DNA from: Ilumatobacteraceae bacterium | GTDB lineage: Bacteria; Actinomycetota; Acidimicrobiia; Acidimicrobiales; Ilumatobacteraceae | Length of the DNA stretch: 64,000 nt | Direction of reading: 5' to 3' | Assembly: GCA_043740085.1 (NCBI GenBank) | Contig: JAYUCY010000094.1 | Span: forward strand, 2,325-66,324 | Shown here: positions 1 to 64,000 of the stretch, one piece after another | How positions within the stretch are numbered: the stretch's first letter is position 1 | Layout: each line of letters starts with the position of its first letter | Translations under genes and position numbers: made by a program | The notes under the pieces: generated by a model | Told to the model about the DNA's origin: nothing | Seen by the model: the letters and a program-made list of their open reading frames with translations, nothing else | Databases searched by the model: none

Positions 1-565
1 GGTCGCGGCCATGCACCAACTGCTCGATCTGCTGGCGTGCCAGCTCGCGGCGGCGGGCAAGCTCGCCCAACACACGCTCGCGGTACGCGCGCGCTTCGTT
101 GACCATCTCGCGGCCCTGCTGCTTAGCCATCTGCAGTTCGGACTCGGCGTCAGAGCTGGCGTCCTGTCGGCGGCGAGACGACTCAATCTCGGCTTCCTCG
201 CGCAAGCGCTGGGCTTCGTCAGTGGCCTCGCGCAGGACTCGTCCAGCGCCGTCTTCGGCGCGTATTTTGATCTGCGTCGCAGCTTCACGCGCCGTGGAGA
301 GAATGCGGACGGCTTCCTCGCCCAGCATGCGCGTGACAACTTCTTCGTCGAGCGCGATTCCTGCGCTGGGCGAATTGCGCTGCGATGTCCGCAGCTCGCG
401 TTCGAGGAACTTCTCGCGCTCCTGCAGGCGAGCCAACTCGGCGGCAACCATGCGCAAGAACTCGCGCACCTCCCCCGGCTCGTACCCGCGACGGGCGCTC
501 GAAAAGTTGGCCGTCGACACAGCCGTCGGCGACGAGGGGTCGGGACGTGAGAACGAAATGGCCAT
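1..565 (-). CDS. DivIVA-domain protein (partial; C-terminus runs off the left edge)
   Basis: Absent from the ORF track because there is no stop in the window. My minus-strand translation from the ATG at 563-565 gives MAISFSRPDPSSPTAVSTANFSSARRGYEPGEVREFLRMVAAELARLQEREKFLERELR... This is the DivIVA N-terminal signature (F-x-x-x-x-RGY-x-x-x-EV-x-x-FL) followed by an E/R/A/Q-rich coiled coil. The + ORF 11..550 is its antisense shadow. Confidence 0.8.
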   Translation of the reverse strand, partial: MAISFSRPDPSSPTAVSTANFSSARRGYEPGEVREFLRMVAAELARLQEREKFLERELRTSQRNSPSAGIALDEEVVTRMLGEEAVRILSTAREAATQIKIRAEDGAGRVLREATDEAQRLREEAEIESSRRRQDASSDAESELQMAKQQGREMVNEARAYRERVLGELARRRELARQQIEQLVHGRD

Positions 566-644
566 CGGATGTAAATCGTAGGTGCGATGGCACTCGAAAG
601 GGTGGCATAGCGCCAGCGGCGCCAGGTGCACCCCCGCTGGAGGG

Positions 645-1943
645 CTAGGCGCCGGTGGCCGTCGGCGGGTTGACCGGCCGTACCGGGTCGCCGCCAATTC
701 TTTCAAGCGCCGCCAACGCTTCCTCAATAGTGGCGACAGGAATGATCTCTACCTCGTCGCCAACGACTTTTCGGGCGGCTGCAATCTTGTCGTTGTTGCC
801 TTGCTGATCCTGCGATGTGGGGACAAGGAAATACTTGACGCCCACCTGCAGCACCGCCGAGGCCTTGGAGTTGAGGCCACCGATGGCACCAACTTTTCCC
901 TCGACGTCGATCGTGCCGGTGACCGCCACTCGCTTGCCACCCATCAGATCGCCGGCGGTGAGCTCGTCGATGAGTGTCAGCGTGAACGCCAACCCGGCCG
1001 ACGGGCCACCGATGCTGTCGGTGTCGATAGCAACGTCCAGTCCATCGGGCAGCGCGACAGTGGTGGTATCGATTGGCCGGAAACCAATGATGGTGCGCGG
1101 CGGGTCCTCACCCGGCGAGAGAATCGTCTCGACTTGACCAGACATCTCCTTCCCTGCGCGCTCGAACTCGATATCAATCATCGCGCCAGGCTTCACGCCC
1201 TTCAGTGCCCCGGGCAGATCGTCAATGATGGTGACGTCCACGCCGTTGACTTTTTTCAGCACATCACCCGGGTCGAGCAGTTTGTCTGCCGGGCTGTACT
1301 GCAAGCACTCGGTGCCCGCCTCGTTGGCCTTCAGGCACAAGAGGAAGTCGATGATCACGTCGCCTGGCTTGATCTCCACCGGGTAACCAGCAGCCTTCAG
1401 CGCGACATACATCGCGTTGTCCTTCGCGCTGCGCATTTGCTGTTGGCCGGCCTGAATGAGCTGCGCCTGCGATTGGTCGCCGTACTTGTCGCGGTGGCTC
1501 TGGAACCGCGCCGCCGGGTTGTGCCGCGCAACGAACCAATCAACCATGCTGATGTTCGGTTGGGTGATGGTCACGAAATACACCTGACCGGCCGTGTCAA
1601 ATGTGGGAGCGCCGGTGATCGCCATGCGGGGCTCCACCGGCTCGGCATCCGCGGGCACCAGTGCGAACTCCATGGACTCCGAGGTCGGCTTCACACACTC
1701 CGGTGGGCTGGACGAATCGAACTCACGGCAGCGATCCTTCTCGATCAAGACCGTGCTGGGGATGAAGCTGAAGAGTACGGGAGCGGCTGCGGCAGCGATG
1801 CCCAAGGCCGCGAGCGGTATCGCCCACCGTCGGTCGCTCTTGCGCGGCGCCCTGACCGCTGGTGCGGGCTCCGGTACCATCTCTTCTTGCGTGAGTATCA
1901 CTGAAGTCACCACCGCTGCTGGCTGGATTGCCGGTCTTGCCAT
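645..1943 (-). CDS. PDZ domain-containing Lon-like (S16, YlbL/SdrC-type) membrane protease
   Basis: Track ORF 645..2369. It has an N-terminal TM (WAIPLAALGIAAAAAPVLFSF), a PDZ-like middle, and a C-terminal GGPSAGLAFTLTLIDELTAGDLMGGKRVAVTGTIDVEGKVGAIGG Lon protease motif. The first ~140 codons of the track ORF are R/P/H-rich and overlap other genes. I start at the ATG at 1943; the ATG at 1880 (MVPEPAP...) is equally possible. Confidence 0.8.
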   Translation of the reverse strand: MARPAIQPAAVVTSVILTQEEMVPEPAPAVRAPRKSDRRWAIPLAALGIAAAAAPVLFSFIPSTVLIEKDRCREFDSSSPPECVKPTSESMEFALVPADAEPVEPRMAITGAPTFDTAGQVYFVTITQPNISMVDWFVARHNPAARFQSHRDKYGDQSQAQLIQAGQQQMRSAKDNAMYVALKAAGYPVEIKPGDVIIDFLLCLKANEAGTECLQYSPADKLLDPGDVLKKVNGVDVTIIDDLPGALKGVKPGAMIDIEFERAGKEMSGQVETILSPGEDPPRTIIGFRPIDTTTVALPDGLDVAIDTDSIGGPSAGLAFTLTLIDELTAGDLMGGKRVAVTGTIDVEGKVGAIGGLNSKASAVLQVGVKYFLVPTSQDQQGNNDKIAAARKVVGDEVEIIPVATIEEALAALERIGGDPVRPVNPPTATGA

Positions 1944-2061
1944 TGTGGCCTTGATCGCGGCTGGATGGCGCAAGCCTGCCAGAGCGACGGCCGATCCGGC
2001 ACGCGCCCGACGTCCTTCTTCCGCGCCTGCAGGCGTGGAGGTGGCCGAGACCAAAGCTCCG

Positions 2062-2211
2062 ATGGCGCGCCGGTCTCCGTGGTGGCGCCGCCTGTGGTCG
2101 GTAGTGGCCGGTGGGGTGCTCGCGGTGTGGATCGGCGCCGTGCTGGCGACGATCATCGGTATCGGCACAGCCGCGCTGGTCATCACTCTCACGAACATGC
2201 TCAAGCGATGA
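2062..2211 (+). CDS. small hydrophobic protein (49 aa, one or two TM helices), hypothetical
   Basis: This is the C-terminal part of track ORF 1594..2211: MARRSPWWRRLWSVVAGGVLAVWIGAVLATIIGIGTAALVITLTNMLKR. Third-position G/C is high. The stop lies 19 nt before the ATG of the next gene. Confidence 0.35.
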   Translation: MARRSPWWRRLWSVVAGGVLAVWIGAVLATIIGIGTAALVITLTNMLKR

Positions 2212-2230
2212 CGTTCACCGAGACGCCGCG

Positions 2231-2887
2231 ATGACGACCCAGGACCATTGGCGGAACCTGGTGATCGCCGGCCATGAGGGCAACGAAACAGCTGCCCGCG
2301 CTGCGCTTGTCGAGGCAGATCCGGTCGCCAGGCAACTGGCGCTCGGGGCCTTGGCGCGTATGGACGCACTCACCGACGTCGACCTGCAATCGGCGTTCAC
2401 AGACGACACGGCAATTGTCCGTCACCGCGCGGTGACCTTGGCCGCAACTCATCGTCAGGTCTCGGTAGCAGCCATGCTTCGCGACCCGGACCCAACCGTC
2501 ATCGAAGCGGCTGCGTGGGCGGCTGGTGAGCAAGAAGACGTCGCCGACGATGTACTCGTGCTGCTCTGTGCTCTGGGCACCGACTCCGGCGACCCGCTCG
2601 TCCGTGAAGCCGCCGTCGCAGCCCTCGGTGCCATCGGCGACGAGCGCGGGCTGCCGGTGATTCTGCGCGCCTGTGCGGACAAGCCCAACATCCGCCGACG
2701 TGCCGTGCTGGCACTGGCGCCGTTCAGCGGACCGGAGGTAGACGCTGCACTCGCTGCCGCCTTGATCGACCGCGATTGGCAGGTACGCCAGGCCGCTGAG
2801 GACCTGGCACCGCATATGGATATTGAGGTTGCCAGCGACCCCGAAAATACTGAGAACTCAACCAAGTCCGGGGGACACCACGCGTAG
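2231..2887 (+). CDS. HEAT-repeat domain protein
   Basis: Track ORF 2111..2887, started at the ATG at 2231 (MTTQDHWRNL). It shows repeated helical D-P-x-V-R-x-x-A-x-x-A-L-G units (DPVARQLALGALA, DPLVREAAVAALGAIGD, NIRRRAVLALA, DWQVRQAAEDL). Confidence 0.7.
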   Translation: MTTQDHWRNLVIAGHEGNETAARAALVEADPVARQLALGALARMDALTDVDLQSAFTDDTAIVRHRAVTLAATHRQVSVAAMLRDPDPTVIEAAAWAAGEQEDVADDVLVLLCALGTDSGDPLVREAAVAALGAIGDERGLPVILRACADKPNIRRRAVLALAPFSGPEVDAALAAALIDRDWQVRQAAEDLAPHMDIEVASDPENTENSTKSGGHHA

Positions 2888-2957
2888 TTCACCACGATGG
2901 TTGAGACCCGTCCCCCGCTCACGTCGGGGGCAGGCCCGTTCCATCTGATGGAGACGA

Positions 2958-4028
2958 ATGGCACAACTCATCGAACGTCCACTGCACAGCGGGCTGCCCT
3001 ACAGTGCCCAGATGCGCCGTCTCGTGGGTTTGTTGTTTGCCGCTGCACTCGTTGCCTCGTGCAGTTCGTCCAGCGGCGCCGCCAGCGACACCAACGAAGC
3101 GAGTTCCGTCTCGACAATCGCACTAGCCATTGCTTCGGCACCCATGACCTCCGATGTCGTCGCCGAGCCCTCCACCACAGCCATCACAGAGAATACGGCG
3201 ACGGCATCATCGACCGCCGAACCCACAACAAGTAGGCCAGACGTCATCACCGGGCGGTCGTACGACGTGTTTGTTCCCTCCTCGTATAGCGCCAGCACGG
3301 CAATGCCGTTGGTCGTGTTGCTGCACGGTTTCGGCGCCACGGGCGCTATCCAAGAGGCCTACTTTCAGCTGCAGCCGCTGGCCGAGAGCCGTGGCTTTCT
3401 CTACGTGCACCCTGACGGCACGATCAACGCAATCAACAAGCGGTTCTGGAACGCGACCAACGCCTGCTGTGGTTTCGGCTCCACCGTTGACGATGTGGCG
3501 TACCTCACGGCGCTGGTGAAGGACGTGCAGAGCAGCTACAACGTTGATCCGAAACGTACCTTCTTCGTCGGCCACTCCAACGGCGGCTTTATGTCGTACC
3601 GAATGGCGTGTGACCGCGCCGACATGGTCGCTGCCATCGTCAGCCTGGCCGGCGCAACGTGGGACGACAACACGAAGTGCAACCCCTCGGAACCGGTGAG
3701 CGTGCTGCAGATCCACGGTACGGCCGACGGAACGATTGGCTTCGAGGGCGGCACACTGCTGGGCAACGATCATCCGGGAGCGCGCGAGACCGTGGCCACC
3801 TGGTCTGCCAACAACGGGTGCACGGGTTCCGCCACAGAACTGCCCACTCCGCTCGACCTCGAAGCCAACATCGCCGGCGACGAATCAATCGCCACTCAAT
3901 TCAGCGGGTGCCCCGTCGGCGGCGCGGTCGAGTTGTGGGCCATCCCTGACGCCTCGCACATTCCAGCAGTGTCGACAACGTTCGGCGCCGACATCATCGA
4001 CTTTCTGTTCGACCATCCCAAGCCGTAA
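2958..4028 (+). CDS. secreted lipoprotein, alpha/beta-hydrolase esterase (PHB-depolymerase/LpqC-like family)
   Basis: Lipobox LVASCSSS. HGFGATG oxyanion region and GHSNGGFMSYRMACD nucleophile elbow. Confidence 0.75.
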   Translation: MAQLIERPLHSGLPYSAQMRRLVGLLFAAALVASCSSSSGAASDTNEASSVSTIALAIASAPMTSDVVAEPSTTAITENTATASSTAEPTTSRPDVITGRSYDVFVPSSYSASTAMPLVVLLHGFGATGAIQEAYFQLQPLAESRGFLYVHPDGTINAINKRFWNATNACCGFGSTVDDVAYLTALVKDVQSSYNVDPKRTFFVGHSNGGFMSYRMACDRADMVAAIVSLAGATWDDNTKCNPSEPVSVLQIHGTADGTIGFEGGTLLGNDHPGARETVATWSANNGCTGSATELPTPLDLEANIAGDESIATQFSGCPVGGAVELWAIPDASHIPAVSTTFGADIIDFLFDHPKP

Positions 4029-4030
4029 TT

Positions 4031-4963
4031 GTGCGTCGAGTAGCAGCCGCTCTGGTGATCTGTGCGTTCACGATGGGTGCCTGTTCCGACGATCACGAAG
4101 CGCTGACTCGCACCACCGAGCCGACTGCCGTCGTGTCGACGTCGCACCCGGTGTCGACGCTCGAATCAGCACCTGATCCGGTGGCCGGCCGGCCCTTCGA
4201 CGTCTATCTGCCGTCCGCATACGACGGCATCACAGCGCTGCCGCTGGTGATCCTGCTGCATGGGTTCGGCGTCACCGGAGCGATGCAGGACGACTTTTTT
4301 CGTCTACGCGGCCTTGCCGAGTCCCGCCGCTACTTGATGGTGAGCCCCGACGGAACACGCAACCCCGAGGGCGCGCCCTTCTGGAACGCGACAGACGTGT
4401 GCTGCGGGTTCGGCGCAACGGTTGACGACTCCGCCTACCTGGCGGCCGTGATCCAACAAGTGCAATCGGACTACGCCGTTGATGCACAGAAGGTTTTCGT
4501 CGTCGGTTTTTCCAACGGCGGTTTCATGGCGTACCGGATGGCCTGCGACGATGCCGACCTCATTGCCGGCATCGTCAGCATCAGCGCGGCGACGTTTCTC
4601 GACACGGCGCGGTGTACGCCCACGTCACCGGTAAATGTTGTCGAAGTTCATGGCACCAACGACGAGACCATCACCTATGAGGGCGGCACGTTCGAGGGAA
4701 CCGCTCATCCCGGTGCCGAACAGACAGTTGCGGCATGGGCCGCGTACAACGGCTGTGCCATCTCACCCAAGACCACCCCTGCGGCACTCGACTTGGACCG
4801 CACACTCATCGGCAACGAGACGCGCGTCACTCGCTACCAAAACTGCCCGGCGGGCGGCGCGGTGGAACTATGGACGATTGTGGGCGGCACACACGTCCCC
4901 GAACTGTCGAGCTCATTCAGCGAACAGGTCATCGACTACCTCCTCGCCCACCCGAAACCCTGA
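4031..4963 (+). CDS. secreted lipoprotein esterase, tandem paralogue of 2958..4028
   Basis: GTG start 3 nt after the previous stop. Lipobox TMGACSDD, HGFGVTG and GFSNGGFMAYRMACD. Collinear with its neighbour along the whole catalytic domain. Confidence 0.75.
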   Translation: MRRVAAALVICAFTMGACSDDHEALTRTTEPTAVVSTSHPVSTLESAPDPVAGRPFDVYLPSAYDGITALPLVILLHGFGVTGAMQDDFFRLRGLAESRRYLMVSPDGTRNPEGAPFWNATDVCCGFGATVDDSAYLAAVIQQVQSDYAVDAQKVFVVGFSNGGFMAYRMACDDADLIAGIVSISAATFLDTARCTPTSPVNVVEVHGTNDETITYEGGTFEGTAHPGAEQTVAAWAAYNGCAISPKTTPAALDLDRTLIGNETRVTRYQNCPAGGAVELWTIVGGTHVPELSSSFSEQVIDYLLAHPKP

Positions 4964-4972
4964 ACCGAAGGG

Positions 4973-5404
4973 TCAGAGGTCGTAGCGGTAGACGTTGGTG
5001 TCGCGCTGGGTGAAGCCGATGCGCTGATACAGCCGATTCGCCGCCTCGCGCGACGGGCGACTGGTCAGGCTGACGGCCTTGACCCCGCGGGTGCGAGCCT
5101 CGGCCAACGCCGCCTGATTCAACGAGTCGCCGACACCGTGACCGCGAACGCTGCCGTCGACAACCACGTCCTCAATCCACGCCTTGAGACCCGTGGGAAT
5201 GCGGTACAGCACCAGCGTCAGGGTGCCAACAATCGCTCCGTCGAGACGGGCCAGAAACACCACCGACCCGGGGTCGGCGACCAGCAGCGCAACCTGCGCC
5301 GCGTCCGGCGGCGGCGAACTCTGCGACAACTGCGGAATGAGGTGGGCAAAGGCCTGCACCAATTCGTCGCTGGCAATGGTTGCAATCTCGATCGTGACAC
5401 TCAC
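4973..5404 (-). CDS. GNAT family N-acetyltransferase
   Basis: 143 aa. Acetyl-CoA binding motif VRGHGVGDSL followed by ANRLYQRIGF. Confidence 0.85.
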   Translation of the reverse strand: MSVTIEIATIASDELVQAFAHLIPQLSQSSPPPDAAQVALLVADPGSVVFLARLDGAIVGTLTLVLYRIPTGLKAWIEDVVVDGSVRGHGVGDSLNQAALAEARTRGVKAVSLTSRPSREAANRLYQRIGFTQRDTNVYRYDL

Positions 5405-5477
5405 GGCACTGCACGATAACGGTGTGCGGTTTGCTCAAGTGCGACTTGCGGCGCGCTGCTGCGTATGGTGCGCCCTC

Positions 5478-6374
5478 ATGGAACCAGCCCGCGCTCTCGC
5501 AGCCGCCCTCGAACCCGTCGTCGGCCAGGTGTATTTCTCCCCCGAATGCCACGCCGGCTACGCCGCGCTGGGGTTCGCTGTCAGCGTCAATCAGGCTGGT
5601 GGTGTTGCGCTGCCCGATGGGCCGGCCTACTTCACCAGTCGCGGCTCGGTGATGGGCCAGGTTCCGGGCGAAGTGGTCGCGGCCGCGTTTGCTGTGTTCA
5701 ACCCCGCTGCGGTCATCCCATCTGTGCGTTATGGCTGGACGCTCACTGACGCCGCCACCATCTGCCAGGCACGCGACGACGGCGCCATTGCACAGTTGGA
5801 ACGGCTGCTGGGCACGGCACCGGCAGGTGTCGAGCGCGCCAGCGCCATTCTCACCCGCGCCGTCGAGCCACTGCGGCCAGAAGGGCGTCCACTCTACGCG
5901 GGCGTGTGTTCGCTGCCGATGCCGGCCACTGACCTGGGCGTGGTGTGGCGTCTCGGCGACCAACTTCGCGAGTACCGCGGCGACAGCCACACGGCGGCCT
6001 GGATCAGCCTCGGAATCGATGCCACCGAGATCGGCTTGCTCAGCGAGCTGTATTGGGGACTTCCAATGCGCAGCTACAGCCGCACCCGCTCCTGGAGCGA
6101 CGAGCAGTTCGAGGCCGCACATCAACGGTTGCGGTCACGCGGGTTGGTCGACGAGATCGGTTTCACGACCGCCGGTCGCCGACTACGCGAAGAAGTCGAG
6201 ATCAACACCGACCTGCAGATGTCTGGCATCGTCAGCGGGATGGGCAGCGGTTTGCAAGAACTCGTCGACATCCTCACGCCGTGGGGCGAAGCAATCCGCG
6301 CCGGCCACGGCTACCCCGCGTCGGGTCCGCACGACCTTGCCAACCTCGCTTCCGACAGGGCCGGCGGCCACTGA
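5478..6374 (+). CDS. conserved hypothetical protein (helical, actinobacterial type)
   Basis: Track ORF 5184..6374, started at the ATG at 5478 (MEPARALAAALEPVVGQVYFSPECHAGYAALGF...). The upstream part overlaps the GNAT gene antisense. I recognise no catalytic motif. Confidence 0.6.
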   Translation: MEPARALAAALEPVVGQVYFSPECHAGYAALGFAVSVNQAGGVALPDGPAYFTSRGSVMGQVPGEVVAAAFAVFNPAAVIPSVRYGWTLTDAATICQARDDGAIAQLERLLGTAPAGVERASAILTRAVEPLRPEGRPLYAGVCSLPMPATDLGVVWRLGDQLREYRGDSHTAAWISLGIDATEIGLLSELYWGLPMRSYSRTRSWSDEQFEAAHQRLRSRGLVDEIGFTTAGRRLREEVEINTDLQMSGIVSGMGSGLQELVDILTPWGEAIRAGHGYPASGPHDLANLASDRAGGH

Positions 6375-6386
6375 TACGGTCCGCAC

Positions 6387-7487
6387 ATGATCCTGCACAC
6401 GCTCGCCGACGTCGACACCGACCAGTTTGGGGACCACACCGGTTGGCACCCCAAAGCTGAGGGCCTGTGCCAGGGCGAAGTGTGCGTGCCCGCCGCCGGC
6501 AGCCTGCGTGCCGACGGCACCGTCGACATCGAGATCGCTGCGCAGCGGCTGGGTATGCCGCTGGTCCACGACGCGGAAAACGGAGTCTGGGCACTCGGCC
6601 CGGCCACGTTGGGCGGCAAGGCACTGACCACCGCGGCCGCTGCCGATCCGCTGCTTCGGACGCACGACGGGCAGCCCTTCCGCCTGTCATCGCTGCGGGG
6701 CCGCAAGGTCCTGCTGGTCGCCTGGTCCAGTTATTGAGGCTGTCGCACCAGCCTGCCCGGGTGGCAGGCACTCCACACTGAACTCGCAGCACTTGGCCTC
6801 ACTGTCGTCACTGTCGCCCTCGACGTCGAGCCCGCACACACCACCAAATGGATCGAGGCCGCACGGCCCGCCGACCCCGCGCTGGCGCACCCAAGCCTGG
6901 TCGACACGCAGCACATCACCGATGAACTGTTTGGCTTCAGCAACATCCCGATGGCCGTGTGGATCGACGAGACCGGCACCATCGTGCGCCCCGCCGAGAG
7001 TGCCTCCATCGAGACCAGCCCGTTGCGCAGCATGGACATCCCCGAGGGTTTGCCCGAGCGAATCACGCGCATGCTCACCGAGGTGAAGAAGATCCCCGAC
7101 ATCGCGGTCAACTACCGCGCAGCCATTGTGGACTGGGCAACTCACGGCGACGCGTCGCGCTACGTCCTGTCAGCAGACGAGGTCGTTGCCCGCTCACAGC
7201 CGCGCGGCGACGATGAAGCTCGTGCTGCGGCCTGCTTCGAACTTGGTGAGCATCTGCGACGCACCGTCGGGCCGGATGCCGCCGTGGCATGGTGGCGAGA
7301 AGCACATCGCCTGTACCCAGCAAACTGGACATACAAGCGCCAAGCCTGGACGCTCGTCACCACCCCCGAAGGTGCGGACGACAACGACCTGATGCAGGGT
7401 CCCACCGACGTCTACGAAGGCAACTGGCTCGACGACGTCATCGCCTCCGGCGGCGGCGCGGCCTACATCGTCGTACCGCAGCTCTAA
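6387..7487 (+). CDS. thioredoxin-fold (TlpA/ResA-like) redox protein with in-frame UGA at 6735-6737, candidate selenoprotein (alternative: nonsense pseudogene)
   Basis: Track ORFs 6387..6737 and 6951..7487 are in the same frame (difference 564 nt). My translation of 6738-6950 has no stop: GCRTSLPGWQALHTELAALGLTVVTVALDVEPAHTTKWIEAARPADPALAHPSLVDTQHITDELFGFSNIPMAVWIDETG. The UGA sits in RGRKVLLVAWSSY-U-GCR, the position of the redox Cys motif of Trx-fold proteins. Confidence 0.6.
6751..6769 (+). promoter_or_regulatory. SECIS-like stem-loop downstream of the in-frame UGA
   Basis: GCCUGCC-CGGGU-GGCAGGC: a 7-bp G/C-rich stem and a 5-nt loop containing GGU. It starts 13 nt after the UGA. An alternative weaker hairpin is GGCUG-UCGCAC-CAGCC at 6738-6753. 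Confidence 0.45.
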
Positions 7488-7596
7488 CGACCTCACTCAC
7501 GGCGCGCTCGGCGGTGCCTGAGCGCTGGCAGTTCCTGAGCCGCGCGTGTTCGTTGTGCTCAAGTTGCATCGAGTGATGGCGATAGCGTGGCGAGCC

Positions 7597-8553
7597 ATGG
7601 AGCACGTCCGCTGGCTGGCGCAACCCTCGCTACAGCGTCCCATCGTTATTGCGGCATTTACGGGCTGGAACGATGCGGCCGATTCGGCCAGCAACAGCGT
7701 TCGACACCTTGTCGAAGCATGGCAGGCACAGCCGCTCGCCGAGATCGACCCCGAGGAGTTCACCGACTTCGCCACGGTTCGCCCACACGTACGCCTCACT
7801 GCTGAGCAACGGCGCACCATCGTCTGGCCGACAGTTGGCGCCTGGAGTGCCAGCACTCCAGGCGGCGATGTGATTTTGATCTTGGGGCCCGAGCCCGCGT
7901 TGCGCTGGCGGCTCTTCACGCAGCAGCTGATCGGAATTGCTCAGCACTTCGACGTTTCAATGGTGCTCACGCTCGGTGCGCTGTTGGCCGACGTGCCGCA
8001 CAGCCGGCCCGTGCAGCTGATCGGTACTGCCACCGAGCAAGACGTGATCGACCGTTTCGATCTGCAGCGCAGCCGCTACGAGGGCCCTACCGGCATCGTC
8101 GGCGTCGTGCAAGATGCGTGCACCCGCTCCGATATGTCATGCGCCTCGTTGTGGGCGGCGGTTCCGGCATACGCCGCGCAAGTCCCATCACCGAAGGCCT
8201 CGCTGGCTCTTGTCGAGCGCGCCTGCGAAATGATTGGAACTCCGGCACCCACGGCGCGGTTGCAGTCCGAGGCGCTCGCCTATGACGCTCGCGTTACCGC
8301 CTTCGTCTCCAACGACGCAGACCTCGTGGGCTACGTGGAACGGCTGGAGTCGCTCTCTGATAGCGGGCAGCTCGACGACGCCGATTTCGGCGAAGTCGAC
8401 GACGATGATGACGATGACGATGACGACACCGTTGGTGGCGAGCTGGAGCCTGTCGTTGATGTTGAGGTGGAAGTGAACAGCGAAGCCTTCATGGCCGATC
8501 TTGAGCGCTTCCTTCGCGACCAAGAGGGCGACGAACCGCACGGCGAGAAGTAA
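7597..8553 (+). CDS. PAC2 (proteasome assembly chaperone 2-like) family protein with poly-Asp tail region
   Basis: Track ORF 7546..8553, started at the ATG at 7597 (MEHVRWLAQPSLQRPIVIAAFTGWNDAADSAS, the typical PAC2 N-terminus). The acidic C-terminus contains DDDDDDDDD. Confidence 0.8.
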   Translation: MEHVRWLAQPSLQRPIVIAAFTGWNDAADSASNSVRHLVEAWQAQPLAEIDPEEFTDFATVRPHVRLTAEQRRTIVWPTVGAWSASTPGGDVILILGPEPALRWRLFTQQLIGIAQHFDVSMVLTLGALLADVPHSRPVQLIGTATEQDVIDRFDLQRSRYEGPTGIVGVVQDACTRSDMSCASLWAAVPAYAAQVPSPKASLALVERACEMIGTPAPTARLQSEALAYDARVTAFVSNDADLVGYVERLESLSDSGQLDDADFGEVDDDDDDDDDDTVGGELEPVVDVEVEVNSEAFMADLERFLRDQEGDEPHGEK

Positions 8554-8559
8554 CGATCG

Positions 8560-9261
8560 TCAGTCGTGCGGCCCGCGCCACACCGGGCGGCGCGGCGCCT
8601 CAAATGTAGCGGCCTGAAGGTTGCCGTCGATTGCGGCGAACGCCATCGGCCCCCACCACTCCGCCCCCACCGTTGGGTGCGGCAACTGATCACGTCGGAA
8701 CCAGCCCAGGTCGGCGGTCTCCAACGGGTGCGCCGCCAAACTGCCACCTGTGGCCCGGCAGTGAAAGAGCAGCAGGTACATCGCGAAGCGAGTGAAACCC
8801 ATTCGCTGCCCGTCAATCACGCTCAGCAGCTGCACCGGCTCGCACTCGATACCGGTCTCCTCCAGCACCTCCTTGACCACGACTTCACTGGGTGAGTAGC
8901 CGTTGTCGGCCCACCCAGTGGGGTACAGCCACACGCCACTGTCGCCCCGCTGCACCAGCAGAATCTCGCCGGCGTCGTTACCCACTACCGCACCAATTGC
9001 CACCTTGGGAGTCACGTAGCCGGGAATACCCTCGCCGACGTTCTCCATCCATTCCTGAATAAAATGGTCGGTTTCGCGTTGCACTTCCAGTGCCTCATCG
9101 GCGGCCGCCTTGATGTCGGCGGCAACGTGCAGCACCTCCTCGAACCGCTCGCGCTCATACAGGTTCTGAGAGAAGCCGAGACCGGTGCGGGCGATGCCAG
9201 CGAGCGCTTCGCTCCAGCGGGCAAGGTCGCGTGTGAAGTCCTGGGGCGTGGCGTCGCTCAC
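8560..9261 (-). CDS. NUDIX hydrolase with N-terminal helical NUDIX-associated domain
   Basis: Nudix box GWADNGYSPSEVVVKEVLEETGI. The N-terminal segment ALAGIARTGLGFSQNLYERERFEEV is typical of this subfamily. Confidence 0.85.
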   Translation of the reverse strand: MSDATPQDFTRDLARWSEALAGIARTGLGFSQNLYERERFEEVLHVAADIKAAADEALEVQRETDHFIQEWMENVGEGIPGYVTPKVAIGAVVGNDAGEILLVQRGDSGVWLYPTGWADNGYSPSEVVVKEVLEETGIECEPVQLLSVIDGQRMGFTRFAMYLLLFHCRATGGSLAAHPLETADLGWFRRDQLPHPTVGAEWWGPMAFAAIDGNLQAATFEAPRRPVWRGPHD

Positions 9262-9423
9262 GCCGCGACCATAGGCGGTTCAGAGATCGACTGCGACGGC
9301 GACCAGGGGGAAAATGACCCTGTCGTTGTTGGTCGTGGCACTGAACGTGAACTGGGAGCCGTTCATTCCGCTGGAACGCGAACACGACACCGTCAGTTGC
9401 GAGCGGCCTCCTACACTTCCCTC

Positions 9424-10704
9424 GTGTCCCACCCCAAACACCTTCGTGCCGTCGGCACGGCCGTAGTGCTGTCGCTCGTCGTGTTGGCTGCTTGCAGCGA
9501 TGCCAAGGGCTCGGGAGCCGGCGCAAACTCAGTTGACTCGGTCGCCGCGACGATCACGACCAACCATCCCGACGACGGCACCCTCGTCATCGGGGCCATT
9601 CTCCCGCGAAGTGGCGCCGCCGCCGACCTGGGGTCGTCGATGAGCGACGCACTGGCGGTGGGCATCGCCGAGATCAATGCGGCCGGGGGCATCAACGGGG
9701 GGCCGGTACGACTGATCACGGCCGAGGAGGGCACCAACCCAGCAACAGCGGCGCTTGCTGTCCAAAGCCTCGCGCCCCGAGTCGACGCCATCATCGGGCC
9801 GACTTCATCGCTCAACACACTCGGCACGCTCGGTGCGGCCGTCGAATCCGGCGTACTGACATGCAGCCCAACGGCCACGGCGATGGCGCTCGACAACTTT
9901 CCCGATGACGGCCTGTTCTTTCGCACGATCCCCAGCGACTCGCTGCAGGCCGAGGCCATCGCCAGCGTCGTGGAGGCCACCGGCAGCAGCACCGCCGTGG
10001 TGATGTATCTCGATGATGGCTATGGCCGCCCATTTGGCGAAGCAACCCAGGACGCCATCAACGCGCTCGGTACCAACGTGGCGGCGACGATCGGCGTCGC
10101 CGCCAACGAGGAGTCCATCTCGTCCGCGGTCGAGGAAGCGCTCGCGAGCGCACCGGAAGTAGTTGCCGTGATCGCCGATGGCGTGACCGGGCCGGCAATC
10201 ATCAACGCCATCGACGCCGCGGCACAGAACCGGCTGACCTACGTGGTCAACGACGCAATTCGGCGGCCCGCCGCATCTGCTCAGCCATTCAGTCCCGGGT
10301 TGGCGCTCCGTGTCAGCGGAGTGTCGCCGGTTGCCTACGCCGACTCAGCGATGTTCACTCAGGCGCTGTTGACCATCGACCCCGACGCCAGCGGCCTCTA
10401 TGCCCACAACGCGTACGACTGCCTCACCATCATCGCGTTGGCAGCCCAAGCCGCCGGCTCCAACCAACCCAGGGAGATCGCAGGTTCCATCGCCGGCGTC
10501 ACCACCAGTGGCACCGGTTGCGTGATGTTCGACGACTGCAACACATCGCTCGTCAACGGCCGCAACATCAATTACAACGGGCCGAGCGGCAACCTGTCAA
10601 TCGACGACAACGGCAACGTCATCGCTGCCAACTTCGAGCGCTTTACGTTTGACAGCAGCGGCCGCGATGTGGCCGACGGAGTCGTCGCCATCGGTATCGG
10701 CTGA
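9424..10704 (+). CDS. ABC transporter substrate-binding lipoprotein (branched-chain amino acid / type-1 periplasmic binding fold)
   Basis: Track ORF 9064..10704, started at the GTG at 9424 (VSHPKHLRAVGTAVVLSLVVLAACSD lipobox). LivK-like body (LVIGAILPRSGAAADLGSSM...). No permease or ATPase gene is adjacent. Confidence 0.8.
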   Translation: MSHPKHLRAVGTAVVLSLVVLAACSDAKGSGAGANSVDSVAATITTNHPDDGTLVIGAILPRSGAAADLGSSMSDALAVGIAEINAAGGINGGPVRLITAEEGTNPATAALAVQSLAPRVDAIIGPTSSLNTLGTLGAAVESGVLTCSPTATAMALDNFPDDGLFFRTIPSDSLQAEAIASVVEATGSSTAVVMYLDDGYGRPFGEATQDAINALGTNVAATIGVAANEESISSAVEEALASAPEVVAVIADGVTGPAIINAIDAAAQNRLTYVVNDAIRRPAASAQPFSPGLALRVSGVSPVAYADSAMFTQALLTIDPDASGLYAHNAYDCLTIIALAAQAAGSNQPREIAGSIAGVTTSGTGCVMFDDCNTSLVNGRNINYNGPSGNLSIDDNGNVIAANFERFTFDSSGRDVADGVVAIGIG

Positions 10705-10714
10705 TGCCTGCGCT

Positions 10715-11395
10715 TCAGAGCGACGTGACGAGTTCCTCCACCGATACGACCATGCCTGTGTAGAACGGGCCAAAGTCGGCGTACTTCGCCGAGGCCACAT
10801 CGAAGCGCATCGTGTACACAACTTCCTTGAGGTCGTCGGGGTGCACTGCAAAGAGGGTGACGCCCCACTCGTAGTCGTCCAGCCCGGTGGAGCCGGTGAT
10901 GTACTGCACGATTCGCCCTGCGAACTTGCGGCCGCTGGTGCCGTGCTCGTGCATCAGTGCCTTGCGCTCTTCGAATGGCAGCGTGAACCAGTTCGCGCCA
11001 GCTTCGCGCTTCTTCGACATCGGGTAGAAGCACCATGCAGGCATGTGATGGGCCTTGGGTGGAATCTCGGGGTAGAGGCGGCCCTGCAGCATCTCCTCGG
11101 GCATGCCCTTCGAGTACTCGCTGACCTCGGTAAGGCTGACGTAGCTATCAACTACTTCCAGCCCGGCGCGCTGCAGACCAGATTGCAACGCACGCAGCGC
11201 CTGCCAGTCTTCGTGCAGAGCCATGAAGGCGGCATCGCACTTGTGACCCAGCGTGGACACGGCCACGACCTGCACACCGTTGGCCTCGGCAGCCTTCACC
11301 GCGGCCACCACACTCTCACCGTCGAACATCGGCGTTGCCTTGCAGAACAGGTGCAACATGCCGCGACCAATGGAGGGCTTGATGGGTTCGCTCAT
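10715..11395 (-). CDS. hemQ: coproheme decarboxylase / chlorite-dismutase family protein
   Basis: 226 aa. WCFYPMSKKREAGANWFTLPFEERKALMHEHG and GLDDYEWGVTLFA are characteristic of actinobacterial HemQ (ChdC). Confidence 0.85.
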   Translation of the reverse strand: MSEPIKPSIGRGMLHLFCKATPMFDGESVVAAVKAAEANGVQVVAVSTLGHKCDAAFMALHEDWQALRALQSGLQRAGLEVVDSYVSLTEVSEYSKGMPEEMLQGRLYPEIPPKAHHMPAWCFYPMSKKREAGANWFTLPFEERKALMHEHGTSGRKFAGRIVQYITGSTGLDDYEWGVTLFAVHPDDLKEVVYTMRFDVASAKYADFGPFYTGMVVSVEELVTSL

Positions 11396-11404
11396 GTCTT
11401 CAGG

Positions 11405-12211
11405 CTACGGGGCGATGCGCTCCGGCGAGTAGATGTTCAACCGGTCCGCGCGCACAAAACCGGCCAACACCAGTCCCGCCAGACGGGCCGTGTGGACGGC
11501 CAGTGCAGTCGGTGCGCTGACGGCGACCAGCGTACTGAAGCCGGAGGACCACGCCTTTTGCACCAGCTCGAAGCTGGCCCGCCCGCTGACGAACAGGCCA
11601 AGGCCCGTAGCCGGCAGATGATCGTCGAGCAGGAGGCGCCCAATCACCTTGTCGACTGCGTTGTGTCGGCCGACGTCTTCGCGAGTCATCAGCACTTCGC
11701 CATCGTTCGTGAACGCGGCTGCGGCGTGCACCGAACCAGTGCTGTCGAACAGACCTTGCGCCGTGCGAACCGCATCGGGAATGGCATGCAGCACGTCGAA
11801 GGGGATCGGCGGCGTCGCTGGCAACGGCAGGAGGCGGGCACACAGCTCGTCGATTGCGTCGTTGCCACAGATGCCACAGCTGGACGTGGTGTTGCCCAGA
11901 CGTGGGCGCGGTACGGGAGCACGGCCACCGGTCTCCACCGTCACCACGTTGAATTCACTGTCCACTGCCGAGGCGCTGGCGCAGTACCGCACCCCAAGTA
12001 CGGGGAAGTCGGCCAACAAACCCTCCGTGTGGCAGAACCCGACCGCCAGCTCGTAGTCGTGGCCCGGGGTGCGCATGGTGGTGCTGACGGTCGCTCCATC
12101 GAGCTGCACCGTCATTGGCTCTTCCACTATCAACTCGTCGGGGTGACGCGCCCGCTCGCCAGCCATCACGGTGGTGACGAGGAGCGTCTCGCTGCGGCGA
12201 CGGGCTGCCAT
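11405..12211 (-). CDS. fdhD: formate dehydrogenase accessory sulfurtransferase FdhD
   Basis: EEPMTVQLDG..., CGICG, and the RHNAVDKVIG motif. Track ORF reaches 12268. I prefer the ATG at 12211 (MAARRRSE), which leaves 61 nt to the divergent aquaporin gene. Confidence 0.85.
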   Translation of the reverse strand: MAARRRSETLLVTTVMAGERARHPDELIVEEPMTVQLDGATVSTTMRTPGHDYELAVGFCHTEGLLADFPVLGVRYCASASAVDSEFNVVTVETGGRAPVPRPRLGNTTSSCGICGNDAIDELCARLLPLPATPPIPFDVLHAIPDAVRTAQGLFDSTGSVHAAAAFTNDGEVLMTREDVGRHNAVDKVIGRLLLDDHLPATGLGLFVSGRASFELVQKAWSSGFSTLVAVSAPTALAVHTARLAGLVLAGFVRADRLNIYSPERIAP

Positions 12212-12272
12212 GCGTGCGACGGTACCCGCACATTGCGCGATTGAGAACCGGCGGGCGAATAGGGTCATAGGA

Positions 12273-13064
12273 ATGGAGACTCAGAACAACGGGCGGATCC
12301 TGGTCGCAGAACTGGTGGGCACGCTGGTGCTCATGCTGGGTGGGCCGGGCGTCTTCATCTTCAGCTTCAACTACGTGGGCGTTGCTGGCGTGGCTGTCGG
12401 CTTCGGCCTCTCGCTGGCCATCATGGCCTACGTCATCGGGCCAATCAGCGGCTGCCACATCAACCCGGCGGTGACGCTTGGCCTGTTCCTGGCCAAGAAG
12501 GTCAACGGCGCGCATGCCGTGTTTGCAATCATTGGTCAGCTGATCGGTGCGATTGCGGGCGGCGCCATCATCCTCGGGATCGCCAGCGGCCGCGACGATT
12601 TCGAGCGCGGTTCATTCGCCGCCAATCTCTGGTCGGGCCCGTACTTCGGTGTCGGCGCCGCCATCGTCACGGAAATCATCTTCACTGCACTGCTCGTGAT
12701 GGTCGTGTTGTTCACCACTGCCCGCAAGTTTGCACCGGGCTTCGGCGGGCTGGTCGCCGGCTTCACGCTCACCCTGGTCCATCTCGTCGCCATCCCGATT
12801 GACCGCACCTCGGTCAACCCGGCGCGCAGCATCGGCACCGCACTTTTTGCTGAGACCTCAACAGGCGCACTGGAGCAATTGTGGGTGTTCATCGTGTTCC
12901 CACTGATCGGCGCAGTTGTTGGCGTGGTGCTGTTCCTGATTCTCGACGACACTCGCCTGGAAGACACGATGCTCGTTGCCGTGCCCGGCCTTGACGACGT
13001 CCGCGACTTTCTCGACAAGGTTGCCGACGAAGCCGTCGACGCGGTCGAAGACGCTGTCGACTGA
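12273..13064 (+). CDS. aqpZ: MIP-family channel (aquaporin Z-like)
   Basis: Started at the ATG at 12273 (METQNNGRILVAELVGT). Two NPA boxes: HINPAVTLG and SVNPARSIG. Confidence 0.85.
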   Translation: METQNNGRILVAELVGTLVLMLGGPGVFIFSFNYVGVAGVAVGFGLSLAIMAYVIGPISGCHINPAVTLGLFLAKKVNGAHAVFAIIGQLIGAIAGGAIILGIASGRDDFERGSFAANLWSGPYFGVGAAIVTEIIFTALLVMVVLFTTARKFAPGFGGLVAGFTLTLVHLVAIPIDRTSVNPARSIGTALFAETSTGALEQLWVFIVFPLIGAVVGVVLFLILDDTRLEDTMLVAVPGLDDVRDFLDKVADEAVDAVEDAVD

Positions 13065-13085
13065 ACCTCTGCACTGCCGAGCTAT

Positions 13086-14543
13086 CTAGGCGGGCAGTAG
13101 GGCGAGGAGTTCGACGCGGTGCTTCGGGCCGAGGGCTTCTTCGGGCGGCCTGTTCTCTCGGTCTTGCCACGCCGCCAAGACGCGGGCGCTGACATCGGCA
13201 TTCTGTGCCATTGACTCGGGCGTTGCCAGCAGGTTGAGGCTGCGGAAGAATGCCCGCAGTACAACGACGTCGGTGCGTATTGCAGGCAGCAATCCCTCGC
13301 GAAAGACGCTGCGCATGAACGTGCGCGGGTCGCTGCTGTCGCCGTCGGGGTCCTCGCCGACGAGCAAGGCAGCCGCGACGCGGCGCGCCTCGCGGTCCTG
13401 GGCGACACCTGAGCGGTAGAACGGGAAGATCTCGCTGCGCAGCGTTGCGTCGTAGGCCAGCGCCATGGCCAGCGGGTCGTCGGGGTGTGCCGCAACCGCA
13501 TCAGCCATCAGGTGCGCGCTCCAGAACCCGGTAGAGCAACCGCGGCCGTAGAGCGGGTTGGTGCACAGCACGGCATCGCCAACGGGCAGTACGCCGGTGG
13601 CGATCGGAGCACCGTCCACCACATGGTCGCGCCAGCGGTTCAACAGGCCGGCCATCATGTGCACCTGCTCGGTGATCGGCGCGGCGCGGCCATCGAGCCA
13701 TGGCGCGGTCGCGATCAATTTGCGGGCGCACTCGTCGAACACGACCGGATCGGCCAGCATTTTGCGCAGCTGGTCGTCGTTGGTGGGCGTGGCCAGCGTG
13801 ACGCTGAAGGTGTTGTTGTCGCCGACGAAGACGCCGTACTTCAAGTAACCAAGGTCGCCACCGATGGGACCCGTTCGCGGCGGGTATTCCTGGCCTTCGT
13901 TCAATCGGTAGAAGCGACTGAAGTAGACAATGCCGGTGTCGTCGACTTCTTCGGCGACTGGCAGCGACCCAACGGCTTCCAACCATTCGCTGAGTGCGCT
14001 GCGGCGCCCGGCGGCCACCACGGTGAGGTCGGCAGCAATCGTGGAGCCATCGGCCAACCGGACACCGGTGATGTGCGGCACTGCGGTGCCCGCGGCTGGC
14101 GGGTCGGTGAGTAGTCCGTCAACACCGACACCGGTGCGGAACGTGACGCGACCCTCTGCGACGGCGACGCGACGCACGACCCACTCGAAGGTGGTGCGAC
14201 GGCAGGCCAGCATGACCAGTTCGTCGTCCTCCGGCTCGCGCTCGAAGTTCACAATCGTGGGCGGCAAGTCGTCACCGAATCGCATTTCAGTCGCACCTTC
14301 GGCGAGCAGTTCGGCGTACACGTCTGGATAATCGTGGCGCAACAGCCCGACCAGCTTGGCGAGGAAGGCGTGACTATGACGAACTTGCGGCGCACCCCGA
14401 CGGTCCCACTCGAATGCCTCGTCAGCCGACGATGGCATTGGCGTGTCGTCGCGTTCGATCACGGTTACCTCGTGGCCTTGGCGCGCCAAAACCAGCGCCG
14501 AACCCAACCCAGAAACCCCGCCACCAACCACCACCACATGCAT
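13086..14543 (-). CDS. FAD-dependent oxidoreductase
   Basis: N-terminal Rossmann motif MHVVVVGGGVSGLGSALVLARQGHEVTVIERDD. 485 aa. Confidence 0.75.
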   Translation of the reverse strand: MHVVVVGGGVSGLGSALVLARQGHEVTVIERDDTPMPSSADEAFEWDRRGAPQVRHSHAFLAKLVGLLRHDYPDVYAELLAEGATEMRFGDDLPPTIVNFEREPEDDELVMLACRRTTFEWVVRRVAVAEGRVTFRTGVGVDGLLTDPPAAGTAVPHITGVRLADGSTIAADLTVVAAGRRSALSEWLEAVGSLPVAEEVDDTGIVYFSRFYRLNEGQEYPPRTGPIGGDLGYLKYGVFVGDNNTFSVTLATPTNDDQLRKMLADPVVFDECARKLIATAPWLDGRAAPITEQVHMMAGLLNRWRDHVVDGAPIATGVLPVGDAVLCTNPLYGRGCSTGFWSAHLMADAVAAHPDDPLAMALAYDATLRSEIFPFYRSGVAQDREARRVAAALLVGEDPDGDSSDPRTFMRSVFREGLLPAIRTDVVVLRAFFRSLNLLATPESMAQNADVSARVLAAWQDRENRPPEEALGPKHRVELLALLPA

Positions 14544-14612
14544 GGCGCGACCATACGGCGCAGCGCTCGGCGACTTCGTGTCGTGCCGTCCGGCGACGTA
14601 ACGCGTCGTTCG

Positions 14613-15290
14613 CTAGCTGCCCATCGAATAACCGAAGCCACGCACGGTGCGTACCCAACTCTTCGCATCGGGCATATCGATCTTCTTGCGCAGGTTGGCG
14701 ATGTGCACGTCCACCACATGGTCGTCGCCGTACCAGCCGGGGCCCCACACACGGTCGAGCAGCTGCTGACGGTTGAAGACGACTTTCGGGTTCGCGCTCA
14801 GCGTGTCGAGCAGGTCGAACTCAATGCGGGTGAGGTCGGTCATCACGCCGGCGACGGTGATCTCGCGGGCGGATGTGTCGATCGAGAGCTCGCCAAATTC
14901 CCGTCGCGACTCGCCGCCGGGTTCGGCGCGAGGGCGGCGCAGCAACGCTGCCACGCGCGCCGCCAGCTCGCGAGCGGAGAACGGCTTTGTCACGTAGTCG
15001 TCTGCACCCAGCCGAAAGCCCAGCAGCTTGTCGACTTCGTCATCACGACCGGTCAGCACGAGAACGTAGGCATTGGAACGCTCCCGAATCATTCGACAGA
15101 GGTCGAGGCCATCACCGTCTGGCAGACCAAGATCGAGAATCACCACGTCGGGAACTTGGGTATCCATCTCCGCCAACGCCTCGGCGATGGTGGTGGCCAG
15201 CCGCACGCGGTGGCCAGCGTTCTCCAGCACTGTCGCAACGATGAGCGAAAATTCTGGCGCATCCTCCACAACCAGCACATCGACGTTCAC
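14613..15290 (-). CDS. OmpR/PhoB-family response regulator
   Basis: Receiver domain (VLVVEDAPE, DVVILDLGLPDGDG, TKPF) plus winged-helix output (LTRIEFDLL, VRTVRGFGY). Started at the GTG at 15290. The upstream part of track ORF 14613..15476 is R/A-rich. Confidence 0.85.
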   Translation of the reverse strand: MNVDVLVVEDAPEFSLIVATVLENAGHRVRLATTIAEALAEMDTQVPDVVILDLGLPDGDGLDLCRMIRERSNAYVLVLTGRDDEVDKLLGFRLGADDYVTKPFSARELAARVAALLRRPRAEPGGESRREFGELSIDTSAREITVAGVMTDLTRIEFDLLDTLSANPKVVFNRQQLLDRVWGPGWYGDDHVVDVHIANLRKKIDMPDAKSWVRTVRGFGYSMGS

Positions 15291-15361
15291 GGTGTCATGT
15301 TCGCACAACGTGCTCGAAGTTGATGCCACCGCCGAGCGACGGCGAGATGATGAGCGCTGGC

Positions 15362-15721
15362 TCAGGCGTCGACAAGGGTGAGCAACTCGACCGGCTGCGG
15401 CTCGCACGGTCGGGCAAGCTCGGCGGCCACGAAGTGCTCGGTGGCGGCCGGGGTGGCGAGGGTGGCAGCGCTCCACCAGACCAGCGGGCTACGGCTGTCC
15501 AGCAGCGGGTGCCACAGGACACCGAAGTCGCTGAGGCCGCCGGTGACCAGACGGTCGATTGCCCACACGAAAAACACGGCGCAGGTGTCGTGGTAGACGG
15601 CGACCTGGTCGGCATCGGTGTGGAAGGCGGGACGGGTGGTGCGCAGCTGCTCGAGAGCGACCGCCGCACCACTCACCCGAACGGTGCGAAGAATGGAGGA
15701 GAGGAACTCGGTGTGCGTCAT
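15362..15721 (-). CDS. hypothetical protein (possibly cupin / AraC-N-terminal-like)
   Basis: Track ORF 15362..15835, started at the ATG at 15721 (MTHTEFLSSILRTVRVSGAAV...). The weak resemblance to AraC ligand-binding cupins is from memory only. Confidence 0.4.
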   Translation of the reverse strand: MTHTEFLSSILRTVRVSGAAVALEQLRTTRPAFHTDADQVAVYHDTCAVFFVWAIDRLVTGGLSDFGVLWHPLLDSRSPLVWWSAATLATPAATEHFVAAELARPCEPQPVELLTLVDA

Positions 15722-15782
15722 GACATCAGTATCGGGCGTTTCGCACTGCGAAAGTTCCCGATGTTGTGGCATAGTTGGTCGT

Positions 15783-16217
15783 ATGGCTGCGATTTCCTCA
15801 CCATTTGATCGTATCGACAGTGAAATTCTCACCATCCTGCGCGATGACGCGCGGATCCCGTATCAAGCGCTGGGCGATCGCGTGCATCTGTCCGCCAATG
15901 CTGCCGCCGACCGCGTGCGCCGCCTAGTGCGCACCGGCGTGATCCGCCGTTTCACCATCGATGTCGACCACAGCCGGCTTGGTCGCGACCTGGAGGCCGT
16001 GATCGATGTGCGCGCCGGCGATGTCGAGCGCTTCCGCCGCGGCGCGCTCACCTGCCCAGAGGTGACCTGGCTGGCCCACGTCACCGGGCGCACCGACTTC
16101 CAGGTACACGTCAATGTGGCCGGTACCACCGGGCTCAACGAGTTGTTGCAGCAATTCACCACCGAGTTCGGGGCGGCCGAAACGCTGACCACCGTCGTGC
16201 TGGAACGCGCCCGCTGA
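15783..16217 (+). CDS. Lrp/AsnC family transcriptional regulator
   Basis: Started at the ATG at 15783. HTH DSEILTILRDDARIPYQALGDRVHLSANAAADRVRRL followed by an RAM/ACT-like domain. Confidence 0.85.
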   Translation: MAAISSPFDRIDSEILTILRDDARIPYQALGDRVHLSANAAADRVRRLVRTGVIRRFTIDVDHSRLGRDLEAVIDVRAGDVERFRRGALTCPEVTWLAHVTGRTDFQVHVNVAGTTGLNELLQQFTTEFGAAETLTTVVLERAR

Positions 16218-16284
16218 CGCGTCACTGACCTGGGCCACTTCACGACCCTCGGCCGCCCATCTGAGGCGGCCGCGTGTTGCCGCT

Positions 16285-17998
<1,714 letters not shown>

Positions 17999-18061
17999 CC
18001 CAGTCAGCAGTCGTCCAAGTGAGTCAGTCTCGCAAGCAGTAGTTGTTCAAGTCAGTCAGTT

Positions 18062-18104
18062 GGAGGAAGGCCCGGTGCGCAAGCCCGGGCCTTCCTCCGT
18101 TTTC
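18062..18104 (+). terminator. rho-independent terminator of groEL
   Basis: 14-bp perfect stem GGAGGAAGGCCCGG / CCGGGCCTTCCTCC, a 9-nt loop, then GTTTTC. Confidence 0.75.
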
Positions 18105-18109
18105 GGCCC

Positions 18110-18221
18110 GTGTCCAAGTTGTGCCGTGTCGTGTCCAAGTTGTGGCACCTTCCCCGCCCATGGGCGAGTAAACCGGCCCTTTCCGTCACGTTTACCCACC
18201 CATGGGCGGCGGAAGGTGCCA
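18110..18221 (+). repeat. intergenic structured element: two 14-bp direct repeats followed by a long imperfect hairpin
   Basis: GTGTCCAAGTTGTG occurs at 18110 and 18131 (period 21). The arms TGGCACCTTCCCCGCCCATGGG (18143-18164) and CCCATGGGCGGCGGAAGGTGCCA (18199-18221) pair over 22 bp with one bulge. An inner GTAAAC...GTTTAC stem lies in the 34-nt loop. Confidence 0.5.
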
Positions 18222-18595
18222 CTTTGACGAACAGTCGGCGAGGGGCCCGCTGCAGTGCCTTGCCGAGCACCGCCAGGCTGACGGGTTTGGGCAGGCGTAT
18301 TCGGCTAGTTCGCCCGAGCGCGATTGCGCAAGCACCTCGTTGGTATGGCCGCGATCACCTGGCTCGATCATCGCCTCGAAGTGCAGGCCGACCAGGTCGT
18401 CGGGGTCAGCTCAAAGACCGCTAGGTACTCGCGGCTGCCTGCTCGGTGTACTAGGCCGTGACCGTCAACCACGCGACTGGCGCCTGTAGCAGCGCTTCAG
18501 CGACAGCCGAGCGTCGATCCTGCGTTCGACCTAGCCATTGTGACCGACGGACCGGGCCGAATGTGCGACCGATGGCCCAGCCAACGCAGTGAGTG

Positions 18596-18871
18596 TCAGC
18601 CGCCGGCGACGGCGGGGATGATGCTGATAGTGCTGCCCGCAGGCGTGGGCGTGTTCAGCCCGTCGAGGTAGCGAACATCGTCGTCGGCCACGAACAGGTT
18701 GACGAACTTGCGCATCGCGCCGGACTCATCCAACAACCGGTCACTAAAACCGGGATGTGCGACTTCGAGGTTGGCGATCACTTCGGTGAGGGTGGCGCCC
18801 TCCACCTGCACTGTGGACGCGCCGCCCGAGAGAGGACGCAGGGTGGTGGGGATTCGAACTGTGACAGCCAT
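18596..18871 (-). CDS. MoaD/ThiS-family ubiquitin-like sulfur carrier (CysO-like)
   Basis: 91 aa with a beta-grasp pattern, ending in ...IIPAVAGG (C-terminal Gly-Gly). Confidence 0.85.
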   Translation of the reverse strand: MAVTVRIPTTLRPLSGGASTVQVEGATLTEVIANLEVAHPGFSDRLLDESGAMRKFVNLFVADDDVRYLDGLNTPTPAGSTISIIPAVAGG

Positions 18872-18945
18872 GCGCCAAACTCTACCAACCTGGTCGGGAT
18901 TTCAACTCGCCACGGCGGCGACCTTGCTCGCCTAGCCTTTCCGCA

Positions 18946-19938
18946 ATGCGAGTGCTGGCCGCGGTCGACAAATTCAAGGGTACGGCCACCGCTGCACAGG
19001 TCGCTGCGGCCATCGGCCATGCGTGCTGGGAACTCGGCCACGAGTGCGTCGAGCAGCCAGTTGCCGACGGCGGCGAAGGCACGTTGGAAGCACTGGGCGG
19101 CGCCAACCGCACCAGCGTCGTGACCGGCCCACTTGGCGACGCGGTGAAGGCTGAGTGGCGCCTGCACCGCGGCACGGCGGTCATCGAGATGGCTCGCGCC
19201 TCAGGCCTCACGCTGGTGGGCGGGGCCGCCGGCAACGACGCAATGGCCGCCACTACCACCGGCACCGGCGAGCTGATTGATCAGGCGCTGGACTTGGGGG
19301 CGAAGAAGATTGTCGTGTGCCTCGGCGGCTCGGCGACTACCGACGGCGGCCTCGGCTGTGTGCGCGCCATCACCGCGCCGCATCGCTTGCGCAGTGTGCA
19401 ACTCTTAGTGGCGTGCGATGTCCAAACCCTCTTTGCCGATGCGGCCCCCGTATTCGGGCCACAGAAGGGTGCCTCGCCAGCGCAGGTCGACATGCTGCGC
19501 GGCCGGCTCGAGCGCCTGGCCCAGCTCTACGAAGAGCAGTACGGGGTGGATGTGCGCAACCTGCCCGGCACCGGTGCGGCGGGCGGCCTGGCTGGCGGCT
19601 TGGTCGCACTTGGTGGACGACTGCTGCCCGGCTTCGATCTGGTGGCCGACGAGGTGGACCTGCACGACCACATCGCTGCGGTTGACGTGGTGATCACCGG
19701 CGAGGGCTACCTTGACGAGCAGAGCTTCGATGGCAAGGTGATCGGCGGTGTGCAGGCGTTGTGCGCGGACGCTGGCCGACCCGTTGCCGCCATCGTTGGC
19801 GACAGCGCGCCAGAGGTCAGCGACCGCATCAAACACCGATCACTTGCTCAGGAATTCGGCCTCGAACGAGCGATGAACGAGCCACTTTGGTGCATCGAGA
19901 GGGCTGCTTTCAGCCTGCTTTGTGAACTCTTCGCCTGA
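18946..19938 (+). CDS. glxK: glycerate kinase
   Basis: MRVLAAVDKFKGTATAAQVAAAI...PVADGGEGTLEALGG is the typical N-terminus, and ITGEGYLDEQSFDGKV matches as well. 330 aa, somewhat shorter than typical. Confidence 0.8.
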   Translation: MRVLAAVDKFKGTATAAQVAAAIGHACWELGHECVEQPVADGGEGTLEALGGANRTSVVTGPLGDAVKAEWRLHRGTAVIEMARASGLTLVGGAAGNDAMAATTTGTGELIDQALDLGAKKIVVCLGGSATTDGGLGCVRAITAPHRLRSVQLLVACDVQTLFADAAPVFGPQKGASPAQVDMLRGRLERLAQLYEEQYGVDVRNLPGTGAAGGLAGGLVALGGRLLPGFDLVADEVDLHDHIAAVDVVITGEGYLDEQSFDGKVIGGVQALCADAGRPVAAIVGDSAPEVSDRIKHRSLAQEFGLERAMNEPLWCIERAAFSLLCELFA

Positions 19939-19977
19939 CAGCTGTTCACGGTGCCTCTGCTCCACTAGTTTCGCTGC

Positions 19978-21339
19978 ATGTCCGATGAGCCAGCGCGCCA
20001 ACCTGCCGATCTTGCGATTGTCAATTGCATCGCGTTGCTGGGGGTGACGGGCGACCGCACGACGTTTGCCCCTGGTACCACGTTGGAGATCACGGGTGGC
20101 CGCCTCACGAGCATCGATCAGAACCCGGCGCAGCCGCCGGTCGCTCGTGAGGTCATCGACGCACGCGGCATGGTCGCCATGCCGGGGCTCATCAACACCC
20201 ATTGCCATGCAGCGATGACATTCCTTCGCGGTGCCGCCGAGGACGTCAGCGTGGCGCATTGGTTCAACGATTACATCTGGCCAATGGAGGTCAACGTCGG
20301 CGAGCGCGAGGTCTACCTGGGCACGCTGGTGGCGGCGGCGGAGATGATTGAATGCGGCGTCACCACGTTCGCCGATCACTATTTCTTCATGGACCAGGCA
20401 GCGCAGGCAGTGATGGACACCGGCATACGCGCCAACCTTGGCTCCGCCTTCTTCAGTTCGCAGGGGCCGGAAGGTTTGGCGCAATCTGTTGCGTTCGCCG
20501 AACGTTGGCACGGCAAGGCCGACGGTCGTATCACCACCTCTCTTGCCCCGCACGCGCCGTACACGGTCAGCGACGAGGATCTGCGTGGCGCCGCCGACGC
20601 AGCCCGCCGCATCGGTGTACGTGTGCACCTGCACGCCTCCGAGGACATTGCACAGGCCAACGCCAGCATTGCGTCGCGTGGTATCTCGCCCATCCAGGTC
20701 TTGCAGGACACGGGCGTGCTCGACGCAGGCGTGATCATCGCTCACGGCAACGGCATCATCCCCAGCGACATCCCGCTGCTGGCTGCCGTGCGCGACCGGG
20801 CCGGCGTTACGCACGGCCCGAAGGGCTACCTCAAGTTTGCACTCGGCCCGTTGACACCTATCCCTGCGCTGCGCGCCGCCGGGGTGCCGGTGGGCTACTG
20901 CACCGACGGCGTGGCCTCCAACAACACGATGAACATCTTGGAGACCATGCGCATCACGGCCATCACGCAGAAGCAGATCGCCGATGACGCCACCTGGTTC
21001 AAGAGTTCGATGGCGCTGGAGATGGCTGGGTCCGAATCGGCAGCGGTGCTGGGTATGCGTGGCCAGATCGGTGAGCTGACGGTGGGGTCGCGCGCGGACG
21101 TGATCCTGGTGGATGTCAGTGGCTTCCACTGCCAGCCAATGCACGACCTGGCCGCGGCGCTGGTCTATTCGGTGCAACCCTCAGATGTGCAGACCACCAT
21201 TGTCGATGGCCGCGTGCTGATGCGCGACCGCAGGCTGCTCACCATCAACCGTGAGGCGCTGCTAGCCGAGTTCCGCCTACGAGCGCGGGAGATCACGGAC
21301 CGTACGCACGGCCGATCCATCCAGGACTACAACACCTAA
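19978..21339 (+). CDS. amidohydrolase (MtaD / chlorohydrolase-type deaminase family)
   Basis: PGLINTHCHAAMTFLRGAAEDV HxH metal motif. 453 aa with TIM-barrel amidohydrolase layout. Confidence 0.8.
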   Translation: MSDEPARQPADLAIVNCIALLGVTGDRTTFAPGTTLEITGGRLTSIDQNPAQPPVAREVIDARGMVAMPGLINTHCHAAMTFLRGAAEDVSVAHWFNDYIWPMEVNVGEREVYLGTLVAAAEMIECGVTTFADHYFFMDQAAQAVMDTGIRANLGSAFFSSQGPEGLAQSVAFAERWHGKADGRITTSLAPHAPYTVSDEDLRGAADAARRIGVRVHLHASEDIAQANASIASRGISPIQVLQDTGVLDAGVIIAHGNGIIPSDIPLLAAVRDRAGVTHGPKGYLKFALGPLTPIPALRAAGVPVGYCTDGVASNNTMNILETMRITAITQKQIADDATWFKSSMALEMAGSESAAVLGMRGQIGELTVGSRADVILVDVSGFHCQPMHDLAAALVYSVQPSDVQTTIVDGRVLMRDRRLLTINREALLAEFRLRAREITDRTHGRSIQDYNT

Positions 21340-21340
21340 A

Positions 21341-21455
21341 CGCCCCCTGTGCGAGTGCCACGCCGCCTGTGCGAGTGCCAGGTGACCATGCGAGTGCCAA
21401 CTCGCATTCCGGGATGCGAGTACCCACTCGGGTGTCGGCCTCGCACTCGCACCGG
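21341..21455. repeat. intergenic GCGAGT/ACTCGC motif cluster with a 20-bp tandem repeat
   Basis: CGCC(C/G)CCTGTGCGAGTGCCA occurs at 21341 and 21361, with a partial third copy to 21399. A hairpin ACTCGCAT-TCCGGG-ATGCGAGT follows at 21400-21421, and further GCGAGT/ACTCGC copies run to about 21455. The cluster lies between convergent genes. Confidence 0.6.
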
Positions 21456-21475
21456 AGGCGTGAGCCCTGGGTGAG

Positions 21476-22099
21476 CTAGACGGTGGTCGTTGTGGGGGCA
21501 GTGGTGACACCGGTGACGGGGGCGCCACCGATCTCAGCCAGCGTCTTGCCAGCGGCGTCATTGCCGAGCATCAGCACCACGCCGCTGCCTTCGGCGAAGT
21601 TACCACTGGCGACCGGGACAGGAGTGGGTGCGGCGGCAACCTCGATGTTGCCGAACAATGCCGCCAGCGAAGTCGCCACGGGCAGTGCGGCCGGGTCGTC
21701 AGGGTTGTAGAGCACCTTGCTCAGTTCCAACTTCTCGGAGGCGCTGACCGGCTCCGCCATGTCGTAGCCCTTGCCGCCGACGGCGGTGGACATCCGGGCG
21801 GCGGCACCATCAATGCTGCTGGCATTGGCCACTTGCACCTTGGTACCAGTGGTCACCGCCACCGTGGTGGTGGGCAATTCGGTGACGGGCGCGACCGTCG
21901 CGGAGGGATCGAGTGTGGTACCGGGTGCAGCCGTCGTGCTACTGGGCTTGACCGTGGTGCTCTCGCCGCCATCGTTGACCTTGCGCAAAATGAGGAAGCC
22001 GAGCACCAGCGCGACGAGCGTGACAACAATGGCCACGGTGCTCCCCATAGGGGCTGCGCCGTTCGTGCGACCGGTGCGGCCAGCGTTTTCGTTGCTCAT
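21476..22099 (-). CDS. LytR_C domain-containing membrane protein
   Basis: N-terminal TM (VAIVVTLVALVLGFLIL), a T/P-rich linker, and a C-terminal VQVANASSIDGAAARMSTAVGGKGY...GSGVVLMLGND pattern. Confidence 0.7.
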   Translation of the reverse strand: MSNENAGRTGRTNGAAPMGSTVAIVVTLVALVLGFLILRKVNDGGESTTVKPSSTTAAPGTTLDPSATVAPVTELPTTTVAVTTGTKVQVANASSIDGAAARMSTAVGGKGYDMAEPVSASEKLELSKVLYNPDDPAALPVATSLAALFGNIEVAAAPTPVPVASGNFAEGSGVVLMLGNDAAGKTLAEIGGAPVTGVTTAPTTTTV

Positions 22100-22131
22100 C
22101 GGGACTCCTCAGTTGTGAAGGGCAGTTGTGG

Positions 22132-22419
22132 TCAGGTGCGTCGGCTCTGTTCGCCTGTAGCTGCGCCATCAATCATTGCCCGACGACGGCGCTCGCGGTG
22201 ACGGCGCAGGCGGCGAACCACCAACTGGTCGACGAGCAACGCCGCCGGATGATCAATCACCCGGTTGAGTTCGAGATTGTAGTCTTCCACGGAACAGGCA
22301 AACCGCGCACGGATCGCATCATGGCGATCTTCGTTCAACATGAACCACGTTGCCTCGAACTGCAAGATGCCCAGCTCGCGCTCATTGAGTGTCTCAGCGG
22401 TCGTGTCGTGCTCGCTCAT
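22132..22419 (-). CDS. DUF3263-family small protein
   Basis: Started at the ATG at 22419: MSEHDTTAETLNERELGILQFEATWFMLNEDRHDAIRARFACSVEDYNLELNRVID. Confidence 0.7.
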   Translation of the reverse strand: MSEHDTTAETLNERELGILQFEATWFMLNEDRHDAIRARFACSVEDYNLELNRVIDHPAALLVDQLVVRRLRRHRERRRRAMIDGAATGEQSRRT

Positions 22420-22503
22420 GGTGCCACCAGCTTGGCCCAGTTGTCTCCGTGAAACCGGGCATCGCACAGGTGTTCGTGCCCTGGTCAGCTAACGTGCGCG
22501 GCC

Positions 22504-23130
22504 ATGTCGACTCGCCCGTTCATGATCGGTGTTGCTGGTGGTACGTGCTCCGGCAAGACAACCGTCAGCGAGAAGCTGGCAGAGCTCGCCGGCGACGAGC
22601 GGTTGGCGCTGATCAAGCTGGATTCGTACTACGTCTCGCACGACGACCAACCGTTCGAGGTACGCGAGAAGGCAAACTACGACCACCCGGACGCGTTCGA
22701 TTGGCAGTTACTCAACGATCACCTGGCCGCGCTGTCGCATGGCTCGACGGTGCCGGTGCCCATCTACGACTACACCAATCATCGGCGTAGTGGTGCGGTG
22801 CGAATGGTGCCGCCGGCGAACATCGTGGTGGTCGAGGGCATCTTGGTGCTCTATGAGCCGACGCTGCGTGAGCGCTTCGATCTGAAGGTGTACATCGATA
22901 CCGACGCCGACTTGCGCTTCATCCGCAGGCTGCAGCGCGACGTGGCCGAGCGCGGCCGCACGCCAGAAAGCATCATCGCCCAGTACCTGGATTCGGTGCG
23001 CCCGGCACACGAGCAGTTCATCGAACCCAGCAAGCGCCACGCCGACGTGATCTTCCCCCAGGGTGGCATGAACGCCCCCGCCATCGACGTGCTACTCGCA
23101 AGAGTCCGCGAGCTAGCCGTCATCGAGTAG
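22504..23130 (+). CDS. udk: uridine kinase
   Basis: P-loop IGVAGGTCSGKTT, plus YDHPDAFD and the VVVEGIL motif. Confidence 0.9.
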   Translation: MSTRPFMIGVAGGTCSGKTTVSEKLAELAGDERLALIKLDSYYVSHDDQPFEVREKANYDHPDAFDWQLLNDHLAALSHGSTVPVPIYDYTNHRRSGAVRMVPPANIVVVEGILVLYEPTLRERFDLKVYIDTDADLRFIRRLQRDVAERGRTPESIIAQYLDSVRPAHEQFIEPSKRHADVIFPQGGMNAPAIDVLLARVRELAVIE

Positions 23131-23135
23131 CAACT

Positions 23136-23190
23136 CGAAGTGACGCGGTGCTGCGTCTACGACCTGGGGTTGTGAGAAACAAGCGCGTCA
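23136..23190 (+). repeat. 55-nt repeat, copy 1 (upstream of tRNA-Thr)
   Basis: CGAAGTGACGCGGTGCTGCGTCTACGACCTGGGGTTGTGAGAAACAAGCGCGTCA. The ends TGACGCG / CGCGTCA are self-complementary. Confidence 0.7.
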
Positions 23191-23227
23191 GTTTCGTCTC
23201 GTGGGCGTGACACAAGGCTCGCGTCGG

Positions 23228-23282
23228 CGAAGTGACGCGAGGTTGCGTCTGCGACCTGGGATTGTGAGGAACAAGCGCGTCA
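23228..23282 (+). repeat. 55-nt repeat, copy 2
   Basis: CGAAGTGACGCGAGGTTGCGTCTGCGACCTGGGATTGTGAGGAACAAGCGCGTCA. 49 of 55 positions match copy 1. It is followed by TATGTT, a possible -10 for the tRNA. Confidence 0.7.
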
Positions 23283-23333
23283 TATGTTGGCTATGGGCGC
23301 GGCAGGGCGGCCGTTACACTCGGCGGACGAGTC

Positions 23334-23406
23334 GCCGGGTTAGCTCAGCTGGCAGAGCAACGCACTTGTAATGCGTAGGTCAAGGGTTCGATTCCCTTAC
23401 CCGGCT
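23334..23406 (+). tRNA. tRNA-Thr (anticodon UGU)
   Basis: Manual cloverleaf: acceptor GCCGGGT/ACCCGGC, D arm GCTC-AGCTGGCA-GAGC, anticodon arm ACGCA-CTTGTAA-TGCGT, variable AGGTC, T arm AAGGG-TTCGATT-CCCTT, discriminator T. CCA is encoded at 23407-23409. Confidence 0.9.
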
Positions 23407-23485
23407 CCACATAACACCAGGTAGATGGCACGTTTGCTGAGACTGCGCTTCTCCACAAAGTGGGTCGGCCAAGATTCGGGTGGTT

Positions 23486-23735
23486 TGCCGGTCCTGAAGG
23501 GATTGATGCACGAACGCGGCAGGGTGCGTGGGAGTAGATCGTGCAGCTGCCGTGCGATCCTCTGACGGGTACCGCCAAGCAAGTGAGCCGTACGGTGGAC
23601 GGCACCAAACGCGAAGCCCGGCGCGCTGGCCGAGCTGGTGACGAAGGTTTCGGCAGGCAAGATCTCGTCAACGACGACAACGCTCGACCAGCTGCTGGTG
23701 CAATGGCTCGAGCTCCTTCGTCTTCACGCACTCGT
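23486..23735 (+). pseudogene. tyrosine-integrase N-terminal stub (frameshifted, catalytic domain absent)
   Basis: Reading across two frames gives ...GRVRGSRS / VQLPCDPLTGTAKQVSRTVDGTKREARR / ALAELVTKVSAGKISSTTTTLDQLLVQWLELL. This is the arm-binding/SAM-like N-terminus typical of actinobacterial phage/ICE integrases. No R-H-R-Y catalytic region follows. Confidence 0.5.
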
Positions 23736-23782
23736 AAACGCCTTTTGGTGGCGTCCGGGCGTGTATCCGCGTGGCCGGGCAC

Positions 23783-24067
23783 CTACTCGGCAGTAGTCGG
23801 CACAGTTCTCGTGCCGACTAGCGAAGACTTTGCGAGTACTCGGAAGCCGTCTCGTGAACTCGGCACGTTCAGCGCCCCGATCTCTGCCGAGTAGACCGCC
23901 GAGTTACGGACATCGAGCTGATCCTGCGGTCGCCAGAGAGCAAGACGGGTGGAGTTCAAGAGAGATCTGACGTCGCCCGACTGTGTTCTTCGCACGATCG
24001 TGGCGTTCGCGAACTCCGCGGTGGGGTGCTCGTTGTCGGGGTTGAGGACGCGTCGTGGGTTCGCCAT
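23783..24067 (-). CDS. hypothetical protein (94 aa), no recognisable domain
   Basis: Track ORF 23783..24118, started at the ATG at 24067 (MANPRRVLNPDNEHPTAEFANATIVRR...). Third-position G/C is high in the first half. It may be a fragment. Confidence 0.3.
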   Translation of the reverse strand: MANPRRVLNPDNEHPTAEFANATIVRRTQSGDVRSLLNSTRLALWRPQDQLDVRNSAVYSAEIGALNVPSSRDGFRVLAKSSLVGTRTVPTTAE

Positions 24068-24197
24068 CTCCGCTCGCGGATGAGGAGCAGCTCGCGAGCC
24101 TGATCGCCTTGATGCCACGCATCGAACCGCAACTCGTGCCGGACATCGCGATTGTGCCGTGGCGTCGCACCCAGCTGCTGGTGGTCAACGTTCAGCT

Positions 24198-24361
24198 CAC
24201 GCGGCGCGAACAGCTCCAACGACTGCTCAGCGAGTTCGACCGGCACGCCGACAGCCTTCTCGACGCGTTCGCGCACGTCGACGGCGTCGTCGGCACGCCG
24301 ATCACCTAATACACCGCGGAACTGCGGCGCGAGCTGGGCATCACCTGACCCATCGGTCGTC
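24198..24361 (+). repeat. 164-bp direct repeat, copy A (degenerate 3-prime tail of a SEC-C-type gene)
   Basis: Matches 28918-29081 at a constant offset of 4720 nt with 4 mismatches (24217, 24309, 24310, 24336). Here the TAC codon of copy B is TAA, so track ORF 24055..24309 ends 15 codons early. Confidence 0.85.
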
Positions 24362-24534
24362 GCGGCGCGTCGACGCCCACCTCCCGGGCTTCTTGTGTGG
24401 GAGCGCGCATCGGGCGCATCGCGTTGGGTTGTCCTTACGGAAAGATGCCGTCTGGGGTCAAGGAGGCTGCGCCTCCAGCCCAACCGTCTGTGTCGTGGAA
24501 ACCTCAGCGGTCGCAGTCGTCGATGTCGTCGTCA

Positions 24535-24589
24535 ATAATGATGGCTGTCTACGCCATTATGGCCCATAATGATGTATACGACGATCATT
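24535..24589 (+). promoter_or_regulatory. AT-rich operator/promoter region of hipBA
   Basis: ATAATGATG occurs at 24535 and 24566. Reverse copies are CCATTAT (24555-24561) and GATCATT (24583-24589), and a GCCATTATGGC palindrome lies at 24553-24563. An RBS GGAGAGGAG precedes the ATG at 24604. Confidence 0.4.
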
Positions 24590-24603
24590 GGAGAGGAGTT
24601 GTT

Positions 24604-24897
24604 ATGCCGAAGCTGAACGCTCGTACGCAGCGCTCTGCCGCACAATTCGGGACACACCTCGCCACCTGGCGCAAACTACTGAACCTCACCGCTGACCAGG
24701 TAGCGCAACGGGCCGACATTGACCGCGGCACACTGCGTCGCCTCGAGAAGGGTGACCCGGTCGGCTTCGACGTAGTGCTGTCCGTCGCCCGGGCTCTCGG
24801 AGTGCTCGACAAACTCGTCGACGCCGTCGACCCGTGGGAATCTGACCTTGGTCGTGCACGCGCCGGCGCCGTGCTCCCCAAACGGGTGTACCGATGA
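24604..24897 (+). CDS. hipB: XRE-family helix-turn-helix antitoxin (HipB-like)
   Basis: 97 aa with HTH LRKLLNLTADQVAQRADIDRGTLRRLEKGD. The stop overlaps the hipA start (ATGA at 24894-24897). Confidence 0.75.
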   Translation: MPKLNARTQRSAAQFGTHLATWRKLLNLTADQVAQRADIDRGTLRRLEKGDPVGFDVVLSVARALGVLDKLVDAVDPWESDLGRARAGAVLPKRVYR

Positions 24898-26234
24898 TCG
24901 ACCGACTGGACGTACACATCGAACTCGACGGGCGAACACACCCGGCGGGTACCGCCTATTTCGTTCAACGTCGCGGCGGACCGGTGGCGACAACGTTCGC
25001 GTACTCCGTCGAATACCTCGCGAACCCGACAGCAATCAGCATCGATCCGAACCTGCCGCTCGTCAGCGGCCAACAAGCCACCAACGGCATGCCGGGAGCG
25101 TTCCAGGATTGCGCACCAGACAGGTGGGGACGCAACCTCATTCTGAAACGATCCCGGACCAGCGTCAGCGCCGGTGATCGAACCCCGGCGCTGAACGACG
25201 CCGACTTCCTCGCCGTGGTGAGCGACATCACCCGCCAAGGGGCGCTTCGGTTCTCACTGTCAGGCACCGCCGAATTCATCGACGCTGGTCTGCGTGTGCC
25301 GAAACTGATCGCGTTGCCCCGGCTGCTCTACGCTGTTGACCGGCTGGCCGACGACGACGAAAGTGACGAAGCGGTCAAAGTGCTGCTCGACGCCGGCTCC
25401 GGGTCGCTCGGCGGCGCACGACCAAAGGCGTCAGTGCTCGACAACGGGCGGCTGCTGCTGGCAAAGTTTCCGCATCGCAGCGACGGCTGGGATGTGATGG
25501 GCTGGGAAAAAACAGCGTTGGACATCGCCGGCCGGGCAGGTATCAACGTTCCGGGTAGACGCCTCGTTGGTCTCGACGGCCGCCAGATCTTGTTGCTCGA
25601 ACGATTCGACCGCGACGACCAGCACCGCATCGCCTACATCAGCGCGATGACACTCGTCGGTGGGCGCATCGGTGAGGACTACGACTACGCCGACATCGCA
25701 GCCACTCTTCCCGATTTCGGGTCCCGAGTGGCTGCTGATCTCGACGAGATGTTCCGGCGTGTTGTCGTGAGCTGCGCCATCCACAACACCGACGACCACT
25801 TTCTCAACCATGGGTTCCTTGGCAGCGCGGCCGGATGGAAACTGGCGCCTGTTTTTGACATCAACCCGAACCCTGATCTCAACGAAGGCAGGGTCACGTC
25901 GATCGCCGCGGCCAGCCGCGCTGAAGACGAACCAGCAGGACTGATAGCGGTAGCAGGCGACTTCCGTCTCACTGAAAGCGCCGCCCGTTCCATCGTGACT
26001 GAGGTGGTCGACGCCGTTGCCGACTGGGCTGACATCGCCACCGCCAACGGGATCAGCGCCCGCGAGCGCGAACAGTTCCGACCGATGTTCAACGACCGGA
26101 TCGCAGCGCTCGCCAGCACCGCCCTCCTGCCCCGGCCGGGGCCAGCTCGTGCTGCCTCGACGACACAGCGGCGAGTTCCCAAGGGCTCCCCGACCGCAGG
26201 CCAGTTTGCCAAGAAAGACACCCATCACCCCTGA
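24894..26234 (+). CDS. hipA: HipA-family serine/threonine kinase toxin
   Basis: HipA N-terminal domain (DCAPDRWGRNLI). P-loop-like SGSLGGARPKASV, catalytic IHNTDDHFLNHGF, and Mg-binding LAPVFDINPN. Confidence 0.85.
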   Translation: MIDRLDVHIELDGRTHPAGTAYFVQRRGGPVATTFAYSVEYLANPTAISIDPNLPLVSGQQATNGMPGAFQDCAPDRWGRNLILKRSRTSVSAGDRTPALNDADFLAVVSDITRQGALRFSLSGTAEFIDAGLRVPKLIALPRLLYAVDRLADDDESDEAVKVLLDAGSGSLGGARPKASVLDNGRLLLAKFPHRSDGWDVMGWEKTALDIAGRAGINVPGRRLVGLDGRQILLLERFDRDDQHRIAYISAMTLVGGRIGEDYDYADIAATLPDFGSRVAADLDEMFRRVVVSCAIHNTDDHFLNHGFLGSAAGWKLAPVFDINPNPDLNEGRVTSIAAASRAEDEPAGLIAVAGDFRLTESAARSIVTEVVDAVADWADIATANGISAREREQFRPMFNDRIAALASTALLPRPGPARAASTTQRRVPKGSPTAGQFAKKDTHHP

Positions 26235-26386
26235 CGGACCGGACGACCAGGAGGCTCAATTCCAACTCGCAACGGTCAAAGCGTCTCACCCGAAGCGAAT
26301 TGCAGCTGCGACGAGCCCGTCCGTCGCGCGTCACTGAAGTGCCTACTTGAGACTGCGGGCATGCTGCGACGGTAGCGTCGGCACGC

Positions 26387-29068
26387 ATGGCGCCTGACCT
26401 TGACCGGATCAGCTTTCTGTTTGGTGAGGACGCTCTCACCGACCTCGACGCGTACGACTTCGACGTCGAGTCAGACGTCGTTGCAGCCATCGAGCGGTTC
26501 GTGGCCATGCCGAGCGGCTCAGCGGTGGATGGCATGCGTTCGGCCGTCCGCACCATCGCGGTCCGGCAAGTTCTTGATGACGACCCGCCCGAGGCGTGGC
26601 GGGCCGCGATCCGCATGCGCGATGCTGGGTTCGATCGCGACGAAGTGCTCCGCCAGCTGTCGATGGTGATCTCCGAGCACGTCATCGAAAGCCTCTCCAC
26701 GGTCGAGCCGAGCGACCCGGCACAGCTGGCCTTCGCGCTGGACGCGCTCCCGTTGCCCTCGGCCGAACAGATCGCCGAGGTACTGGTCGGCATCGCCCGC
26801 GCCACCCCTGGGCTCGACGCCGACGACCACATCCAGCAAGCCGTTGCGGCGCTCGGGTCGGGAGCGGGCGGGCGAGTCCTGCAGGCCCTGGTCGAGCGCG
26901 TACTCGACGCTCTCGTGGAAGGCCCGTTGCACTGGTTGGCCGATGATGTGACGGTCGCCTTCTTCGACACGATTGCCGGCCGAACGTTCACTCACCGTTT
27001 CAACGACTCCGAACGCGAGATGGGCGTGCTCAGCATCTCCGTCGACATCGCCGGGTATCAGCGCTTCGACAGCGTGCGCCTCGCCGACGGAACCGAGCTC
27101 GAGCAGTTCTCAGTGGAGCACGGTCACATGGCATGGCGTGGCCCTGAGGGTTGGCTTGGTGGTTTCACTGCGGACGACCTTCTCGCTGTCACGGCGGAGT
27201 TCACTACGCCGAGCGGCGACCAACGTGTCGATGCGACGGTCACGATCCGCGTGGTCGCCGACTCTCCGGCAGTGACTGGCGAACTCACCTCGGCGGTACG
27301 CGCTGCCTACGACGCAGAGCAGCACGAGCACGGCCTGCCGGTTGCGGCGGAAGATCTGGTTGTGTGGCTCTGCCACCACCACCCGGAAATGTTCAGGGTT
27401 CCGCTGCCACCGATCTCCGACCTGATCGAACATGCCGGGCTGGAGCTGAACGGCGGCTTCATGGCGCATGACGATTCGGTGTGGCGGCAGGATCTGTTGG
27501 TACGACGAACTCGCCGGCTGCTCGACATCGTGCCCGAGCCGCACTGGCGCAAGGTGCTCGGCCGCGCCATCGAGGTGCTTGCCGACCCAGAGGCGGAGGT
27601 TGACCTCATTCGCGCATCACTCGACGAGTGCGCAGAACCCGCGACGCTCGACGAGCTCGTCGACCTGTTGATCCCCGAGTATCTGGCACCGCAGGACGAG
27701 TACGACCTCGCCGGTGTCGATGCGCCCGGTCGCGCGTTCGAGCTCGTCCACCGGGCGATCGCAGTCGCCCGTCGACCGCGTCAGGTGGCCACGGCTGAAT
27801 ACCTCGCATGTGGTTTACGTGAGCGGTGCGGGCAGCCCATGGCCGCCCTGGAGCACCTCACCCGGGCGGTGGAGGCGCAACCCCGGCTCGGGCCGATTGT
27901 CGAGCGGATGGGGTGGTACTGCTTCGACCGAGGTGATGCCCGCGGCGCGATGCGTTGGTGGCGTGAGCTGGAGGAGGCTCACCCAGCGGCGAGCACCATT
28001 GCTGGGTTCCTCGCTCGAGCTGATGGCAATCCCAAGGTTGGGCGCAACGACCCGTGCTGGTGCGGGTCTGGCCGGAAGTTCAAGCAGTGCCATCAGGGCA
28101 CGAGCGACCAGCCGGCGCTTCCCGACCGGGTGGGCTGGTTGTGCCGCAAGGCATCAGCTTGGGTCGAACACTCCACCGGCGAGGCACGTAATCTGGTGAC
28201 GGATCTGGCCATCGCATACGTCACCGGAGACCCCGACGCCGATGCATCCGACGTGGTGAGTGCTGACGAGCGCAGGATGCAGCAGCAGTTCGAGGTTGCG
28301 TTTGCCGACCCGCTGCTGTTCGATGCGACGCTCCACGAAGGGGGCCAGTTCCGGCGTTTTCTGTCCGAACGCGGCGACCTGCTACCCGATGACGAGCGGC
28401 TCCTCGCCACAGCGTGGCTCACCGTCGATCGCAGTGTGCACGAGGTGCTGTCGGTCGAGCGTGGTGTTGGACTGCAGCTGCGCAATCTCGCCACCGGAGA
28501 TGTTGTCGATGTACGCGAACGCACCGCGTCGAAGCAGGCGCACGTGGGCGAGCGTTACTGTGCGCGCGTGGTGCCCGATGGTGCATCGCACCAGATCATC
28601 GGCGGCGTGTTCGAGGTGCGCACCGGCCACGAACAGCAAGTACTGGACCTGTGCCTGGCGGCCGACGCTGCGGCGTTGTGTGCATGGGCTGGTGCACTGA
28701 ACCAGCCACCACGGATCGTTCACCGACCGGGCATGATCGACTCGATGCTGGACCGAAGCGCGCTGCAAGCCGCGCTGGACGAAGGGGAATTCGCCGACGA
28801 GACCGAGATGCTGTCGCGACTCAACGCCGAACTGTCGCGGCAAGCCCAATCACGGTGGCTTGACGACAACGTTCCGGCTCTCGGAGGCCTGACCCCACGG
28901 CAGGCCGCCGCCGACCCCACGCGGCGCGAACAGCTCGAACGACTGCTCAGCGAGTTCGACCGGCACGCCGACAGCCTTCTCGACGCGTTCGCGCACGTCG
29001 ACGGCGTCGTCGGCACGCCGATCACCTACGACACCGCGGAACTGCGGCGCGAGCTAGGCATCACCTGA
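26387..29068 (+). CDS. 893-aa SEC-C-motif (zinc knuckle) protein of unknown function
   Basis: An internal GRNDPCWCGSGRKFKQCH lies at codons ~552-569 (DNA 28055-28093 for C..CH). The C-terminal WLDDNVPALGGLTPRQAA segment is followed by the repeated tail. I recognise no enzymatic motif. Confidence 0.75.
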   Translation: MAPDLDRISFLFGEDALTDLDAYDFDVESDVVAAIERFVAMPSGSAVDGMRSAVRTIAVRQVLDDDPPEAWRAAIRMRDAGFDRDEVLRQLSMVISEHVIESLSTVEPSDPAQLAFALDALPLPSAEQIAEVLVGIARATPGLDADDHIQQAVAALGSGAGGRVLQALVERVLDALVEGPLHWLADDVTVAFFDTIAGRTFTHRFNDSEREMGVLSISVDIAGYQRFDSVRLADGTELEQFSVEHGHMAWRGPEGWLGGFTADDLLAVTAEFTTPSGDQRVDATVTIRVVADSPAVTGELTSAVRAAYDAEQHEHGLPVAAEDLVVWLCHHHPEMFRVPLPPISDLIEHAGLELNGGFMAHDDSVWRQDLLVRRTRRLLDIVPEPHWRKVLGRAIEVLADPEAEVDLIRASLDECAEPATLDELVDLLIPEYLAPQDEYDLAGVDAPGRAFELVHRAIAVARRPRQVATAEYLACGLRERCGQPMAALEHLTRAVEAQPRLGPIVERMGWYCFDRGDARGAMRWWRELEEAHPAASTIAGFLARADGNPKVGRNDPCWCGSGRKFKQCHQGTSDQPALPDRVGWLCRKASAWVEHSTGEARNLVTDLAIAYVTGDPDADASDVVSADERRMQQQFEVAFADPLLFDATLHEGGQFRRFLSERGDLLPDDERLLATAWLTVDRSVHEVLSVERGVGLQLRNLATGDVVDVRERTASKQAHVGERYCARVVPDGASHQIIGGVFEVRTGHEQQVLDLCLAADAAALCAWAGALNQPPRIVHRPGMIDSMLDRSALQAALDEGEFADETEMLSRLNAELSRQAQSRWLDDNVPALGGLTPRQAAADPTRREQLERLLSEFDRHADSLLDAFAHVDGVVGTPITYDTAELRRELGIT

Positions 29069-29081
29069 CCCATCGGTCGTC
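28918..29081 (+). repeat. 164-bp direct repeat, copy B (authentic 3-prime end of the SEC-C gene plus 13 nt)
   Basis: See copy A. 160 of 164 positions are identical. Weaker similarity continues about 12 nt further with a 1-nt indel. Confidence 0.85.
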
Positions 29082-29089
29082 CCGAGCGT

Positions 29090-29339
29090 CGACTGGTGCC
29101 CCGGCGAGGTGGGATCGGCGTTCGTGACGATCTGGCCGCCAGCCGCTGCGATCGCGTCGAGTGTCGGCTCTGGCGGGAGCATCGCGAAGACGCCGAGTGG
29201 GGTGAGGACCGTTCGCGACTCGGTTCGACATCAACTCCAGCGCCGAGAAACTGAACGCATCGCCCTGCACGATCAGCGCCGTCTTGTCACCGAAACGCCG
29301 GGCGGCCTCCGGAACAATCTCACCGATCGTCGATGCCAT
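29090..29339 (-). pseudogene. acyl-CoA synthetase (AMP-binding) N-terminal remnant
   Basis: MASTIGEIVPEAARRFGDKTALIVQGDAFSFSALELMSNRVAN is a typical ligase N-terminus. The frame then breaks. A second frame reads VLTPLGVFAMLPPEPTLDAIAAAGGQIVTNAD, and nothing further follows. Confidence 0.5.
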
Positions 29340-29404
29340 ACGGGAACGGTAGCCGACATTGTCCTGAGCAGGTGAAAAGCCTCCTACCAGGTACGCAGCA
29401 ATCG

Positions 29405-29530
29405 TTCGCGCACAACCCGAAGGTCGCAAGTTGTCAGATGGACATCGTTGGTGGTGTGCAGTTGGTCAACGGTTGGAAGGCGTCGATCGTGTCGGGGATC
29501 GACGACCACTCGCGTTCGTGATCTCGGCGC
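29405..29530 (+). mobile_element. IS481-like (rve integrase core) transposase fragment
   Basis: CQMDIVGGVQLVNGWKASIVSGIDDHSRS then a stop. This resembles the W-Q-x-D...DDHSR segment of IS481/IS3-type DDE transposases. Only about 40 codons are present. Confidence 0.4.
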
Positions 29531-29706
29531 ATGGCGCCAGGAGCCGGCCACCTCGTTCGTCGAAATCGTCAGCGCCGAGAACATCGGCGCCAACACCTAC
29601 CTGATCACTTCAGGATCGAACCGATCAGGGCCGCGACAGCCTCGTTCCACCAGCCCCGCGACATTGCGGTTGAGGACGTCGATGATCCGAAGATCTAGGC
29701 GGCCGC

Positions 29707-30684
29707 TCACGCGCTGAGCCGCGCCAGCACCTCGTCGTCGAGCGAAAAGTCGTAGTCGTAGCTGTCGCGACCGACGCGGTTGAACCAGGCGTACGAATCG
29801 CGGTAGGCGGCCTCGAGGCCGAATCGCGGCTCCCAGTCGAGATCGCGTAGCGCCTTGTCGACCGAGTAGATCGCGCCGCCATTGAGCGCCTCGCCCCAGT
29901 GGACCAGCGGCGCACGCAGGCCACGGGCCATCTCTGCCGGGACATGGACGATGTTGGCCTCGACTCCAGCTGCCGCCGCCATCATCTTCATCGAGCCGAG
30001 CACGCTGGTGATCTCCCGACCGGCCACGTTGTACAGCTGGCCGATGGAACGCGGGTTTCCGGCTACCGCGGCCATCAAGGTAGCGACGTCGGTGACGTGG
30101 ATGAGGTGCACGAACGGCAGTCCATCGCCCGGCACCAGGATCGGCCGACCCGCCTCGAGCCGGGCGAAGAAGATCGGCTCACGCGACGCCAGCGGGCTCA
30201 TCGGCCCAATGGTGTGGGTGACGCGCAGCGCCGTCCACGGCAGGCCGCCACGTTCGTGTTCGCGCCGCAGGTACTCCTCGCAGCGCACCTTGCCGACTCC
30301 GTACGCCTTGCCCTTGGCCTCGTCGGCGGGATCATGGCTGCGGAAGGTCTCGGTGATCGGCTGCAGGAAGCTGCGACGATAGGCAGCCACCGAACTGGTG
30401 AACACGAGCTGTTCGATGCGGCCGCGAAACAGCTCGACCATCGGTTCGAGATCGGCCACGACATATGCGGTGTTGTCGTAGACGATGTCGAAGTCGTCGC
30501 GGTGCGGGCCGAGCACCTCGCGCAACACTCCGGGCTGTTGGCGATCGCCGTGAAGCCGGCGCACCCCTACGGGCAGCTCGACCTCGTGGCTGTTCATCAC
30601 CGTCACGTCGTGACCCCGACGGGCGAGCTCGCGCACCAGGTGAAGACCGATGTAGCGGTTACCACCCATCACCAATGCCCGCAT
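29707..30684 (-). CDS. NAD-dependent epimerase/dehydratase family protein
   Basis: Started at the ATG at 30684: MRALVMGGNRYIGLHLVRELARRGHDVTVMN (GxxxxxG Rossmann). A YGVGK catalytic Y-x-x-x-K is present. Confidence 0.8.
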   Translation of the reverse strand: MRALVMGGNRYIGLHLVRELARRGHDVTVMNSHEVELPVGVRRLHGDRQQPGVLREVLGPHRDDFDIVYDNTAYVVADLEPMVELFRGRIEQLVFTSSVAAYRRSFLQPITETFRSHDPADEAKGKAYGVGKVRCEEYLRREHERGGLPWTALRVTHTIGPMSPLASREPIFFARLEAGRPILVPGDGLPFVHLIHVTDVATLMAAVAGNPRSIGQLYNVAGREITSVLGSMKMMAAAAGVEANIVHVPAEMARGLRAPLVHWGEALNGGAIYSVDKALRDLDWEPRFGLEAAYRDSYAWFNRVGRDSYDYDFSLDDEVLARLSA

Positions 30685-31004
30685 CAGAAACCACCCGTGC
30701 TTGGGGCCGTCGCGCGCCGGCTGGCCCGGATCAACGTGAGGAGCTCGCATTCATGTTCGCCAACGCGGCGTCCGCTGGCGGCCATCACCACCGACGGTAA
30801 CCTAGACGCTGGCCTGGCGTCATTCCGGAACATGCAAATGTCCGCAGGATCTTGGAAGTCACTTCCAAAATCTAGCAGCTGGTCATCGCTCTGGCGATCC
30901 CCGGCCTGCGTATCGAATAGTTCCGTCGAGCGGCGGTTGTCGCTCGCTGAGGCCCGGTGGGCTCACGCTGAGTCGATCCGGCGCTGGTGGAACCAGATGG
31001 GCGG

Positions 31005-31095
31005 GACCCTCGGTTCTGGGAGGACGTCGAGATCGGTGACGATCTCGACGAGATCATCAAAGGGCCGATCGGGACTACCGACGCCATCCTGCGTG
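31005..31095 (+). pseudogene. MaoC/hot-dog dehydratase-like fragment
   Basis: RFWEDVEIGDDLDEIIKGPIGTTDAI within track ORF 30987..31286. This is the typical N-terminal strand of acyl dehydratases. The rest of the ORF is R/S/P-rich noise. Confidence 0.3.
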
Positions 31096-31396
31096 GGCGT
31101 TCCGCGATCCGACGACGAGCGCGCTCGAGCCCATCTACTCAGTGCATTGACGTGATGCCGGGGAGCGCTGTCATTGCATTGCCGAGCCGTACCGACGTGA
31201 CCTCTCCAGCAGGTCGTCGCGCAAGGCGTCTCTCATCGCCCATCCGTCAAGGTCCTTCACCACCTCGCCATCTGGCCGCTCCGTGAGTTGACGTCCGTGT
31301 CATTTACGGCCAACGGGAAGGTGTACGGTTCAGCCGGGCACGGGGTGTCCCGCTGGGCCGAGGGTGGGGGGAGCCAGCGCCAGAGAGGAGAGCGCA

Positions 31397-32488
31397 ATGA
31401 CCGGGACCGTATTGATCGCAGGCGCCAGCGGGCTTGTCGGAGTGGCAGCTGTCGAGAGCTTCCTGAAAGCCGGGTACGAGGTCGTCGCGCTCTCGCGGCG
31501 GAAGCCCGAGATCGACGGCGACGGCGAGTTCCGGCACCTCGCGCTCGATCTGCAGGACGAGGCCGCGTGCAAGGCAGCCATGGCGGACCTCGCCGACGTC
31601 ACCCACGTCGTCTACACCGCCGTGTTCGAGAAGCCGGGGTTGATCGCCGGGTGGAGCGAGCGCGACCAGATGGAGACCAACCTGGCGATGCTGAAGAACC
31701 TCATGGAACCGCTCGCCGCGACCGCGACCGGCCTCCAGCACGTGAGCCTGCTCCAGGGGACCAAGGCGTATGGCATCCACCTCCACCCGATGCGGATCCC
31801 AGGTCGGGAGCGCTACCCACGCGACGAGCACGCCAACTTCTACTGGCTCCAGGAGGACTACATCCGCGAGATGTCGGCGCGCGACGGCTGGACGTTCAGC
31901 ATCTGGCGCCCGCAGCTCATCGTCGGTCCGAACTACGGCGTGGTCATGAACCTGCCGCCGATCATCGGGGCCTACGCGGCGATCCGTCGTGAAGAAGGTC
32001 TGCCATTCAGCTATCCAGGTGGTGTGTCGTGGGCGTGGGAGGCCGTTGACACCCGTCTCGTGGCCAACGCTCTGGTCTGGGGGGCCAGCTCCCCGAACGC
32101 CGCCGGCGAGACGTTCAACCTCACGAATGGTGAGGTGTTCGAGTGGCGCGACCTGTGGCCGGCGCTGGCCGAGGAGCTGGGCGTCGAGGTGGGCCCGGAC
32201 GAGCCCATTCAGCTGTCGACGTACCTCCCCTCGAAGGCCGACGTATGGGACAGGATCGTGGCCAAGCACGGCCTGCGCAAGGTGAGCATGGCCGAGCTCG
32301 TCGGCGAGTCGCACCATTACGCCGACTTCTGCTTCGCCTACGGTGCGCAGGGTCCGATTCCTGCCGCGTTCGTCAGCACAGTGAAGATCAAACAAGCTGG
32401 CTTCTGCGAGGTGCACGACACCGAGGAAACGTTCCGCTACTGGCTGGGCAAGCTGATCGAGCGCAAAGTCCTCCCGCCAGCCGGCTGA
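31397..32488 (+). CDS. atypical SDR-family NAD(P)-dependent oxidoreductase
   Basis: Started at the ATG at 31397: MTGTVLIAGASGLVGVAAVESFLKAGYEVVALSRR. 363 aa. Confidence 0.75.
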   Translation: MTGTVLIAGASGLVGVAAVESFLKAGYEVVALSRRKPEIDGDGEFRHLALDLQDEAACKAAMADLADVTHVVYTAVFEKPGLIAGWSERDQMETNLAMLKNLMEPLAATATGLQHVSLLQGTKAYGIHLHPMRIPGRERYPRDEHANFYWLQEDYIREMSARDGWTFSIWRPQLIVGPNYGVVMNLPPIIGAYAAIRREEGLPFSYPGGVSWAWEAVDTRLVANALVWGASSPNAAGETFNLTNGEVFEWRDLWPALAEELGVEVGPDEPIQLSTYLPSKADVWDRIVAKHGLRKVSMAELVGESHHYADFCFAYGAQGPIPAAFVSTVKIKQAGFCEVHDTEETFRYWLGKLIERKVLPPAG

Positions 32489-32518
32489 CCGAGGTGGACG
32501 ACGCGCCCGGGTCGCCAG

Positions 32519-34054
<1,536 letters not shown>

Positions 34055-34281
34055 AATCGATCCCCAATCGTCGCTCTACTTGACGATCGTATCAACTTCG
34101 TCGAACGCTGTCACACTGGCTTCAAAGGGGCCGCACGCAGCGTCTCAGCACGGTGTGGACGGACCCCGGTGACCGTACGAGCGGGCGGTTGCGACCGAGT
34201 GCAGGTTGACGAAGTGGGTCGCCATCGTTGATGATGCGTCGCGCGCGTCGCTGCTGTTACGGCGCCGGGAAGGGGCTTGCC

Positions 34282-35268
34282 ATGGAGATCTCGTGTGCGT
34301 TCCCGACGACGCTGTCGTCGGCCGCTGACATCGCAGTTGCCGAGGAGCTCGGCTACGACCGGGCCTGGCTGTACGACACCCCCCAGAACAGTCCCGACGT
34401 CTGGATGACGCTGGCGCTCGCCGCCGAGCGTACGGAACGGATCGGCCTGGGGCCGGGGGTGTTGATCCCGACATTGCGGCACCCGATGGTGAACGCAGCC
34501 GCAACGGCGACGCTCGCCGCGATGGCACCTGGTCGGGTGGCGGTGTCATTCGGCACGGGGTTCACCGGCCGTCGGGCGATGGGTTACCGGGCGATCCCGT
34601 GGTCGTTCATGGAGGCCTACATTCGGGCGTTCAATGGTCTGCTGCGCGGCGAGGTGGTGGAGTGGGAGGGGGCGAAGATGCAGATGCTGCATCCCGGCGG
34701 AAGTGCACCACCGCGGCCGGTCGTCGTCCCCGTGCTGATCGGTGCGCTCGGCCCGAAGGGCCGCCAGATCGCCCACGACCTCGGTGACGGCCTCTACGTC
34801 GCGTTGAGCGTCGATGAGGCCGCGAAGGAGTTCGCGTGGGTCTCGCTGCTGTATTGGGGAACCGTGCTCGATGACGGCGAGAGCGCCGACTCGGAACGGG
34901 CGAAGGCTGCTGCCGGCCCCGGCTGGGCGCTCGCCTACCACAGCACCTATGAGCTGATCGGACGTGAGGCGGTGCGCGAGATCCCCGGCGGCAACGAATG
35001 GTTGGCGGTCGTCGACGGTTCGCCGGAGGACGAACGTCATCTCGCGGTACACGTCGGCCACTGCATCGAGCTCAGCCCCGCCGACCACGCGGCGTGGAAC
35101 GCCGGCGGCGCCGCACTCGTCGATCAGGTGACGATCACCGGCACCGCTGAACATGTCCGCCGGCGCCTCGACGCGCTCGGGGAGCAAGGCGTGACGGAAC
35201 TCGTCTACCAACCGGCAGGACCCGACATCCGCCGCGAGCTCGAGCGCTTGATCAACGCCGCGCGCTGA
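34282..35268 (+). CDS. LLM-class (luciferase-like) F420-dependent oxidoreductase
   Basis: Started at the ATG at 34282: MEISCAFPTTLSSAADIAVAEELGYDRAWLYDTPQ. Also RVAVSFGTG. Confidence 0.75.
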   Translation: MEISCAFPTTLSSAADIAVAEELGYDRAWLYDTPQNSPDVWMTLALAAERTERIGLGPGVLIPTLRHPMVNAAATATLAAMAPGRVAVSFGTGFTGRRAMGYRAIPWSFMEAYIRAFNGLLRGEVVEWEGAKMQMLHPGGSAPPRPVVVPVLIGALGPKGRQIAHDLGDGLYVALSVDEAAKEFAWVSLLYWGTVLDDGESADSERAKAAAGPGWALAYHSTYELIGREAVREIPGGNEWLAVVDGSPEDERHLAVHVGHCIELSPADHAAWNAGGAALVDQVTITGTAEHVRRRLDALGEQGVTELVYQPAGPDIRRELERLINAAR

Positions 35269-35366
35269 CATCAGAACCGGATCACCGCGAGCGTCCGGAC
35301 GGCTGATCGAGGGCGTGTGGTACGGTCCGGCAAACAACGGTACCCGACGGGAAACGGAAGTGGAAG

Positions 35367-36257
35367 ATGGGCGACTTCACGACGCTGATCGAGGGCTTGT
35401 CCTTCACCGAGTGCCCGCGCTGGCGCGAAGGCCGGCTGTGGATCTCCGACTTCTACACGCATCGCGTTCTGGCCGTGTCGTCGGACGGCACGGCGGAGAC
35501 GGTCGCGGAGGTCCCGCAGCAACCCGCGGGTCTCGGCTGGCTGCCCGACGGCCGGATGCTGATCGTGTCGATGCGCGACCGGCGGATCCTGCGACGCGAG
35601 CACGACGGCTCGCTGGCCACACACGCGAACCTGATCGATCTCGCACCCTGGCACCTCAACGACATGGTGGTCGATTCGGGGGGCCGCGCCTATGTGGGGA
35701 ACTTTGGCTTCGACCTCATGGGTGGAGCGCAGGCTCGGTCGACGTGCCTGATCCGAGTCGACCCGGACGGTTCGGCGAGCATCGCCGCCGAGGACCTCGG
35801 CTTCCCGAACGGCATGGTCATCACGCCGGACGGGTCGACACTCGTCGTCGCGGAGTCGTTCAACGATCGACTCACCGCCTTCTCCGTCGCTGCCGATGGC
35901 GCCCTCAGCGGGCGTCGGGACTGGGCGGAGTTCGGTCCACGGCCGACAGCGACCGACGTGGCCACAGTACTCGGAGAGGTCTCCGTCGTGCCCGACGGCA
36001 TCTGCCTCGACGCCGAGGGCGCGATCTGGGTCGCCGACGCCGTCCACGGCCGCCTGTTACGGGTGGCAGACGGCGGGGAGATCCTCGACGAGCTCCACGG
36101 TCCGATGGGGATCTTCGCCTGCATGCTCGGCGGCGAGGATGGCCGCACGCTGTTCGCCTGCGCAGCCCCGACGTTCGCCGAGCACGAGGCCTCCGTTCAC
36201 CACAGGGCGGCGATTCTGATGACCGAGGTCGCGGTTCCCCACGCCGGTCTTCCCTAG
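35367..36257 (+). CDS. SMP-30/gluconolactonase/LRE-family protein
   Basis: LSFTECPRWREGRLWISDF, NDMVVDSGGRAYVGN and FPNGMVITPDGSTLVVAES beta-propeller motifs. Confidence 0.8.
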   Translation: MGDFTTLIEGLSFTECPRWREGRLWISDFYTHRVLAVSSDGTAETVAEVPQQPAGLGWLPDGRMLIVSMRDRRILRREHDGSLATHANLIDLAPWHLNDMVVDSGGRAYVGNFGFDLMGGAQARSTCLIRVDPDGSASIAAEDLGFPNGMVITPDGSTLVVAESFNDRLTAFSVAADGALSGRRDWAEFGPRPTATDVATVLGEVSVVPDGICLDAEGAIWVADAVHGRLLRVADGGEILDELHGPMGIFACMLGGEDGRTLFACAAPTFAEHEASVHHRAAILMTEVAVPHAGLP

Positions 36258-36274
36258 ATGAGTAGTTCCAAGGG

Positions 36275-36530
36275 ATTCGCGCGTTCCATGATCAGTGGGC
36301 TTACACACGCCTCATTTGCCACGCCCGCACCCATCTCAGCGGTCTGTTCCCGTATCTGCCGCAGCGACCCGCGTACAACAAGCGGCTTCGCGACGCCACC
36401 GCGACCATGCAACACATCAATGCCGCTCTCGCCCGCGGCTGCCCGTCCTACAACGACGACCTGTGGTTGGTCGATTCCACCCTGGTCGATGGCCGCACAC
36501 GCGAGACCGATCACTCGAGCAATGATCGTG
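36275..36530 (+). mobile_element. IS982-like transposase fragment (internal ~85 codons only)
   Basis: My translation gives HLSGLFPYLPQRPAYNKRLRDATATMQHINAALARGCPSYNDDLWLVDSTLVDGRTRETDHSS. This matches the recalled pattern H-L-S-G-x-F-P-Y-L-P-x-x-P-G-Y-N-K-R-L-R...W-x-V-D-S-T-P-V of the IS982 family. The N-terminus and DDE C-terminus are missing. Confidence 0.5.
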
Positions 36531-36714
36531 GTGGAGTCGTCCAGCCACAGATCGTCTGCGGTGCAGCGGGACCCGCCGTCGTCCAGGTCGTGTTCAGTTC
36601 ACCTCTTTCAGATTTGCGGCCGGTGAAAAGTCATCTCCACCGGAACACCGAGAGCCGCTCCCCGACGGGGTTGTCGGACAACACCCCAGGTCGATCCAAT
36701 CGATGTCGGGTTGA

Positions 36715-36831
36715 TTCACGCGTGCACGGAGTTGACGATCGCCGGTGAACGATCGGCGAATCCGAATAAGGTAAACTGACAAAGAGTCGCCGCCCAGCGC
36801 CCAGCGCCCGCACCCTTGGAACCATTCGTCT
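36715..36831. repeat. 117-bp inverted repeat, left copy
   Basis: It is the reverse complement of 52205-52322, with 5 transitions and 1 single-base indel. It contains tandem GGGCGCT and CGATCG-N8-CGATCG. Confidence 0.85.
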
Positions 36832-36920
36832 GGACCTTCCGTTGACCAGAGGGACCACGAGTCCTGGCGCTCGGTGGCAAACCCGGTACCTCGGGTTGCA
36901 CTCAGTCGGCGATGGCCGCC

Positions 36921-37604
36921 CTAGAGATCGCGGTGGTACGGCAATCCGAGCGCATTGCAGTAGAGACGTGTCAGTTGTTCGGTTGCCTCGTCGAGGTCAT
37001 ACGGCTCGCCGAGCACGACCCACACGTACGCCGACCGATCGACCATCGACCCGAGCGCATTTGCCGCGTAGCGGGCATCGATCCGCTGATCGACAAGGCC
37101 GTTCTGCTGCCAGCGGCAGATCGACTCGGTGGCGCGGTCGACCCAGAACCGCCGCCTTTCCCGGCGAGCTTCGGCAAACCGCGGGTTGAACGTCGCGACC
37201 TGCTCGAGCACCGCCATCATGCGCCCGTTCGCCTGATACGCCCGGATGTACCTGCGGTTCGCGCGCTCGATCCGCTCCGACAGCTCTCCCGACACCGCCG
37301 GCTCGTCGTCGGCGACCCGCTGTAAGTCGCCGACCAGGCCGTCGACCACCTCCAAAAAAATCTCCTCCTTGGAGCTGAAGTAGGTGTAAAAGGTGCCATG
37401 TGCCACCCGGGCGCGCCGCGCGATGTGGTCGACGTTGACATCGATGTAGCCGCTCTTTTCGAACAACGCCCGAGCAGCCTTGACAAGTGCGGTCCGCGTA
37501 CGCGCCCCCCGTGCCGTGACAGGTGCCGTCGCCAGCGGCGGGGCGGTTGGACGCTTGGCTCTCGATAGCGGTGCGGCTTTGGTGTCCGTGGTCGTGGTGC
37601 CCAT
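36921..37604 (-). CDS. TetR/AcrR-family transcriptional regulator
   Basis: HTH VNVDHIARRARVAHGTFYTYFSSKEEIF. Confidence 0.9.
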   Translation of the reverse strand: MGTTTTDTKAAPLSRAKRPTAPPLATAPVTARGARTRTALVKAARALFEKSGYIDVNVDHIARRARVAHGTFYTYFSSKEEIFLEVVDGLVGDLQRVADDEPAVSGELSERIERANRRYIRAYQANGRMMAVLEQVATFNPRFAEARRERRRFWVDRATESICRWQQNGLVDQRIDARYAANALGSMVDRSAYVWVVLGEPYDLDEATEQLTRLYCNALGLPYHRDL

Positions 37605-37626
37605 GGCGTCAGTGTCTACACAAAAC

Positions 37627-37640
37627 TGACGTGCGCGTCA
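37627..37640. promoter_or_regulatory. palindromic operator candidate TGACGTGCGCGTCA (TetR / ligase divergent region)
   Basis: It lies 23 nt upstream of the TetR start codon, inside the 119-nt divergent intergenic region. It belongs to the same TGAC-N6-GTCA class as the sites at 47353 and 48457. Confidence 0.5.
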
Positions 37641-37723
37641 ACCCTCTTGCGGGTCGGGCTCGCCGTCGATACTGTGGAGACAGGCGGGCGTCGGGGACGC
37701 TCAGCCACCATCAGGGGGTCACG

Positions 37724-39280
37724 GTGACAGATCAGGACACACTCGGCGAGCCGATCGTCAAGCAGGGTAGGACGCCGCAGATCATGCCGTTCGACATGTC
37801 CGGGATCGTCCGCACCGAGGACGGCGTTCTCCGCTACGGAAACCTCCCGGGATCGCTGCTCGAAATGTTCCGCACCTCGGTGGACCGCACTCCCGATCGA
37901 GAGTGCATCGTCGTGCTCGGTGGCGAGCGCGTCACGTACCAGCAGGTGTGGGATCGTGCCGCACGTGTCGCCGGTGGGCTCGCCGCAGCTGGCGTCCGCC
38001 CTGGGGACCGCGTGGCGAACCGTCACGGCAACAGCCTCGACTGGTGCCTCGGGTTCTGGGGCACGCTCATGGCCGGCGCTGTGGTCGTGCCCGTGAACAC
38101 CCGCTTCTCCGAGTCTGAGGTCGACTACGTCGTCACCGACTCCGGCGCGTCGCACGTTCTGCTTCCCGACGAGCCGTTGCCCGACGGCGACCCGCTCGTC
38201 GTCGACGTGGAGCGCAACGCGTTGGCCGCGATCTTCTACACGAGCGGCACGACCGGCTTCCCGAAGGGTGCGATGACCACCCACGAGAACTTCCTCTCCA
38301 ACAGCGAGACCTGCCGACGAATCATGTCCCTGCCGACCGATACCCATCTCCGCAACCTCGTGTCGGTGCCGCTATTCCACGTGACGGGGTGCAACAGCCA
38401 GCTGATCGTTACCACGCAACTGGGCGGTACCACAGTCATCATGCCGGCGTTCGAGGTGCAGGCATTTCTCCGGGCAACCGTCGACGAGCAGATCAACATC
38501 CTCACGTCCGTCCCGGCGATCTTCTGGCTCGCCATGAGCCAGCCGAACTTCCCCGACTTCGACCTGAGCAACGTGCGCTTCGTCACCTACGGCGGTGCCC
38601 CCACTGCTCCGGATGTGGTCGCGCGGCTGCGGTCATCGTTCCCGAACGCCCGCCTCGGCAACGGCTTCGGTCTCACGGAGACGTCGTCGGTGTCGACGTT
38701 CCTCCCCGATGAGTACGCGGAGTTGCGTCCCGAGACGGTCGGCTTCACGGCGCCGCCCGTCGAGGTCGACCTCCATGACGTCGACCCCACCTCGGGGGTC
38801 GGCGAACTGTTGATCCGCGGCCAGAACGTCGTCACCGGCTACTGGAACAAGCCGGAGCAGACGACGCACACGTTCGTCGACGGGTGGCTCCACACCGGTG
38901 ACCTGGCCCGTGTGGACGACGACGGGTTCGTTCAGATCGTCGACCGCAAGAAGGACATGGTCAACCGCGGTGGCGAGAACGTCTACTGCGTGGAGGTGGA
39001 GAACGCGCTCGTCGAGCACCCGCAGGTGTTCGAGGTCGCGGTGCTCGGTGTGCCCGACGAGATGATGGGGGAAAAGGTTGGCGCAGTGGTCGTGCCCCGA
39101 CCTGGGACCGACCCTGATCCGCGCGAGATCCGCGCCTTCGTGAAGGCGCGGATCGCCGACTTCAAGGTGCCGCAGTTCATCGCGTTCCGCAAGGACCCGC
39201 TGCCGCGCAACGCTGGCGGCAAGGTGCTGAAGCCGGTGTTGCGAGAAGAAACCGAGTGGGGCGAGCAGCTCCGCGGCTGA
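37724..39280 (+). CDS. AMP-dependent acyl-CoA synthetase/ligase
   Basis: GTG start at 37724 preceded by AGGGGG. IFYTSGTTGFPKGAMTTHEN, LHTGDLARVDDDGFVQIVDRKKDMV and GKVLK motifs. Confidence 0.85.
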   Translation: MTDQDTLGEPIVKQGRTPQIMPFDMSGIVRTEDGVLRYGNLPGSLLEMFRTSVDRTPDRECIVVLGGERVTYQQVWDRAARVAGGLAAAGVRPGDRVANRHGNSLDWCLGFWGTLMAGAVVVPVNTRFSESEVDYVVTDSGASHVLLPDEPLPDGDPLVVDVERNALAAIFYTSGTTGFPKGAMTTHENFLSNSETCRRIMSLPTDTHLRNLVSVPLFHVTGCNSQLIVTTQLGGTTVIMPAFEVQAFLRATVDEQINILTSVPAIFWLAMSQPNFPDFDLSNVRFVTYGGAPTAPDVVARLRSSFPNARLGNGFGLTETSSVSTFLPDEYAELRPETVGFTAPPVEVDLHDVDPTSGVGELLIRGQNVVTGYWNKPEQTTHTFVDGWLHTGDLARVDDDGFVQIVDRKKDMVNRGGENVYCVEVENALVEHPQVFEVAVLGVPDEMMGEKVGAVVVPRPGTDPDPREIRAFVKARIADFKVPQFIAFRKDPLPRNAGGKVLKPVLREETEWGEQLRG

Positions 39281-39307
39281 CGCGAGAACTGCCGTGATGT
39301 CGAGGGG

Positions 39308-40966
39308 TTACGGGGACGGCTGGACGCGCAGCTCGCGGCGGAGGATCTTGCCGGTCACCGTCTTCGGCAACTCGTCGACGAACTCGATCGAGCGCGGGTA
39401 CTTGTAGGCCGACATCCGCTCCTTGCAGAATTTGATCAGCTCCGCCTCGTCGGTCTGCTCACCTGGCCGGAGGCTGACGAAGGCCTTGACTGTCTCTCCC
39501 CGGTACTCGTCGGGCACACCGACGACTGCGGCCTCGCGGACCGCGGGATGCTGGTAGAGCACGTCCTCGACCTCGCGCGGCCACACCTTGTAGCCGGCAG
39601 CGATGATCATGTCCTTCTTGCGGTCGACGACGTAGTACCAGCCTTCGGGATCCATGAAACCGACGTCACCGGTGTACAGGCTCCCGCCTGGCAACGCATG
39701 AGCTGTCTCCTCTGGCTTGTTCCAGTAGCCAGCGACGACCTGCGGACCGCTCGTCACGAACTCACCGATCTCGCCAACAGGTACGTCGACGCCCTGCTCG
39801 TCCACGACGCGGACGATCGTGTTGAAGATCGGCACGCCGACGGAGAGTGCGCCCGATGTCGGGTCTACCGGCGCACGCGCACCCATCGGTACCCCGTGTG
39901 AGGGTGAGGTCGTCTCGGTGAGGCCGTAGATGTTGTGGATGTACGCGCCCACCTCGCTCTCGAATCGCTCGACCATGGTCGGGGCGATCGGCGCACCACC
40001 GCTGTAGATCTTCGTCAGCGACGAGAGGTCGCGTCCCTTGCATGACGGGTCGTTCATCAGCGCGATGAACACAGTGATCGCACCGACCGTGAACGTGGGG
40101 CGGTAACGCTCGATCAGGTCGAGCACGGTCACAGGGTCGAAGCGGTACCCGAGCACGATCGGCATCGGCACCAAGAGCCCGACCGTGAGGTGGGCGATGA
40201 GGCCCGTGATGTGGAACAGCGGAGCGATGGCGAGTACGACGTCGTCGGGCGTGAGCGACATCCACGTCCGGTACGCCTCCGAGTTGAACACGACGTTGCG
40301 GTGCGTGTTCATCGCGCCCTTCGGCGGCCCGGTCGTTCCCGAGGTGTATGTGAGGAAGGCGACGTCGTCGGCGCTCAGCGACACCGCCGGCGGGCGCTGT
40401 CCGTCGTGCAGGGCGATCAGGTCGACCAGATCGAGCGTCGCGTCCTGTGCAGCCTTCACCGACCCCGCCAACATCGCAGGCCGCTCGTCGCCAAGGTAGT
40501 CGAGCTCGCTCGTGGTGATCACCGTGCGGACCCCTGGACACGCGGCCACGACGTCGCGGGCGACGTCGACGTACAACGACTCGAGCGTCACGAGTACGCA
40601 AGCACCGGAGTCCTCGAGCGCATAGGTGAGCTCGCGGCCCTTGTTCATCGGGTTGACCGGCACCACGACGCCACCGGCTTTCCACGTGGCGAGGACGCCG
40701 AGGACGAATTGCGGCACGTTCTGCATGTAGATCGCGACGCGGTCACCGCGAGCGAAACCGTGGTGGATGATCGCCGCTGCCAGCGCGTCGGAGGCCCGGT
40801 CGACCTCGGCGACCGTCATGGTGCGCCCGAAGAAGTGGACCAGCGGACTCTCCGGTGACGACGCGCACGAGTGACGGAACATGTCGAGCGCGTTGGCGAA
40901 GGGGATCTCGATGTCGGTCGGCGTCCCTGGCGGATATTGGCGTAACCACGGTCGCTGCTCGTACAT
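39308..40966 (-). CDS. long-chain fatty-acid-CoA ligase (FadD-like)
   Basis: LTYTSGTTGPPKGAMNTHRN, LYTGDVGFMDPEGWYYVVDRKKDMI and GKILRRELR motifs. Confidence 0.9.
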   Translation of the reverse strand: MYEQRPWLRQYPPGTPTDIEIPFANALDMFRHSCASSPESPLVHFFGRTMTVAEVDRASDALAAAIIHHGFARGDRVAIYMQNVPQFVLGVLATWKAGGVVVPVNPMNKGRELTYALEDSGACVLVTLESLYVDVARDVVAACPGVRTVITTSELDYLGDERPAMLAGSVKAAQDATLDLVDLIALHDGQRPPAVSLSADDVAFLTYTSGTTGPPKGAMNTHRNVVFNSEAYRTWMSLTPDDVVLAIAPLFHITGLIAHLTVGLLVPMPIVLGYRFDPVTVLDLIERYRPTFTVGAITVFIALMNDPSCKGRDLSSLTKIYSGGAPIAPTMVERFESEVGAYIHNIYGLTETTSPSHGVPMGARAPVDPTSGALSVGVPIFNTIVRVVDEQGVDVPVGEIGEFVTSGPQVVAGYWNKPEETAHALPGGSLYTGDVGFMDPEGWYYVVDRKKDMIIAAGYKVWPREVEDVLYQHPAVREAAVVGVPDEYRGETVKAFVSLRPGEQTDEAELIKFCKERMSAYKYPRSIEFVDELPKTVTGKILRRELRVQPSP

Positions 40967-40996
40967 GAGATCCCCTCCTCGGTGTTGTGTGTGGAC

Positions 40997-41965
40997 TTAC
41001 TTGATCACGACAGGGTTGACCGGCGCGCCGGTCGCGTTGACGACCTTCAACGGCGCCGCCACGTACAGGAACGTCCACTGACCGTCGGCGGCACAGTCGT
41101 CGGCCAGGTCGTCGAGCCACGCGATTTCGGTGAGCGTGACACCGAGGTTGCGCATCAGCGCATTGTGCAATGGCAGAGTGACGCCCGACACCGGATCGGT
41201 CGTGACCTCGTTGGCGATGGTGTCCGTGACGAGGTTCGGGATCTCCATGTCGTGGAACCACTGGACGAGCTCATTGCTGTGGGTGAGGCCCGGCTCGACG
41301 AAGTTGCCGTAGAACTCCTCACGGCTGACTTTGTAGAACTTGCCGATCCACCCCGTGCGGATGACGAGGATGTCGCGCGGTTGGATCTCGGTCCCCTGAG
41401 CCTTTGCGCAGGCCATCAGGTCCTCGTGGGTGAACGTCTCCCCGACGTCGAGGACGTCCTTGCCCCGGAACCGTGCCATGTCGAGCAGGATTCCACGCCC
41501 GACCACGCCCTTTACTGCGATCGCCATGACGCTCGCCTTCGCGAGGCCGCCGTTGGTGGTGCTCGCGTCGTATCCGTTCCAGATCTGGTCGTCGTACCAG
41601 ACGTGGCCGAGTGCGTCGTACTGGGTGCTCCCCTGCAGGAAGCAGGTCATGAAGTCGTCCGCATAGTGCGCCCCACCGGAGAACGCGGGACCTTTGCCGG
41701 CGGCGTACATCCCCTCGTCCATCACCATGGTGCGCACCGCGCCGGTACGGCCTGGCCAGACCGGGTCACCCTCTGGATTGGCCATCTTGACCTGGAGGGT
41801 GAAGACCTTGCCCTGCTTGATCGAGCCAGCGGCCGCAAGGATGACGTCGGCCGTGAGGTAGTTGAGGCAGCCGACCTCGTCGTCGGGCCCCCACTTACCC
41901 CAGTTCTTGGGCGAGTCCTTCAACAGCTCCTTGACGCTGATCTGTTCCTTGTCCGTAGCGGTCAT
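40997..41965 (-). CDS. cyclase-family protein (kynurenine-formamidase-like fold)
   Basis: NWGKWGPDDEVGCLNY and STQYDALGHVWYDDQIWNGY. Paralogous to 48515..49456. Confidence 0.7.
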   Translation of the reverse strand: MTATDKEQISVKELLKDSPKNWGKWGPDDEVGCLNYLTADVILAAAGSIKQGKVFTLQVKMANPEGDPVWPGRTGAVRTMVMDEGMYAAGKGPAFSGGAHYADDFMTCFLQGSTQYDALGHVWYDDQIWNGYDASTTNGGLAKASVMAIAVKGVVGRGILLDMARFRGKDVLDVGETFTHEDLMACAKAQGTEIQPRDILVIRTGWIGKFYKVSREEFYGNFVEPGLTHSNELVQWFHDMEIPNLVTDTIANEVTTDPVSGVTLPLHNALMRNLGVTLTEIAWLDDLADDCAADGQWTFLYVAAPLKVVNATGAPVNPVVIK

Positions 41966-41980
41966 GATGTTCTCCTTGGC

Positions 41981-42253
41981 TCATTGATGGGTTGACTGAG
42001 GGATACTGAGTTCGTTCAGGGTTCCGGGACGGAGGCCGGGCTGGCTGTCCTGGAGTCGGCGAGGTCGGCCATGTGTGTGCCGTTGAGGTAGTACCGACGG
42101 CCCACGCGGGGTGAACAAGATGTCGTCGCCGTTCCGGATGAACCAGATCGGCAACACCGACGCATACCCGTCGCTGTCGATTGTGCCGATCCGCAACAGA
42201 TGCCCGGGCTCGTCGAGGAACTGAACAATCTCGGTGGTGGTGAACTTCGGCAT
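41981..42253 (-). CDS. pyridoxamine 5-prime-phosphate oxidase-family protein, probably truncated
   Basis: MPKFTTTEIVQFLDEPGHLLRIGTIDSDGYASVLPIWFIRNGDDILFTPRG is a typical PPOX N-terminal half. The last ~35 codons look non-native, and family members are usually 130-150 aa. Confidence 0.4.
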   Translation of the reverse strand: MPKFTTTEIVQFLDEPGHLLRIGTIDSDGYASVLPIWFIRNGDDILFTPRGPSVLPQRHTHGRPRRLQDSQPGLRPGTLNELSIPQSTHQ

Positions 42254-43053
42254 CAGAACAGGTCCCAGTAGCTGTCGCGGGCGCGCATCTGCCCGACCGT
42301 CTCTTCGACGATCACGCGTCCGGAACGCATGACGTAGACGCGATCGACGATCCGCAGCGCCTGGCCGACGTTCTGCTCGAGGAGGAGCACCGCCAGTCCT
42401 TCCTCATCGGCCAACCGGCGCACCGTGTCGAAGATCTGCTGGACGACCGACGGGGCAAGGCCGAGGGAGGGCTCATCGAGCATCAACAGCTTCGGGCTGG
42501 CCATCAGCGCCATGCCGAGGCTGACCATCCGCTGCTGGCCACCCGACATCGTTCCTGCAAGCTGCGCGTCGCGTTCGACGAGAATCGGGAAGAGGCGCTG
42601 GACAAGCTCCATCCGTTTCGCCCGACGATCCTGGTCAGGGTCGTTCTCGGCTCCGAGGAGCAGGTTGTCGCGCACGGAGAGGTCGGCGAACACGAATCGC
42701 TCGGACGGGATCATCGCCATACCGGCCTTCACGTTGTGGCGTGAGCCGGATCGCGTGACGTCGGCGCCGTTGAACCGAACCTGCCCACCAAGGGCACGGT
42801 TGATCCCCAGGATGGTGCGGATCGTCGTGCTCTTCCCACTGCCGTTGTGACCGAGCACGCCGACGATCTCACCTTCGTCCACGTGGAGATCCACCTCGAA
42901 CACGACCTGCTTGCGGCCGTATCCGGCTTGCAGGCGCTCCAGGGTGAGCAGCCGACGGTCGGGGGTCGCTTCTGCGACGAGCGCGTCGCTCTTGGGCTCA
43001 TGCTGTTCCAAAGTACGCCTCCGCCAATCGGGGGGTGTTCGTGAGCTCGGCAA
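42253..43053 (-). CDS. branched-chain-amino-acid-type ABC transporter ATP-binding protein (LivF-like)
   Basis: GVLGHNGSGKSTT Walker A, LSGGQQRM signature and LLMLDEPS Walker B. The ATG at 43053 overlaps the upstream gene by 56 nt. A TTG near 43011 is an alternative start. Confidence 0.85.
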   Translation of the reverse strand: MPSSRTPPDWRRRTLEQHEPKSDALVAEATPDRRLLTLERLQAGYGRKQVVFEVDLHVDEGEIVGVLGHNGSGKSTTIRTILGINRALGGQVRFNGADVTRSGSRHNVKAGMAMIPSERFVFADLSVRDNLLLGAENDPDQDRRAKRMELVQRLFPILVERDAQLAGTMSGGQQRMVSLGMALMASPKLLMLDEPSLGLAPSVVQQIFDTVRRLADEEGLAVLLLEQNVGQALRIVDRVYVMRSGRVIVEETVGQMRARDSYWDLF

Positions 43054-44785
43054 CCGTCCCCTGGGCCGTGATCCGCCCCAGCTCCATGAAGTACGTGTGG
43101 TCGGCGAGGCGACGCACGACGTGCAGGTTGTGCTCGACGATGCACACCGTGCGGCCCTGCTCGCGCACCGCCGCGATGAGGTCGAGCATTGTGTCGACCC
43201 ACTTCGTGTCGATGCCGGAAGCCGGTTCGTCGAGCAGGATCACCTCGGCCTCGGTGGCGAGGACGCGGGCAAGCGAGACCAGCTTCGTCTGCCCGTAGGA
43301 CAGCGCGCCGGCGGGCACATCGGCGAACTCACCCATGCCGACGAAGGCCAGCCACTCCATCGCCTTCTCGCGCGTTCGCTCCTCGATCCGCTTCACCTGG
43401 CGATGGTTGAACGCGAGTGTCGCAAAGTTCTCGCCCGCCTGGTTCTGCACGGCCATCATGACGTTCTGCAGGCACGACAGCCGGCTGAAGAGCCGTACAT
43501 CCTGGAAAGAACGCACGAGACCGAGACGCGCAACCTTGGCAGGAGTAAGGCCCACGAGCTCTTGACCGTTCAACTTCACAGACCCCGCATCGGGCGTGAT
43601 GAAACCTGTGAGGAGGTTGAACACGGTGGTCTTCCCCGCGCCATTCGGCCCGACGAGAGCGGTGATCGTGCCGCGCCGGAGCTCGATCTGCAGATCCTCT
43701 GCGGCGATGATCCCACCGAACCGTTTGCTCACGCCCACGGTCTGCAGCACCACCGGCGCCTCGTGCCACCGCCGTTCGGTGTCTCTCTCGCGCCTGTCCT
43801 CGGCTTCGTCGCTGAGGCCGGCGCCCGGTTGATGGACCTCGATGCGCGGCTGCGGCGTCCAGCCTTCCACCATCTCGACGCGCTTGCCCGTGCCGCGCTG
43901 CCCGCGGAGCCATCGCCAAGGCGAGAAGCCCTCCGGGAGTGCTCCCTGCGGGCGGACCCTCATCAGCACGACCAGCGCGACGCCGTAGATGATGAGCTGG
44001 ACGACGCTCGCTCGCGCTGCATCCATGTCGACCGCGCGCTTCAGCAGCGGGTCGAGGAGGACGACGATGGTCGCGCCGAGGATGCTGCCGGGTAGGTTGC
44101 CCATCCCACCGAAGATCACGATCGCGAACACGGTCAACGAGAAGGCAAAGCCGAAGACGCCCGGCGTCGCCAGCCGAAGCCATGCAGAGATGAAACCCCC
44201 GGCGAGGGCGGCGAGCGCCGACGTCGTCCCGAAGACGGCGACCTTGTAGCCGAGCACGTTCTTGCCGAGTGCCTGGGTGGAGATCGGGTCCTCGCGGATT
44301 CCCTTCAGCACCCGACCCGTCGGCGACTCACCAATCCGCCTGCAGATGAAATAGACCACGAGCATCACTACGAGCGACGGGATCACCCAATCGCGTGGCC
44401 GGAGCAGGTGCCAGCCGAAGATGTCGGCCGCAGGCAGATTGATCAGCCCGTAGGAACCGCCCATCGACGGCGTCGCGATGAGCAGGCCGAGGATCACCGA
44501 CGACACCGCGAGCGTCAGCAGGATCAGGTACTCGACGCTGAGCTTCAGCGCGGGCAGGGCCACGACGCTGCCCACCACGAACGCGATGACCATGCCGATC
44601 GCAGAGCCGAGGAGGAAGTTCCAATGGTGATTGAGAGTGATGTAGCCCATCGCGTATCCGCCGATCGCGCCGAAGGACGCGTGTGCAACGGAAACCTGTC
44701 CCGCGTAGCCGAGCAGCAGGTTCAGTGAGAGCGCCAAGGTGGCGTAGAGCAGGATCTGGTCGAGGTAGTTGAGCCACAGGTCCAT
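42998..44785 (-). CDS. fused LivM-like permease / LivG-like ATPase
   Basis: The N-terminal ~330 aa are polytopic (MDLWLNYLDQILLYATLALSLNLLLGYAGQVSVAHASFG). The C-terminal half carries LVGPNGAGKTTVFN, LSYGQTKL and ILLDEPASG. Confidence 0.85.
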   Translation of the reverse strand: MDLWLNYLDQILLYATLALSLNLLLGYAGQVSVAHASFGAIGGYAMGYITLNHHWNFLLGSAIGMVIAFVVGSVVALPALKLSVEYLILLTLAVSSVILGLLIATPSMGGSYGLINLPAADIFGWHLLRPRDWVIPSLVVMLVVYFICRRIGESPTGRVLKGIREDPISTQALGKNVLGYKVAVFGTTSALAALAGGFISAWLRLATPGVFGFAFSLTVFAIVIFGGMGNLPGSILGATIVVLLDPLLKRAVDMDAARASVVQLIIYGVALVVLMRVRPQGALPEGFSPWRWLRGQRGTGKRVEMVEGWTPQPRIEVHQPGAGLSDEAEDRRERDTERRWHEAPVVLQTVGVSKRFGGIIAAEDLQIELRRGTITALVGPNGAGKTTVFNLLTGFITPDAGSVKLNGQELVGLTPAKVARLGLVRSFQDVRLFSRLSCLQNVMMAVQNQAGENFATLAFNHRQVKRIEERTREKAMEWLAFVGMGEFADVPAGALSYGQTKLVSLARVLATEAEVILLDEPASGIDTKWVDTMLDLIAAVREQGRTVCIVEHNLHVVRRLADHTYFMELGRITAQGTVAELTNTPRLAEAYFGTA

Positions 44786-44789
44786 CGGG

Positions 44790-45713
44790 TCAGACCGCCG
44801 TCAGACGCGGACGGCGCACGCGCGCTCTGAAGGAGCTCGATTTCACCGCGAGCACGGTCAGGTACCCGACCAGCACCACGAACACCGCTGTCTGCGTCCA
44901 GCGCACCGACAGCCAGATCGACGAGTACTGCTCGATGAGGGCGACGACAATGCCGGTGACGAACACCCGGACCGGCGAGCTGGCCGTGCCGGCCAGGAAT
45001 GCGACGACGAAGGCATAGATCACGGGCGATGCCCCCATCGCGGGGTCAACGGTGAATTTGAGGGCGTACCAGAACGCGGCGACGCCGGCGCAGATGGTGC
45101 CGAGAAAGAAGCAGACGAGGTACGTCGTGTCCGCGTTGATCCCGATGGTGCGGGCGAGGTCGGGGTTCACTCGGGTCGCCTTGATCCGCCGGCCGAGCGC
45201 CGAGTAGCGCAGCATCAGGGCGAGCAGGGAGGTGATCACGATCGCGCTGATCGCCTGCCACACGTCGAAGTTGACGAAGATGGTGTCCCATAGGTGGTAT
45301 GGCTTCTTCACAGGGCCGTAGAACGACTGGGTCTGCGACCCCCAGAAGAGCGCAATGATGTTGACGCCGGCGATGGCGAGGCCGAGCGCGGCGACGAACA
45401 CCGCAAGCAGCGCAGTCGGACCCGCGTTGGCCGCCAGCGGGCGGTAGACGACTCGCTCGATGAGGGTGCCGATCACGGCTGCGACCAGTACGCCGAGGAT
45501 CGCCGACGGCCAGAACGGCAGATCGACGCGAAACGTGAACGTGAACGCGAGGTACGCAGCCAGCGTGTAGGTGAACCCGTATGCGAAGTGGAAGCGGCCG
45601 GTGACGCCGAGGATCAGCGCGAAGCCGACACCGAGCAGCCCGAAACTGCAGCCGCGGAAGAAACCGTCGACAGTCAACTGACGCAACGTCTGGAAGTCGA
45701 CGGCGATGAGCAT
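44790..45713 (-). CDS. branched-chain-amino-acid-type ABC transporter permease (LivH-like)
   Basis: 307 aa, polytopic. GLLGVGFALILGVTGRFHFAYG is typical of LivH. Confidence 0.85.
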   Translation of the reverse strand: MLIAVDFQTLRQLTVDGFFRGCSFGLLGVGFALILGVTGRFHFAYGFTYTLAAYLAFTFTFRVDLPFWPSAILGVLVAAVIGTLIERVVYRPLAANAGPTALLAVFVAALGLAIAGVNIIALFWGSQTQSFYGPVKKPYHLWDTIFVNFDVWQAISAIVITSLLALMLRYSALGRRIKATRVNPDLARTIGINADTTYLVCFFLGTICAGVAAFWYALKFTVDPAMGASPVIYAFVVAFLAGTASSPVRVFVTGIVVALIEQYSSIWLSVRWTQTAVFVVLVGYLTVLAVKSSSFRARVRRPRLTAV

Positions 45714-45795
45714 GTATTTCCTTTTCTCGGATGTGGGATCGAGCGGGACAAGTGAGCACGCGGAGGGGTCCGGTTGGACCCCTCCGCGAAACGGA

Positions 45796-47157
45796 TCAGA
45801 CCTTGCTGTAGTCCTCGCCGTTGATGCCGAAGAATGCCTTCGGTGTCACCACGCCGTCCTTGTACTCGAACACCCCCATGTTCCGCTTGAGCACGGAGTG
45901 GGTCGTCTCGTCGAGGGTGGAGGTCCCGAGGGTACTGTCGTCGCCGCCATACACCGAGACGACCGTAAGGTTCGATCGCAGGGCTGCATCAAGGGTGTCG
46001 CCGGTGATCTCGCCACCGTCTTTCAGCACTCGCCGCATGAGCTCCCACATCACGAACGCGTTCTCGTAGAAGTTCGCTGCGTAGAAGTCGGGCAACTCGC
46101 CGAACTCCTTCTCGAACTCGGCGACGAAGTGCTTCGCAAGCGGGCTGACCGGCTTCGCGGAGTCGAAGTAGTCGTACGCGAACGTGTAGCCGTCACGGTC
46201 GTATGCGCCCTTCGACGCCTTGAGCCCGTCGGGGGTGAACTCGGAACCGATCTGGATCGCCTTGATGCCGGCTGTCGACGCCTGGTCCGCGAAGGACCCC
46301 GGGTCCTGGCCGTAGATGCTGACGAGCAGGATGTCCGGCTCGTTGGCCTTGATCTTCGGCATGACCTGAGAGAAGTCCTGGCCGCCGATGGGAACGAGCT
46401 CGTACAGGCCGTTGTGCTCGTAGCCGCCGGCGGCCAACTTCTTGAGGATGTCTTCCTTGATGATGCCGTTGGCAGGTTCGCCGATGTCCCACCCGACGAA
46501 TCCGACCGTCTTCGCATCTGGCGCGGTTTCCTTCAGATACCGGAACAGGCCCGGCATCGGGTCGTTCGGAGTGATCGCGCGGGTTCCCCAGAAGTACGGC
46601 TGGCCCTGACCGAAGATGCTCGTGCCCCCGCCTCCGTCGAGCGTGAACACCTTGTACTGCGCCGTGCCCGCCAGCATCGCACCGAGGTCGTCGACGTACG
46701 AGGCGAACTTCGCCACCACTCCCTTCGCGCCCATTTCGGTGATCGCGGCCACCCCCGCGGGTGCATCGCCCGACTTGTGGTCGAAGTAGAGGTAGTTGAA
46801 CTTTGGGCCGCCCAAAGCCTCGATGTGCTTCGCGGCGAGGTCGAGCCCGCGGCTCATCGTCTTGCCGTAGAAGGAGCCCGTGCCGGTGAGGGCGAGCACG
46901 GCACCCAGGTCGATCGAGAGCCCCTTGCCGGAGCTCGCCGGATCGACGCCGAGCAGCGCGACGAGGTCACTCGTGGCGGAGGCACCTACGGTCGTGTCGG
47001 CTGCGGCATTGGTGGCGGGCGTCTTGCTGCTGCCTTTGTCGCTGCCGCACGCGGCGAGGAGTGCAGCGGCACCCATTGCTCCTGTCGCGCCGAGCAACAG
47101 TGTGCGGCGCGTGACGCGCCCTTCGTGCACGATACCGAACTTGTCGGAATTGGTCAT
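45796..47157 (-). CDS. ABC transporter substrate-binding lipoprotein (LivK / type-1 PBP-like)
   Basis: Tat-like RRTLLLGATGAMGAAALLAACGS signal with lipobox. 453 aa. Confidence 0.8.
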   Translation of the reverse strand: MTNSDKFGIVHEGRVTRRTLLLGATGAMGAAALLAACGSDKGSSKTPATNAAADTTVGASATSDLVALLGVDPASSGKGLSIDLGAVLALTGTGSFYGKTMSRGLDLAAKHIEALGGPKFNYLYFDHKSGDAPAGVAAITEMGAKGVVAKFASYVDDLGAMLAGTAQYKVFTLDGGGGTSIFGQGQPYFWGTRAITPNDPMPGLFRYLKETAPDAKTVGFVGWDIGEPANGIIKEDILKKLAAGGYEHNGLYELVPIGGQDFSQVMPKIKANEPDILLVSIYGQDPGSFADQASTAGIKAIQIGSEFTPDGLKASKGAYDRDGYTFAYDYFDSAKPVSPLAKHFVAEFEKEFGELPDFYAANFYENAFVMWELMRRVLKDGGEITGDTLDAALRSNLTVVSVYGGDDSTLGTSTLDETTHSVLKRNMGVFEYKDGVVTPKAFFGINGEDYSKV

Positions 47158-47352
47158 TTCCTGTTTCTCCCTCTCGGTGGTGGATTGGGAGACCCTCGTT
47201 CAGTCCGAAAAGCTCCGACGCGGACAGAGTCCACCCGCTACCAAGCCGTGCTCAAACGTCCCTGCAGACCCCCTGGCGAACGGCCGAAATCCTTCGAACC
47301 GGTCGCCTATTCGGACCATACACAAGCGACTCGTCGAAGGCAAGAGATTTGT

Positions 47353-47366
47353 TGACGAGCACGTCA
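47353..47366. promoter_or_regulatory. palindromic operator candidate TGACGAGCACGTCA
   Basis: Read on the minus strand it is TGACGTGCTCGTCA, matching the 37627 site at 13 of 14 positions. It lies 196 nt upstream of the ABC substrate-binding gene. Confidence 0.45.
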
Positions 47367-47399
47367 TGTTCTGGCGTGGCAGGAGGCCAGCAGCGACTC

Positions 47400-48329
47400 T
47401 CAGGTGTTGAGATGCTGCAGCTTGGCGCCCGGGCGCGGCCACTGCATCGAGAGCAGCTTCCCCGTGGCCGAGATCGTGATGTACGCGGTCCGCAGGTCGG
47501 GTCCACCGAAGCAGATGTTGGTGGTCAGGATGTCGCCGGTCGCGATGAAGTCGATCAGCTCGCCCTGTGGCGAGATGACCGAGATGCCGCCGGCGACGAG
47601 GGTCGCGACACAGACGTTGCCGTCGCTGTCGACTGCCAGGGAGTCGAGCAGCTGCAACCCGGGGAAGCCGTGGAGACAGACGGAGGAGTCGACGATCGTC
47701 GTCTCGGCGACCTTCCCCGGCGAGGTGATGTCGCGCTGCATGACGCGTCCGTGCCACGTCTCAGCCCAGTACAGCTTCTTCCCGTCGGGCGAGAGGCCGA
47801 TCCCGTTCGCGTCGTGAACGGGGAACACCACTTCGTGGATCTCCGAGCCGTCCGCCTTCGCGTAGTGGATCCCCGACAAATGGGCGACGTGCTTCTCCTC
47901 GTCGGTGAGCCCGTGGTCAGTGAAGTAGAAGCCACCGTGAGCGTCGAAGACGAGGTCGTTCGGCGCCCACAACGGCTTGCCGTCGGACTCGGTGTAGAGG
48001 TCCTCGACCTTGCCCGTGCCAAGGTCGACGGTTTGGATCCGGCCGCCGATGTATTTCTCCTTCGTGGTCGGGCCAGGGAAGGTCATCCCGTCGAGCTGCG
48101 TCTCGGTGAAACGACCACCGTTGTTGCAGACGTAGATCTTGTTGTCAGGCCCCATCGCAGCGCCATTCGGGCCGCCGGGGATCTCGGCGATCGTCTCCTT
48201 GGACCCATCGGGCTTGACCCTTGTGAGTCGTGGGCCGAACATCTCGACGAGGATGACCGAACCATCGGGCATCGCGATTGGGCCTTCCGGGAACGACAGG
48301 CCGCTGGTGACTTCTTTCAACTCGGGCAT
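47400..48329 (-). CDS. SMP-30/gluconolactonase/LRE-family protein
   Basis: Started at the ATG at 48329: MPELKEVTSGLSFPEGPIAMPDGSVILVE. Also PNDLVFDAHGGFYFTD. Confidence 0.8.
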   Translation of the reverse strand: MPELKEVTSGLSFPEGPIAMPDGSVILVEMFGPRLTRVKPDGSKETIAEIPGGPNGAAMGPDNKIYVCNNGGRFTETQLDGMTFPGPTTKEKYIGGRIQTVDLGTGKVEDLYTESDGKPLWAPNDLVFDAHGGFYFTDHGLTDEEKHVAHLSGIHYAKADGSEIHEVVFPVHDANGIGLSPDGKKLYWAETWHGRVMQRDITSPGKVAETTIVDSSVCLHGFPGLQLLDSLAVDSDGNVCVATLVAGGISVISPQGELIDFIATGDILTTNICFGGPDLRTAYITISATGKLLSMQWPRPGAKLQHLNT

Positions 48330-48456
48330 CAGAACTCCTCTTGTGCTTGGGCGGGGGGTGGCGTCGGCAGCACCGAAATCTGTGCGGACCGATCCCCTTC
48401 GGCGCCCGACGGGCCCATCCAACTTCATCGCCGACGTACTGTCAAGCGACCATTAC

Positions 48457-48472
48457 TTGACACGCGTGTCAA
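48457..48472. promoter_or_regulatory. perfect 16-bp palindrome TTGACACGCGTGTCAA (divergent SMP-30 / cyclase promoter region)
   Basis: It is self-complementary over all 16 positions. An extra half-site TGTCAA lies at 48440-48445. The site is 43 nt upstream of the cyclase start codon. Confidence 0.5.
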
Positions 48473-48514
48473 GTTAAAGTACAACAGGAAAGTCGGCATT
48501 CTGTATCCGGCGGA

Positions 48515-49456
48515 TTGGGGTCCGAGGTGGAGAACCACTCGGTGAAGGACTTTCGTGAGCTTGGCTCACAGCTGAGCAACTGGGGGCGTTGGGGCCACGA
48601 CGACGAACGGGGCACCGTCAACCTGATCACGCCGGAGTGCCTCGTCACCGCCGCGCAGCTGGTCAAGCGTGGCGCCATCTTCGATCTCGGCATCCCGTTC
48701 GACAGCAACGGACCACAACCCGGCGGCGGGCGGATCAACCCCGTGCGGCTGATGTCGGAGACCGGTGCTGACCAACAGTTCCCGGGGGCGTTCCACTACG
48801 CCGACGACTACGTGTTCATGCCGCTCCAGGCGGCGTCGCAGTGGGACGGGCTCGCCCACGTCTATTACGACGACCTCCTCTACAACGGGTTTCCGGCGAG
48901 CGACGTTTCGGCGCACGGGGCGAAGCACTGTTCGATCGACAAGATGGCGAAGGGGATCGCGGGCCGCGGTGTCCTGCTCGACATTGCCCGGTTGCGAGGC
49001 GTCGACTGGCTCGAGCAGGGCGCCGTGATCAGCCCGGCCGATCTCGATGAAGCGGCCCAGCGCCAGGGCGTGGAGGTGCGCAGTGGCGACATCCTGCTGT
49101 TCAGGACCGGCTGGCGGACGAAGTTCGTCACCGACAAGAACGCAGCGGAGTTCATGGCCGGCGAGCCGGGCCTCGGGCTCGCCTGCTGCCGGTGGCTGCA
49201 CGATCACGAGGTCGCCGCCGTCGCGTCGGACAACTGGGCGATCGAAGTTCTGCCTGGGGAGATCGACACCGAGCTGCTCCCCGTGCACATGGTGCTGATC
49301 CGCGACATGGGAATGACACTCGGGGAGATCCTCGACTTCGACGAGCTCGCTGCTGATTGCGAGGCAGACGGGGTGTGGGAGTTCTTCTTCACCGCACCGC
49401 CGATCAAGTTCACCAATGCAGTCGGGTCGCCGATCAACCCGCTCGCGATCAAGTGA
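48515..49456 (+). CDS. cyclase-family protein
   Basis: NWGRWGHDDERGTVNL and ASQWDGLAHVYYDDLLYNGF. TTG start at 48515; the GTG at 48527 is an alternative. Confidence 0.7.
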   Translation: MGSEVENHSVKDFRELGSQLSNWGRWGHDDERGTVNLITPECLVTAAQLVKRGAIFDLGIPFDSNGPQPGGGRINPVRLMSETGADQQFPGAFHYADDYVFMPLQAASQWDGLAHVYYDDLLYNGFPASDVSAHGAKHCSIDKMAKGIAGRGVLLDIARLRGVDWLEQGAVISPADLDEAAQRQGVEVRSGDILLFRTGWRTKFVTDKNAAEFMAGEPGLGLACCRWLHDHEVAAVASDNWAIEVLPGEIDTELLPVHMVLIRDMGMTLGEILDFDELAADCEADGVWEFFFTAPPIKFTNAVGSPINPLAIK

Positions 49457-49474
49457 CCGCACTGCTGACTCGGA

Positions 49475-49517
49475 CCAGCACCAGCACCACAACCACAACC
49501 TGAACCTGAACCTGAAC
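49475..49517 (+). repeat. intergenic hexanucleotide run (ACCNNN)x7
   Basis: ACCAGC ACCAGC ACCACA ACCACA ACCTGA ACCTGA ACCTGA AC, ending 14 nt before the acyl-CoA dehydrogenase ATG. Confidence 0.7.
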
Positions 49518-49531
49518 AAGGACGGCATGCC

Positions 49532-50806
49532 ATGAACTTCGACATCCCACCCGAGATCGCGTCGTACCTCGACGAGCTCGACGAGTTCATCGAGCGCGAG
49601 ATCAAGCCGCTCGAGCAGGAGAACGACAACATCCGGTTCTTCGATCACCGGCGCGAGGACGCGCGTACCGACTGGGATCGCGGGGGGCTCCCCAACGACG
49701 AGTGGGAGGAGCTACTCGGTGAGGCGCGACGGCGCGCCGACAAGGCTGGCCACTACCGCTATCCGTTGGCGAAGGAGTACGGCGGCAAGGACGGCACGAA
49801 CCTCGGGATGGCGATCATCCGCGAGCACTTCGCGACGAAGGGTCTCGGGTTGCACAACGATCTACAGAACGAGCACTCGATCGTTGGCAACAACGTCGCT
49901 CTGCTGCTGATGATCCGCTACGGCACGGAGTCGCAGAAGAAGGAGTGGATCGACGACCTCGCCGAAGGCCGGCGCGGGTTCGCGTTCGGTATCACGGAGC
50001 CGAACCACGGCTCGGACGCGACACACATGGAGACGACGGCGGTCCGCGACGGCGACGAGTGGATCATCAACGGCGAGAAGACCTGGAACACCGGCATCCA
50101 CAAGGCGAAGTACGACCTGATCTTCGCCCGTACGAGCGGCAACGCCGGCGACGGCGAGGGGATCACGGCATTCCTGACGCCGACCGACTCGCCCGGTTTC
50201 GAGATCCTCGAGTTCCTGTGGACCTTCAACATGCCAACCGATCACGCCCACGTATCGTTCACCGACATCCGCGTGCCGGACGAGGCGATCTTCGGCGGAG
50301 AGGGTCGCGGCCTCCAGGTCGTGCAGCACTTCTTCAACGAGAACCGCATCCGCCAGGCTGCGTCGAGCCTCGGCGCCGCACAGTTCTGCATCAACGAGTC
50401 GGTCGAATACGCCAAGGTTCGCCAGCCGTTCGGCAAGGCGCTGGCGACGAACCAGGCGATCCAATTCCCGCTCGTCGAGCTGCAGACACAGTGCGAGATG
50501 CTCCGCGCCCTGATCCACAAGACGGCGTGGATGATGGACACCTATGGCGCGTTCTCGGTGTCGGACAAGGTGTCGATGTGCAACTACTGGTCGAACCGGT
50601 TGTGCTGCGAGGCGGCCGACCGGGCGATGCAGGTGCACGGTGGCATGGGCTACAGCCGGCACAAGCCGTTCGAGCACATCTACCGCCACCACCGCCGCTA
50701 CCGGATCACCGAGGGCGCCGAGGAGATCCAGATGCGTCGTGTCGCCGGCTACATGTTCGGCTTCATGAACCAGCGCCAGCCCAAGGGCGTCACGTCGGAC
50801 GACTGA
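49532..50806 (+). CDS. acyl-CoA dehydrogenase
   Basis: GITEPNHGSDATHMETTA and QVHGGMGYSRHKPFEHIYRHHRRYRITEGAEEIQ motifs. Confidence 0.9.
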   Translation: MNFDIPPEIASYLDELDEFIEREIKPLEQENDNIRFFDHRREDARTDWDRGGLPNDEWEELLGEARRRADKAGHYRYPLAKEYGGKDGTNLGMAIIREHFATKGLGLHNDLQNEHSIVGNNVALLLMIRYGTESQKKEWIDDLAEGRRGFAFGITEPNHGSDATHMETTAVRDGDEWIINGEKTWNTGIHKAKYDLIFARTSGNAGDGEGITAFLTPTDSPGFEILEFLWTFNMPTDHAHVSFTDIRVPDEAIFGGEGRGLQVVQHFFNENRIRQAASSLGAAQFCINESVEYAKVRQPFGKALATNQAIQFPLVELQTQCEMLRALIHKTAWMMDTYGAFSVSDKVSMCNYWSNRLCCEAADRAMQVHGGMGYSRHKPFEHIYRHHRRYRITEGAEEIQMRRVAGYMFGFMNQRQPKGVTSDD

Positions 50807-50842
50807 CCGCCACCCGAGAAGTCCCTGTCATAATCAGGCACG

Positions 50843-51214
50843 ATGCAACCACGACCAACGGCCCACGAGCTCCTCGCGATCGTCGCCGAGGTACTTGAGC
50901 GCGACCTCGTCCCCGCGCTCACCGGTCCGGCGCAACACCATGCACGCGTGGCGGCGAGCCTCGTCGGGATCGTCGAGCGGGAGTTGCGCCTCGGCCCGGC
51001 GGCGGCCGACCACGAGACCATCGTGCTGCGCCGATTGATCGGCGCGGAGAGCGATAACCTCCTCGGGCTACGCGCGCGGCTCGCCCGCGACCTGCGTGGT
51101 GGCCTCGCCGACGATCCTGCACGGGCGGCCGAGATCTGGCCGGCGTTGATGGAGTTCGTCCGAGCCGACCTGTCGATCGTCAAGCCTGGTCACGACTCCT
51201 GGGAAGGCGAGTGA
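50843..51214 (+). CDS. small helical protein (DUF6285-like, usually found between an ACAD and a phosphotransferase)
   Basis: 123 aa, beginning MQPRPTAHELLAIVAEVLERDLVPAL. The family name is from memory. The stop overlaps the next start (GTGA). Confidence 0.5.
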   Translation: MQPRPTAHELLAIVAEVLERDLVPALTGPAQHHARVAASLVGIVERELRLGPAAADHETIVLRRLIGAESDNLLGLRARLARDLRGGLADDPARAAEIWPALMEFVRADLSIVKPGHDSWEGE

Positions 51215-52206
51215 TCGGCGGCGACCTCTCCGCGCGGTTGGCAGCGTGGCTGAGCGAGCAGCGCAGCGACACGGTGGACGTGCGCGGGCTGGCGATGTCG
51301 TCCGCTGGAGCGAGGCGCGTCAACGCCCTCTTCGAGGCGGTCGGCTCGTCGGGCTCGACCAGGCTTGCGCTCACGATGATCCCGACGGCCGCTGTCCAGA
51401 TCCTCGACGTGAGCGACGAGGCCGGTGTGCTCGCCCTCGCCGAGGAGGCCGGGGTGCCGGTACCGCATGTCCACCACGTGTGCACCGACGCGGCCGTGCT
51501 CGGCGGACCGTTCTTCATCAGCACGGCCGTCGACGGCGAGACGGTGCCGCGTCGTGTGCTGCGGCTCGCACAGTCGGCGGGCATCGGAGACCTGGTGGCC
51601 ACGCAGCTCGGCGATGCCATCGCCCACCTCCACCGCCTCGACCCGGGCGCCGCGCCGGCGGCCCTCGTGCGCCCGCCGTCGGACGCGCCCATCGCAGCCG
51701 CGCTGGCGGGAGTCGACGTACTGCTCGACGCCCTGCTCGATCCTTCGCCGACGTTCGCGTACGGCACGAGATGGCTGGAGCGCAACGCACCGGCGGAGCC
51801 CGCGGCGCTGACCGTCCTCCACAGCGACATCCGGACCGGCAACATCATCGTCGGCGAGGATGGCCTGCGGGCCATCCTCGACTGGGAGACCGCACGCGTT
51901 GGCGACCCGATGGAGGATGTCGCCTGGCCGTGCATGCGGATGTGGCGGTTCCGCGAGGACGATCGGCTGGTCGGTGGGCTCGGTGGCCTCGATCCGTTCC
52001 GCGACGCGTATGTCGCGGCGGGCGGCTCGTGGGACGAGGAGCGGTTCCGATGGTGGCGCGTCCTGGGCACGATCCGCTGGGGGCTCGGCCTCGCCGACCA
52101 GGCCCGCGCCCACCTCGACGGGAGCTTCCCGTCGATCGTCATGGCCGGTAGCGGCCGCCGCGTCCCCGAACTCGAATACGACACCCTCCTCCTCGTCCGC
52201 CCATAG
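51211..52206 (+). CDS. phosphotransferase (APH/choline-kinase fold) family protein
   Basis: LHSDIRTGNIIV catalytic loop and ILDWETARVGDP. Confidence 0.8.
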   Translation: MIGGDLSARLAAWLSEQRSDTVDVRGLAMSSAGARRVNALFEAVGSSGSTRLALTMIPTAAVQILDVSDEAGVLALAEEAGVPVPHVHHVCTDAAVLGGPFFISTAVDGETVPRRVLRLAQSAGIGDLVATQLGDAIAHLHRLDPGAAPAALVRPPSDAPIAAALAGVDVLLDALLDPSPTFAYGTRWLERNAPAEPAALTVLHSDIRTGNIIVGEDGLRAILDWETARVGDPMEDVAWPCMRMWRFREDDRLVGGLGGLDPFRDAYVAAGGSWDEERFRWWRVLGTIRWGLGLADQARAHLDGSFPSIVMAGSGRRVPELEYDTLLLVRP

Positions 52207-52322
52207 ACGAATGGTTCCAAGGGGTGCGGGCGCTGGGCGCTGGGCGGCGACTCTTTGTCAGTTCACCTCATTCAGATTCGCCGATCGTTCGCCGGCGATC
52301 GTCAACCCCGTGCACGCGTGAA
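52205..52322. repeat. 118-bp inverted repeat, right copy
   Basis: Reverse complement of 36715-36831. It begins inside the stop codon of the phosphotransferase gene. Confidence 0.85.
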
Positions 52323-52489
52323 CTGTCTTGGAACGATCGATGTTCTGCCCGCGCTGCTCGGCGAGGTTGACAGCTACTTGCTCTTGACGCAAGCAATCGT
52401 GCAGGCTCGGACGTCGAACTGGGGATGCAGGAGACAGTCGACGTCGCCACTGTCATCGAGGGCATCGTGCCGCGGCGATGGGTCCATGC

Positions 52490-54184
52490 TCAGAAGCCGT
52501 CGTCGAGGTCGATCTCAGGGGGTAGTGCGACATCGTCGGAGACGTCGAGACCGGAGAAGGATTCCGACGGTGAGTCGAACGGCGAAGCATCGGTGGCTGA
52601 CATCGACACGGTCAGGTGATCGAGCGCCATCGACGAATCGTCGACTGGCGGGACGTCGGTGACCGGGGTAGTGCTGCCCTGCTCGGTTCCGGTATCAGCG
52701 ACCGCGTCATTTGGCCCGGATGGCGCTGTCATGCCGGTCACGTCGTCGGCGACGGTGTGGATACCGGCACCGCTGGAGGCGCTGTCGACGACGGTGACGC
52801 TGTTCGCGTCGCTGCTCGACGAGTCGGCTGCGGTCGCGGCGTCGGAGGAGTGGGCGTAGTTGCCCGAGCCGACACCGTCACCGCCGCCTGTCTGCGGGCC
52901 CGGCGACGGGGCGCGACCGAGGTCGAACCCGCCGTCGTTGTTGAACGTGTGGCTGATCTCTACGCCAGGAGGCGCTGTCAGCGGTGTGTCGATGTGGGTT
53001 GTGCTCTCCCGTTCGATGGGATCGCGGACGAAGTCGATCGCCTGCTTGGGTGGTGCGTCACCCTCGATCTGGGGCCCGTCGAAGTCTTGGACGACATCGG
53101 TCGCGCCGCCGTGAACACCGACAACCCGAGCCACCACCACCGGGGTGAGCACGACGGTGCCGCCACCGGCGTCGGGGTCTTCCATCTTGCCGGCATTCTT
53201 CTTCTCCCACGCCGCCAGTTCGGCCGCGTCCTTCTGTGCAGGGGAGGCCGATTCGCGCTTGAACTTCTCCTCCGGGGTCTCCTTCTTCGTCGTCGTTTCC
53301 GCGGGCTTCACCCCGGCCAGCGCCCTCAGGTTGTCGTTGCTGAACAGGGACATGTTGTGGTCGGGGTCGGCCGAACCGGAGAGTTCTTCTCCCGGTGGTG
53401 GTGGCGAGTCACTGGCGAAGTAGAGCGCGACCGGGGCGCCTCGATTTCCACCGATTGTTCCGGTGCTGGGTCCCGGGGCCCGCCCGAGTGTGTCCGTGAG
53501 GGCGTCGTGCCCTGCCTTTGGGCCGGCAGCACGGTTGGCTTCGGTGGGGTCGCGTTGGACGTCGGCGACCGAGTTCGCTCCACCGGCGTGTTCACCAAGG
53601 GGGGTGTTGTCGCCGATGCCGTAATGGTTCGGGCCTGAACGGACCTGTGTGCCATCGAGATTGGTCGGCAGTGTCTGCTCGGCTGAAAACCCGGCAGGCG
53701 CGCCGCTGGTGACATCGACGATTGTGGTGTGCTCGAGGGTGGCCGGGCGCAGGTCACCGCGCGGGTCGTTGGTCGTGATGGCGGCATTGAGGGTCGGCTC
53801 CGTGGCCGGCGCCGCGCCCATCAACAGATCGTCATGCGGCGGAACTCGCACAGCCTCGGCCTGGCCCAAACCAGCTGGGTCCAAATCTTCGGGGCCGCGA
53901 TCCCCCGGTTCGGTCGGCGTCGGGTCTCCGTACGGCGGAGGGTCGGACTCGGCGGGGTCGTGCCCAGCCGGGACGGGCGGCGATTCAACGTCCGATTCAT
54001 CCAATCGGCTCGGGGCGACGTTGAGTTGTTCGGCTTCGTGCGTTGTCGACGGGAGACCAAGACCGATTCGGAGATCCGCTTCGCTGGCGGGATCGCCGGT
54101 CGTTTCTGACTCGTGCCTCTGCCGAGCTGTGTCCTCCTCAGCGTGGACTTCCTGATCCGACATTGATACGTCGCGGCTGGACAT
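52490..54184 (-). CDS. 564-aa acidic, low-complexity protein, no recognisable domain
   Basis: Rich in D/E/T/S/P/G, with no TM or signal peptide seen. A central K/E-rich patch reads KKETPEEKFKRESASPAQKDAAELAAWEKKNAGK. The C-terminus is EIDLDDGF. Third-position G/C is high. The antisense ORF 52616..53638 looks like noise. Confidence 0.55.
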   Translation of the reverse strand: MSSRDVSMSDQEVHAEEDTARQRHESETTGDPASEADLRIGLGLPSTTHEAEQLNVAPSRLDESDVESPPVPAGHDPAESDPPPYGDPTPTEPGDRGPEDLDPAGLGQAEAVRVPPHDDLLMGAAPATEPTLNAAITTNDPRGDLRPATLEHTTIVDVTSGAPAGFSAEQTLPTNLDGTQVRSGPNHYGIGDNTPLGEHAGGANSVADVQRDPTEANRAAGPKAGHDALTDTLGRAPGPSTGTIGGNRGAPVALYFASDSPPPPGEELSGSADPDHNMSLFSNDNLRALAGVKPAETTTKKETPEEKFKRESASPAQKDAAELAAWEKKNAGKMEDPDAGGGTVVLTPVVVARVVGVHGGATDVVQDFDGPQIEGDAPPKQAIDFVRDPIERESTTHIDTPLTAPPGVEISHTFNNDGGFDLGRAPSPGPQTGGGDGVGSGNYAHSSDAATAADSSSSDANSVTVVDSASSGAGIHTVADDVTGMTAPSGPNDAVADTGTEQGSTTPVTDVPPVDDSSMALDHLTVSMSATDASPFDSPSESFSGLDVSDDVALPPEIDLDDGF

Positions 54185-54371
54185 GACGAGCCCCCGTTCA
54201 TTCGGCGCAATCGGCCGTTCAGGATGAAACCTACGCCCGCACCGGGGTACCTGTCACCGGGCAATTCTTCGATCCGGAGGTTCTCGACGATCCGGAGGTT
54301 GCAGGTTCACATCGATCCGGTATACGGGGTCTCCATGTTCGGGTACGGTGGCCGTTACCGGGAGGTGCGTG

Positions 54372-55424
54372 ATGGCCGACGACACGACAGCCTCGCAGGA
54401 CGGCGTCAGTGCGACCGCCGGCGAGGACGAGATCGACGACGACGCGAAGCGGCGAATCGCAGCCGCCGGGGTCACCGGCGCAGCTGTTGGCGGGCTCGGC
54501 AGCGCTGCCATGACCGGCGAAGCGACGACCGCAGCTGCCCCACTGCTCGGTCCGGCGGGTGTGTCGTTGGGATCTGGTGGTGTGGTCGGTCCTGCCGGGG
54601 TGTCGTTGGGATCTGGTAGTGCAGTGGGGCCTGCCGGGGTGTCGTTGGGTTCGGGTGGTGTGGTCGGTCCTGCCGGGGTGTCGTTGGGTTCGGGTGGTGT
54701 GGTCGGCCCGGCGGGTGTCTCGATGGGGTCTGGTGCGCCGGCGACCGGCGGTCCTCGCGGTCGCCTCGGTCTGATCATCGGCGCAGCAGCCGTTGTGGTA
54801 GTGGTCGCGGTCGGCACGGTGATCGCGGTGTCCTCCGGCGACGATCGGATGGCTCCGGCCGCGGTCGCGCCCGTGGTGTCCGAAGCGGCGCCGACCGAAG
54901 CGGCCGAGACAACCAGCACCGCAGCGGCCCCGGCGACCACCGCGGTTTCGGCCGCAGCGAGTTGCACCGTCGGTTCGTGGGTGGCCGACAACAAGAGCCT
55001 GATCAACGCGATCATCGGAGCGTCGGATGCGCTCGGCGGCTTTCCGCTGGAGAACGGTGACGTCACCGGTACCGCGCGCCTCGACATCACCGCCGACGGG
55101 CATGTCGTCACCACGTTCGACAACTGGTTGCTCACGAGCCCGCTCCCCCAAGGCATCGGTACCGCGACCGTCTCGGTAACGGGAGTCGAGACTCACGACA
55201 TCACCTTTGCCGATGACGACTCGTATACGATCAACGCCGCCACCCAGGCCGGTACGCATCTGGCGATCACCATCGTCGGCGACTCAGTGTTCGATAGTGC
55301 GTTGCCGAGCGGGGTGTTGATCGAATCGGGTACCTACACCTGCGCGGGGGATCAACTCGTCATCGTCGAATCCACGATCCTGTCGACCGAAACCTTCACC
55401 CGCACTGCATCAAACCCGGGGTGA
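54372..55424 (+). CDS. single-pass membrane protein with five GPAGVSLGSGGVV repeats and a Cys-bracketed C-terminal domain
   Basis: Started at the ATG at 54372 (MADDTTASQDG). The TM is LGLIIGAAAVVVVVAVGTVIAVS. The C-terminal domain runs from CTVGSWVADNKSL to TYTCAGDQLVI. Confidence 0.65.
   Translation: MADDTTASQDGVSATAGEDEIDDDAKRRIAAAGVTGAAVGGLGSAAMTGEATTAAAPLLGPAGVSLGSGGVVGPAGVSLGSGSAVGPAGVSLGSGGVVGPAGVSLGSGGVVGPAGVSMGSGAPATGGPRGRLGLIIGAAAVVVVVAVGTVIAVSSGDDRMAPAAVAPVVSEAAPTEAAETTSTAAAPATTAVSAAASCTVGSWVADNKSLINAIIGASDALGGFPLENGDVTGTARLDITADGHVVTTFDNWLLTSPLPQGIGTATVSVTGVETHDITFADDDSYTINAATQAGTHLAITIVGDSVFDSALPSGVLIESGTYTCAGDQLVIVESTILSTETFTRTASNPG
54549..54743 (+). repeat. 39-bp in-frame tandem repeat, 5 copies
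   Basis: GGTCCGGCGGGTGTGTCGTTGGGATCTGGTGGTGTGGTC and variants. Copies 3 and 4 are identical, and copy 5 is the most diverged. Confidence 0.85.
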
Positions 55425-55585
55425 CTCACTCCTTACTTCGAAGGTAGAGAACCTCCATCAAATCCAGGGGGATAACAGCATCCCAGTTCGTCGAGAAGTC
55501 GATCGCGATGGTGTCCCAGCGCTTCGCAAACGATGTCAATTCTCGGAGGGGTCACTCGCCAGGCTGCACGGCGGCAGTCCAGAAG

Positions 55586-55810
55586 TCATGTACGTGTCGC
55601 GGATCCGCGTGTCGACTCCGACAGACATGCGGAGCTCATGATCAACACCGCGGACGCACCGTCAGAGATCTGCGACGAGTTGCCGGCGGTGATGAGGTCG
55701 TCCTCCTTGAAGGCGAGCTTGAGCGTGGCGAGGTCATCGCGGGTGATGCCGTACTCGACGGCGATCATGTCGGCACCGATGGCCTGCGCTGGTAACCCGG
55801 TCGCTGCGAC
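55586..55810 (-). pseudogene. thiolase (acetyl-CoA acetyltransferase) remnant with internal deletion
   Basis: AATGLPAQAIGADMIAVEYGITRDDLATLKLAFKEDDLITAGNSSQISDGASAVLIMS joins the G-I-T-R-E-x-x-D segment directly to the K-P-A-F-K-x-D-G-T-V-T-A-G-N-S-S-x-x-x-D-G-A-A segment. There is no catalytic Cys region. Confidence 0.5.
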
Positions 55811-55819
55811 GCGGTCATG

Positions 55820-58342
55820 TCACTCGCTGCTCAACACTGCGGCAGGATGATCACGCAGACCACGGCGAACGGGAACGGCGCCGACCACCGCCGCCAACGC
55901 CAGCACCCCGACGACGAGCAGCACCATCGGCGTGAGCGGAACGACGGGTTCGGCCAGCGTCCCGAAGCGGTTGGCCAGCAGTATCCAGAACCATCTCCCG
56001 GCGATGATGCCGAGCGGGACACCGATCAGCATGCCGGCCACGCCGATCGTGACACCCTGCCAGACTCCGACCGCCGTGACCCCGCCCGTGGTCGTACCGA
56101 TGGCCTGGAGGATCGCCAGGTCGCGGCGCCGACGGCGCACGGCGACCACCATGGCGTTCACGACGGTGACCGCGACGAGCACGACGAGCACGGTGGACAA
56201 CACGATGGGCAACGATTGCAGCCGATCGAGGCTCTCGATGTCGGACGGCCGCGCAACGCCCTGGAAGCGCAACGATCCGTAGCTGCCGAGCGCTTCGGTC
56301 ATGCGGGCCTCGAACGCCGGTCGGTCCGCACCCTTCGCGAGGTCGACGACCACGAACGCCTTGCTGGAGTCGTCTCGCGGCCCGAGCGCTGCGGGTGGGA
56401 CCAACGCGCCGACGCCGATCGACGTGCGGTCCGAACCGTTGTACAGGCCGAGGCCCGGCAGCACCACACGGCCGACCACCTCAGCCGTGCCCTTGAACCC
56501 CGACGTTTCGACCGACACCACGTCACCGATCGACACCCCGAGCTGGTGCATCGTCGTCGAGCCGAGCGCAATCTCGCCGGCGCTCGACGGAGCACGTCCG
56601 GCCCCGATCGTCGGCGGCACGGCATCGTTACCCGCACTGAACCTGACGGCTGTGACGGGCGAGCCGTCGACGGTGATCTCGCTGATCCGCAGCTCGCCGA
56701 GCCGCTCGACGTCGGGGTCGGCGCCGACGGTGGCCAGCACGTCGCCGACGCGGCTGTCGTCGGTCAATACGTTTCCGTCGAACTCGATCCGCGCATCGAA
56801 GTTGGAGCCATAGAACCGTCCGTTGTCGACGACCCGGCCAAGGCTCGACGCGAACACGATGGTTGCGGCGGCGACGGCCACGGCGGTTACCGCTCCGATG
56901 ATCGTGGCCCGTGTGGGCACTGCCGACGCGCCGCGCCCCGGCTCGAGGCCGAACCGGACCCCGGTGGTCACGTTCGGAGACGATCCACGAGCTGCCATCC
57001 AGGCTGCCACCGACGATCCCCGCACCGTCGAGCCCTGGTCCACGAAGCGAGCGTTGCGCCACGCCGGGATCACGCTGACCAGCACGACAACGAGAAAGAG
57101 GATGATCGCTCCGCCAAGCATGGCGGGCAGGTTGATCGACCAGCCCGGATGCGGTTCTGCATTACGTGCCGGGCCGACCGGTGTGAACCACGACAGCGCC
57201 GCAGCGATGGTCACCGCAGTCGCGACACCGACAGCGGCGGCGAGCATCAGGCGAACCATCATCGTGATCCACCGGTCTCGCTGCGTCGTGCCGAGTGCCG
57301 CCAAGGTGAGATTGTCACGGGCATCGAGTTGGCAGCGGCGCGAGACGGTCTGACCGACGAGCAGCAGACCGAGGAGCGCGGTGATGCCGGCGAAGATCGC
57401 CAACGCCACCGCTGCCGGTTGTGTACCACGCACCGCCTTGGCCCTTGTGACCCCGAGCGTCTGGTAGACGATCTTCTCGGCCGGAGCGAGCGCATCGACG
57501 GCGGCTCGGAACGCCGACAGCTCACCGGGGCTCGTCAACCGGACGATGGCACCTCCGTAGCCGGCTGACGGCTCGCCGAGCTGGGCATAGAGCGCGGGCG
57601 TGAGCCACACTCCGACGGGTTCGTACCCCTGGTCGACAACGACACCATCCAGGGTGTTGCCGATGCCGACCACGGTCAACTCGACGTGCGCACCGAACCC
57701 GGCAGCGTTTACAGCGGCGAGTCCCGCGTCAGGACCGGACGCGGCGGCGAACACCTTGTCGAAATCGGCGCCACTCGCGATGGTCGCCTCGAATGGGTCG
57801 CCCACGTGCAGACCAGCTGTTCGCGCGTAGGTCCGATCGAGGAAGACCTCATCAGGCGAGCCGGGATCAGCCAGCCTGCCTTCGAGCACCACCGGTCGAT
57901 CGAACGTGAACCCTGCCCGACCGTCGGTCGCGATGGCGAGTGGCCCCATGAAGAGGTCGTCGAGAGAGCTGAGCGAGCCCTGGTTGACCACCACGATCAC
58001 GCCGTGCACTCGCGAGAATTCGGCGACCATCGGCAGCGCGGCGACCTCGTCGAAGTCGAGGGCCGAGTCATCGCCGTTGTTGGGGTTGACCAGCACGTCG
58101 GCGGTACCGGTGGCGTCGATCATCCGGTCGACCGCTGATGCGGTGCGGGTTGCACCGGCCAGACCGGCGAGTACGAGACCTCCTGCCAGACCGACGAGCA
58201 CTGCGATGCCCACAAGGCTGCGCCAGCCGTGTCTGAGCTGGGCAGCGGCGACGATGAGGGCGGTCCGCACCACAGGATCAAACCACCGCGCGCCCACGTC
58301 GGACAAGGGTGCTGGCCCCCTCATCGGGTGTGCTGGCACCAC
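55820..58342 (-). CDS. FtsX-like (MacB-type, double FtsX domain) ABC transporter permease
   Basis: 840 aa with two 4-TM FtsX blocks, each preceded by a large extracytoplasmic domain. No ATPase gene is adjacent. Confidence 0.75.
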   Translation of the reverse strand: MVPAHPMRGPAPLSDVGARWFDPVVRTALIVAAAQLRHGWRSLVGIAVLVGLAGGLVLAGLAGATRTASAVDRMIDATGTADVLVNPNNGDDSALDFDEVAALPMVAEFSRVHGVIVVVNQGSLSSLDDLFMGPLAIATDGRAGFTFDRPVVLEGRLADPGSPDEVFLDRTYARTAGLHVGDPFEATIASGADFDKVFAAASGPDAGLAAVNAAGFGAHVELTVVGIGNTLDGVVVDQGYEPVGVWLTPALYAQLGEPSAGYGGAIVRLTSPGELSAFRAAVDALAPAEKIVYQTLGVTRAKAVRGTQPAAVALAIFAGITALLGLLLVGQTVSRRCQLDARDNLTLAALGTTQRDRWITMMVRLMLAAAVGVATAVTIAAALSWFTPVGPARNAEPHPGWSINLPAMLGGAIILFLVVVLVSVIPAWRNARFVDQGSTVRGSSVAAWMAARGSSPNVTTGVRFGLEPGRGASAVPTRATIIGAVTAVAVAAATIVFASSLGRVVDNGRFYGSNFDARIEFDGNVLTDDSRVGDVLATVGADPDVERLGELRISEITVDGSPVTAVRFSAGNDAVPPTIGAGRAPSSAGEIALGSTTMHQLGVSIGDVVSVETSGFKGTAEVVGRVVLPGLGLYNGSDRTSIGVGALVPPAALGPRDDSSKAFVVVDLAKGADRPAFEARMTEALGSYGSLRFQGVARPSDIESLDRLQSLPIVLSTVLVVLVAVTVVNAMVVAVRRRRRDLAILQAIGTTTGGVTAVGVWQGVTIGVAGMLIGVPLGIIAGRWFWILLANRFGTLAEPVVPLTPMVLLVVGVLALAAVVGAVPVRRGLRDHPAAVLSSE

Positions 58343-58397
58343 ACGCGCTCCACCGGCCTGTCATGGCGTCGATCAGATCGCGGCGGTGCCCTGTGGC

Positions 58398-60827
58398 TCA
58401 GTCGGGGCGGGCAAGGAGGGCGGCAATGGTCATCGGCCGCCCCAGCAAGAAGCCCTGGGCATAGTCGCAGCCCAGTTGCGTCACGGCTGCCATCTCCTCT
58501 TCTGTCTCGACACCTTCGGCGCAGATCCGCATCGAGCCGGTGCGCGCGATCGCCACGCACATGGTGACGATGGCACGGTTGGCGACGTCGACTTGGAGGT
58601 TCGTGATGAACGAGCGGTCGACCTTGACCTCGTCGAGGGGCAACTTCCGTAAGAAGGCGAGTGAGGACTGGCCGGTACCGAAGTCGTCGAGAGCGACCGA
58701 CACGCCAAGCATCGAGATCTGCTCGAGACCGGCTTGAACGTCGGCGATGTTGCCGATGAGCCCACGTTCGGACAACTCGATCTGCAGCCACGAAGGGTCC
58801 GCACCGACGCTGACGAGTTCGTCGGCGAGCTGCTCGAGGAAGTCGAGGTCGGTGATGAGCCGCACGGGGACGTTGACCGCTACCTTCGACCCCGGGAAGC
58901 GCGCGGCCACCGGCGCCCACTGGCTGAGCGCCTGGAGGATCGCCCACATGGTGAACGGTCGGCAGAGAACACTCGCTTCGACACCCTCGACGAACCCCTC
59001 CGGGCTCAGCCGGCCCCTGTCGGGATGCGTCCAGCGCACCAGCGCCTCGGCACCGACGAGTCGATGGGTGAGGACATCGAGCTTCGGTTGAAACTCGAAG
59101 AAGAGCTCGCCACTCGCCATAGCCTTCGCGAACTCGCCCAGCAGGGACGCCCGTTCGAGCTGCGCTGCGTCGAGTTCCGCGCGCCACTGTATGACGTTCG
59201 CTCCCGTCATGCTCGCAGACCACGCGGCGGTCTTGGACCGCCGGACGAGCGCTTCGGCGCCGACTTCGCGCAACGGACCGATGGTGCAGCCGATGGCAGG
59301 GCCGAGCAAGAGCGACATCGATTCGTAGACGAACGGCTTGGACAGCTCCGTCGCCATGTCATCGGCAATGCGCTGCACGTGTGCACCGGAGGCCACGTCC
59401 GGAACGAGGACGGCAAGCGCCGAGTCCTCCGGTTGCGTTGCGATGGCCCCGTGCTGTTCTGCAATCGCGGTCACGCGTGACGCGGCAGACAGCAGCGCTG
59501 CATCACCGGCCGCGAACCCGAAGGTCGGCCGGATCGTGTCGAGCTCGGTGAGGCTGATCCAGATCAGCGCAAAGGAGCCGCCGGTCTGCTGAGTGCACTG
59601 CTGGACGACGCTGAGCAAGCCGTCCAGATTGAGCATCCTCGACTGCCGCTGGTGCGTGGCGAACCACTCCAACTCAGCCGCGTGACGCGCGATGTCGGTG
59701 ATGTCGGTGGCGACGCTGACGACCTCGTCGCCGATCTGAACCAGGCTGGTGCGCAACGTCTTACTATTGCCGGCCATTCCGTTCAGGGCCGTGGTGGTCG
59801 TCATCGGCCGCCCATCCAACAAGAACGCCTGTCGGGCGACCTCGACGAAATCAAGATCGGCGGGGACGTTCGACCCCAATGTTCCCACTGCGAGCTCGGT
59901 GCTGAGCGACGGGTTCGCGTAGCGCAGGACGAAGTCGATGATCTCACCGCTCGTGTTGCGGATCGGATCCCAGATGCCGACAGCTTCCGACAGTGCCTCG
60001 ATCGTGCTGCGGAAACGCCCCTCGGCCGCGTACTTGCCGCGGGTCGATCGCATCTCCTCGGTCATATCGCGCACCACCTGCAGGATGAGCCCGCCCACTC
60101 GTGTGGCCTCCAGCTCCACGAACACGCCAGGCTGCTCTCCGGCAACGACGCCGAGTCGGTCGATGATCCGGACCGCGGGGGCGTCGGTCTCCCATGCTCT
60201 TCTGGCCGCGTCGAGCTCGTCACCTTGGCCGCTGGCACCCTCGAAGACGCCGACATTGCTGCCGCGGAACCCGTGCGCGGCTTGGTTGGCATACAGCACC
60301 CGAGTACCGGTCATCTGCCGGCTCTCGTCGAACACGGGGGCGAGCAGCGTCACGCCCTCGCTGAGCGTGTCGAGGATCAGCCGTTGCTGCGACTCCGTGC
60401 GCTGCAGATCGTCGGCGACGGTGAAGTCGGTGGACGTCTGGAGAATCATCTCGGCGACGCGCCGGGTCCTGATCTCGAAGCGGGTCGAGCGCTCGACCCC
60501 GTCGACAAAACCGTTGCGCTCGATGTAGTACGGCGTGCACTGCCCGTCGAGCCAGGCCACCTCGGCTTCGATGATGGCCAACTCGGGATCCTCGAAAACC
60601 CTACTGGCGAGCGCACCCTCGACAATGCCGTCGGTGAATGGCAGCGCTCGCGCTGCCGCGTTGCAGTAGACGATCTCCAGGTCGACGATGCGTTCGCCAC
60701 ACCAGATTGGACGGTAGAGATAGATCGCCTGCTGCAGGTTGTCCACCGTGGCGCGGAAGAGCGCCTCGGCATCGGCCACCGAATCGCTGAGAGGCTGCAT
60801 AGCGACCTCTCTGCCGTGCTCGATCAA
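58398..60827 (-). CDS. PAS-domain / degenerate GGDEF / EAL-domain signalling protein
   Basis: EAL domain motifs EFQPKLD, EALVRW and ALDDFGTGQSSLAFLRKLPLDEVKVDRSF. PAS-like N-terminal repeats are present. I saw no intact GG(D/E)EF. The ATG at 60800 is an alternative start. Confidence 0.8.
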   Translation of the reverse strand: MIEHGREVAMQPLSDSVADAEALFRATVDNLQQAIYLYRPIWCGERIVDLEIVYCNAAARALPFTDGIVEGALASRVFEDPELAIIEAEVAWLDGQCTPYYIERNGFVDGVERSTRFEIRTRRVAEMILQTSTDFTVADDLQRTESQQRLILDTLSEGVTLLAPVFDESRQMTGTRVLYANQAAHGFRGSNVGVFEGASGQGDELDAARRAWETDAPAVRIIDRLGVVAGEQPGVFVELEATRVGGLILQVVRDMTEEMRSTRGKYAAEGRFRSTIEALSEAVGIWDPIRNTSGEIIDFVLRYANPSLSTELAVGTLGSNVPADLDFVEVARQAFLLDGRPMTTTTALNGMAGNSKTLRTSLVQIGDEVVSVATDITDIARHAAELEWFATHQRQSRMLNLDGLLSVVQQCTQQTGGSFALIWISLTELDTIRPTFGFAAGDAALLSAASRVTAIAEQHGAIATQPEDSALAVLVPDVASGAHVQRIADDMATELSKPFVYESMSLLLGPAIGCTIGPLREVGAEALVRRSKTAAWSASMTGANVIQWRAELDAAQLERASLLGEFAKAMASGELFFEFQPKLDVLTHRLVGAEALVRWTHPDRGRLSPEGFVEGVEASVLCRPFTMWAILQALSQWAPVAARFPGSKVAVNVPVRLITDLDFLEQLADELVSVGADPSWLQIELSERGLIGNIADVQAGLEQISMLGVSVALDDFGTGQSSLAFLRKLPLDEVKVDRSFITNLQVDVANRAIVTMCVAIARTGSMRICAEGVETEEEMAAVTQLGCDYAQGFLLGRPMTIAALLARPD

Positions 60828-60957
60828 TGCATCTCCCGCAGACTCATCTTGTCGTTCGATACTGTCACGTGCGGGCCAGCTTTCCTGTCATCTCGCGATG
60901 AGAAATTGAACACTGCCCAGCGACACCCGGTCCGTTTCGACGTCCTTGCACTCCTCG

Positions 60958-62772
60958 TCAATTGACGACGGTGGGTGACGTCGTGAGAAGACGACCCAAC
61001 AGCGGGTTGTCAATGTCTTCGGCGAGCATCGACGCGGCAGCGCCGTCGCCCTGGTGACCGAACGCGGCACTGTGCAGCAGCGAGCGAACGATCAGCTCCC
61101 TCATACCGGTGCGCGAGGCCAGCTCGCGCATCGTGTCGACCCACCGCTTCGTCGCAGGGTGTTCATGTCGCCGGCCGAGCTCGCACTGCGCGTCGAGGAT
61201 GTAACCATCGAGCCACACGTACGGGTCGGCGAGACGATTGCAACGCACTCGAGCGTCAGCGAGGATCTCGAAGGCGCTGTCGGTCTCGCCATTCTTCTCA
61301 GCGAGGAGCGCGAGACCTCGCGCTGCCATGCCCTCCCAACACGGATCGCCGAGGTGGCACGCCCTGGCGAACGCCTGCTGCAGCAACTCTGCTGCTCCCG
61401 ACACGTCGGCTCGGGCCAGCTGGACCTCGCCGCGCAGCGCTTGTGGCCATGGAAGGAAGGCAAGCCAATGATCTCCCTCGGCGAGCTCGATGGACAGGTC
61501 GAGTTCGTCCGCGGCCGAGTCCAAGTCCGAACGCAGCAGATGGACGCGGCCGAGCATCGAGCGAGCGTACGCCTCACGCCGACGGTCGCCGGCCGCGCGG
61601 GAGAGCCCAATGGCGTCTTCGAGCAGGGATGTCGCCCGGACGTAGTCGGCGCGATCGCTCTCCACCGAACCGAGGTAGATCGTCAACTTCGCCGTGATCA
61701 CCGGCGAGCCAGCGGCGAACTCGAGTCCCTCGGTGAGCCACCGCACGGCTCGGTTGTAGCGTGCTCGGAGGAAGTCGACGTAGCCGATCTCGGCGCGTGC
61801 TCGGGATACCGTCTCGTGGTCATGGTTGGCCAGCGCGATCGCGTCAGCCTCGTGCAGTGTGGCCAAACCTTCCTCGTCCAGCCCTCTGAGCGAGTGGATC
61901 AATGCCTCGGCCAGTACGAGTCGAGAACTCGTTCGCAGCCACGCGGCATCTGCACGGTCGGCCATTCGAACGGCGATGCGCAACGAATGAACCCCGGCTT
62001 CGACGGCACCGGCGGAAACGGCCGCCGAGCCCGCCTCCACCATTGCATGAATCGAAACGACGTCGACGGCTCCTTCGCGCGTCAACCGCGTCTCGCGCAT
62101 CGCGGCCTCGACCGCAGGACCGGGTGCGATTCCGAACTGTGTCGTGAGCAGCGCGCGACAGGCTGCGAACTGTCGCTCCGCAGCGACATCGTCGCCAGCG
62201 AGCCGGTACAGGCGAATCAGTAGCGCTTGGTGGTTCTCGTCGAGCGGACTCATCGCGGTGGCGCGCACTGCGTAGCCGATCGCCGTGTACAGCGCCCCTT
62301 GCGACAGCGATCCGAGTGCTGCCTCGTGCAGGATCGCTTCCGACGCGGCCGCAACATGGCGCTGCTGAGATAACAGCCACGACTCGAACGCCGCGGCATC
62401 TCGAACGGTCAAGCCTTCCAGCAGCTCAGTACCGAGTCCTGGAAGGTCAACGGCTGTGATCCATGATCCGCTGGTCACCTGCGAGACATCGACGATGGTG
62501 CCCGGTGGAAGACGCAAGACGACGGGGTCGCCGTCGATCGAGCCCTCTCCGCCGAGGCCCCGGCGAATCTCGGACAGGTTCCACCGCAGGGCGCGGAGGG
62601 GATCGTCGGCCTCGGCGAAGAGCAGCGCTGCCAGTTGACTCCGCGTTGGCGAGCGCTCGCTCAAGATCAGATACGCGAGCACGGCCCAGCTCTTGCGGCT
62701 CCGGAACTGGTACGCCTCACCGGAATCGCGCTCGAGGCTCGGGCGGCCTAGAAGATGGATGACGAGGCTCAT
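60958..62772 (-). CDS. SARP/AfsR-type transcriptional regulator (winged helix + BTAD + TPR-like repeats)
   Basis: N-terminus MSLVIHLLGRPSLERDSGEAYQFRSRKSWAVLAYLIL...LRWNLSEIRR, then the BTAD segment (HQALLIRLYRLAGDDVAAERQFAACRALL). Confidence 0.75.
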   Translation of the reverse strand: MSLVIHLLGRPSLERDSGEAYQFRSRKSWAVLAYLILSERSPTRSQLAALLFAEADDPLRALRWNLSEIRRGLGGEGSIDGDPVVLRLPPGTIVDVSQVTSGSWITAVDLPGLGTELLEGLTVRDAAAFESWLLSQQRHVAAASEAILHEAALGSLSQGALYTAIGYAVRATAMSPLDENHQALLIRLYRLAGDDVAAERQFAACRALLTTQFGIAPGPAVEAAMRETRLTREGAVDVVSIHAMVEAGSAAVSAGAVEAGVHSLRIAVRMADRADAAWLRTSSRLVLAEALIHSLRGLDEEGLATLHEADAIALANHDHETVSRARAEIGYVDFLRARYNRAVRWLTEGLEFAAGSPVITAKLTIYLGSVESDRADYVRATSLLEDAIGLSRAAGDRRREAYARSMLGRVHLLRSDLDSAADELDLSIELAEGDHWLAFLPWPQALRGEVQLARADVSGAAELLQQAFARACHLGDPCWEGMAARGLALLAEKNGETDSAFEILADARVRCNRLADPYVWLDGYILDAQCELGRRHEHPATKRWVDTMRELASRTGMRELIVRSLLHSAAFGHQGDGAAASMLAEDIDNPLLGRLLTTSPTVVN

Positions 62773-62913
62773 GAGTCCTGAAATGGTCCCACGAGCCTCG
62801 CCGGTGGTGCAATAGCCCTCACCACAAGTAGGCGCCTCAGGCCAGATGATCTGGATCGCAGAGGATGGTGAAGGGCCGTTCGTGGGTGGCTCGGTAGTCA
62901 GCCTCGGCGGCCC

Positions 62914-63165
62914 TCAGGAGTGCTCGCTGACGAGATAGATCTCGTCAGCGACAAGGCCGTGAGCCTCGCGGTGAACTGTGTTGGCGGCCTCCGCATTCGG
63001 CGCCTCGACGAGGCAGAAGATCTTGCCCGCCTGCTCGTCGACCCAGTAGCGGAGGTAGTTGACCCCGTGCGCACCCTGGGCGGCAAGGTCTGCCTGATGG
63101 GCGGCAGCCACATCGGCCGCCGGTACCCCTCCGTCGATGTTGTGAACGTCCATGAAAAGTGGCAT
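62914..63165 (-). CDS. DUF4242-family small protein (SCO4226-like)
   Basis: Started at the ATG at 63165: MPLFMDVHNIDGGVPAADVAAAHQADLAAQGAHGVNYLRYWVDEQAGKIFCLVEAPNAEAANTVHREAHG. Confidence 0.7.
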   Translation of the reverse strand: MPLFMDVHNIDGGVPAADVAAAHQADLAAQGAHGVNYLRYWVDEQAGKIFCLVEAPNAEAANTVHREAHGLVADEIYLVSEHS

Positions 63166-63321
63166 GTCGTTGCCCTTCCTATTCGGAACCCGACGCTTGT
63201 TCGTCGTGTTGTGAGATCTCATCGAACACCACCCGCGTTTGACGCGGCGTTTGACCGACACGGTTCGCTGCACACGCCGATGTCGAATCGGCCGCATGAC
63301 CACGCCGCGGAGAGTGGATCA

Positions 63322-63711
63322 TTACGGCGACGGCATCCGGCCTACGAGTGGTAGCCGAGCTGCGTCCCAGGCGACGAGGCCGCCCTGCAGATGGGCGACA
63401 TTGGCGTAGCCGAGCGTGCGGAGCGAGGCGCCGGCCAGCGCTGAGCGGGCGCCGTCGGTGCAGTAGAGCAGTATGCGGGCGTCCGGTCGAAGACGAGGGT
63501 CGTGCCCGGCGTGGGTGGGATCGGCGCGGAACTCGAGCCGGCCGCGAGGCACGTGGATGGCATGGGCGATGCTGCCGGACGCAACCCGTTCGTCGGCTTC
63601 GCGTACGTCGATGACGACCGTGCTCGGGTTGTCTGCCTCGGAGGCGAACTGCTCGGCACTGAGTGTGGTGACTGTTCGATCGGCCTCCTCGACAAGGGTG
63701 GCGGCGCTCAT
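63322..63711 (-). CDS. rhodanese-like sulfurtransferase domain protein
   Basis: Active-site loop LLYCTDGARSA (C-x-x-G-x-R). The start overlaps the globin stop (ATGA at 63708-63711). Confidence 0.8.
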   Translation of the reverse strand: MSAATLVEEADRTVTTLSAEQFASEADNPSTVVIDVREADERVASGSIAHAIHVPRGRLEFRADPTHAGHDPRLRPDARILLYCTDGARSALAGASLRTLGYANVAHLQGGLVAWDAARLPLVGRMPSP

Positions 63712-64000
63712 TTCGCGATGATCTCTGACTTCATGCCGTACGCGACGTACAGCAGTTCGGCCTGTTCCTGCTGGCCGATGTTGTGTTGTTGCAACGCGGC
63801 GAGGATGTCGTCGAGCACGGCGACGTACTCGGCTTCGGTGATGCCCATGCCGGCATGCGCCTCGGGCATGGACAGGCCGTCGTATGTGGCGAGACCGCTG
63901 AGACCGGTGGCGAAGAACTCGATGGCGAGCCGGATCAACTCATCCGGCGACTTCTTCGCGGCGCGGAAGCGCTCGCCGCAGACCGGGTTCTCCAGGTGCA
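63708..64000 (-). CDS. truncated haemoglobin (group I-like), N-terminus beyond the right edge
   Basis: Track ORF 63708..63938 starts at an internal TTG. The frame stays open to the window edge (...HLENPVCGERFRAAKKSPDELIRLAIEFFATGLSG...MPEAHAGMGITEAEYVAVLDDILAAL), which aligns by eye to GlbN-type globins. Confidence 0.7.
   Translation of the reverse strand, partial: HLENPVCGERFRAAKKSPDELIRLAIEFFATGLSGLATYDGLSMPEAHAGMGITEAEYVAVLDDILAALQQHNIGQQEQAELLYVAYGMKSEIIAK

Follow-up and report, generated by a model that had tools for sequence, protein, structure and literature searches.

The window, by which we mean the whole 64-kb stretch of DNA that was analysed, carries on its forward strand two open reading frames, 6387–6737 and 6951–7487, which translation places in the same frame with a lone TGA (6735–6737) interrupting them, in agreement with the first-pass annotation of this DNA. 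Translated from end to end, the interval 6387–7487 comprises 366 codons with one internal stop, in the context ...LLVAWSSY*GCRTSLPGWQALH..., and the locus has the following features.

5490–6374, forward strand: upstream neighbour, a SCO6745-family/HTH_67 protein (NF047719, 229 bits; PF21863, 246 bits)
6387–7487, forward strand: predicted complete selenoprotein coding sequence, 366 aa with U as residue 117, stop codon TAA at 7485–7487
6387–6602, forward strand: N-terminal domain, approximately residues 1–72, with invariant Cys28 (6468–6470) and Cys33 (6483–6485)
6639–6986, forward strand: Trx-fold (ResA/TlpA-like) catalytic domain, residues 85–200, recognised by Pfam, PDB profiles and Foldseek
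6732–6734, forward strand: Tyr codon immediately 5′ of the UGA, a constrained position at which UAU is fixed (TAT in 75/75 sequences with Tyr)
6735–6737, forward strand: UGA codon predicted to be read as Sec (U117), motif W-S-S-Y-U-G-C, TGA in this column in 80/80 relatives and Cys in homologues
6751–6769, forward strand: candidate bacterial SECIS core hairpin, a 7-bp stem (GCCTGCC, 6751–6757, with GGCAGGC, 6763–6769) and a 5-nt loop, CGGGU (CGGGT, 6758–6762), starting 13 nt after the TGA
6999–7484, forward strand: C-terminal helical domain, residues 205–366, partly TPR-like, all-helical in the model

The N-terminus, MILHTL, agrees with the starts of homologues (MITTEL or MILTTL). A six-frame scan for TGA codons flanked on each side by 50 or more open codons with coding-like GC3 returned 6735–6737 as the sole case that was neither at a gene boundary nor in a shadow frame; it thus yielded no further selenoprotein candidate among the TGA-split frames of the window. 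Stop codons in the window are otherwise most often TGA, which ends 22 of its 34 ordinary genes, so UGA has not been reassigned in this DNA.

When scanned with U replaced by C, the read-through protein matched the NCBIfam equivalog NF041054 ("ResA-like WAxxUGC motif-containing protein", 'WAxxUGC_long') end to end, with residues 1–361 aligned to profile positions 1–349 of 354 (480.9 bits versus a cutoff of 300, E = 2.6e-144). The ResA-like WAxxUGC family named in the first-pass annotation does exist, and the read-through protein belongs to it over its full length. The motif reads W-S-S-Y-TGA-G-C in the window and W-[AS]-x-[YW]-TGA-G-C in 80 relatives. A "Prx-like (UGC-containing)" selenoprotein family has been described in the literature since 2008, and its members are predictions, with no biochemical function reported for any of them (PMC9312934). 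The shared motif and domain suggest that this published family and NF041054 are the same. A literature search did not find the term 'WAxxUGC', and one on Ilumatobacter and selenocysteine found nothing relevant. Non-marine samples are enriched in the published UGC-containing Prx-like family, consistent with the numerous river- and lake-derived names among the 80 relatives.

These relatives were the best 80, drawn from different species-level genomes of Acidimicrobiia/Ilumatobacteraceae at 62–91% identity, and TGA occupies the same column in all of them. Downstream of the TGA, 238–268 codons are open in 79/79 relatives for which the downstream end was covered, with conserved residues and normal synonymous variation up to the stop codon. 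In full-length homologues lacking the UGA, the column holds Cys in the context WASYCGC or WASWCGC, encoded by TGT or TGC (P0001, P0009, P0010, P0017), and 32 diverse full-length homologues (set A2) share the pattern W-A-x-W-C-x-C-R, in which Cys is nearly invariant (at least 90%), with Ser at the first position in two of them. The Cys forms are uninterrupted single proteins of 350–370 aa, and one of them (L082) occupies the orthologous locus, with PAC2 downstream. The homologue alignment that the first-pass annotation had proposed as a check thus returned TGA or Cys at this column, and such Sec/Cys pairing is the standard signature of selenoproteins (PMC13188914).

The bSECIS model of Zhang and Gladyshev, as summarised in PMC13188914, specifies a loop of 3–9 nt, a stem of 4–16 bp, a spacing of 16–37 nt, a G within the first two loop positions and a minimum free energy of −7.5 kcal/mol or lower. 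With its 5-nt loop, CGGGU, 7 bp, 20 nt from the UGA to the loop and −14.2 kcal/mol, the window hairpin lies within all of these ranges, and its position and SECIS-like shape are as originally reported. The folding energy of the 61-nt stretch is not significant relative to shuffled sequences (z = 0.31), which is unremarkable in DNA of 65% G+C, and single-sequence folding energy was rejected as evidence because it is uninformative here. The significance of the UGA and its hairpin comes instead from comparison with relatives. Across 74 distinct sequences the stem is paired in 98.8% of cells; a double change occurs at one pair only, C-G to U-A, in two sequences, and two others have a C-A mismatch at the same pair. 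The four degenerate codons of the hairpin have the four lowest synonymous entropies of 105 columns, 0.35–0.48 versus 1.46 elsewhere (Mann-Whitney p = 3.4e-6, which is approximate because the sequences are phylogenetically related), and its Gly codon is GGG in 72/79 sequences, although no more than 14% of all Gly codons in these genes are GGG. Constraint extends to the Tyr codon preceding the UGA, which is TAT in every sequence with Tyr at this position even though TAC is three times commoner than TAT in these genes (383 versus 122); in the Cys forms the codon here is TAC or TGG. Four Cys forms lack the hairpin, with only 2–3 of 7 positions pairable, and the peptide that they encode is RD(G/H)(I/L)... 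in place of RTSLPG. Because covariation is thin, we take the RNA-level evidence to consist mainly of synonymous-site conservation and the contrast with the Cys forms. RNAalifold, applied from −30 to +66, gave the apical 6–7-bp hairpin as the sole consensus structure, and a lower or extended SECIS stem was rejected on this basis. Rfam matched no SECIS family in the window at the gathering threshold, nor any in 6650–6850 at E ≤ 10, where one chance match fell on the opposite strand; this was to be expected, since Rfam covers the SECIS elements of bacteria poorly.

We are highly confident that 6387–7487 forms a single gene whose product, 366 residues long, is a three-domain redox protein of the 'ResA-like WAxxUGC' (UGC-containing Prx-like/TlpA-like) family, that the UGA at 6735–6737 specifies Sec and that the hairpin at 6751–6769 serves as its SECIS. 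The analysis shows that the gene is one, that its UGA and SECIS-type hairpin are conserved, that Sec pairs with Cys among homologues and that the fold is ResA-like, and the actual insertion of Sec is inferred. Against this reading, NCBIfam scans of 40 ORFs found no selA, selB or selD in the 64-kb window, and tRNA-Sec was found neither in the window (ARAGORN, Rfam), where ARAGORN recognised only tRNA-Thr, nor in 84 related loci (ARAGORN); the decoding machinery would have to lie elsewhere in the source genome. Sec machinery has been reported in Actinomarinales, another order of Acidimicrobiia (bioRxiv 10.64898/2026.04.03.716425).

The failure to find sel genes and tRNA-Sec in the sequence covered would also suit read-through by a near-cognate tRNA (Trp, Cys or Arg) or a regulated leaky stop, whereby the hairpin would be a stimulator rather than a SECIS, residue 117 would be an ordinary amino acid and a 116-aa product would be made as well. 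Conservation of the UGA and of the frame shows that the codon is read through, and would by itself be compatible with Sec or with an ordinary amino acid. Nevertheless, this explanation has only a slim chance of being correct. The homologues without UGA have a nearly invariant Cys at what is the catalytic position of the Trx fold, and if Cys were the residue required, TGC would suffice without the cost of a stop codon. Furthermore, the shape, loop G and spacing of the hairpin fit the bSECIS model, some lineages did switch to a Cys codon and lost the hairpin along with the UGA, and curators list these proteins as a selenoprotein family.

Gene callers annotate the locus as two genes, a 116-aa protein that stops at the TGA and a separate downstream protein starting at ATG 6951 or earlier, and database copies are mostly fragments of 220–240 aa (C-terminal) or approximately 116 aa (N-terminal), those C-terminal ones that bear a name being called 'hypothetical protein'. 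It had been anticipated that automatic annotation would miss the gene in this way. That the two parts are truly separate genes is very improbable, and we consider the proposal already refuted by the comparative data. It would cut one Trx fold in two, with strand 1 parted from the active-site helix, and the 213 nt from the TGA to ATG 6951, which had looked coding at first sight, encode protein that is conserved in the 80 relatives. ATG 6951 corresponds to M189 and lies inside the nearly invariant cis-Pro loop of the Trx fold (N-[IV]-P-x-x-V-W-I-D-E), and for this reason it is not a true start, as had been suspected; moreover, the Cys-form homologues run through this region without interruption. 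Although a single TGA in an otherwise intact frame might suggest a pseudogene that arose by nonsense mutation from a ResA-like gene with Cys, the chance of this is negligible and the comparison of relatives has already refuted it, since the same TGA persists in 80/80 of them down to 62% identity, the downstream segment, whose decay would have betrayed a pseudogene, is intact and conserved at the protein level in 79/79, and dedicated RNA-level constraints adjoin the TGA.

The single selenoprotein contains a catalytic domain flanked by two domains that have no Pfam family. Its N-terminal domain has G19, C28 and C33 invariant in 30 sequences, within the motif G-L-C-x-G-x-x-C-V-P, and was modelled by AlphaFold2 with a pLDDT of 89.4, with no PDB fold match at E ≤ 0.001. 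The catalytic domain, which holds U117-G-C119 and the cis-Pro loop N186-I-P-M-A-V-W-I-D-E195, has AhpC-TSA (PF00578, residues 85–200) as its best Pfam match, with Redoxin at residues 92–201. Profile searches of the PDB retrieved ResA, TlpA and 3kcm with E values down to 2e-27 (ResA, 4e-24; TlpA, 2e-18), and Foldseek matched ResA in the PDB with target-normalised TM scores of 0.73–0.78 and an rmsd of approximately 2 Å, the top matches being 2f9s/1st9 at 0.76–0.78. The AlphaFold2 model of a 64%-identical Cys form had a pLDDT of 89 and a pTM of 0.87. In the C-terminal domain, profile positions 258–312 weakly matched TPR proteins. According to the HMM alignment, the redox centre U-G-C (C-x-C in the Cys forms) has a one-residue deletion between the two Cys relative to 3kcm and ResA. 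The first-pass annotation had placed the UGA in a W-x-x-W-C-x-x-C redox centre; it does fall at the catalytic Cys position of a Trx fold, but the centre is a shortened U-x-C.

The mechanism that we propose begins with the hairpin, whose loop, 20 nt past the UGA, would recruit the SelB-GTP-Sec-tRNASec complex to the ribosome, where it would outcompete release factor 2 at the UGA. In the finished protein, Sec117 would take the place of the nucleophilic first Cys of a CxxC centre, at the N-terminus of helix 1, and Cys119 would be its resolving partner in the shortened U-G-C centre. With Sec117 at the nucleophile site and Cys119 as resolver, cycling between the selenol/thiol state and an intramolecular selenenylsulfide is probable, and the activity is probably that of a thiol-disulfide oxidoreductase or a peroxidase-type reductant. 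The protein is predicted to be cytoplasmic, and its substrate, too, is a matter of prediction.

Upstream, 12 nt separate the end of the HTH_67 gene from the selenoprotein start. The HTH_67 gene is kept at this position in 63 of the 69 relative loci that extend over 1.5 kb 5′ of the TGA, and it is probably co-transcribed with the selenoprotein gene. The neighbours of the selenoprotein gene comprise HTH_67, PAC2, GNAT and Nudix genes. A functional link to SCO6745/HTH_67 was considered and found to be unsupported: synteny is strong within the lineage, but different genes flank the Cys-form clade made up of P0009, P0010 and P0017. One Cys-form homologue has GSHPx, OsmC, Usp and MarR genes in its vicinity. 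A more far-reaching proposal is that the protein is a self-contained, three-domain cytoplasmic selenoenzyme rather than a simple ResA-like oxidoreductase. Its 72-residue N-terminal domain, with a fold lacking a PDB counterpart and an invariant C-x-x-x-x-C, would then be a built-in redox relay or a metal- or substrate-binding module for U-G-C; in Ilumatobacteraceae it would form a redox-responsive pair with the co-transcribed SCO6745/HTH_67 protein, and this family, in which the Sec form appears to be uniform, would be an unreported obligate selenium user. Taken jointly, these elements make an unlikely and speculative combination. If it were true, Ilumatobacteraceae, an abundant actinobacterial family of fresh water and soil, would depend on selenium.

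The suggestion that the ORF track had split a selenoprotein gene is thus supported by the NF041054 match, the UGA in 80/80 relatives, the Sec/Cys pairing and the bSECIS-type hairpin, and the locus should be annotated as one 366-aa selenoprotein rather than two ORFs. Because most public copies are stored as two fragments, the protein catalogues of Acidimicrobiia misrepresent this family systematically. UGA is almost certainly decoded as Sec in the Ilumatobacteraceae-like source organism, which consequently would need selenium. The gene belongs to an already described and curated family; identifying it as a selenoprotein gene is correct but no discovery, as family, motif and selenoprotein status have all been described before, and it raises no new question. 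What the family does offer is a natural contrast between Sec forms, with the hairpin and a constrained S-L-P-G-W-Q-A peptide, and Cys forms, without either, which illustrates how a SECIS located in a coding region constrains protein sequence.

The window hairpin shares with the SECIS of E. coli fdhF-type genes, and with the bSECIS in general, its stem-loop form and its place within the coding sequence immediately 3′ of the UGA. It agrees with the bSECIS model in having a G at loop position 2 followed by another G, and in keeping spacing, loop, stem and stability within the accepted ranges, but it differs from the E. coli SECIS in sequence, in lacking a bulged U or conserved lower stem, and in having no Rfam match. 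At the protein level, PF00578 scored 43.3 bits against a cutoff of 26, while the glutathione peroxidase family PF00255 reached 21.6 bits against a cutoff of 27. The local signature A-S-x-U-G resembles the GPx active-site segment. Unlike Prx, whose TxxC motif has a fixed Thr/Ser at −3, the family alternates between Ala and Ser three residues before U, with Ala in most Cys forms, and the closest structures are those of ResA and TlpA rather than Prx or GPx. With ResA of Bacillus subtilis and TlpA of Bradyrhizobium, thiol-disulfide oxidoreductases that act in cytochrome c/CuA maturation and provide the best PDB profile and structural matches, it shares a Trx fold with the TlpA-type insertion, the F/W-W-A-x-W-C context and the cis-Pro loop. 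In contrast, its U-G-C centre is one residue shorter than their C-x-x-C active site, it has no membrane anchor but a soluble 72-residue CxxxxC domain and a 160-residue helical C-terminal domain, no cytochrome-maturation genes lie near it, and it scored 32.3 bits with the NCBIfam equivalogs, against cutoffs of 170 (ResA) and 230 (TlpA). From NF041054 it does not differ in any essential way: the Ala of the motif name is replaced by Ser in the window, at a position where relatives vary between the two, and it shares with that family the U-G-C following W-[AS]-x-x, the Pfam AhpC-TSA/Redoxin domain and the existence of both Sec and Cys forms.

Translation of 6387-7487 on the forward strand gives 366 codons with a single internal stop, TGA 6735-6737, which falls between ...GRKVLLVAWSSY and GCRTSLPGWQALHTELAALGLTVVTVALDVEP... 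in the protein and bears out the first-pass annotation of two ORFs in one frame with one TGA between them. The ATG of the second ORF (6951), which that annotation had placed within a conserved-looking strand, is Met189 in the sequence N-I-P-M-A-V-W-I-D-E of the thioredoxin-fold cis-Pro loop, a loop that is nearly invariant among homologues. The features referred to here are as follows.

about 5490-6374, + strand: SCO6745-family / PF21863 HTH_67 gene, upstream of the selenoprotein gene with a 12-nt gap
6387-6737, + strand: ORF of 116 aa, sharing its frame with ORF 6951-7487
6387-6602, + strand: N-terminal alpha/beta domain of ~72 residues (AlphaFold2)
6751-6769, + strand: hairpin starting 13 nt past the UGA; GCCUGCC (6751-6757), loop CGGGU (6758-6762), GGCAGGC (6763-6769)
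6951-7487, + strand: ORF of 178 aa, sharing its frame with ORF 6387-6737
7546-8553: PAC2-family gene, downstream of the selenoprotein gene

Scanned with U as C, the read-through protein scores 480.9 bits on NCBIfam NF041054, 'ResA-like WAxxUGC motif-containing protein', an equivalog model with a curated cutoff of 300 bits (residues 1-361 on profile positions 1-349 of 354); the WAxxUGC ResA-like family named in the first-pass annotation thus exists, and the match is full-length. By Pfam, residues 85-201 form an AhpC-TSA/Redoxin domain. At least 574 relatives turned up in a scan that covered a single genome per GTDB species; the best 80 (62-91% identity) all come from metagenome-assembled genomes of Acidimicrobiia, mostly Ilumatobacteraceae, which places the window in that lineage and not among Mycobacterium-like actinomycetes. 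Comparison of homologues at the U column, as earlier proposed, showed TGA in 80/80 of these best relatives, as W-[AS]-x-[YW]-TGA-G-C, and Cys (TGT/TGC) in full-length database homologues. Two ORFs parted by a stop could also be a nonsense pseudogene or two separate genes; both readings are excluded by the TGA column in all 80 relatives and by the 238-268 open codons that follow it in 79/79 relatives with the downstream end present. As predicted, automatic annotation misses the gene: database entries are mostly C-terminal fragments of 220-240 aa, the named ones being 'hypothetical protein', and others are fragments stopping at the residue before U. Because the family is stored mostly in this form, gene callers must routinely split the gene.

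That 80 species-level genomes keep the UGA, a SECIS-type hairpin and ~250 codons downstream makes no sense unless the UGA is decoded. The source genome has not reassigned UGA: TGA is the stop codon of 22 out of 34 ordinary window genes. A six-frame scan of the window (65% G+C) for TGA codons with 50 or more open, coding-like codons on both sides found no comparable case. ARAGORN, Rfam and NCBIfam scans of 40 ORFs turned up no selA, selB, selD or tRNA-Sec within the 64-kb window, and ARAGORN no tRNA-Sec in the 84 related loci. The genes selA/B/C/D have been reported throughout Actinomarinales, another order of the Acidimicrobiia (preprint, bioRxiv 10.64898/2026.04.03.716425). The window also holds a gene for the formate-dehydrogenase accessory sulfurtransferase FdhD (11405-12268, reverse strand; TIGR00129 above cutoff), and a formate dehydrogenase catalytic subunit was not found in it. 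FdhA is the commonest bacterial selenoprotein.

The hairpin has the position, 7-nt arms and CGGGU loop first described for it. Its seven base pairs hold in 98.8% of cells across 74 distinct sequences, pairing falls to 29-70% when the 3′ partner is shifted by 1-3 columns, and RNAalifold returns it as the sole consensus structure from -30 to +66. At one pair a compensatory C-G to U-A change occurs in two sequences (L031 and L065), while four have U-G there as an intermediate and two are mismatched as C-A; this covariation is thin taken alone, because the arms also encode the conserved peptide S-L-P-G-W-Q-A. Synonymous variation is the stronger test. Among 105 four- or six-fold degenerate columns in which at least 90% of sequences share the amino acid, the hairpin codons Ser 6750, Leu 6753, Pro 6756 and Gly 6759 are the four lowest in codon entropy (0.35-0.48 bits), as against a mean of 1.46 (sd 0.33, minimum 0.67) for the other 100 (Mann-Whitney p = 3.4e-6, approximate since the sequences are related). 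GGG encodes Gly 6759 in 72/79 sequences but accounts for just 14% of the Gly codons of these genes, and the hairpin Leu codon is never CTC, the dominant codon at other Leu columns. The Tyr codon directly 5′ of the UGA (6732-6734) is UAU in 75/75 sequences, whereas UAC is three times commoner overall; the preceding Ser codon (6729-6731) is AGU in 60/74 relatives, and Cys forms have UAC or UGG just 5′ of the Cys column. Such codon usage suggests that the sequence just 5′ of the recoded UGA is under an extra constraint, separate from the hairpin.

The published model of the bacterial SECIS stem-loop specifies an apical loop of 3-9 nt, an upper stem of 4-16 bp, a G at one of the first two loop positions, a UGA-loop spacing of 16-37 nt and an MFE of at most -7.5 kcal/mol (PMC13188914). 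The hairpin here lies within all of these limits, with its 5-nt loop (C-G-G-G-U), 7-bp stem, 20-nt spacing and MFE of -14.2 kcal/mol. The folding energy of the region is no better than that of shuffled sequence (z = 0.31). No Rfam model matched the hairpin, an expected outcome given the poor coverage of bacterial SECIS elements in that database.

In full-length database homologues the U column holds Cys (WASYCGC in P0001; WASWCGC in P0009, P0010 and P0017), encoded by TGT or TGC in Cys-form DNA, and W-A-x-W-C-x-C-R is common to 32 diverse full-length homologues (Cys conserved in at least 90%). The hairpin is absent from four Cys forms, in which 2-3 of 7 positions can pair and the peptide at the site differs (R-D-(G/H)-(I/L)-A/V-...). 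L082, a 64%-identical Cys form, still has PAC2 downstream and so represents the orthologous locus in a Cys version. P0057 (ENA, 526 aa) runs from a Cys-form homologue through frameshifted stretches into the PAC2 gene that follows; it is an assembly artefact, yet it confirms PAC2 adjacency in the Cys-form lineage. P0043 (ENA, 328 aa) has Ser at the Sec column (AWASYSGCRLSLPGWQ) and retains the SECIS-encoded SLPGWQ peptide; because its C-terminus is frameshifted, the Ser is probably an assembly or annotation artefact rather than a genuine Ser form.

The order GNAT(-) / HTH_67 / selenoprotein / PAC2 / Nudix(-) (window 4973-9261) is kept in most of the 80 TGA-form loci, with GNAT retained in 60, HTH_67 in 63, PAC2 in 71 and Nudix in 45, against 69 loci with enough flank per side; this looks like vertically inherited core-genome synteny, not a mobile cassette. 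Many relatives have ~0.6-1.3 kb of additional DNA between the selenoprotein and PAC2 genes. Since the neighbours are different in the more distant Cys-form clade, functional linkage with the HTH_67 gene is not supported. At the P0009 locus (L081, contig_78051 of ERZ25039534, 4764-13794), stress and redox genes surround the Cys-form homologue, with OsmC, TetR and, directly upstream, Usp, and with GSHPx and MarR downstream; the Usp, GSHPx, OsmC and MarR neighbours are compatible with an oxidative-stress role. Elsewhere in the window, tandem paralogues at 2958-4028 (+) and 4031-4963 (+) resemble the catalytic domains of extracellular short-chain PHA/PHB depolymerases (both ~139 bits, just below the NF050058 cutoff of 150), and three large ORFs with coding-like GC3, at 55820-58342 (-, 840 aa), 60958-62772 (-, 604 aa) and 52490-54184 (-, 564 aa), gave no NCBIfam hit at E <= 1e-8.

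The 64%-identical Cys form, modelled with confidence by AlphaFold2 (pLDDT 89, pTM 0.87), has three parts. The N-terminal domain, with pLDDT 89.4 when modelled alone, carries invariant G19, Cys28 and Cys33 (G-L-C-x-G-x-x-C-V-P, a CxxxxC across a beta-hairpin) and has no Pfam family and nothing significant among PDB folds (best E = 0.57). The top PDB matches of the thioredoxin-fold domain, by profile and structure, are B. subtilis ResA, Bradyrhizobium TlpA and 3kcm, a Geobacter thioredoxin-family protein; in the profile alignment one residue of the CxxC spacing is missing (WASWCg-CR vs WATWCPpCR), which makes the redox centre U-G-C. The C-terminal domain is helical, ~160 residues long, with weak TPR-like similarity. 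Neither a signal peptide nor a membrane anchor like those of ResA/TlpA is present, so the protein is probably cytoplasmic. The most likely chemistry, judging by U at the nucleophilic site of the thioredoxin fold, Cys119 two residues on and the established behaviour of CxxC/UxxC oxidoreductases, would start with Sec117 attacking a disulfide, sulfenic acid or peroxide; Cys119 would then resolve what is formed as a selenenylsulfide, to be reduced by a thiol system.

The protein probably works like ResA and TlpA, as a thioredoxin-fold oxidoreductase, but it is a member of neither, being without CxxC, anchor or ccm context and scoring 32 bits against NCBIfam ResA/TlpA cutoffs of 170-230. Zhang & Gladyshev (2008) described a 'Prx-like (UGC-containing)' family (pfam00578, motif UGC), represented in GOS data by 46 Sec and 855 Cys sequences and commoner in non-marine samples (PMC2398784). 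Going by shared motif and domain, this is probably the family that NCBI curates as NF041054, and 6387-7487 is one more member of that known selenoprotein family, mildly interesting for its uncharacterised N-terminal CxxxxC domain, for a Sec form apparently uniform across Ilumatobacteraceae, and for the clean contrast between Sec and Cys forms in the codon and peptide constraints imposed by the SECIS.

Follow-up and report, generated by a model that had tools for sequence, protein, structure and literature searches.

In the accessory regions of bacterial genomes, pseudogene stumps can remain where a tandem duplication or an unequal crossing-over has been followed by illegitimate deletion. We know of no described scar of this kind that involves a SEC-C-motif gene or has an Acidimicrobiales MAG as its host. 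Among island-borne hipBA genes, the closest described case is CGI48/GI21 at tRNA-Trp in Shewanella putrefaciens CN-32, an island that HipAB was shown to stabilise (PMC8978831). The locus analysed here resembles CGI48/GI21 in that hipBA is the cargo of a composite tRNA-linked island and in that tandem or nested islands lie at one tRNA (PMC8978831). It is part of a 64,000-nt stretch of Ilumatobacteraceae DNA (the window) and contains two direct repeats, copies A and B. The repeats are most probably the 3' ends of two SEC-C genes that once flanked hipBA in a decaying composite tRNA-Thr element, one of which has been destroyed.

The two repeat copies

The features of the locus are as follows (window positions, strand, description).

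23334–23409, plus: tRNA-Thr (anticodon TGT), an attachment hot spot and the left anchor of the island (ARAGORN; Rfam tRNA, 72 bits)
23490–23714, plus: 5' stump of a tyrosine integrase, ~80 codons (homology to G011 L021)
23711–23736, minus: scrap of an excisionase-like HTH gene, 26 nt (96% identity to G005 L019 3303–3278)
23785–24199, plus: Schlafen/AlbA_2 + HATPase_c_4 pseudogene, N-terminal ~155 codons, with frameshifts and stops, cut at copy A
24198–24364, plus: repeat copy A, the 3' remnant of a dead SEC-C gene (codons 845–893, stop, 16 nt; Tyr to stop)
24365–24530, no strand: 166-nt spacer, in this lineage only (no match outside it)
24531–24603, plus: AT-rich leader of hipBA, conserved, with ATAATGATG-type half-sites (presumably HipB operators and the promoter)
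24604–24897, plus: hipB, 97-aa HTH antitoxin (Pfam HTH_31 and HTH_3; NCBIfam couple_hipB weak)
24894–26234, plus: hipA, 446-aa HipA-family Ser/Thr kinase toxin (Pfam HipA_C, 2.5e-38; Couple_hipA, 2e-6)
26235–26353, no strand: 119-nt spacer that separates hipA from the SEC-C module (seen in G000, L059 and L060 only)
26387–29068, plus: intact SEC-C-motif gene, 893 aa, in a conserved module at 26354–29084
28918–29084, plus: repeat copy B, functional 3' end of the SEC-C gene (repeat search, alignments)
29098–29339, minus: probable AMP-dependent ligase N-terminal stump, frameshifted and cut at copy B; translation MASTIGEIVPEAARRFGDKTALIV...
29432–29531, plus: IS transposase scrap (rve integrase core), ~100 nt (homology to multi-copy loci)

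Repeat search and pairwise alignment reproduced the direct repeats that an earlier note on this DNA had reported, 24198–24361 and 28918–29081, with 4 differences in 164 nt at a constant offset of 4720. The match extends to 24198–24364 and 28918–29084, and similarity stops 16 nt past the stop codon. Mismatches (A/B) fall at 24217 (C/G), 24309–24310 (AT/CG), 24336 (G/A) and 24362 (G/C), and the longest uninterrupted block of identity is 93 nt. Beyond either end no A/B similarity was found; the downstream flanks align locally no better than shuffles, which rules out a more extended, older duplication reaching past the repeat limits. The sequence occurs only twice in its own genome (a MAG of 3.47 Mb in 155 contigs) and is thus not dispersed. 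Relatives hold it only as the SEC-C 3' end, so that the idea of a widespread dispersed element, named in the earlier note as a possible refutation, was dropped.

Several other claims of that note were borne out. Copy B is the genuine 3' end of the 893-aa gene (residues 845–893 of ORF 26387–29068, plus the stop and 13–16 nt), and ORF and Pfam evidence places hipB, hipA and the body of the SEC-C gene between the copies. Copy A is an orphan, inactivated tail on unrelated sequence: it keeps the frame of copy B, has TAA TAC in place of the TAC GAC of B, and is joined in frame to unrelated 5' sequence in an 84-codon fusion ORF (24055–24309).

When the tails were compared with their orthologues, A and B were each other's closest relatives, 2.4% apart (97.6% identity) as against a distance of 11–15% (84–89% identity) for orthologous tails. 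By outgroup comparison, copy A has the derived state at three of the four differences: a Gln in place of Glu, a stop in place of Tyr and a Tyr in place of Asp. The latter two fall in the invariant ITYDT of a C-terminal motif, ITYDTA..LRRELG, that is conserved in all homologues of the SEC-C protein, while the sole change in copy B is synonymous. Degenerative changes in A and a synonymous one in B are what is expected of a dead and a live copy, and sister copies with degenerative changes in the truncated one are the mark of a duplication scar formed within a lineage.

Modules and island remnants

The repeats lie within a degraded integrative element that adjoins tRNA-Thr(TGT) in the MAG, which belongs to Acidimicrobiales/Ilumatobacteraceae. 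A tRNA with an adjacent tyrosine integrase, the usual sign of a tRNA island, is present, the integrase as its ~80-codon stump only. Window positions 23311–23714 match G011 L021 2143–2561 at 82%, and the stump matches the start of an intact 385-aa Phage_integrase ORF there (2320–3477); Pfam found no match in the window's own integrase fragment. The excisionase assignment was made by eye only, the matching G005 segment lying within ORF 2933–3385. Rfam over 22–31.5 kb gave nothing besides the tRNA. Since no second copy of the tRNA 3' end (the direct repeat attR) exists in the window or its own genome, the element here is a fixed remnant and not an intact island. The udk/tRNA-Thr site holds islands in relatives too.

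Positions 23758–24199 are 83% identical to G005 L019 2635–2167, and homology ends exactly at 24199. The intact 510-aa G005 protein matches SLFN_AlbA_2 and HATPase_c_4; tblastn with it spans residues 10–156 in more than one frame, stops included. Beyond copy B, the minus-strand stump is probably an AMP-ligase gene, judging by a weak match to Pfam AMP-binding positions 3–37 that lies below the cut-off (E=0.008, 15 bits); searches against the window's own ligases and PDB gave no significant match. The IS scrap, ~350 nt from the junction on the copy B side, is 84–85% identical to multi-copy loci in relatives, and a relative's copy matches PF00665 (rve, 6e-14). Because AlbA_2 homology ends at copy A and copy B abuts the probable ligase stump, the outer edges look illegitimate. 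By these alignments a deletion has joined the left edge of copy A to a truncated gene, and the right edge of copy B is probably an illegitimate junction as well.

The reading frame of hipA looks intact. HipA has 7,772 homologues at E<=1e-30 and, by inspection, carries a P-loop-like SLGGARPKAS, a catalytic NTDDH and a VFDINP motif, which we take to correspond to those of E. coli HipA. An Xre-type HTH gene lies upstream and overlaps it by 4 nt (ATGA, at 24894), which together with Couple_hipA, HipA_C and the motifs identifies a type II hipBA pair. HipB is 96–98% identical in aa sequence to its relatives. Homology to all hipBA relatives begins at 24531–24538, upstream of which they have an unrelated 40-nt spacer in place of the 166-nt one, and homology to other hipBA loci ends at 26223–26248. 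A simple scan found no sigma-70 consensus in the leader, and the promoter/terminator scan was uninformative. Homology to the G006 SEC-C module begins at 26354. The limits of this module are sharp and common to relatives, at -33 and +16 nt. The protein has 87.6% aa identity to that of G006 and 16 homologous loci at 62–88%; Pfam finds the SEC-C motif at residues 553–570 only, and comparison with PDB and NCBIfam gave the zinc motif only, plus a weak TPR.

Three lineages carry SEC-C, or what is left of it, on the upstream side of hipBA. In L057 a contiguous 3' end of SEC-C is separated from hipBA by 40 nt. The same 40 nt precede hipBA in L052–56 and L066, where they follow tRNA-Thr and a SEC-C remnant with an internal deletion; in L052–56 hipBA is intact beside this dead remnant. 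In L050, L064 and L065 a scrap of SEC-C immediately precedes hipBA. Given this order, copy A occupies the place that a SEC-C gene holds in these relatives. In L064 and L065 SEC-C pieces flank hipBA, one (27644–27734) upstream and others (residues 560–686 and 790–893) ~5 kb downstream. L058 has an 817-aa gene after hipA that is unrelated to SEC-C; as a distant SEC-C homologue it was rejected (BLASTP E=0.18). SEC-C stands without hipBA in G006, L061 and L062, and also in 15 further loci as far as the available sequence reaches (at most 6 kb on each side where the contig allows); in another tally these are one species with SEC-C but no hipBA and 16 other SEC-C loci. As each module occurs without the other, hipBA and SEC-C are separable. 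Each is also about 9–14% diverged from the same relatives, and with this equal divergence the two appear long established at the site and not to have come in together recently.

G006 has tRNA-Thr, an integrase stump, an internally deleted AlbA_2 gene, 52 nt, an intact SEC-C gene, 40 nt, an attR arm and attR, in tandem islands with three copies of the tRNA 3' half. This layout is likely the older state; the ancestral arrangement (SEC-C, 40 nt, hipBA, attR arm, attR) was pieced together from several contigs rather than seen on a single molecule.

Exact look-ups of HipA, the SEC-C protein and the copy A fusion ORF in an index of 153 billion genes gave no match, and relatives in that index were reached through 90% clusters. 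Exact scans of JGI metagenome contigs returned 0 matches with the window's tail end and, with an L057-type tail junction, the already known contig only.

Two independent assemblies bear out most of the layout. L059 (ENA ERZ28573532) runs from inside copy A, TAATAC kept, through hipBA into SEC-C, with 3 substitutions relative to the window in 3.9 kb. L060 (Logan SRR23617272) runs from a truncated hipA through SEC-C and copy B to 29165, with 4 substitutions and one 1-nt insertion over the shared 4.1 kb. Between strains, a single polymorphism was found: a 1,120-bp deletion in L060 that has a 2-nt microhomology and does not use the repeats. It takes out copy A, hipB and the first 45 codons of hipA, which is also frameshifted at its 3' end. 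That hipA is damaged where hipB is gone gives an indirect hint that HipB may neutralise a toxic HipA. Decay of the island by illegitimate deletion is, per L060, ongoing. The junction of the AlbA_2 stump with copy A is known from one MAG contig alone.

Origin of the repeats

We suggest that the composite integrative element beside tRNA-Thr once had a SEC-C copy on each side of hipBA, the duplication having taken place in this lineage once it had diverged from the relatives sampled. Most likely, either a SEC-C-hipBA unit was duplicated in tandem or the element integrated again in tandem, and deletions came later. One of these, illegitimate and at least some 3.6 kb long, would have joined AlbA_2 codon ~156 to SEC-C codon 845, thereby setting the left limit of the repeat on the A side; the left-over stump, copy A, would later have acquired its stop codon and missense change. 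The right limit would probably stem from a second illegitimate junction that joined SEC-C +16 nt to the probable truncated AMP-ligase gene. The A/B similarity ends where similarity to the outgroups G006 and L057 fades, also at +16 nt. Under purely random deletion on the B side this would be a coincidence, and it may mean that the SEC-C module has a preferred breakpoint. No genome with two intact SEC-C copies or another intermediate was found, and the path cannot be reconstructed uniquely; the order and mechanism given here are those that we infer.

Alternatively, the SEC-C gene of copy B may have stayed in its original place while a 2.15-kb donor fragment (24200–26353) illegitimately replaced the 3' part of AlbA_2. 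The fragment comprises a SEC-C tail, spacer, hipBA and spacer, as from a closely related donor with SEC-C before hipBA. This explanation needs one replacement instead of a duplication plus two deletions; a donor-type SEC-C tail followed by hipBA exists (L057), the site can be without hipBA (G006), and an AlbA_2 5' part with SEC-C from -33 mirrors the AlbA_2/SEC-C adjacency of G006. It calls, however, for two illegitimate junctions in one event, and no donor with the 166-nt spacer was found. The A tail is moreover 97.6% identical to the resident one, compared with only 84–87% for sampled donors with SEC-C before hipBA. Only a near-clonal relative outside the present sample could thus have been the donor, a case hard to tell from duplication in the lineage, and we consider such a replacement unlikely. 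A quite improbable alternative holds that SEC-C on both sides of hipBA is ancestral to several lineages and that gene conversion recently homogenised the A and B tails here. L064 and L065 do hold SEC-C pieces on both sides of hipBA, but these are collinear and non-overlapping and so may be one gene split by insertion; contigs of the L052 type have no SEC-C within 10 kb downstream of hipA, and conversion would need to stop exactly at both illegitimate junctions. That the contig misjoins or duplicates the SEC-C tail is barely credible. The MAG is in 155 contigs and L059 ends within copy A, the kind of break that repeats cause in assembly, but L059 independently has copy A's own substitutions, where a chimeric join would carry the sequence of B, and L060 independently backs SEC-C, copy B and the right flank.

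The earlier note had read the geometry as duplication then deletion, or as integration of a circle, and had expected a hipB-hipA-SEC-C cassette able to loop out. Duplication and deletion is the right class of event; a discrete cassette bounded by repeats did not survive the comparison, as the A edge is a truncated-gene junction, the B edge is probably one too, and the modules are separable. It is very improbable that a circular hipB-hipA-SEC-C unit recombined into the tail of a resident SEC-C paralogue, leaving an excisable unit with the repeats as functional borders. The repeat geometry formally fits, the 93-nt identity block suffices for RecA recombination, and SEC-C pieces flank hipBA in a second lineage (L064/L065). 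Against this, hipBA and SEC-C are apart in most genomes, and with 9–14% divergence neither module is recent. The predicted empty site, with one tail and neither hipBA nor SEC-C body, did not turn up in the relatives searched, nor did any single-tail site or second insertion in 52 genus genomes, genome contigs and two metagenome scans; the assembled sequence searched held no loop-out product. No second context was seen for a unit with these repeats as its natural ends, and no empty site either. The one polymorphism seen, the deletion of L060, bypasses the repeats. Loop-out by homologous recombination through the identity block would be physically possible.

Under duplication and deletion, the repeat is the leftover tail of a destroyed SEC-C copy in a decaying island, hence an ordinary rearrangement scar and not the border of a mobile cassette. 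In themselves the repeats are without function; at best, RecA could use them, with low efficiency, to delete hipBA and SEC-C, a loss that intact hipBA may disfavour through post-segregational toxicity. It is highly doubtful that the adjacency of SEC-C and hipBA in three lineages and the sharp -33/+16 limits reflect functional or recombinational coupling. In one form, the SEC-C protein could modulate HipA, its C-terminal segment resembling, by eye, an Xre/MbcA/ParS-type toxin-binding segment; in another, the SEC-C 3' end could be a preferred recombination site for toxin-guarded entry of hipBA-SEC-C into paralogues.

Comparison with known systems

The locus has little import beyond annotation, where copy A and the 84-codon fusion ORF are best marked as a fragment of a pseudogene and hipBA with SEC-C should not be named a three-gene system. 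It adds a clear multi-lineage series on the decay and reshuffling of a tRNA-linked hipBA element, in which the integrase was lost, genes were duplicated or internally deleted, and IS scars and strain-level microhomology deletions appeared. It also illustrates that a toxin-antitoxin module can lie between conspicuous direct repeats without these marking a mobile cassette.

As in three-gene Hip modules (hipBST and others; PMC8262856, PMC10627512), a third gene lies beside a HipA-family kinase operon. In contrast to those modules, SEC-C is separable, lies on either side of hipBA by lineage and decays independently; with no fixed order of co-occurrence, it does not form a tripartite toxin-antitoxin system. 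The main text of the HipA survey has no mention of a SEC-C partner.

Integrons and other excisable elements with direct repeats also have such repeats around a small gene set. Here, on the other hand, there is no recombinase and no attC-like structure, the repeats are coding sequence, the left edge of copy A is illegitimate and the right edge of copy B probably so, and no second insertion site is known. In CGI48/GI21 the island is stabilised by HipAB, whereas here stabilisation by hipBA is inferred only, the integrase is a stump, the genome has no attR, and the repeats are gene stumps from duplication and deletion rather than attachment sites. From the scars of duplication and deletion the locus shows no essential difference: it has near-identical direct copies, one truncated and mutated, at least the outer edge on the A side inside another truncated gene, an IS scrap nearby, and microhomology deletions.

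The two copies of the SEC-C tail and their flanks

The earlier note described two 164-bp direct repeats with four substitutions, and these were recovered as such: 4 differences were counted in 164 nt, and a repeat search of the window placed the limits at 24198-24364 (copy A) and 28918-29084 (copy B), at an offset of 4720. Pairwise alignment of the copies showed that both ends are sharp, with mismatches at 24217, 24309-24310, 24336, and 24362 and a longest uninterrupted block of identity of 93 nt. Past the repeat ends, the flanks of A and B aligned no better than shuffles. A search of the genome (3.47 Mb, 155 contigs) found the repeat in two copies only.

Copy B is indeed the true end of the 893-aa SEC-C gene, comprising codons 845-893, the stop, and 13-16 nt beyond it. 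Copy A shares this reading frame but carries TAA TAC where B has TAC GAC, which confirms its premature stop. Between the copies are hipB (HTH_31/HTH_3), hipA (HipA_C, Couple_hipA), and the body of the SEC-C gene, as previously described.

Features at and around the two copies (window coordinates)
23334-23409: tRNA-Thr(TGT); the locus lies directly downstream of it
from ~23490: integrase stump, first ~80 codons; the gene is intact (385 aa, Phage_integrase) in relative G011
23711-23736: excisionase-like gene, of which a 26-nt scrap is left
23758-24199: 5' part of a Schlafen/AlbA_2 (AlbA_2) pseudogene, 83% identical to the 5' part of a 510-aa SLFN_AlbA_2 + HATPase_c_4 gene
24198-24364: copy A
26387..29068: SEC-C gene, ending in copy B (28918-29084)
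29339 to 29098, minus strand: probable N-terminal stump of an AMP-dependent ligase, frameshifted (weak Pfam match, profile positions 3-37, E=0.008)
29432-29531: IS transposase scrap of 100 nt (rve integrase core); several loci in relatives G011, G002, and G028 match it at 84-85% identity

Homology to G011 spans 23311-23714. The intact AlbA_2 gene, in relative G005, is part of an element that also carries an integrase, an excisionase, and a TrwC-like relaxase. The AlbA_2 gene of the window is frameshifted, and its homology to the G005 gene ends exactly at 24199, at the start of copy A; the left edge of copy A is therefore a deletion junction. The unrelated sequence to which the orphan tail was said to be fused is thus a truncated AlbA_2 pseudogene, and the fusion happens to be in frame, giving an 84-codon ORF (24055..24309).

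On the right, the probable ligase stump directly adjoins the edge of copy B, where it is cut off; the IS scrap, which is multi-copy in relatives, lies 350 nt away from this edge. Both outer edges of the pair thus appear to be illegitimate junctions, firmly so for copy A, which meets a truncated gene, and probably so for copy B. Three intact ligases are found further right (32519-34054, 37886-39247, and 39326-40885).

Two kinds of short repeat were also seen near the tRNA gene. Between udk and the tRNA, two 55-nt repeats (23136-23190 and 23228-23282) belong to a dispersed family, with similar stretches of ~58 nt on contigs C42, C101, C12, C106, and C77 of this genome and in relative G006. Direct repeats of 11 nt, of the CCAAGATT(T)CGG type, occur in the att-proximal arms of the window (23458-23480), L060 (an independent assembly of a near-identical strain; 88-110), G006 (locus L018, ~6310-6345), and locus L050 (~4170-4210). 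Their number differs between strains, with one in the window, two in L060, and several in the arms of the far-border tRNA 3' repeat (attR) of G006 and L050; they are likely to be integrase arm-type binding sites.

SEC-C and hipBA in related genomes

The udk/tRNA-Thr site is an island hot spot throughout the genus, and SEC-C and hipBA were found in six types of context.

Contexts of SEC-C and hipBA
Context 1 (G006, L061, L062): tRNA-Thr, integrase stump, internally deleted AlbA_2, 52 nt, intact SEC-C, 40 nt, attR arm, tRNA 3' repeat; without hipBA
Context 2 (L052-L056, L066): udk, tRNA-Thr, ~100 nt, internally deleted SEC-C remnant (window 28258-28501 plus 28982-29084), the same 40 nt, intact hipBA, unrelated genes; HipA belongs to the same 90% cluster as that of the window (L066: 89.8% aa), hipBA 90.8% nt identical
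Context 3 (L057): contiguous SEC-C 3' end (window 28642-29084, running off the contig), 40 nt, hipBA; HipA in the same 90% cluster
Context 4 (L050, L051, L064, L065): SEC-C scrap (27644-27734) directly upstream of hipBA (HipA 89%), then a degenerate tRNA-Thr 3' repeat (its arm matching that of the G006 attR), genes for sulfate assimilation, and a further SEC-C remnant
Context 5 (L058): hipBA (91% nt), then an unrelated 817-aa gene
Context 6 (other Acidimicrobiia, 15 SEC-C homologues, 62-75% aa): without hipBA in the available sequence, at most 6 kb per side, several contigs being shorter

It follows from these layouts that the order SEC-C, then hipBA, recurs and is older than the lineage splits, and that the two are separable and decay independently. 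Between G006 and the window, SEC-C identity is 89.5% at the nucleotide level and 87.6% at the amino-acid level. In G006 the 40-nt spacer found before hipB in L057 runs straight into the arm found after hipA in L050, so that G006 would in effect be an empty site for hipBA, a composite reading drawn from several contigs.

Beyond its first tRNA 3' repeat G006 has a second island and then a third tRNA repeat. At least two tandem islands, with the tRNA 3' half present three times at their limits, thus stand at its tRNA-Thr (contig C6 of G006; L018 2451-6561, on to C6:31440), the first being only ~4 kb long with the integrase stump, the internally deleted AlbA_2, and SEC-C. In L064 (9528-17052) and L065 (2878-10402), SEC-C pieces flank hipBA, and the DNA between them also contains the degenerate tRNA-Thr 3' repeat and a cysC/transporter/cysN/cysD block. 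The pieces are collinear and do not overlap, so that either an insertion split a single SEC-C gene or two copies decayed.

No synteny with relatives was found for window 29.1-64 kb. In three relatives (G006, G013, and G023) the tRNA-Thr islands are followed by a conserved core. In this genome the core is located on a different contig (C42:16113 onward), where it is preceded not by a tRNA-Thr repeat but by an exact 39-nt repeat (C42:16070-16108) of the 3' end of tRNA-Met(CAT), itself on contig C150 (4052-4128). This arrangement suggests recombination or rearrangement between islands at the two tRNA genes, which would account for both the missing attR and the non-syntenic 29-64 kb.

Age and origin of the repeat pair

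Copies A and B diverge by 2.4%, and each is 11-15% away from the corresponding tails in G006, L050, and L057; they are therefore sister sequences, born within this lineage. Outgroup comparison with 20+ homologues assigns three of the four differences to A as derived changes: one replaces Glu by Gln, and two neighbouring ones (CG to AT) convert Tyr-Asp, invariant in the ITYDT motif, into stop-Tyr. B has changed once, synonymously, at a Leu codon. This pattern is what would be expected of one dead copy (A) and one live copy (B). The duplication is not very recent, as strain-level divergence is far lower: 3 substitutions in 3.9 kb for L059 (ENA ERZ28573532, a second such assembly) and 4 substitutions plus one 1-nt insertion in 4.1 kb for L060 (Logan SRR23617272). 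Divergence from the same relatives is about equal for hipBA (9-11% nt) and SEC-C (10.5-14% nt), which argues against a recent joint arrival.

The data are best fitted by an in-lineage duplication that would have put SEC-C on either side of hipBA, either because a SEC-C-hipBA unit was duplicated in tandem or because the element re-integrated in tandem; tandem islands are seen directly in G006. A later illegitimate deletion between codon ~156 of AlbA_2 and codon 845 of SEC-C would have created copy A, and a second junction would have fused SEC-C +16 nt to the probable ligase stump beside the IS scrap. Less probably, a single 2.15-kb patch from a near-clonal donor, made up of a tail and hipBA, replaced the AlbA_2 3' end beside a resident SEC-C in one step. 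The similarity between A and B and that to G006 and L057 all end ~16 nt after the SEC-C stop (29084), which would be a coincidence if the deletion on the B side was random. On its left, too, the SEC-C module has a sharp limit, with G006 homology starting 33 nt before the start codon, at 26354. Duplication followed by deletion remains our preferred reading. The interpretation in the earlier note is partly supported: duplication followed by deletion is retained, leaving a scar, and the mobile cassette is not. The repeat pair is what island decay ordinarily produces, a well-resolved example of modest interest.

Predicted loop-out and a strain-level deletion

Recombination between the copies had been predicted to leave a single-tail site (AlbA_2 stump, one tail, ligase stump), but no such site was found among related genomes. 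The loop-out product was missing from 52 genomes of the genus and from the genome contig collection, and neither two exact metagenome scans nor exact sequence look-ups returned it. Repeat-mediated deletion through the 93-nt identity block is nevertheless possible.

The only polymorphism seen was in L060, whose contig was seen in two samples: a 1,120-bp deletion (23909-25028) with a 2-nt CG microhomology. Decay therefore proceeds by illegitimate deletion. Lost in L060 are hipB and the start of hipA (45 codons) as well as copy A and what was left of the AlbA_2 stump, and a 1-nt insertion is present 8 nt before the hipA stop (window 26226). In this one strain, loss of hipB was accompanied by crippling of hipA.

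SEC-C was considered as a partner of hipBA and rejected, as co-occurrence fails across loci. The only recognisable features of its protein are a zinc-binding SEC-C motif (residues 553-570) and weak TPR similarity, and the main text of a survey of HipA-family gene organisations does not mention a SEC-C partner (PMC8262856). In Shewanella, HipAB stabilised a composite tRNA-linked island (PMC8978831); by analogy, losing the segment between the repeats would presumably carry a cost where hipBA is intact.

What the first reader, a model, noticed from the sequence alone, without database searches (positions are those of the whole stretch)
24604..29068. hipBA followed by a large SEC-C-motif protein: possible three-component kinase module in a tRNA-linked island
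hipB and hipA are translationally coupled (ATGA overlap). HipA keeps its key motifs: GGARPKASV, HNTDDHFLNHGF and LAPVFDINPN. An 893-aa gene follows on the same strand after a 152-nt gap. The only motif I can name in it is an internal zinc knuckle (CWCGSGRKFKQCH), which is unusual because SEC-C motifs are normally C-terminal. Its C-terminal W-x-x-x-x-P-A-L-G-G-L-T-P-R-Q-A stretch reminds me of the toxin-binding domain of Xre/ParS/MbcA-type antitoxins, but this is from memory and unverified. The three genes are mobilised as one unit by the repeats above and sit 1.2 kb from a tRNA gene with an integrase stub. Multi-component HipA systems exist (HipBST), but I know of none with a SEC-C partner. 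This could be an uncharacterised modulator or target of the kinase, or an independent passenger.
Basis: inference. Interest (0 to 1): 0.65.

Follow-up and report, generated by a model that had tools for sequence, protein, structure and literature searches.

The report
Ordinary hipBA beside unrelated SEC-C gene
A standard two-gene HipB/HipA toxin-antitoxin pair sits next to a large uncharacterised zinc-knuckle protein gene in a decayed tRNA-linked island, and comparison with over 100 related loci shows this is an accident of the island's history, not a three-part system.

Summary
The sequence observations are correct. They include the hipB/hipA ATGA overlap, the HipA motifs, the 152-nt gap, the 893-aa gene with an internal SEC-C knuckle, the WxxxxPALGGLTPRQA tail, the 167-nt repeat and tRNA-Thr 1.2 kb upstream.

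- The closest relatives (L081/L096, 88% identical SEC-C, syntenic udk–tRNA-Thr flank) carry SEC-C without hipBA.
- Of 112 loci found through the SEC-C family, only two hold hipBA. Both belong to the window's own lineage, and in both the SEC-C gene is a decayed fragment.
- None of 32 near-full-length SEC-C loci has HipA.
- More distant hipBA loci lack SEC-C.
- No conserved neighbour of SEC-C exists.

In relatives, hipBA lies between SEC-C and an attR-like tRNA-Thr repeat. The 167-nt "repeat" is the 3' stub of a decayed SEC-C copy with a premature stop. It is not a mobilisation site.

hipBA carries its own operator-like palindrome. SEC-C carries a conserved −10-like hexamer 8 nt before its ATG and no Shine-Dalgarno sequence.

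The SEC-C protein models confidently as helical/TPR-like regions, a Zn knuckle, an OB fold and a sub-threshold DUF2384-like tail. Its function is unknown.

Verdict: canonical HipBA plus an independent passenger gene. Low interest.

The parts
23334..23409 (+). tRNA-Thr (anticodon UGU); the attL side of the island
   Evidence: ARAGORN. Rfam tRNA, 72 bits. In L081/L096 the 3' half plus about 35 nt downstream is repeated after SEC-C.
23538..23793 (+). Probable frameshifted remnant of an integrase N-terminal arm-binding domain (weak)
   Evidence: The two reading frames, joined across a 1-nt shift, give ...RTVDGTKREARRALAELVTKVSAGK...TLDQLLVQWLE. Pfam Arm-DNA-bind_4 scores E 0.0042, 17.1 bits, against a cut-off of 22.3. 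There is no catalytic domain and no hit in phage or plasmid records.
24198..24364 (+). 3' remnant of a decayed SEC-C gene copy (repeat copy 1), with TAC changed to TAA, a premature stop
   Evidence: It is 97% identical to 28918-29084. tblastn matches SEC-C aa 845-893 at 94%. The sequence was read directly. It is 88% identical to the L081 SEC-C 3' end.
24535..24589 (+). AT-rich operator/promoter-like region of hipBA: an imperfect 26-nt-arm palindrome and two copies of ATAATGATG
   Evidence: the repeat finder. The half-sites ATGATGG...CCATTA are kept in L085 and L135, where homology to the window starts exactly here, at 24532-24538.
24604..24897 (+). hipB: HTH antitoxin/repressor, 97 aa
   Evidence: Pfam HTH_31 E 5.8e-10 and HTH_3 E 1.3e-8. 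dN/dS is 0.13 against L085.
24894..26234 (+). hipA: full-length HipA-family Ser/Thr kinase toxin, 446 aa
   Evidence: Pfam HipA_C E 2.5e-38 and Couple_hipA E 2.1e-6. A family profile matches E. coli HipA structures at E 1.2e-9, aligning HNTDDHxxN with the catalytic loop TDGHAKN and FDI with YDI. There are more than 7,700 homologues.
26373..26378 (+). TAGCGT, a -10-like hexamer 8 nt upstream of the SEC-C ATG, with no Shine-Dalgarno sequence; likely own promoter giving a leaderless mRNA (inferred)
   Evidence: TA(G/A/C)CGT sits at the same distance from the ATG in L081, L082, L176, L177 and L178, although the upstream contexts are unrelated. Homology to L081 begins at 26354, which is -33.
26387..29068 (+). 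893-aa SEC-C-motif protein, an uncharacterised solitary gene family. Helical N-terminal region, small beta domain (aa 200-290), TPR-like helices, Zn knuckle (aa 553-570, nt 28043-28096), OB fold (aa 683-743, nt 28433-28615), DUF2384-like motif (aa 820-854, nt 28844-28948)
   Evidence: Pfam. 78 homologue clusters. AF2 model with pLDDT 85.6 and pTM 0.75. Fragment model with pLDDT 91.9 and OB-fold matches such as IF1, CspA, RPA32 and RMI2 at probability 0.97-1.0. dN/dS is 0.25 against L081.
28918..29084 (+). Repeat copy 2: the intact 3' end of SEC-C plus 16 nt. Beyond 29084 lies a rearrangement junction with a truncated AMP-binding ORF on the minus strand
   Evidence: the repeat finder. Junction sequences. 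ORF list.

Best explanation
The locus holds two independent things that share a decayed tRNA-Thr genomic island.

(1) hipBA is a canonical, self-contained type II toxin-antitoxin pair.
- HipB is an HTH protein. It is inferred to bind the AT-rich palindromes upstream of its own gene and to neutralise HipA.
- HipA is a full-length HipA-family Ser/Thr kinase with an intact catalytic loop and Mg-binding motif. By analogy with E. coli HipA, it is inferred to arrest growth by phosphorylating a translation factor such as an aminoacyl-tRNA synthetase.

(2) The 893-aa gene belongs to an uncharacterised, solitary gene family found in Acidimicrobiia and some Mycobacteriales.
- Its architecture is helical/TPR-like regions, a SEC-C zinc knuckle, an OB fold and a DUF2384-like tail.
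- It is probably transcribed from its own -10 element as a leaderless mRNA.

The ancestral island order was tRNA-Thr | integrase remnant | SEC-C | hipBA | attR. In this genome the SEC-C gene was duplicated to the far side of hipBA. The original copy then decayed to a 167-nt stub. This produced the 'flanking repeat' and the hipBA-then-SEC-C order.

Shown: gene identities, synteny, reciprocal presence and absence, and the remnant nature of the repeat.
Inferred: kinase target, operator function, leaderless promoter and the order of the rearrangements.
For: - L081 (88% identical SEC-C) and L096 share the Amidohydro-LytR_C-DUF3263-udk-tRNA-Thr flank with the window at 86-91% nucleotide identity. 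In both, SEC-C is followed directly by an attR-like tRNA repeat, with no hipBA.
- L135 reads tRNA-Thr, decayed SEC-C, then intact hipBA inserted about 60 nt after the SEC-C stop. In L085/L118 hipBA is followed by the same attR region.
- HipA/HipB tblastn against 112 SEC-C-family loci gives only L118 and L135. Both have 88-90% identical HipA and a decayed SEC-C. Scores are 0 of 32 near-full-length loci and 0 of 45 loci with at least 2.5 kb on both sides.
- HipA loci at 42-65% identity (L087-L095) have no SEC-C.
- Pfam-labelled contexts of six SEC-C orthologues are all different. Clustering of neighbouring ORFs found no conserved neighbour.
- hipBA has an operator-like palindrome. SEC-C has a conserved -10-like hexamer.
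- All three genes are under purifying selection.
- None of the 10 HipA gene organisations catalogued by Gerdes et al. 2021 includes a SEC-C partner (PMC8262856).
Against: - hipBA and SEC-C sequences are adjacent in at least five related metagenomic populations, so the pairing is older than this genome. A trans-acting intact SEC-C copy in the genomes with decayed copies cannot be excluded, because those contigs are short.
- No terminator is evident in the 152-nt gap, so read-through from hipBA into SEC-C is possible.
- The DUF2384-like tail belongs to a domain class that binds toxins in RES-Xre systems.
- All neighbourhood evidence is comparative. Nothing was tested functionally.
Confidence: 0.85

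Rival explanations
1. Three-component kinase module: the SEC-C protein is a dedicated modulator, second antitoxin or target of HipA, co-transcribed with hipBA.
For: - The genes are on the same strand, 152 nt apart, with no terminator-like site between them.
- SEC-C has a DUF2384-like tail.
- SEC-C-derived sequence lies next to hipBA in L085, L086, L118 and L135.
Against: - In those four contigs SEC-C is a fragment, while hipBA is intact and under purifying selection.
- The closest intact orthologues (L081, L096) lack hipBA.
- 0 of 32 full-length SEC-C loci have HipA.
- HipA homologues elsewhere lack SEC-C.
- The ancestral order was SEC-C upstream of hipBA, not downstream.
- HipA keeps its own N-terminal subdomain, and HipB is a standard antitoxin.
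Confidence: 0.04
2. The 167-nt direct repeats bound a 4.7-kb mobile or excisable unit (hipBA + SEC-C) that moves as a cassette.
For: - The 97% identical direct repeats are spaced 4720 nt apart.
- The setting is an island next to a tRNA gene.
Against: - The repeat is the last 50 codons of SEC-C plus 16 nt. The upstream copy carries a premature stop.
- Recombination between the copies would destroy SEC-C rather than mobilise it.
- There is no recombinase gene, only a sub-threshold integrase arm-domain remnant.
- Relatives show three different states of SEC-C decay at the same place, not a conserved cassette boundary.
- The true att repeat in relatives is the tRNA-Thr 3' half. It is absent downstream in this window.
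Confidence: 0.05
3. The SEC-C protein is itself a stand-alone defence or toxin-antitoxin-like island gene. On this view it would be a sensor or scaffold whose DUF2384-like tail, OB fold and Zn knuckle bind a partner or nucleic acid. It would be co-resident with hipBA only because both are typical island cargo.
For: - It sits in tRNA-Thr islands (L081, L096, the window; tRNA-Thr lies 5 kb upstream in L084).
- One orthologue lies among PhdYeFM-like, HNH and helicase genes.
- Duplication and pseudogenisation are frequent.
- dN/dS is 0.25, against 0.06 for neighbouring housekeeping genes.
Against: - Other orthologues sit among ordinary metabolic genes.
- PADLOC gives no hit beyond the Zn motif.
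- No enzymatic or toxin-like domain was found. Foldseek gave no match at E<=1e-3.
Confidence: 0.15

Closest known systems
HipBA type II toxin-antitoxin system (E. coli K-12 HipA/HipB; HipA clades of Gerdes et al. 2021, PMC8262856)
   Same: - An upstream HTH hipB overlaps hipA.
- HipA is full length, with the N-terminal Couple_hipA subdomain and the HipA_C kinase core.
- The catalytic motif (HNTDDHxxN) and Mg-binding motif (FDIN) align with E. coli D309/N314/D332.
- There are palindromic operator-like repeats upstream.
   Different: - It is only distantly related to E. coli HipA. Single-sequence phmmer finds no PDB match, and the profile E-value is 1e-9.
- It belongs to a large actinobacterial group of Kribbella/Nocardioides type.
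- The target and the toxicity are untested.
HipBST tripartite system (E. coli O127, Legionella)
   Same: It has a HipA-family kinase and an HTH HipB. It is the known precedent for a three-gene Hip system.
   Different: In HipBST the kinase HipT lacks the N-terminal subdomain, and a small HipS supplies it as the antitoxin. Here HipA keeps that subdomain, there is no hipS, and the third gene is a 893-aa unrelated protein that is not conserved with hipA.
Xre/MbcA/ParS antitoxins of RES-Xre (MbcTA, ParST) systems: DUF2384, PF09722
   Same: SEC-C aa 820-854 (W-x5-PALGGLTPRQAA-DP...LL) gives PF09722 as the top Pfam hit, and 25 of 46 family fragments match it.
   Different: - The score is below Pfam's cut-off. 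ParS in the PDB reaches only E 0.18 with the family profile.
- There is no N-terminal HTH and no adjacent RES/ART toxin gene.
- The motif sits at the end of a 893-aa multidomain protein.
SecA C-terminal metal-binding domain and the YecA/YchJ SEC-C proteins (bioRxiv 10.1101/613315)
   Same: It has the CxC-x8-C[HC] zinc knuckle (CWCGSGRKFKQCH). Pfam SEC-C scores E 5e-10.
   Different: - The motif is internal (aa 553-570 of 893) and lies in a low-confidence loop.
- There is no UPF0149 (YecA) or NTF2-like (YchJ) domain.
- NCBI's 'YecA family' label on homologues rests on the motif only.

Membership tests
HipBA type II TA (HipA kinase) | HipA_C kinase core with catalytic and Mg-binding motifs | tested here: met
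   Pfam HipA_C E 2.5e-38. Profile alignment to E. coli HipA places HNTDDHxxN on TDGHAKN and FDI on YDI.
HipBA type II TA (HipA kinase) | N-terminal HipA subdomain present on the kinase | tested here: met
   Pfam Couple_hipA scores 28.6 bits, above the 22.5 cut-off, at aa 29-90.
HipBA type II TA (HipA kinase) | Upstream HTH antitoxin gene hipB in the same operon | tested here: met
   A 97-aa HTH_31/HTH_3 protein overlaps hipA by ATGA. The same pair is found in L085-L095.
HipBA type II TA (HipA kinase) | Growth arrest by HipA, neutralisation and autoregulation by HipB | not testable with these tools
   Only an operator-like palindrome and purifying selection were observed.
HipBST tripartite TA | Short kinase (HipT) lacking the N-terminal subdomain, plus a small HipS antitoxin gene | tested here: not met
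   HipA is 446 aa and has Couple_hipA. There is no ORF between hipB and hipA.
Hypothesised HipBA + SEC-C three-component module | Conserved co-occurrence of the SEC-C family with HipA kinases across lineages | tested here: not met
   2 of 112 SEC-C loci hold hipBA. Both are from the window's own lineage and both have a decayed SEC-C. 0 of 32 full-length loci hold it. The closest orthologues L081/L096 lack hipBA.
Xre/MbcA/ParS antitoxin (RES-Xre) | C-terminal DUF2384 (PF09722) toxin-binding domain | tested here: inconclusive
   The window protein scores E 0.0073, 16.7 bits, below the 24.5 cut-off. 25 of 46 family fragments hit at E<=0.01, best 1.1e-5. ParS in the PDB scores E 0.18.
Xre/MbcA/ParS antitoxin (RES-Xre) | N-terminal HTH domain and an adjacent RES/ART-type toxin gene | tested here: not met
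   The protein has no HTH hit. There is no conserved neighbour in 113 loci, and the six Pfam-labelled contexts differ.
YecA / SecA-MBD proteins | SEC-C zinc knuckle | tested here: met
   Pfam SEC-C E 5.2e-10 at aa 553-570. The Cys/His positions are invariant in 23 homologues.
YecA / SecA-MBD proteins | UPF0149/YecA body, or the SecA ATPase, attached to the motif | tested here: not met
   NCBIfam YecA-type models match only the 20-residue motif, at 28 bits against cut-offs of 140-158.
tRNA-integrated genomic island | tRNA gene at one end and a direct repeat of its 3' half at the other | tested here: inconclusive
   This is met in L081/L096, and L085 has the attR-like copy. In the window itself only the tRNA end is present, and no second copy exists within 64 kb.
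tRNA-integrated genomic island | Integrase gene | tested here: inconclusive
   Only a frameshifted arm-domain-like remnant is present, with PF14657 at E 0.004, below the cut-off. There is no catalytic domain.

The most novel reading that the evidence does not exclude
The recent duplication put an intact SEC-C copy 152 nt downstream of hipA with no visible terminator. SEC-C may therefore now be co-expressed with the kinase. Its DUF2384-like tail, or its OB or TPR surfaces, might bind or be phosphorylated by HipA. That would make this lineage a nascent tripartite Hip system. More broadly, the SEC-C family could be an undescribed single-gene island or defence factor that interacts functionally with TA kinases.
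Probability: 0.05. Interest if true: 0.6.

Novelty: new member of a known kind. Interest (0 to 1): 0.15.

Why it matters
As it stands the finding matters little. It adds one more actinobacterial HipBA pair and shows that gene adjacency inside an island is a poor guide to function. Two by-products are mildly useful.

- It gives a confident domain map of an uncharacterised ~890-aa family that databases mislabel 'YecA family': TPR-like helices, a SEC-C knuckle, an OB fold and a DUF2384-like tail.
- It gives a worked example of reciprocal decay in sister populations. hipBA stays intact beside dead SEC-C, and SEC-C stays intact without hipBA. This argues for functional independence.

If the tripartite reading were nevertheless true, it would add an eleventh Hip gene organisation to the ten catalogued.

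Tried and rejected
- Whole-protein Foldseek against the PDB and BFVD gave nothing at E<=1e-3, only TPR-like and OB-like partial matches.
- PADLOC gave motif-only hits to PDC-S12 and E2 models.
- Single-sequence phmmer of HipA against the PDB gave no hit, so a family profile was needed.
- The C-terminal profile (A2) against PDB sequences gave ParS at only E 0.18, with the top hits being spurious ankyrin and Aer2 matches.
- The same profile against the 5.8-billion-protein set returned mostly truncated SEC-C ORFs called from internal Met codons. It did not return bona fide small DUF2384 antitoxins, so it did not settle the homology question.
- All-against-all clustering of ORFs within ±5 kb of 113 SEC-C loci found no partner. 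The top clusters were SEC-C paralogues or their antisense shadow ORFs.
- The integrase remnant gave no Pfam hit on start-to-stop ORFs and no tblastn hit in phage or plasmid records.
- The sigma-70 promoter scan found 0 sites, which is uninformative in a 65% GC actinobacterial-type genome.
- Rfam found nothing except the tRNA.
- The composition profile shows no GC anomaly over the island.
- Literature searches for HipA with SEC-C found nothing relevant.
- I considered integration of an element into the SEC-C 3' end, with the repeat acting as attL/attR. I rejected this because the intact gene lies on the wrong side of the remnant, and because relatives show that the real att repeat is the tRNA 3' half.

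Full report
**1. What is in the sequence**

The window is about 65% GC and resembles Acidimicrobiia. Homologues of its genes come mostly from Ilumatobacteraceae and Acidimicrobiales MAGs.

- The ORF list and the sequence show hipB at 24604-24897 and hipA at 24894-26234. They overlap as ATGA. A 152-nt gap follows, then an 893-aa ORF at 26387-29068.
- tRNA-Thr(UGU) lies at 23334-23409.
- Pfam assigns HTH_31/HTH_3 to HipB. It assigns HipA_C (E 2.5e-38) plus the N-terminal Couple_hipA subdomain to HipA. For the large protein it finds only a SEC-C zinc knuckle, at aa 553-570.
- A 167-nt direct repeat (24198-24364 and 28918-29084, 97% identical) brackets hipBA and most of the large gene.

**2. HipBA is a standard pair**

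- HipA has more than 7,700 homologues. The nearer ones are annotated as type II HipA toxins in Kribbella, Nocardioides, Microlunatus and similar genera.
- A profile of 18 homologues matches E. coli HipA structures at E 1.2e-9. It aligns HNTDDHxxN with the catalytic loop TDGHAKN, and FDI with the Mg-binding YDI. A single-sequence search found nothing, so this is a distant member.
- The kinase keeps its N-terminal subdomain and there is no hipS gene. It is therefore HipBA-type, not HipBST-type.
- Immediately upstream of hipB lies an AT-rich imperfect palindrome (24537-24562 / 24564-24589) with two copies of ATAATGATG. Its half-sites are conserved in two related contigs, whose homology to the window begins exactly at this element. 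This is what an autoregulated hipBA cassette with its own operator should look like. That reading is an inference from E. coli HipB biology.
- Gerdes et al. 2021 catalogue ten Hip gene organisations. None has a SEC-C partner (PMC8262856).

**3. The neighbourhood test**

(a) *Closest orthologues.* L081 (NCBI GCA_038328705.1) has a SEC-C that is 88% identical in protein and 89.5% in DNA. It shares the Amidohydrolase–LytR_C–DUF3263–uridine kinase–tRNA-Thr flank with the window at 86-91% identity. In L081 the tRNA and a gene-less stub are followed directly by SEC-C, with no hipBA. L096 has the same arrangement.

(b) *Genome collection.* In the one-genome-per-species collection, about 26 loci hold real family members, from Ilumatobacteraceae, Acidimicrobiaceae, Pseudonocardia, Mycobacterium and Rhodococcus. 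None has HipA or HipB within ±10 kb.

(c) *Metagenome scan.* I scanned metagenomes with a family-specific segment that leaves out the zinc motif. This brought the total to 112 SEC-C-family loci.
- hipBA occurs in two of them, L118 and L135. Both have HipA 88-90% identical to the window's, so they belong to the same lineage. In both, SEC-C is a fragment.
- None of 32 near-full-length loci has HipA.
- None of 45 loci with at least 2.5 kb on both sides has HipA.

(d) *Pfam-labelled contexts.* Six orthologues have entirely different neighbours: DsrE and peptidase M4; HxlR and enoyl-CoA hydratase; acetyltransferase; PhdYeFM, HNH and helicase; methyltransferase and SnoaL. Clustering of all flanking ORFs found no recurrent partner.

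(e) *Reverse direction.* hipBA loci at 42-65% HipA identity carry no SEC-C.

**4. History of the island**

- In L081/L096 a ~70-110-nt copy of the tRNA-Thr 3' half plus downstream bases lies about 200 nt past SEC-C. It begins in the anticodon loop. SEC-C is therefore the cargo of a ~4-kb tRNA-Thr island.
- In L135 the order is tRNA-Thr, decayed SEC-C (two fragments), then hipBA. hipBA enters about 60 nt after the SEC-C stop, within sequence that L081 also has.
- In L085/L118 hipBA is preceded by a 90-nt SEC-C fragment (aa 420-440) and followed by the attR-like region. A second, internally deleted SEC-C remnant lies 5 kb away.
- The ancestral order was therefore tRNA-Thr | stub | SEC-C | hipBA | attR. 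In that order SEC-C lay upstream of hipBA.
- In the window, the upstream copy survives only as the last 50 codons plus 16 nt, with TAC changed to TAA. This remnant is 97% identical to the intact downstream copy but only 88% identical to L081. The downstream gene is thus a recent intragenomic duplicate, or a gene-conversion partner.
- Homology to L081 runs only from -33 to +16 around the intact copy.
- Beyond 29084 lies a truncated AMP-binding ORF, and no attR occurs within the window.
- The 'flanking repeats' are therefore pseudogene debris, not mobilisation sites. Recombination between them would delete hipBA and most of SEC-C.
- The pattern of reciprocal loss is the strongest argument for functional independence. 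Intact hipBA sits beside dead SEC-C in four contigs, and intact SEC-C occurs without hipBA in two.
- All three genes are under purifying selection. dN/dS is 0.25 for SEC-C, 0.20-0.24 for hipA and 0.13 for hipB, against 0.06 for udk and the amidohydrolase.

**5. Expression**

- No terminator-like hairpin lies in the 152-nt gap, so read-through cannot be excluded.
- However, a TA(G/A/C)CGT hexamer sits exactly 8 nt upstream of the ATG in the window, L081, L082, L176, L177 and L178, although the upstream DNA is unrelated. None of these has a Shine-Dalgarno sequence.
- In Actinobacteria a TANNNT -10 element at that distance from an ATG is typical of leaderless mRNAs (general knowledge). I infer that SEC-C has its own minimal promoter. 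This would also explain why homology starts at -33.

**6. What the large protein is**

- There are 78 homologue clusters of about 880-930 aa, conserved end to end.
- AlphaFold2 with 23 sequences gives pLDDT 85.6 and pTM 0.75. The model shows:
  - a helical N-terminal region;
  - a small beta domain (aa 200-290);
  - TPR-like helices (weak Pfam TPR_14 hit);
  - the zinc knuckle in a low-confidence loop;
  - more helices;
  - a five-stranded barrel (aa 683-743);
  - a helical tail.
- A separate model of aa 575-775 (pLDDT 91.9) matches OB folds such as IF1, CspA, RPA32/14, RMI2 and Stn1. Probabilities are 0.97-1.0 and rmsd is 3.4-4 Å over about 70 residues, although the E-values are only about 3e-3 to 3e-2.
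- Nothing enzymatic was found.
- The tail motif at aa 820-854 gives PF09722 (Xre/MbcA/ParS toxin-binding domain) as the top Pfam hit, but below the cut-off. 25 of 46 family fragments hit it, best E 1.1e-5. The family profile reaches ParS in the PDB only at E 0.18. The other defining features of those antitoxins, an HTH domain and an adjacent RES toxin gene, are absent.
- NCBI's 'YecA family' label on homologues rests on the 20-residue motif alone.
- SecA-type knuckles bind SecB and ribosomes (bioRxiv 10.1101/613315). With an OB fold and TPR-like repeats, my best guess is a binding or scaffold protein for a nucleic acid or ribosome-associated partner. This is speculation.

**7. Integrase stub**

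- No ORF between the tRNA and the remnant hits Pfam.
- Joining two frames across a 1-nt shift (23538-23793) gives ...RTVDGTKREARRALAELVTKVSAGK...TLDQLLVQWLE. This scores PF14657 Arm-DNA-bind_4 at E 0.004, below the cut-off.
- The claim is plausible but weak. The catalytic domain is gone.

**8. Verdict**

The locus is an ordinary HipBA module plus an unrelated, autonomous, uncharacterised gene. They were brought side by side, in this order, by duplication and decay inside an old tRNA-Thr island. The three-component hypothesis is not supported.

The residual probability of a real functional link is about 5%. It rests on the age of the co-residence within one lineage, on possible read-through, and on the DUF2384-like tail.

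Noticed in passing
window 23778-23894: A 104-nt stretch is 95% identical to L081/L096, although the surrounding coding DNA is only 86-90% identical. It folds into a long imperfect hairpin (MFE -59.7 kcal/mol, z -3.4). It has no Rfam match. It lies in the gene-less stub between tRNA-Thr and SEC-C. It could be a small RNA or a recombination or regulatory site of the old element.
   Followed up: partly
window 23136-23190 and 23228-23282: A 55-nt direct repeat (89% identical, 92-nt spacing) lies just upstream of tRNA-Thr. L081 has a single copy that matches both. This is a small tandem duplication in the tRNA upstream region.
   Followed up: partly
window 29085-29429 (minus strand): An N-terminal fragment of about 45 aa from an AMP-binding/acyl-CoA-synthetase-like ORF (MASTIGEIVPEAARRFGDKTALIVQGD...) is followed by out-of-frame sequence. 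It abuts the right end of the SEC-C repeat and marks a rearrangement or deletion junction. The L081/L096 downstream genes (TauE, GntR, DAO, ABC transporter) are absent from the whole 64-kb window.
   Followed up: partly
window 26367-26386, 24279-24298 and 28999-29018: The 20-nt motif CGACGG(C/T)(G/A)(T/G)CGTCGGCACGC occurs just before the SEC-C ATG and again near the 3' end of both SEC-C copies. L081 has it too. It contains the small palindrome CGACG..CGTCG and overlaps the -10-like hexamer. Its significance is unknown.
   Followed up: no
protein database hits P0199-P0318: Many 60-165-aa ORFs equal the C-terminal ~100 residues of SEC-C-family proteins. They start at conserved internal Met codons (MIDSM/MLDR/MFDR), and some lie on contigs of several hundred kb. 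They are probably frameshift-split or decayed genes, which suggests frequent pseudogenisation or long-read assembly errors in this family.
   Followed up: partly
L085 1-1693 and 4390-8932: In the related contig, hipBA lies between a large LuxR/GerE-type regulator and a cysC-CitMHS-cysN-cysD sulfate-assimilation block. A second, internally deleted SEC-C remnant lies beyond that block. The island region is heavily rearranged between sister populations.
   Followed up: no
L017, L115-L117, L164 (distant SEC-C subfamily): A ~1100-aa ORF beginning MLVLHGFW... recurs next to the distant Pseudonocardiaceae and peat-metagenome members of the family. From memory it resembles an SNF2-helicase-associated N-terminus. 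It is not seen near the window's own subfamily.
   Followed up: no
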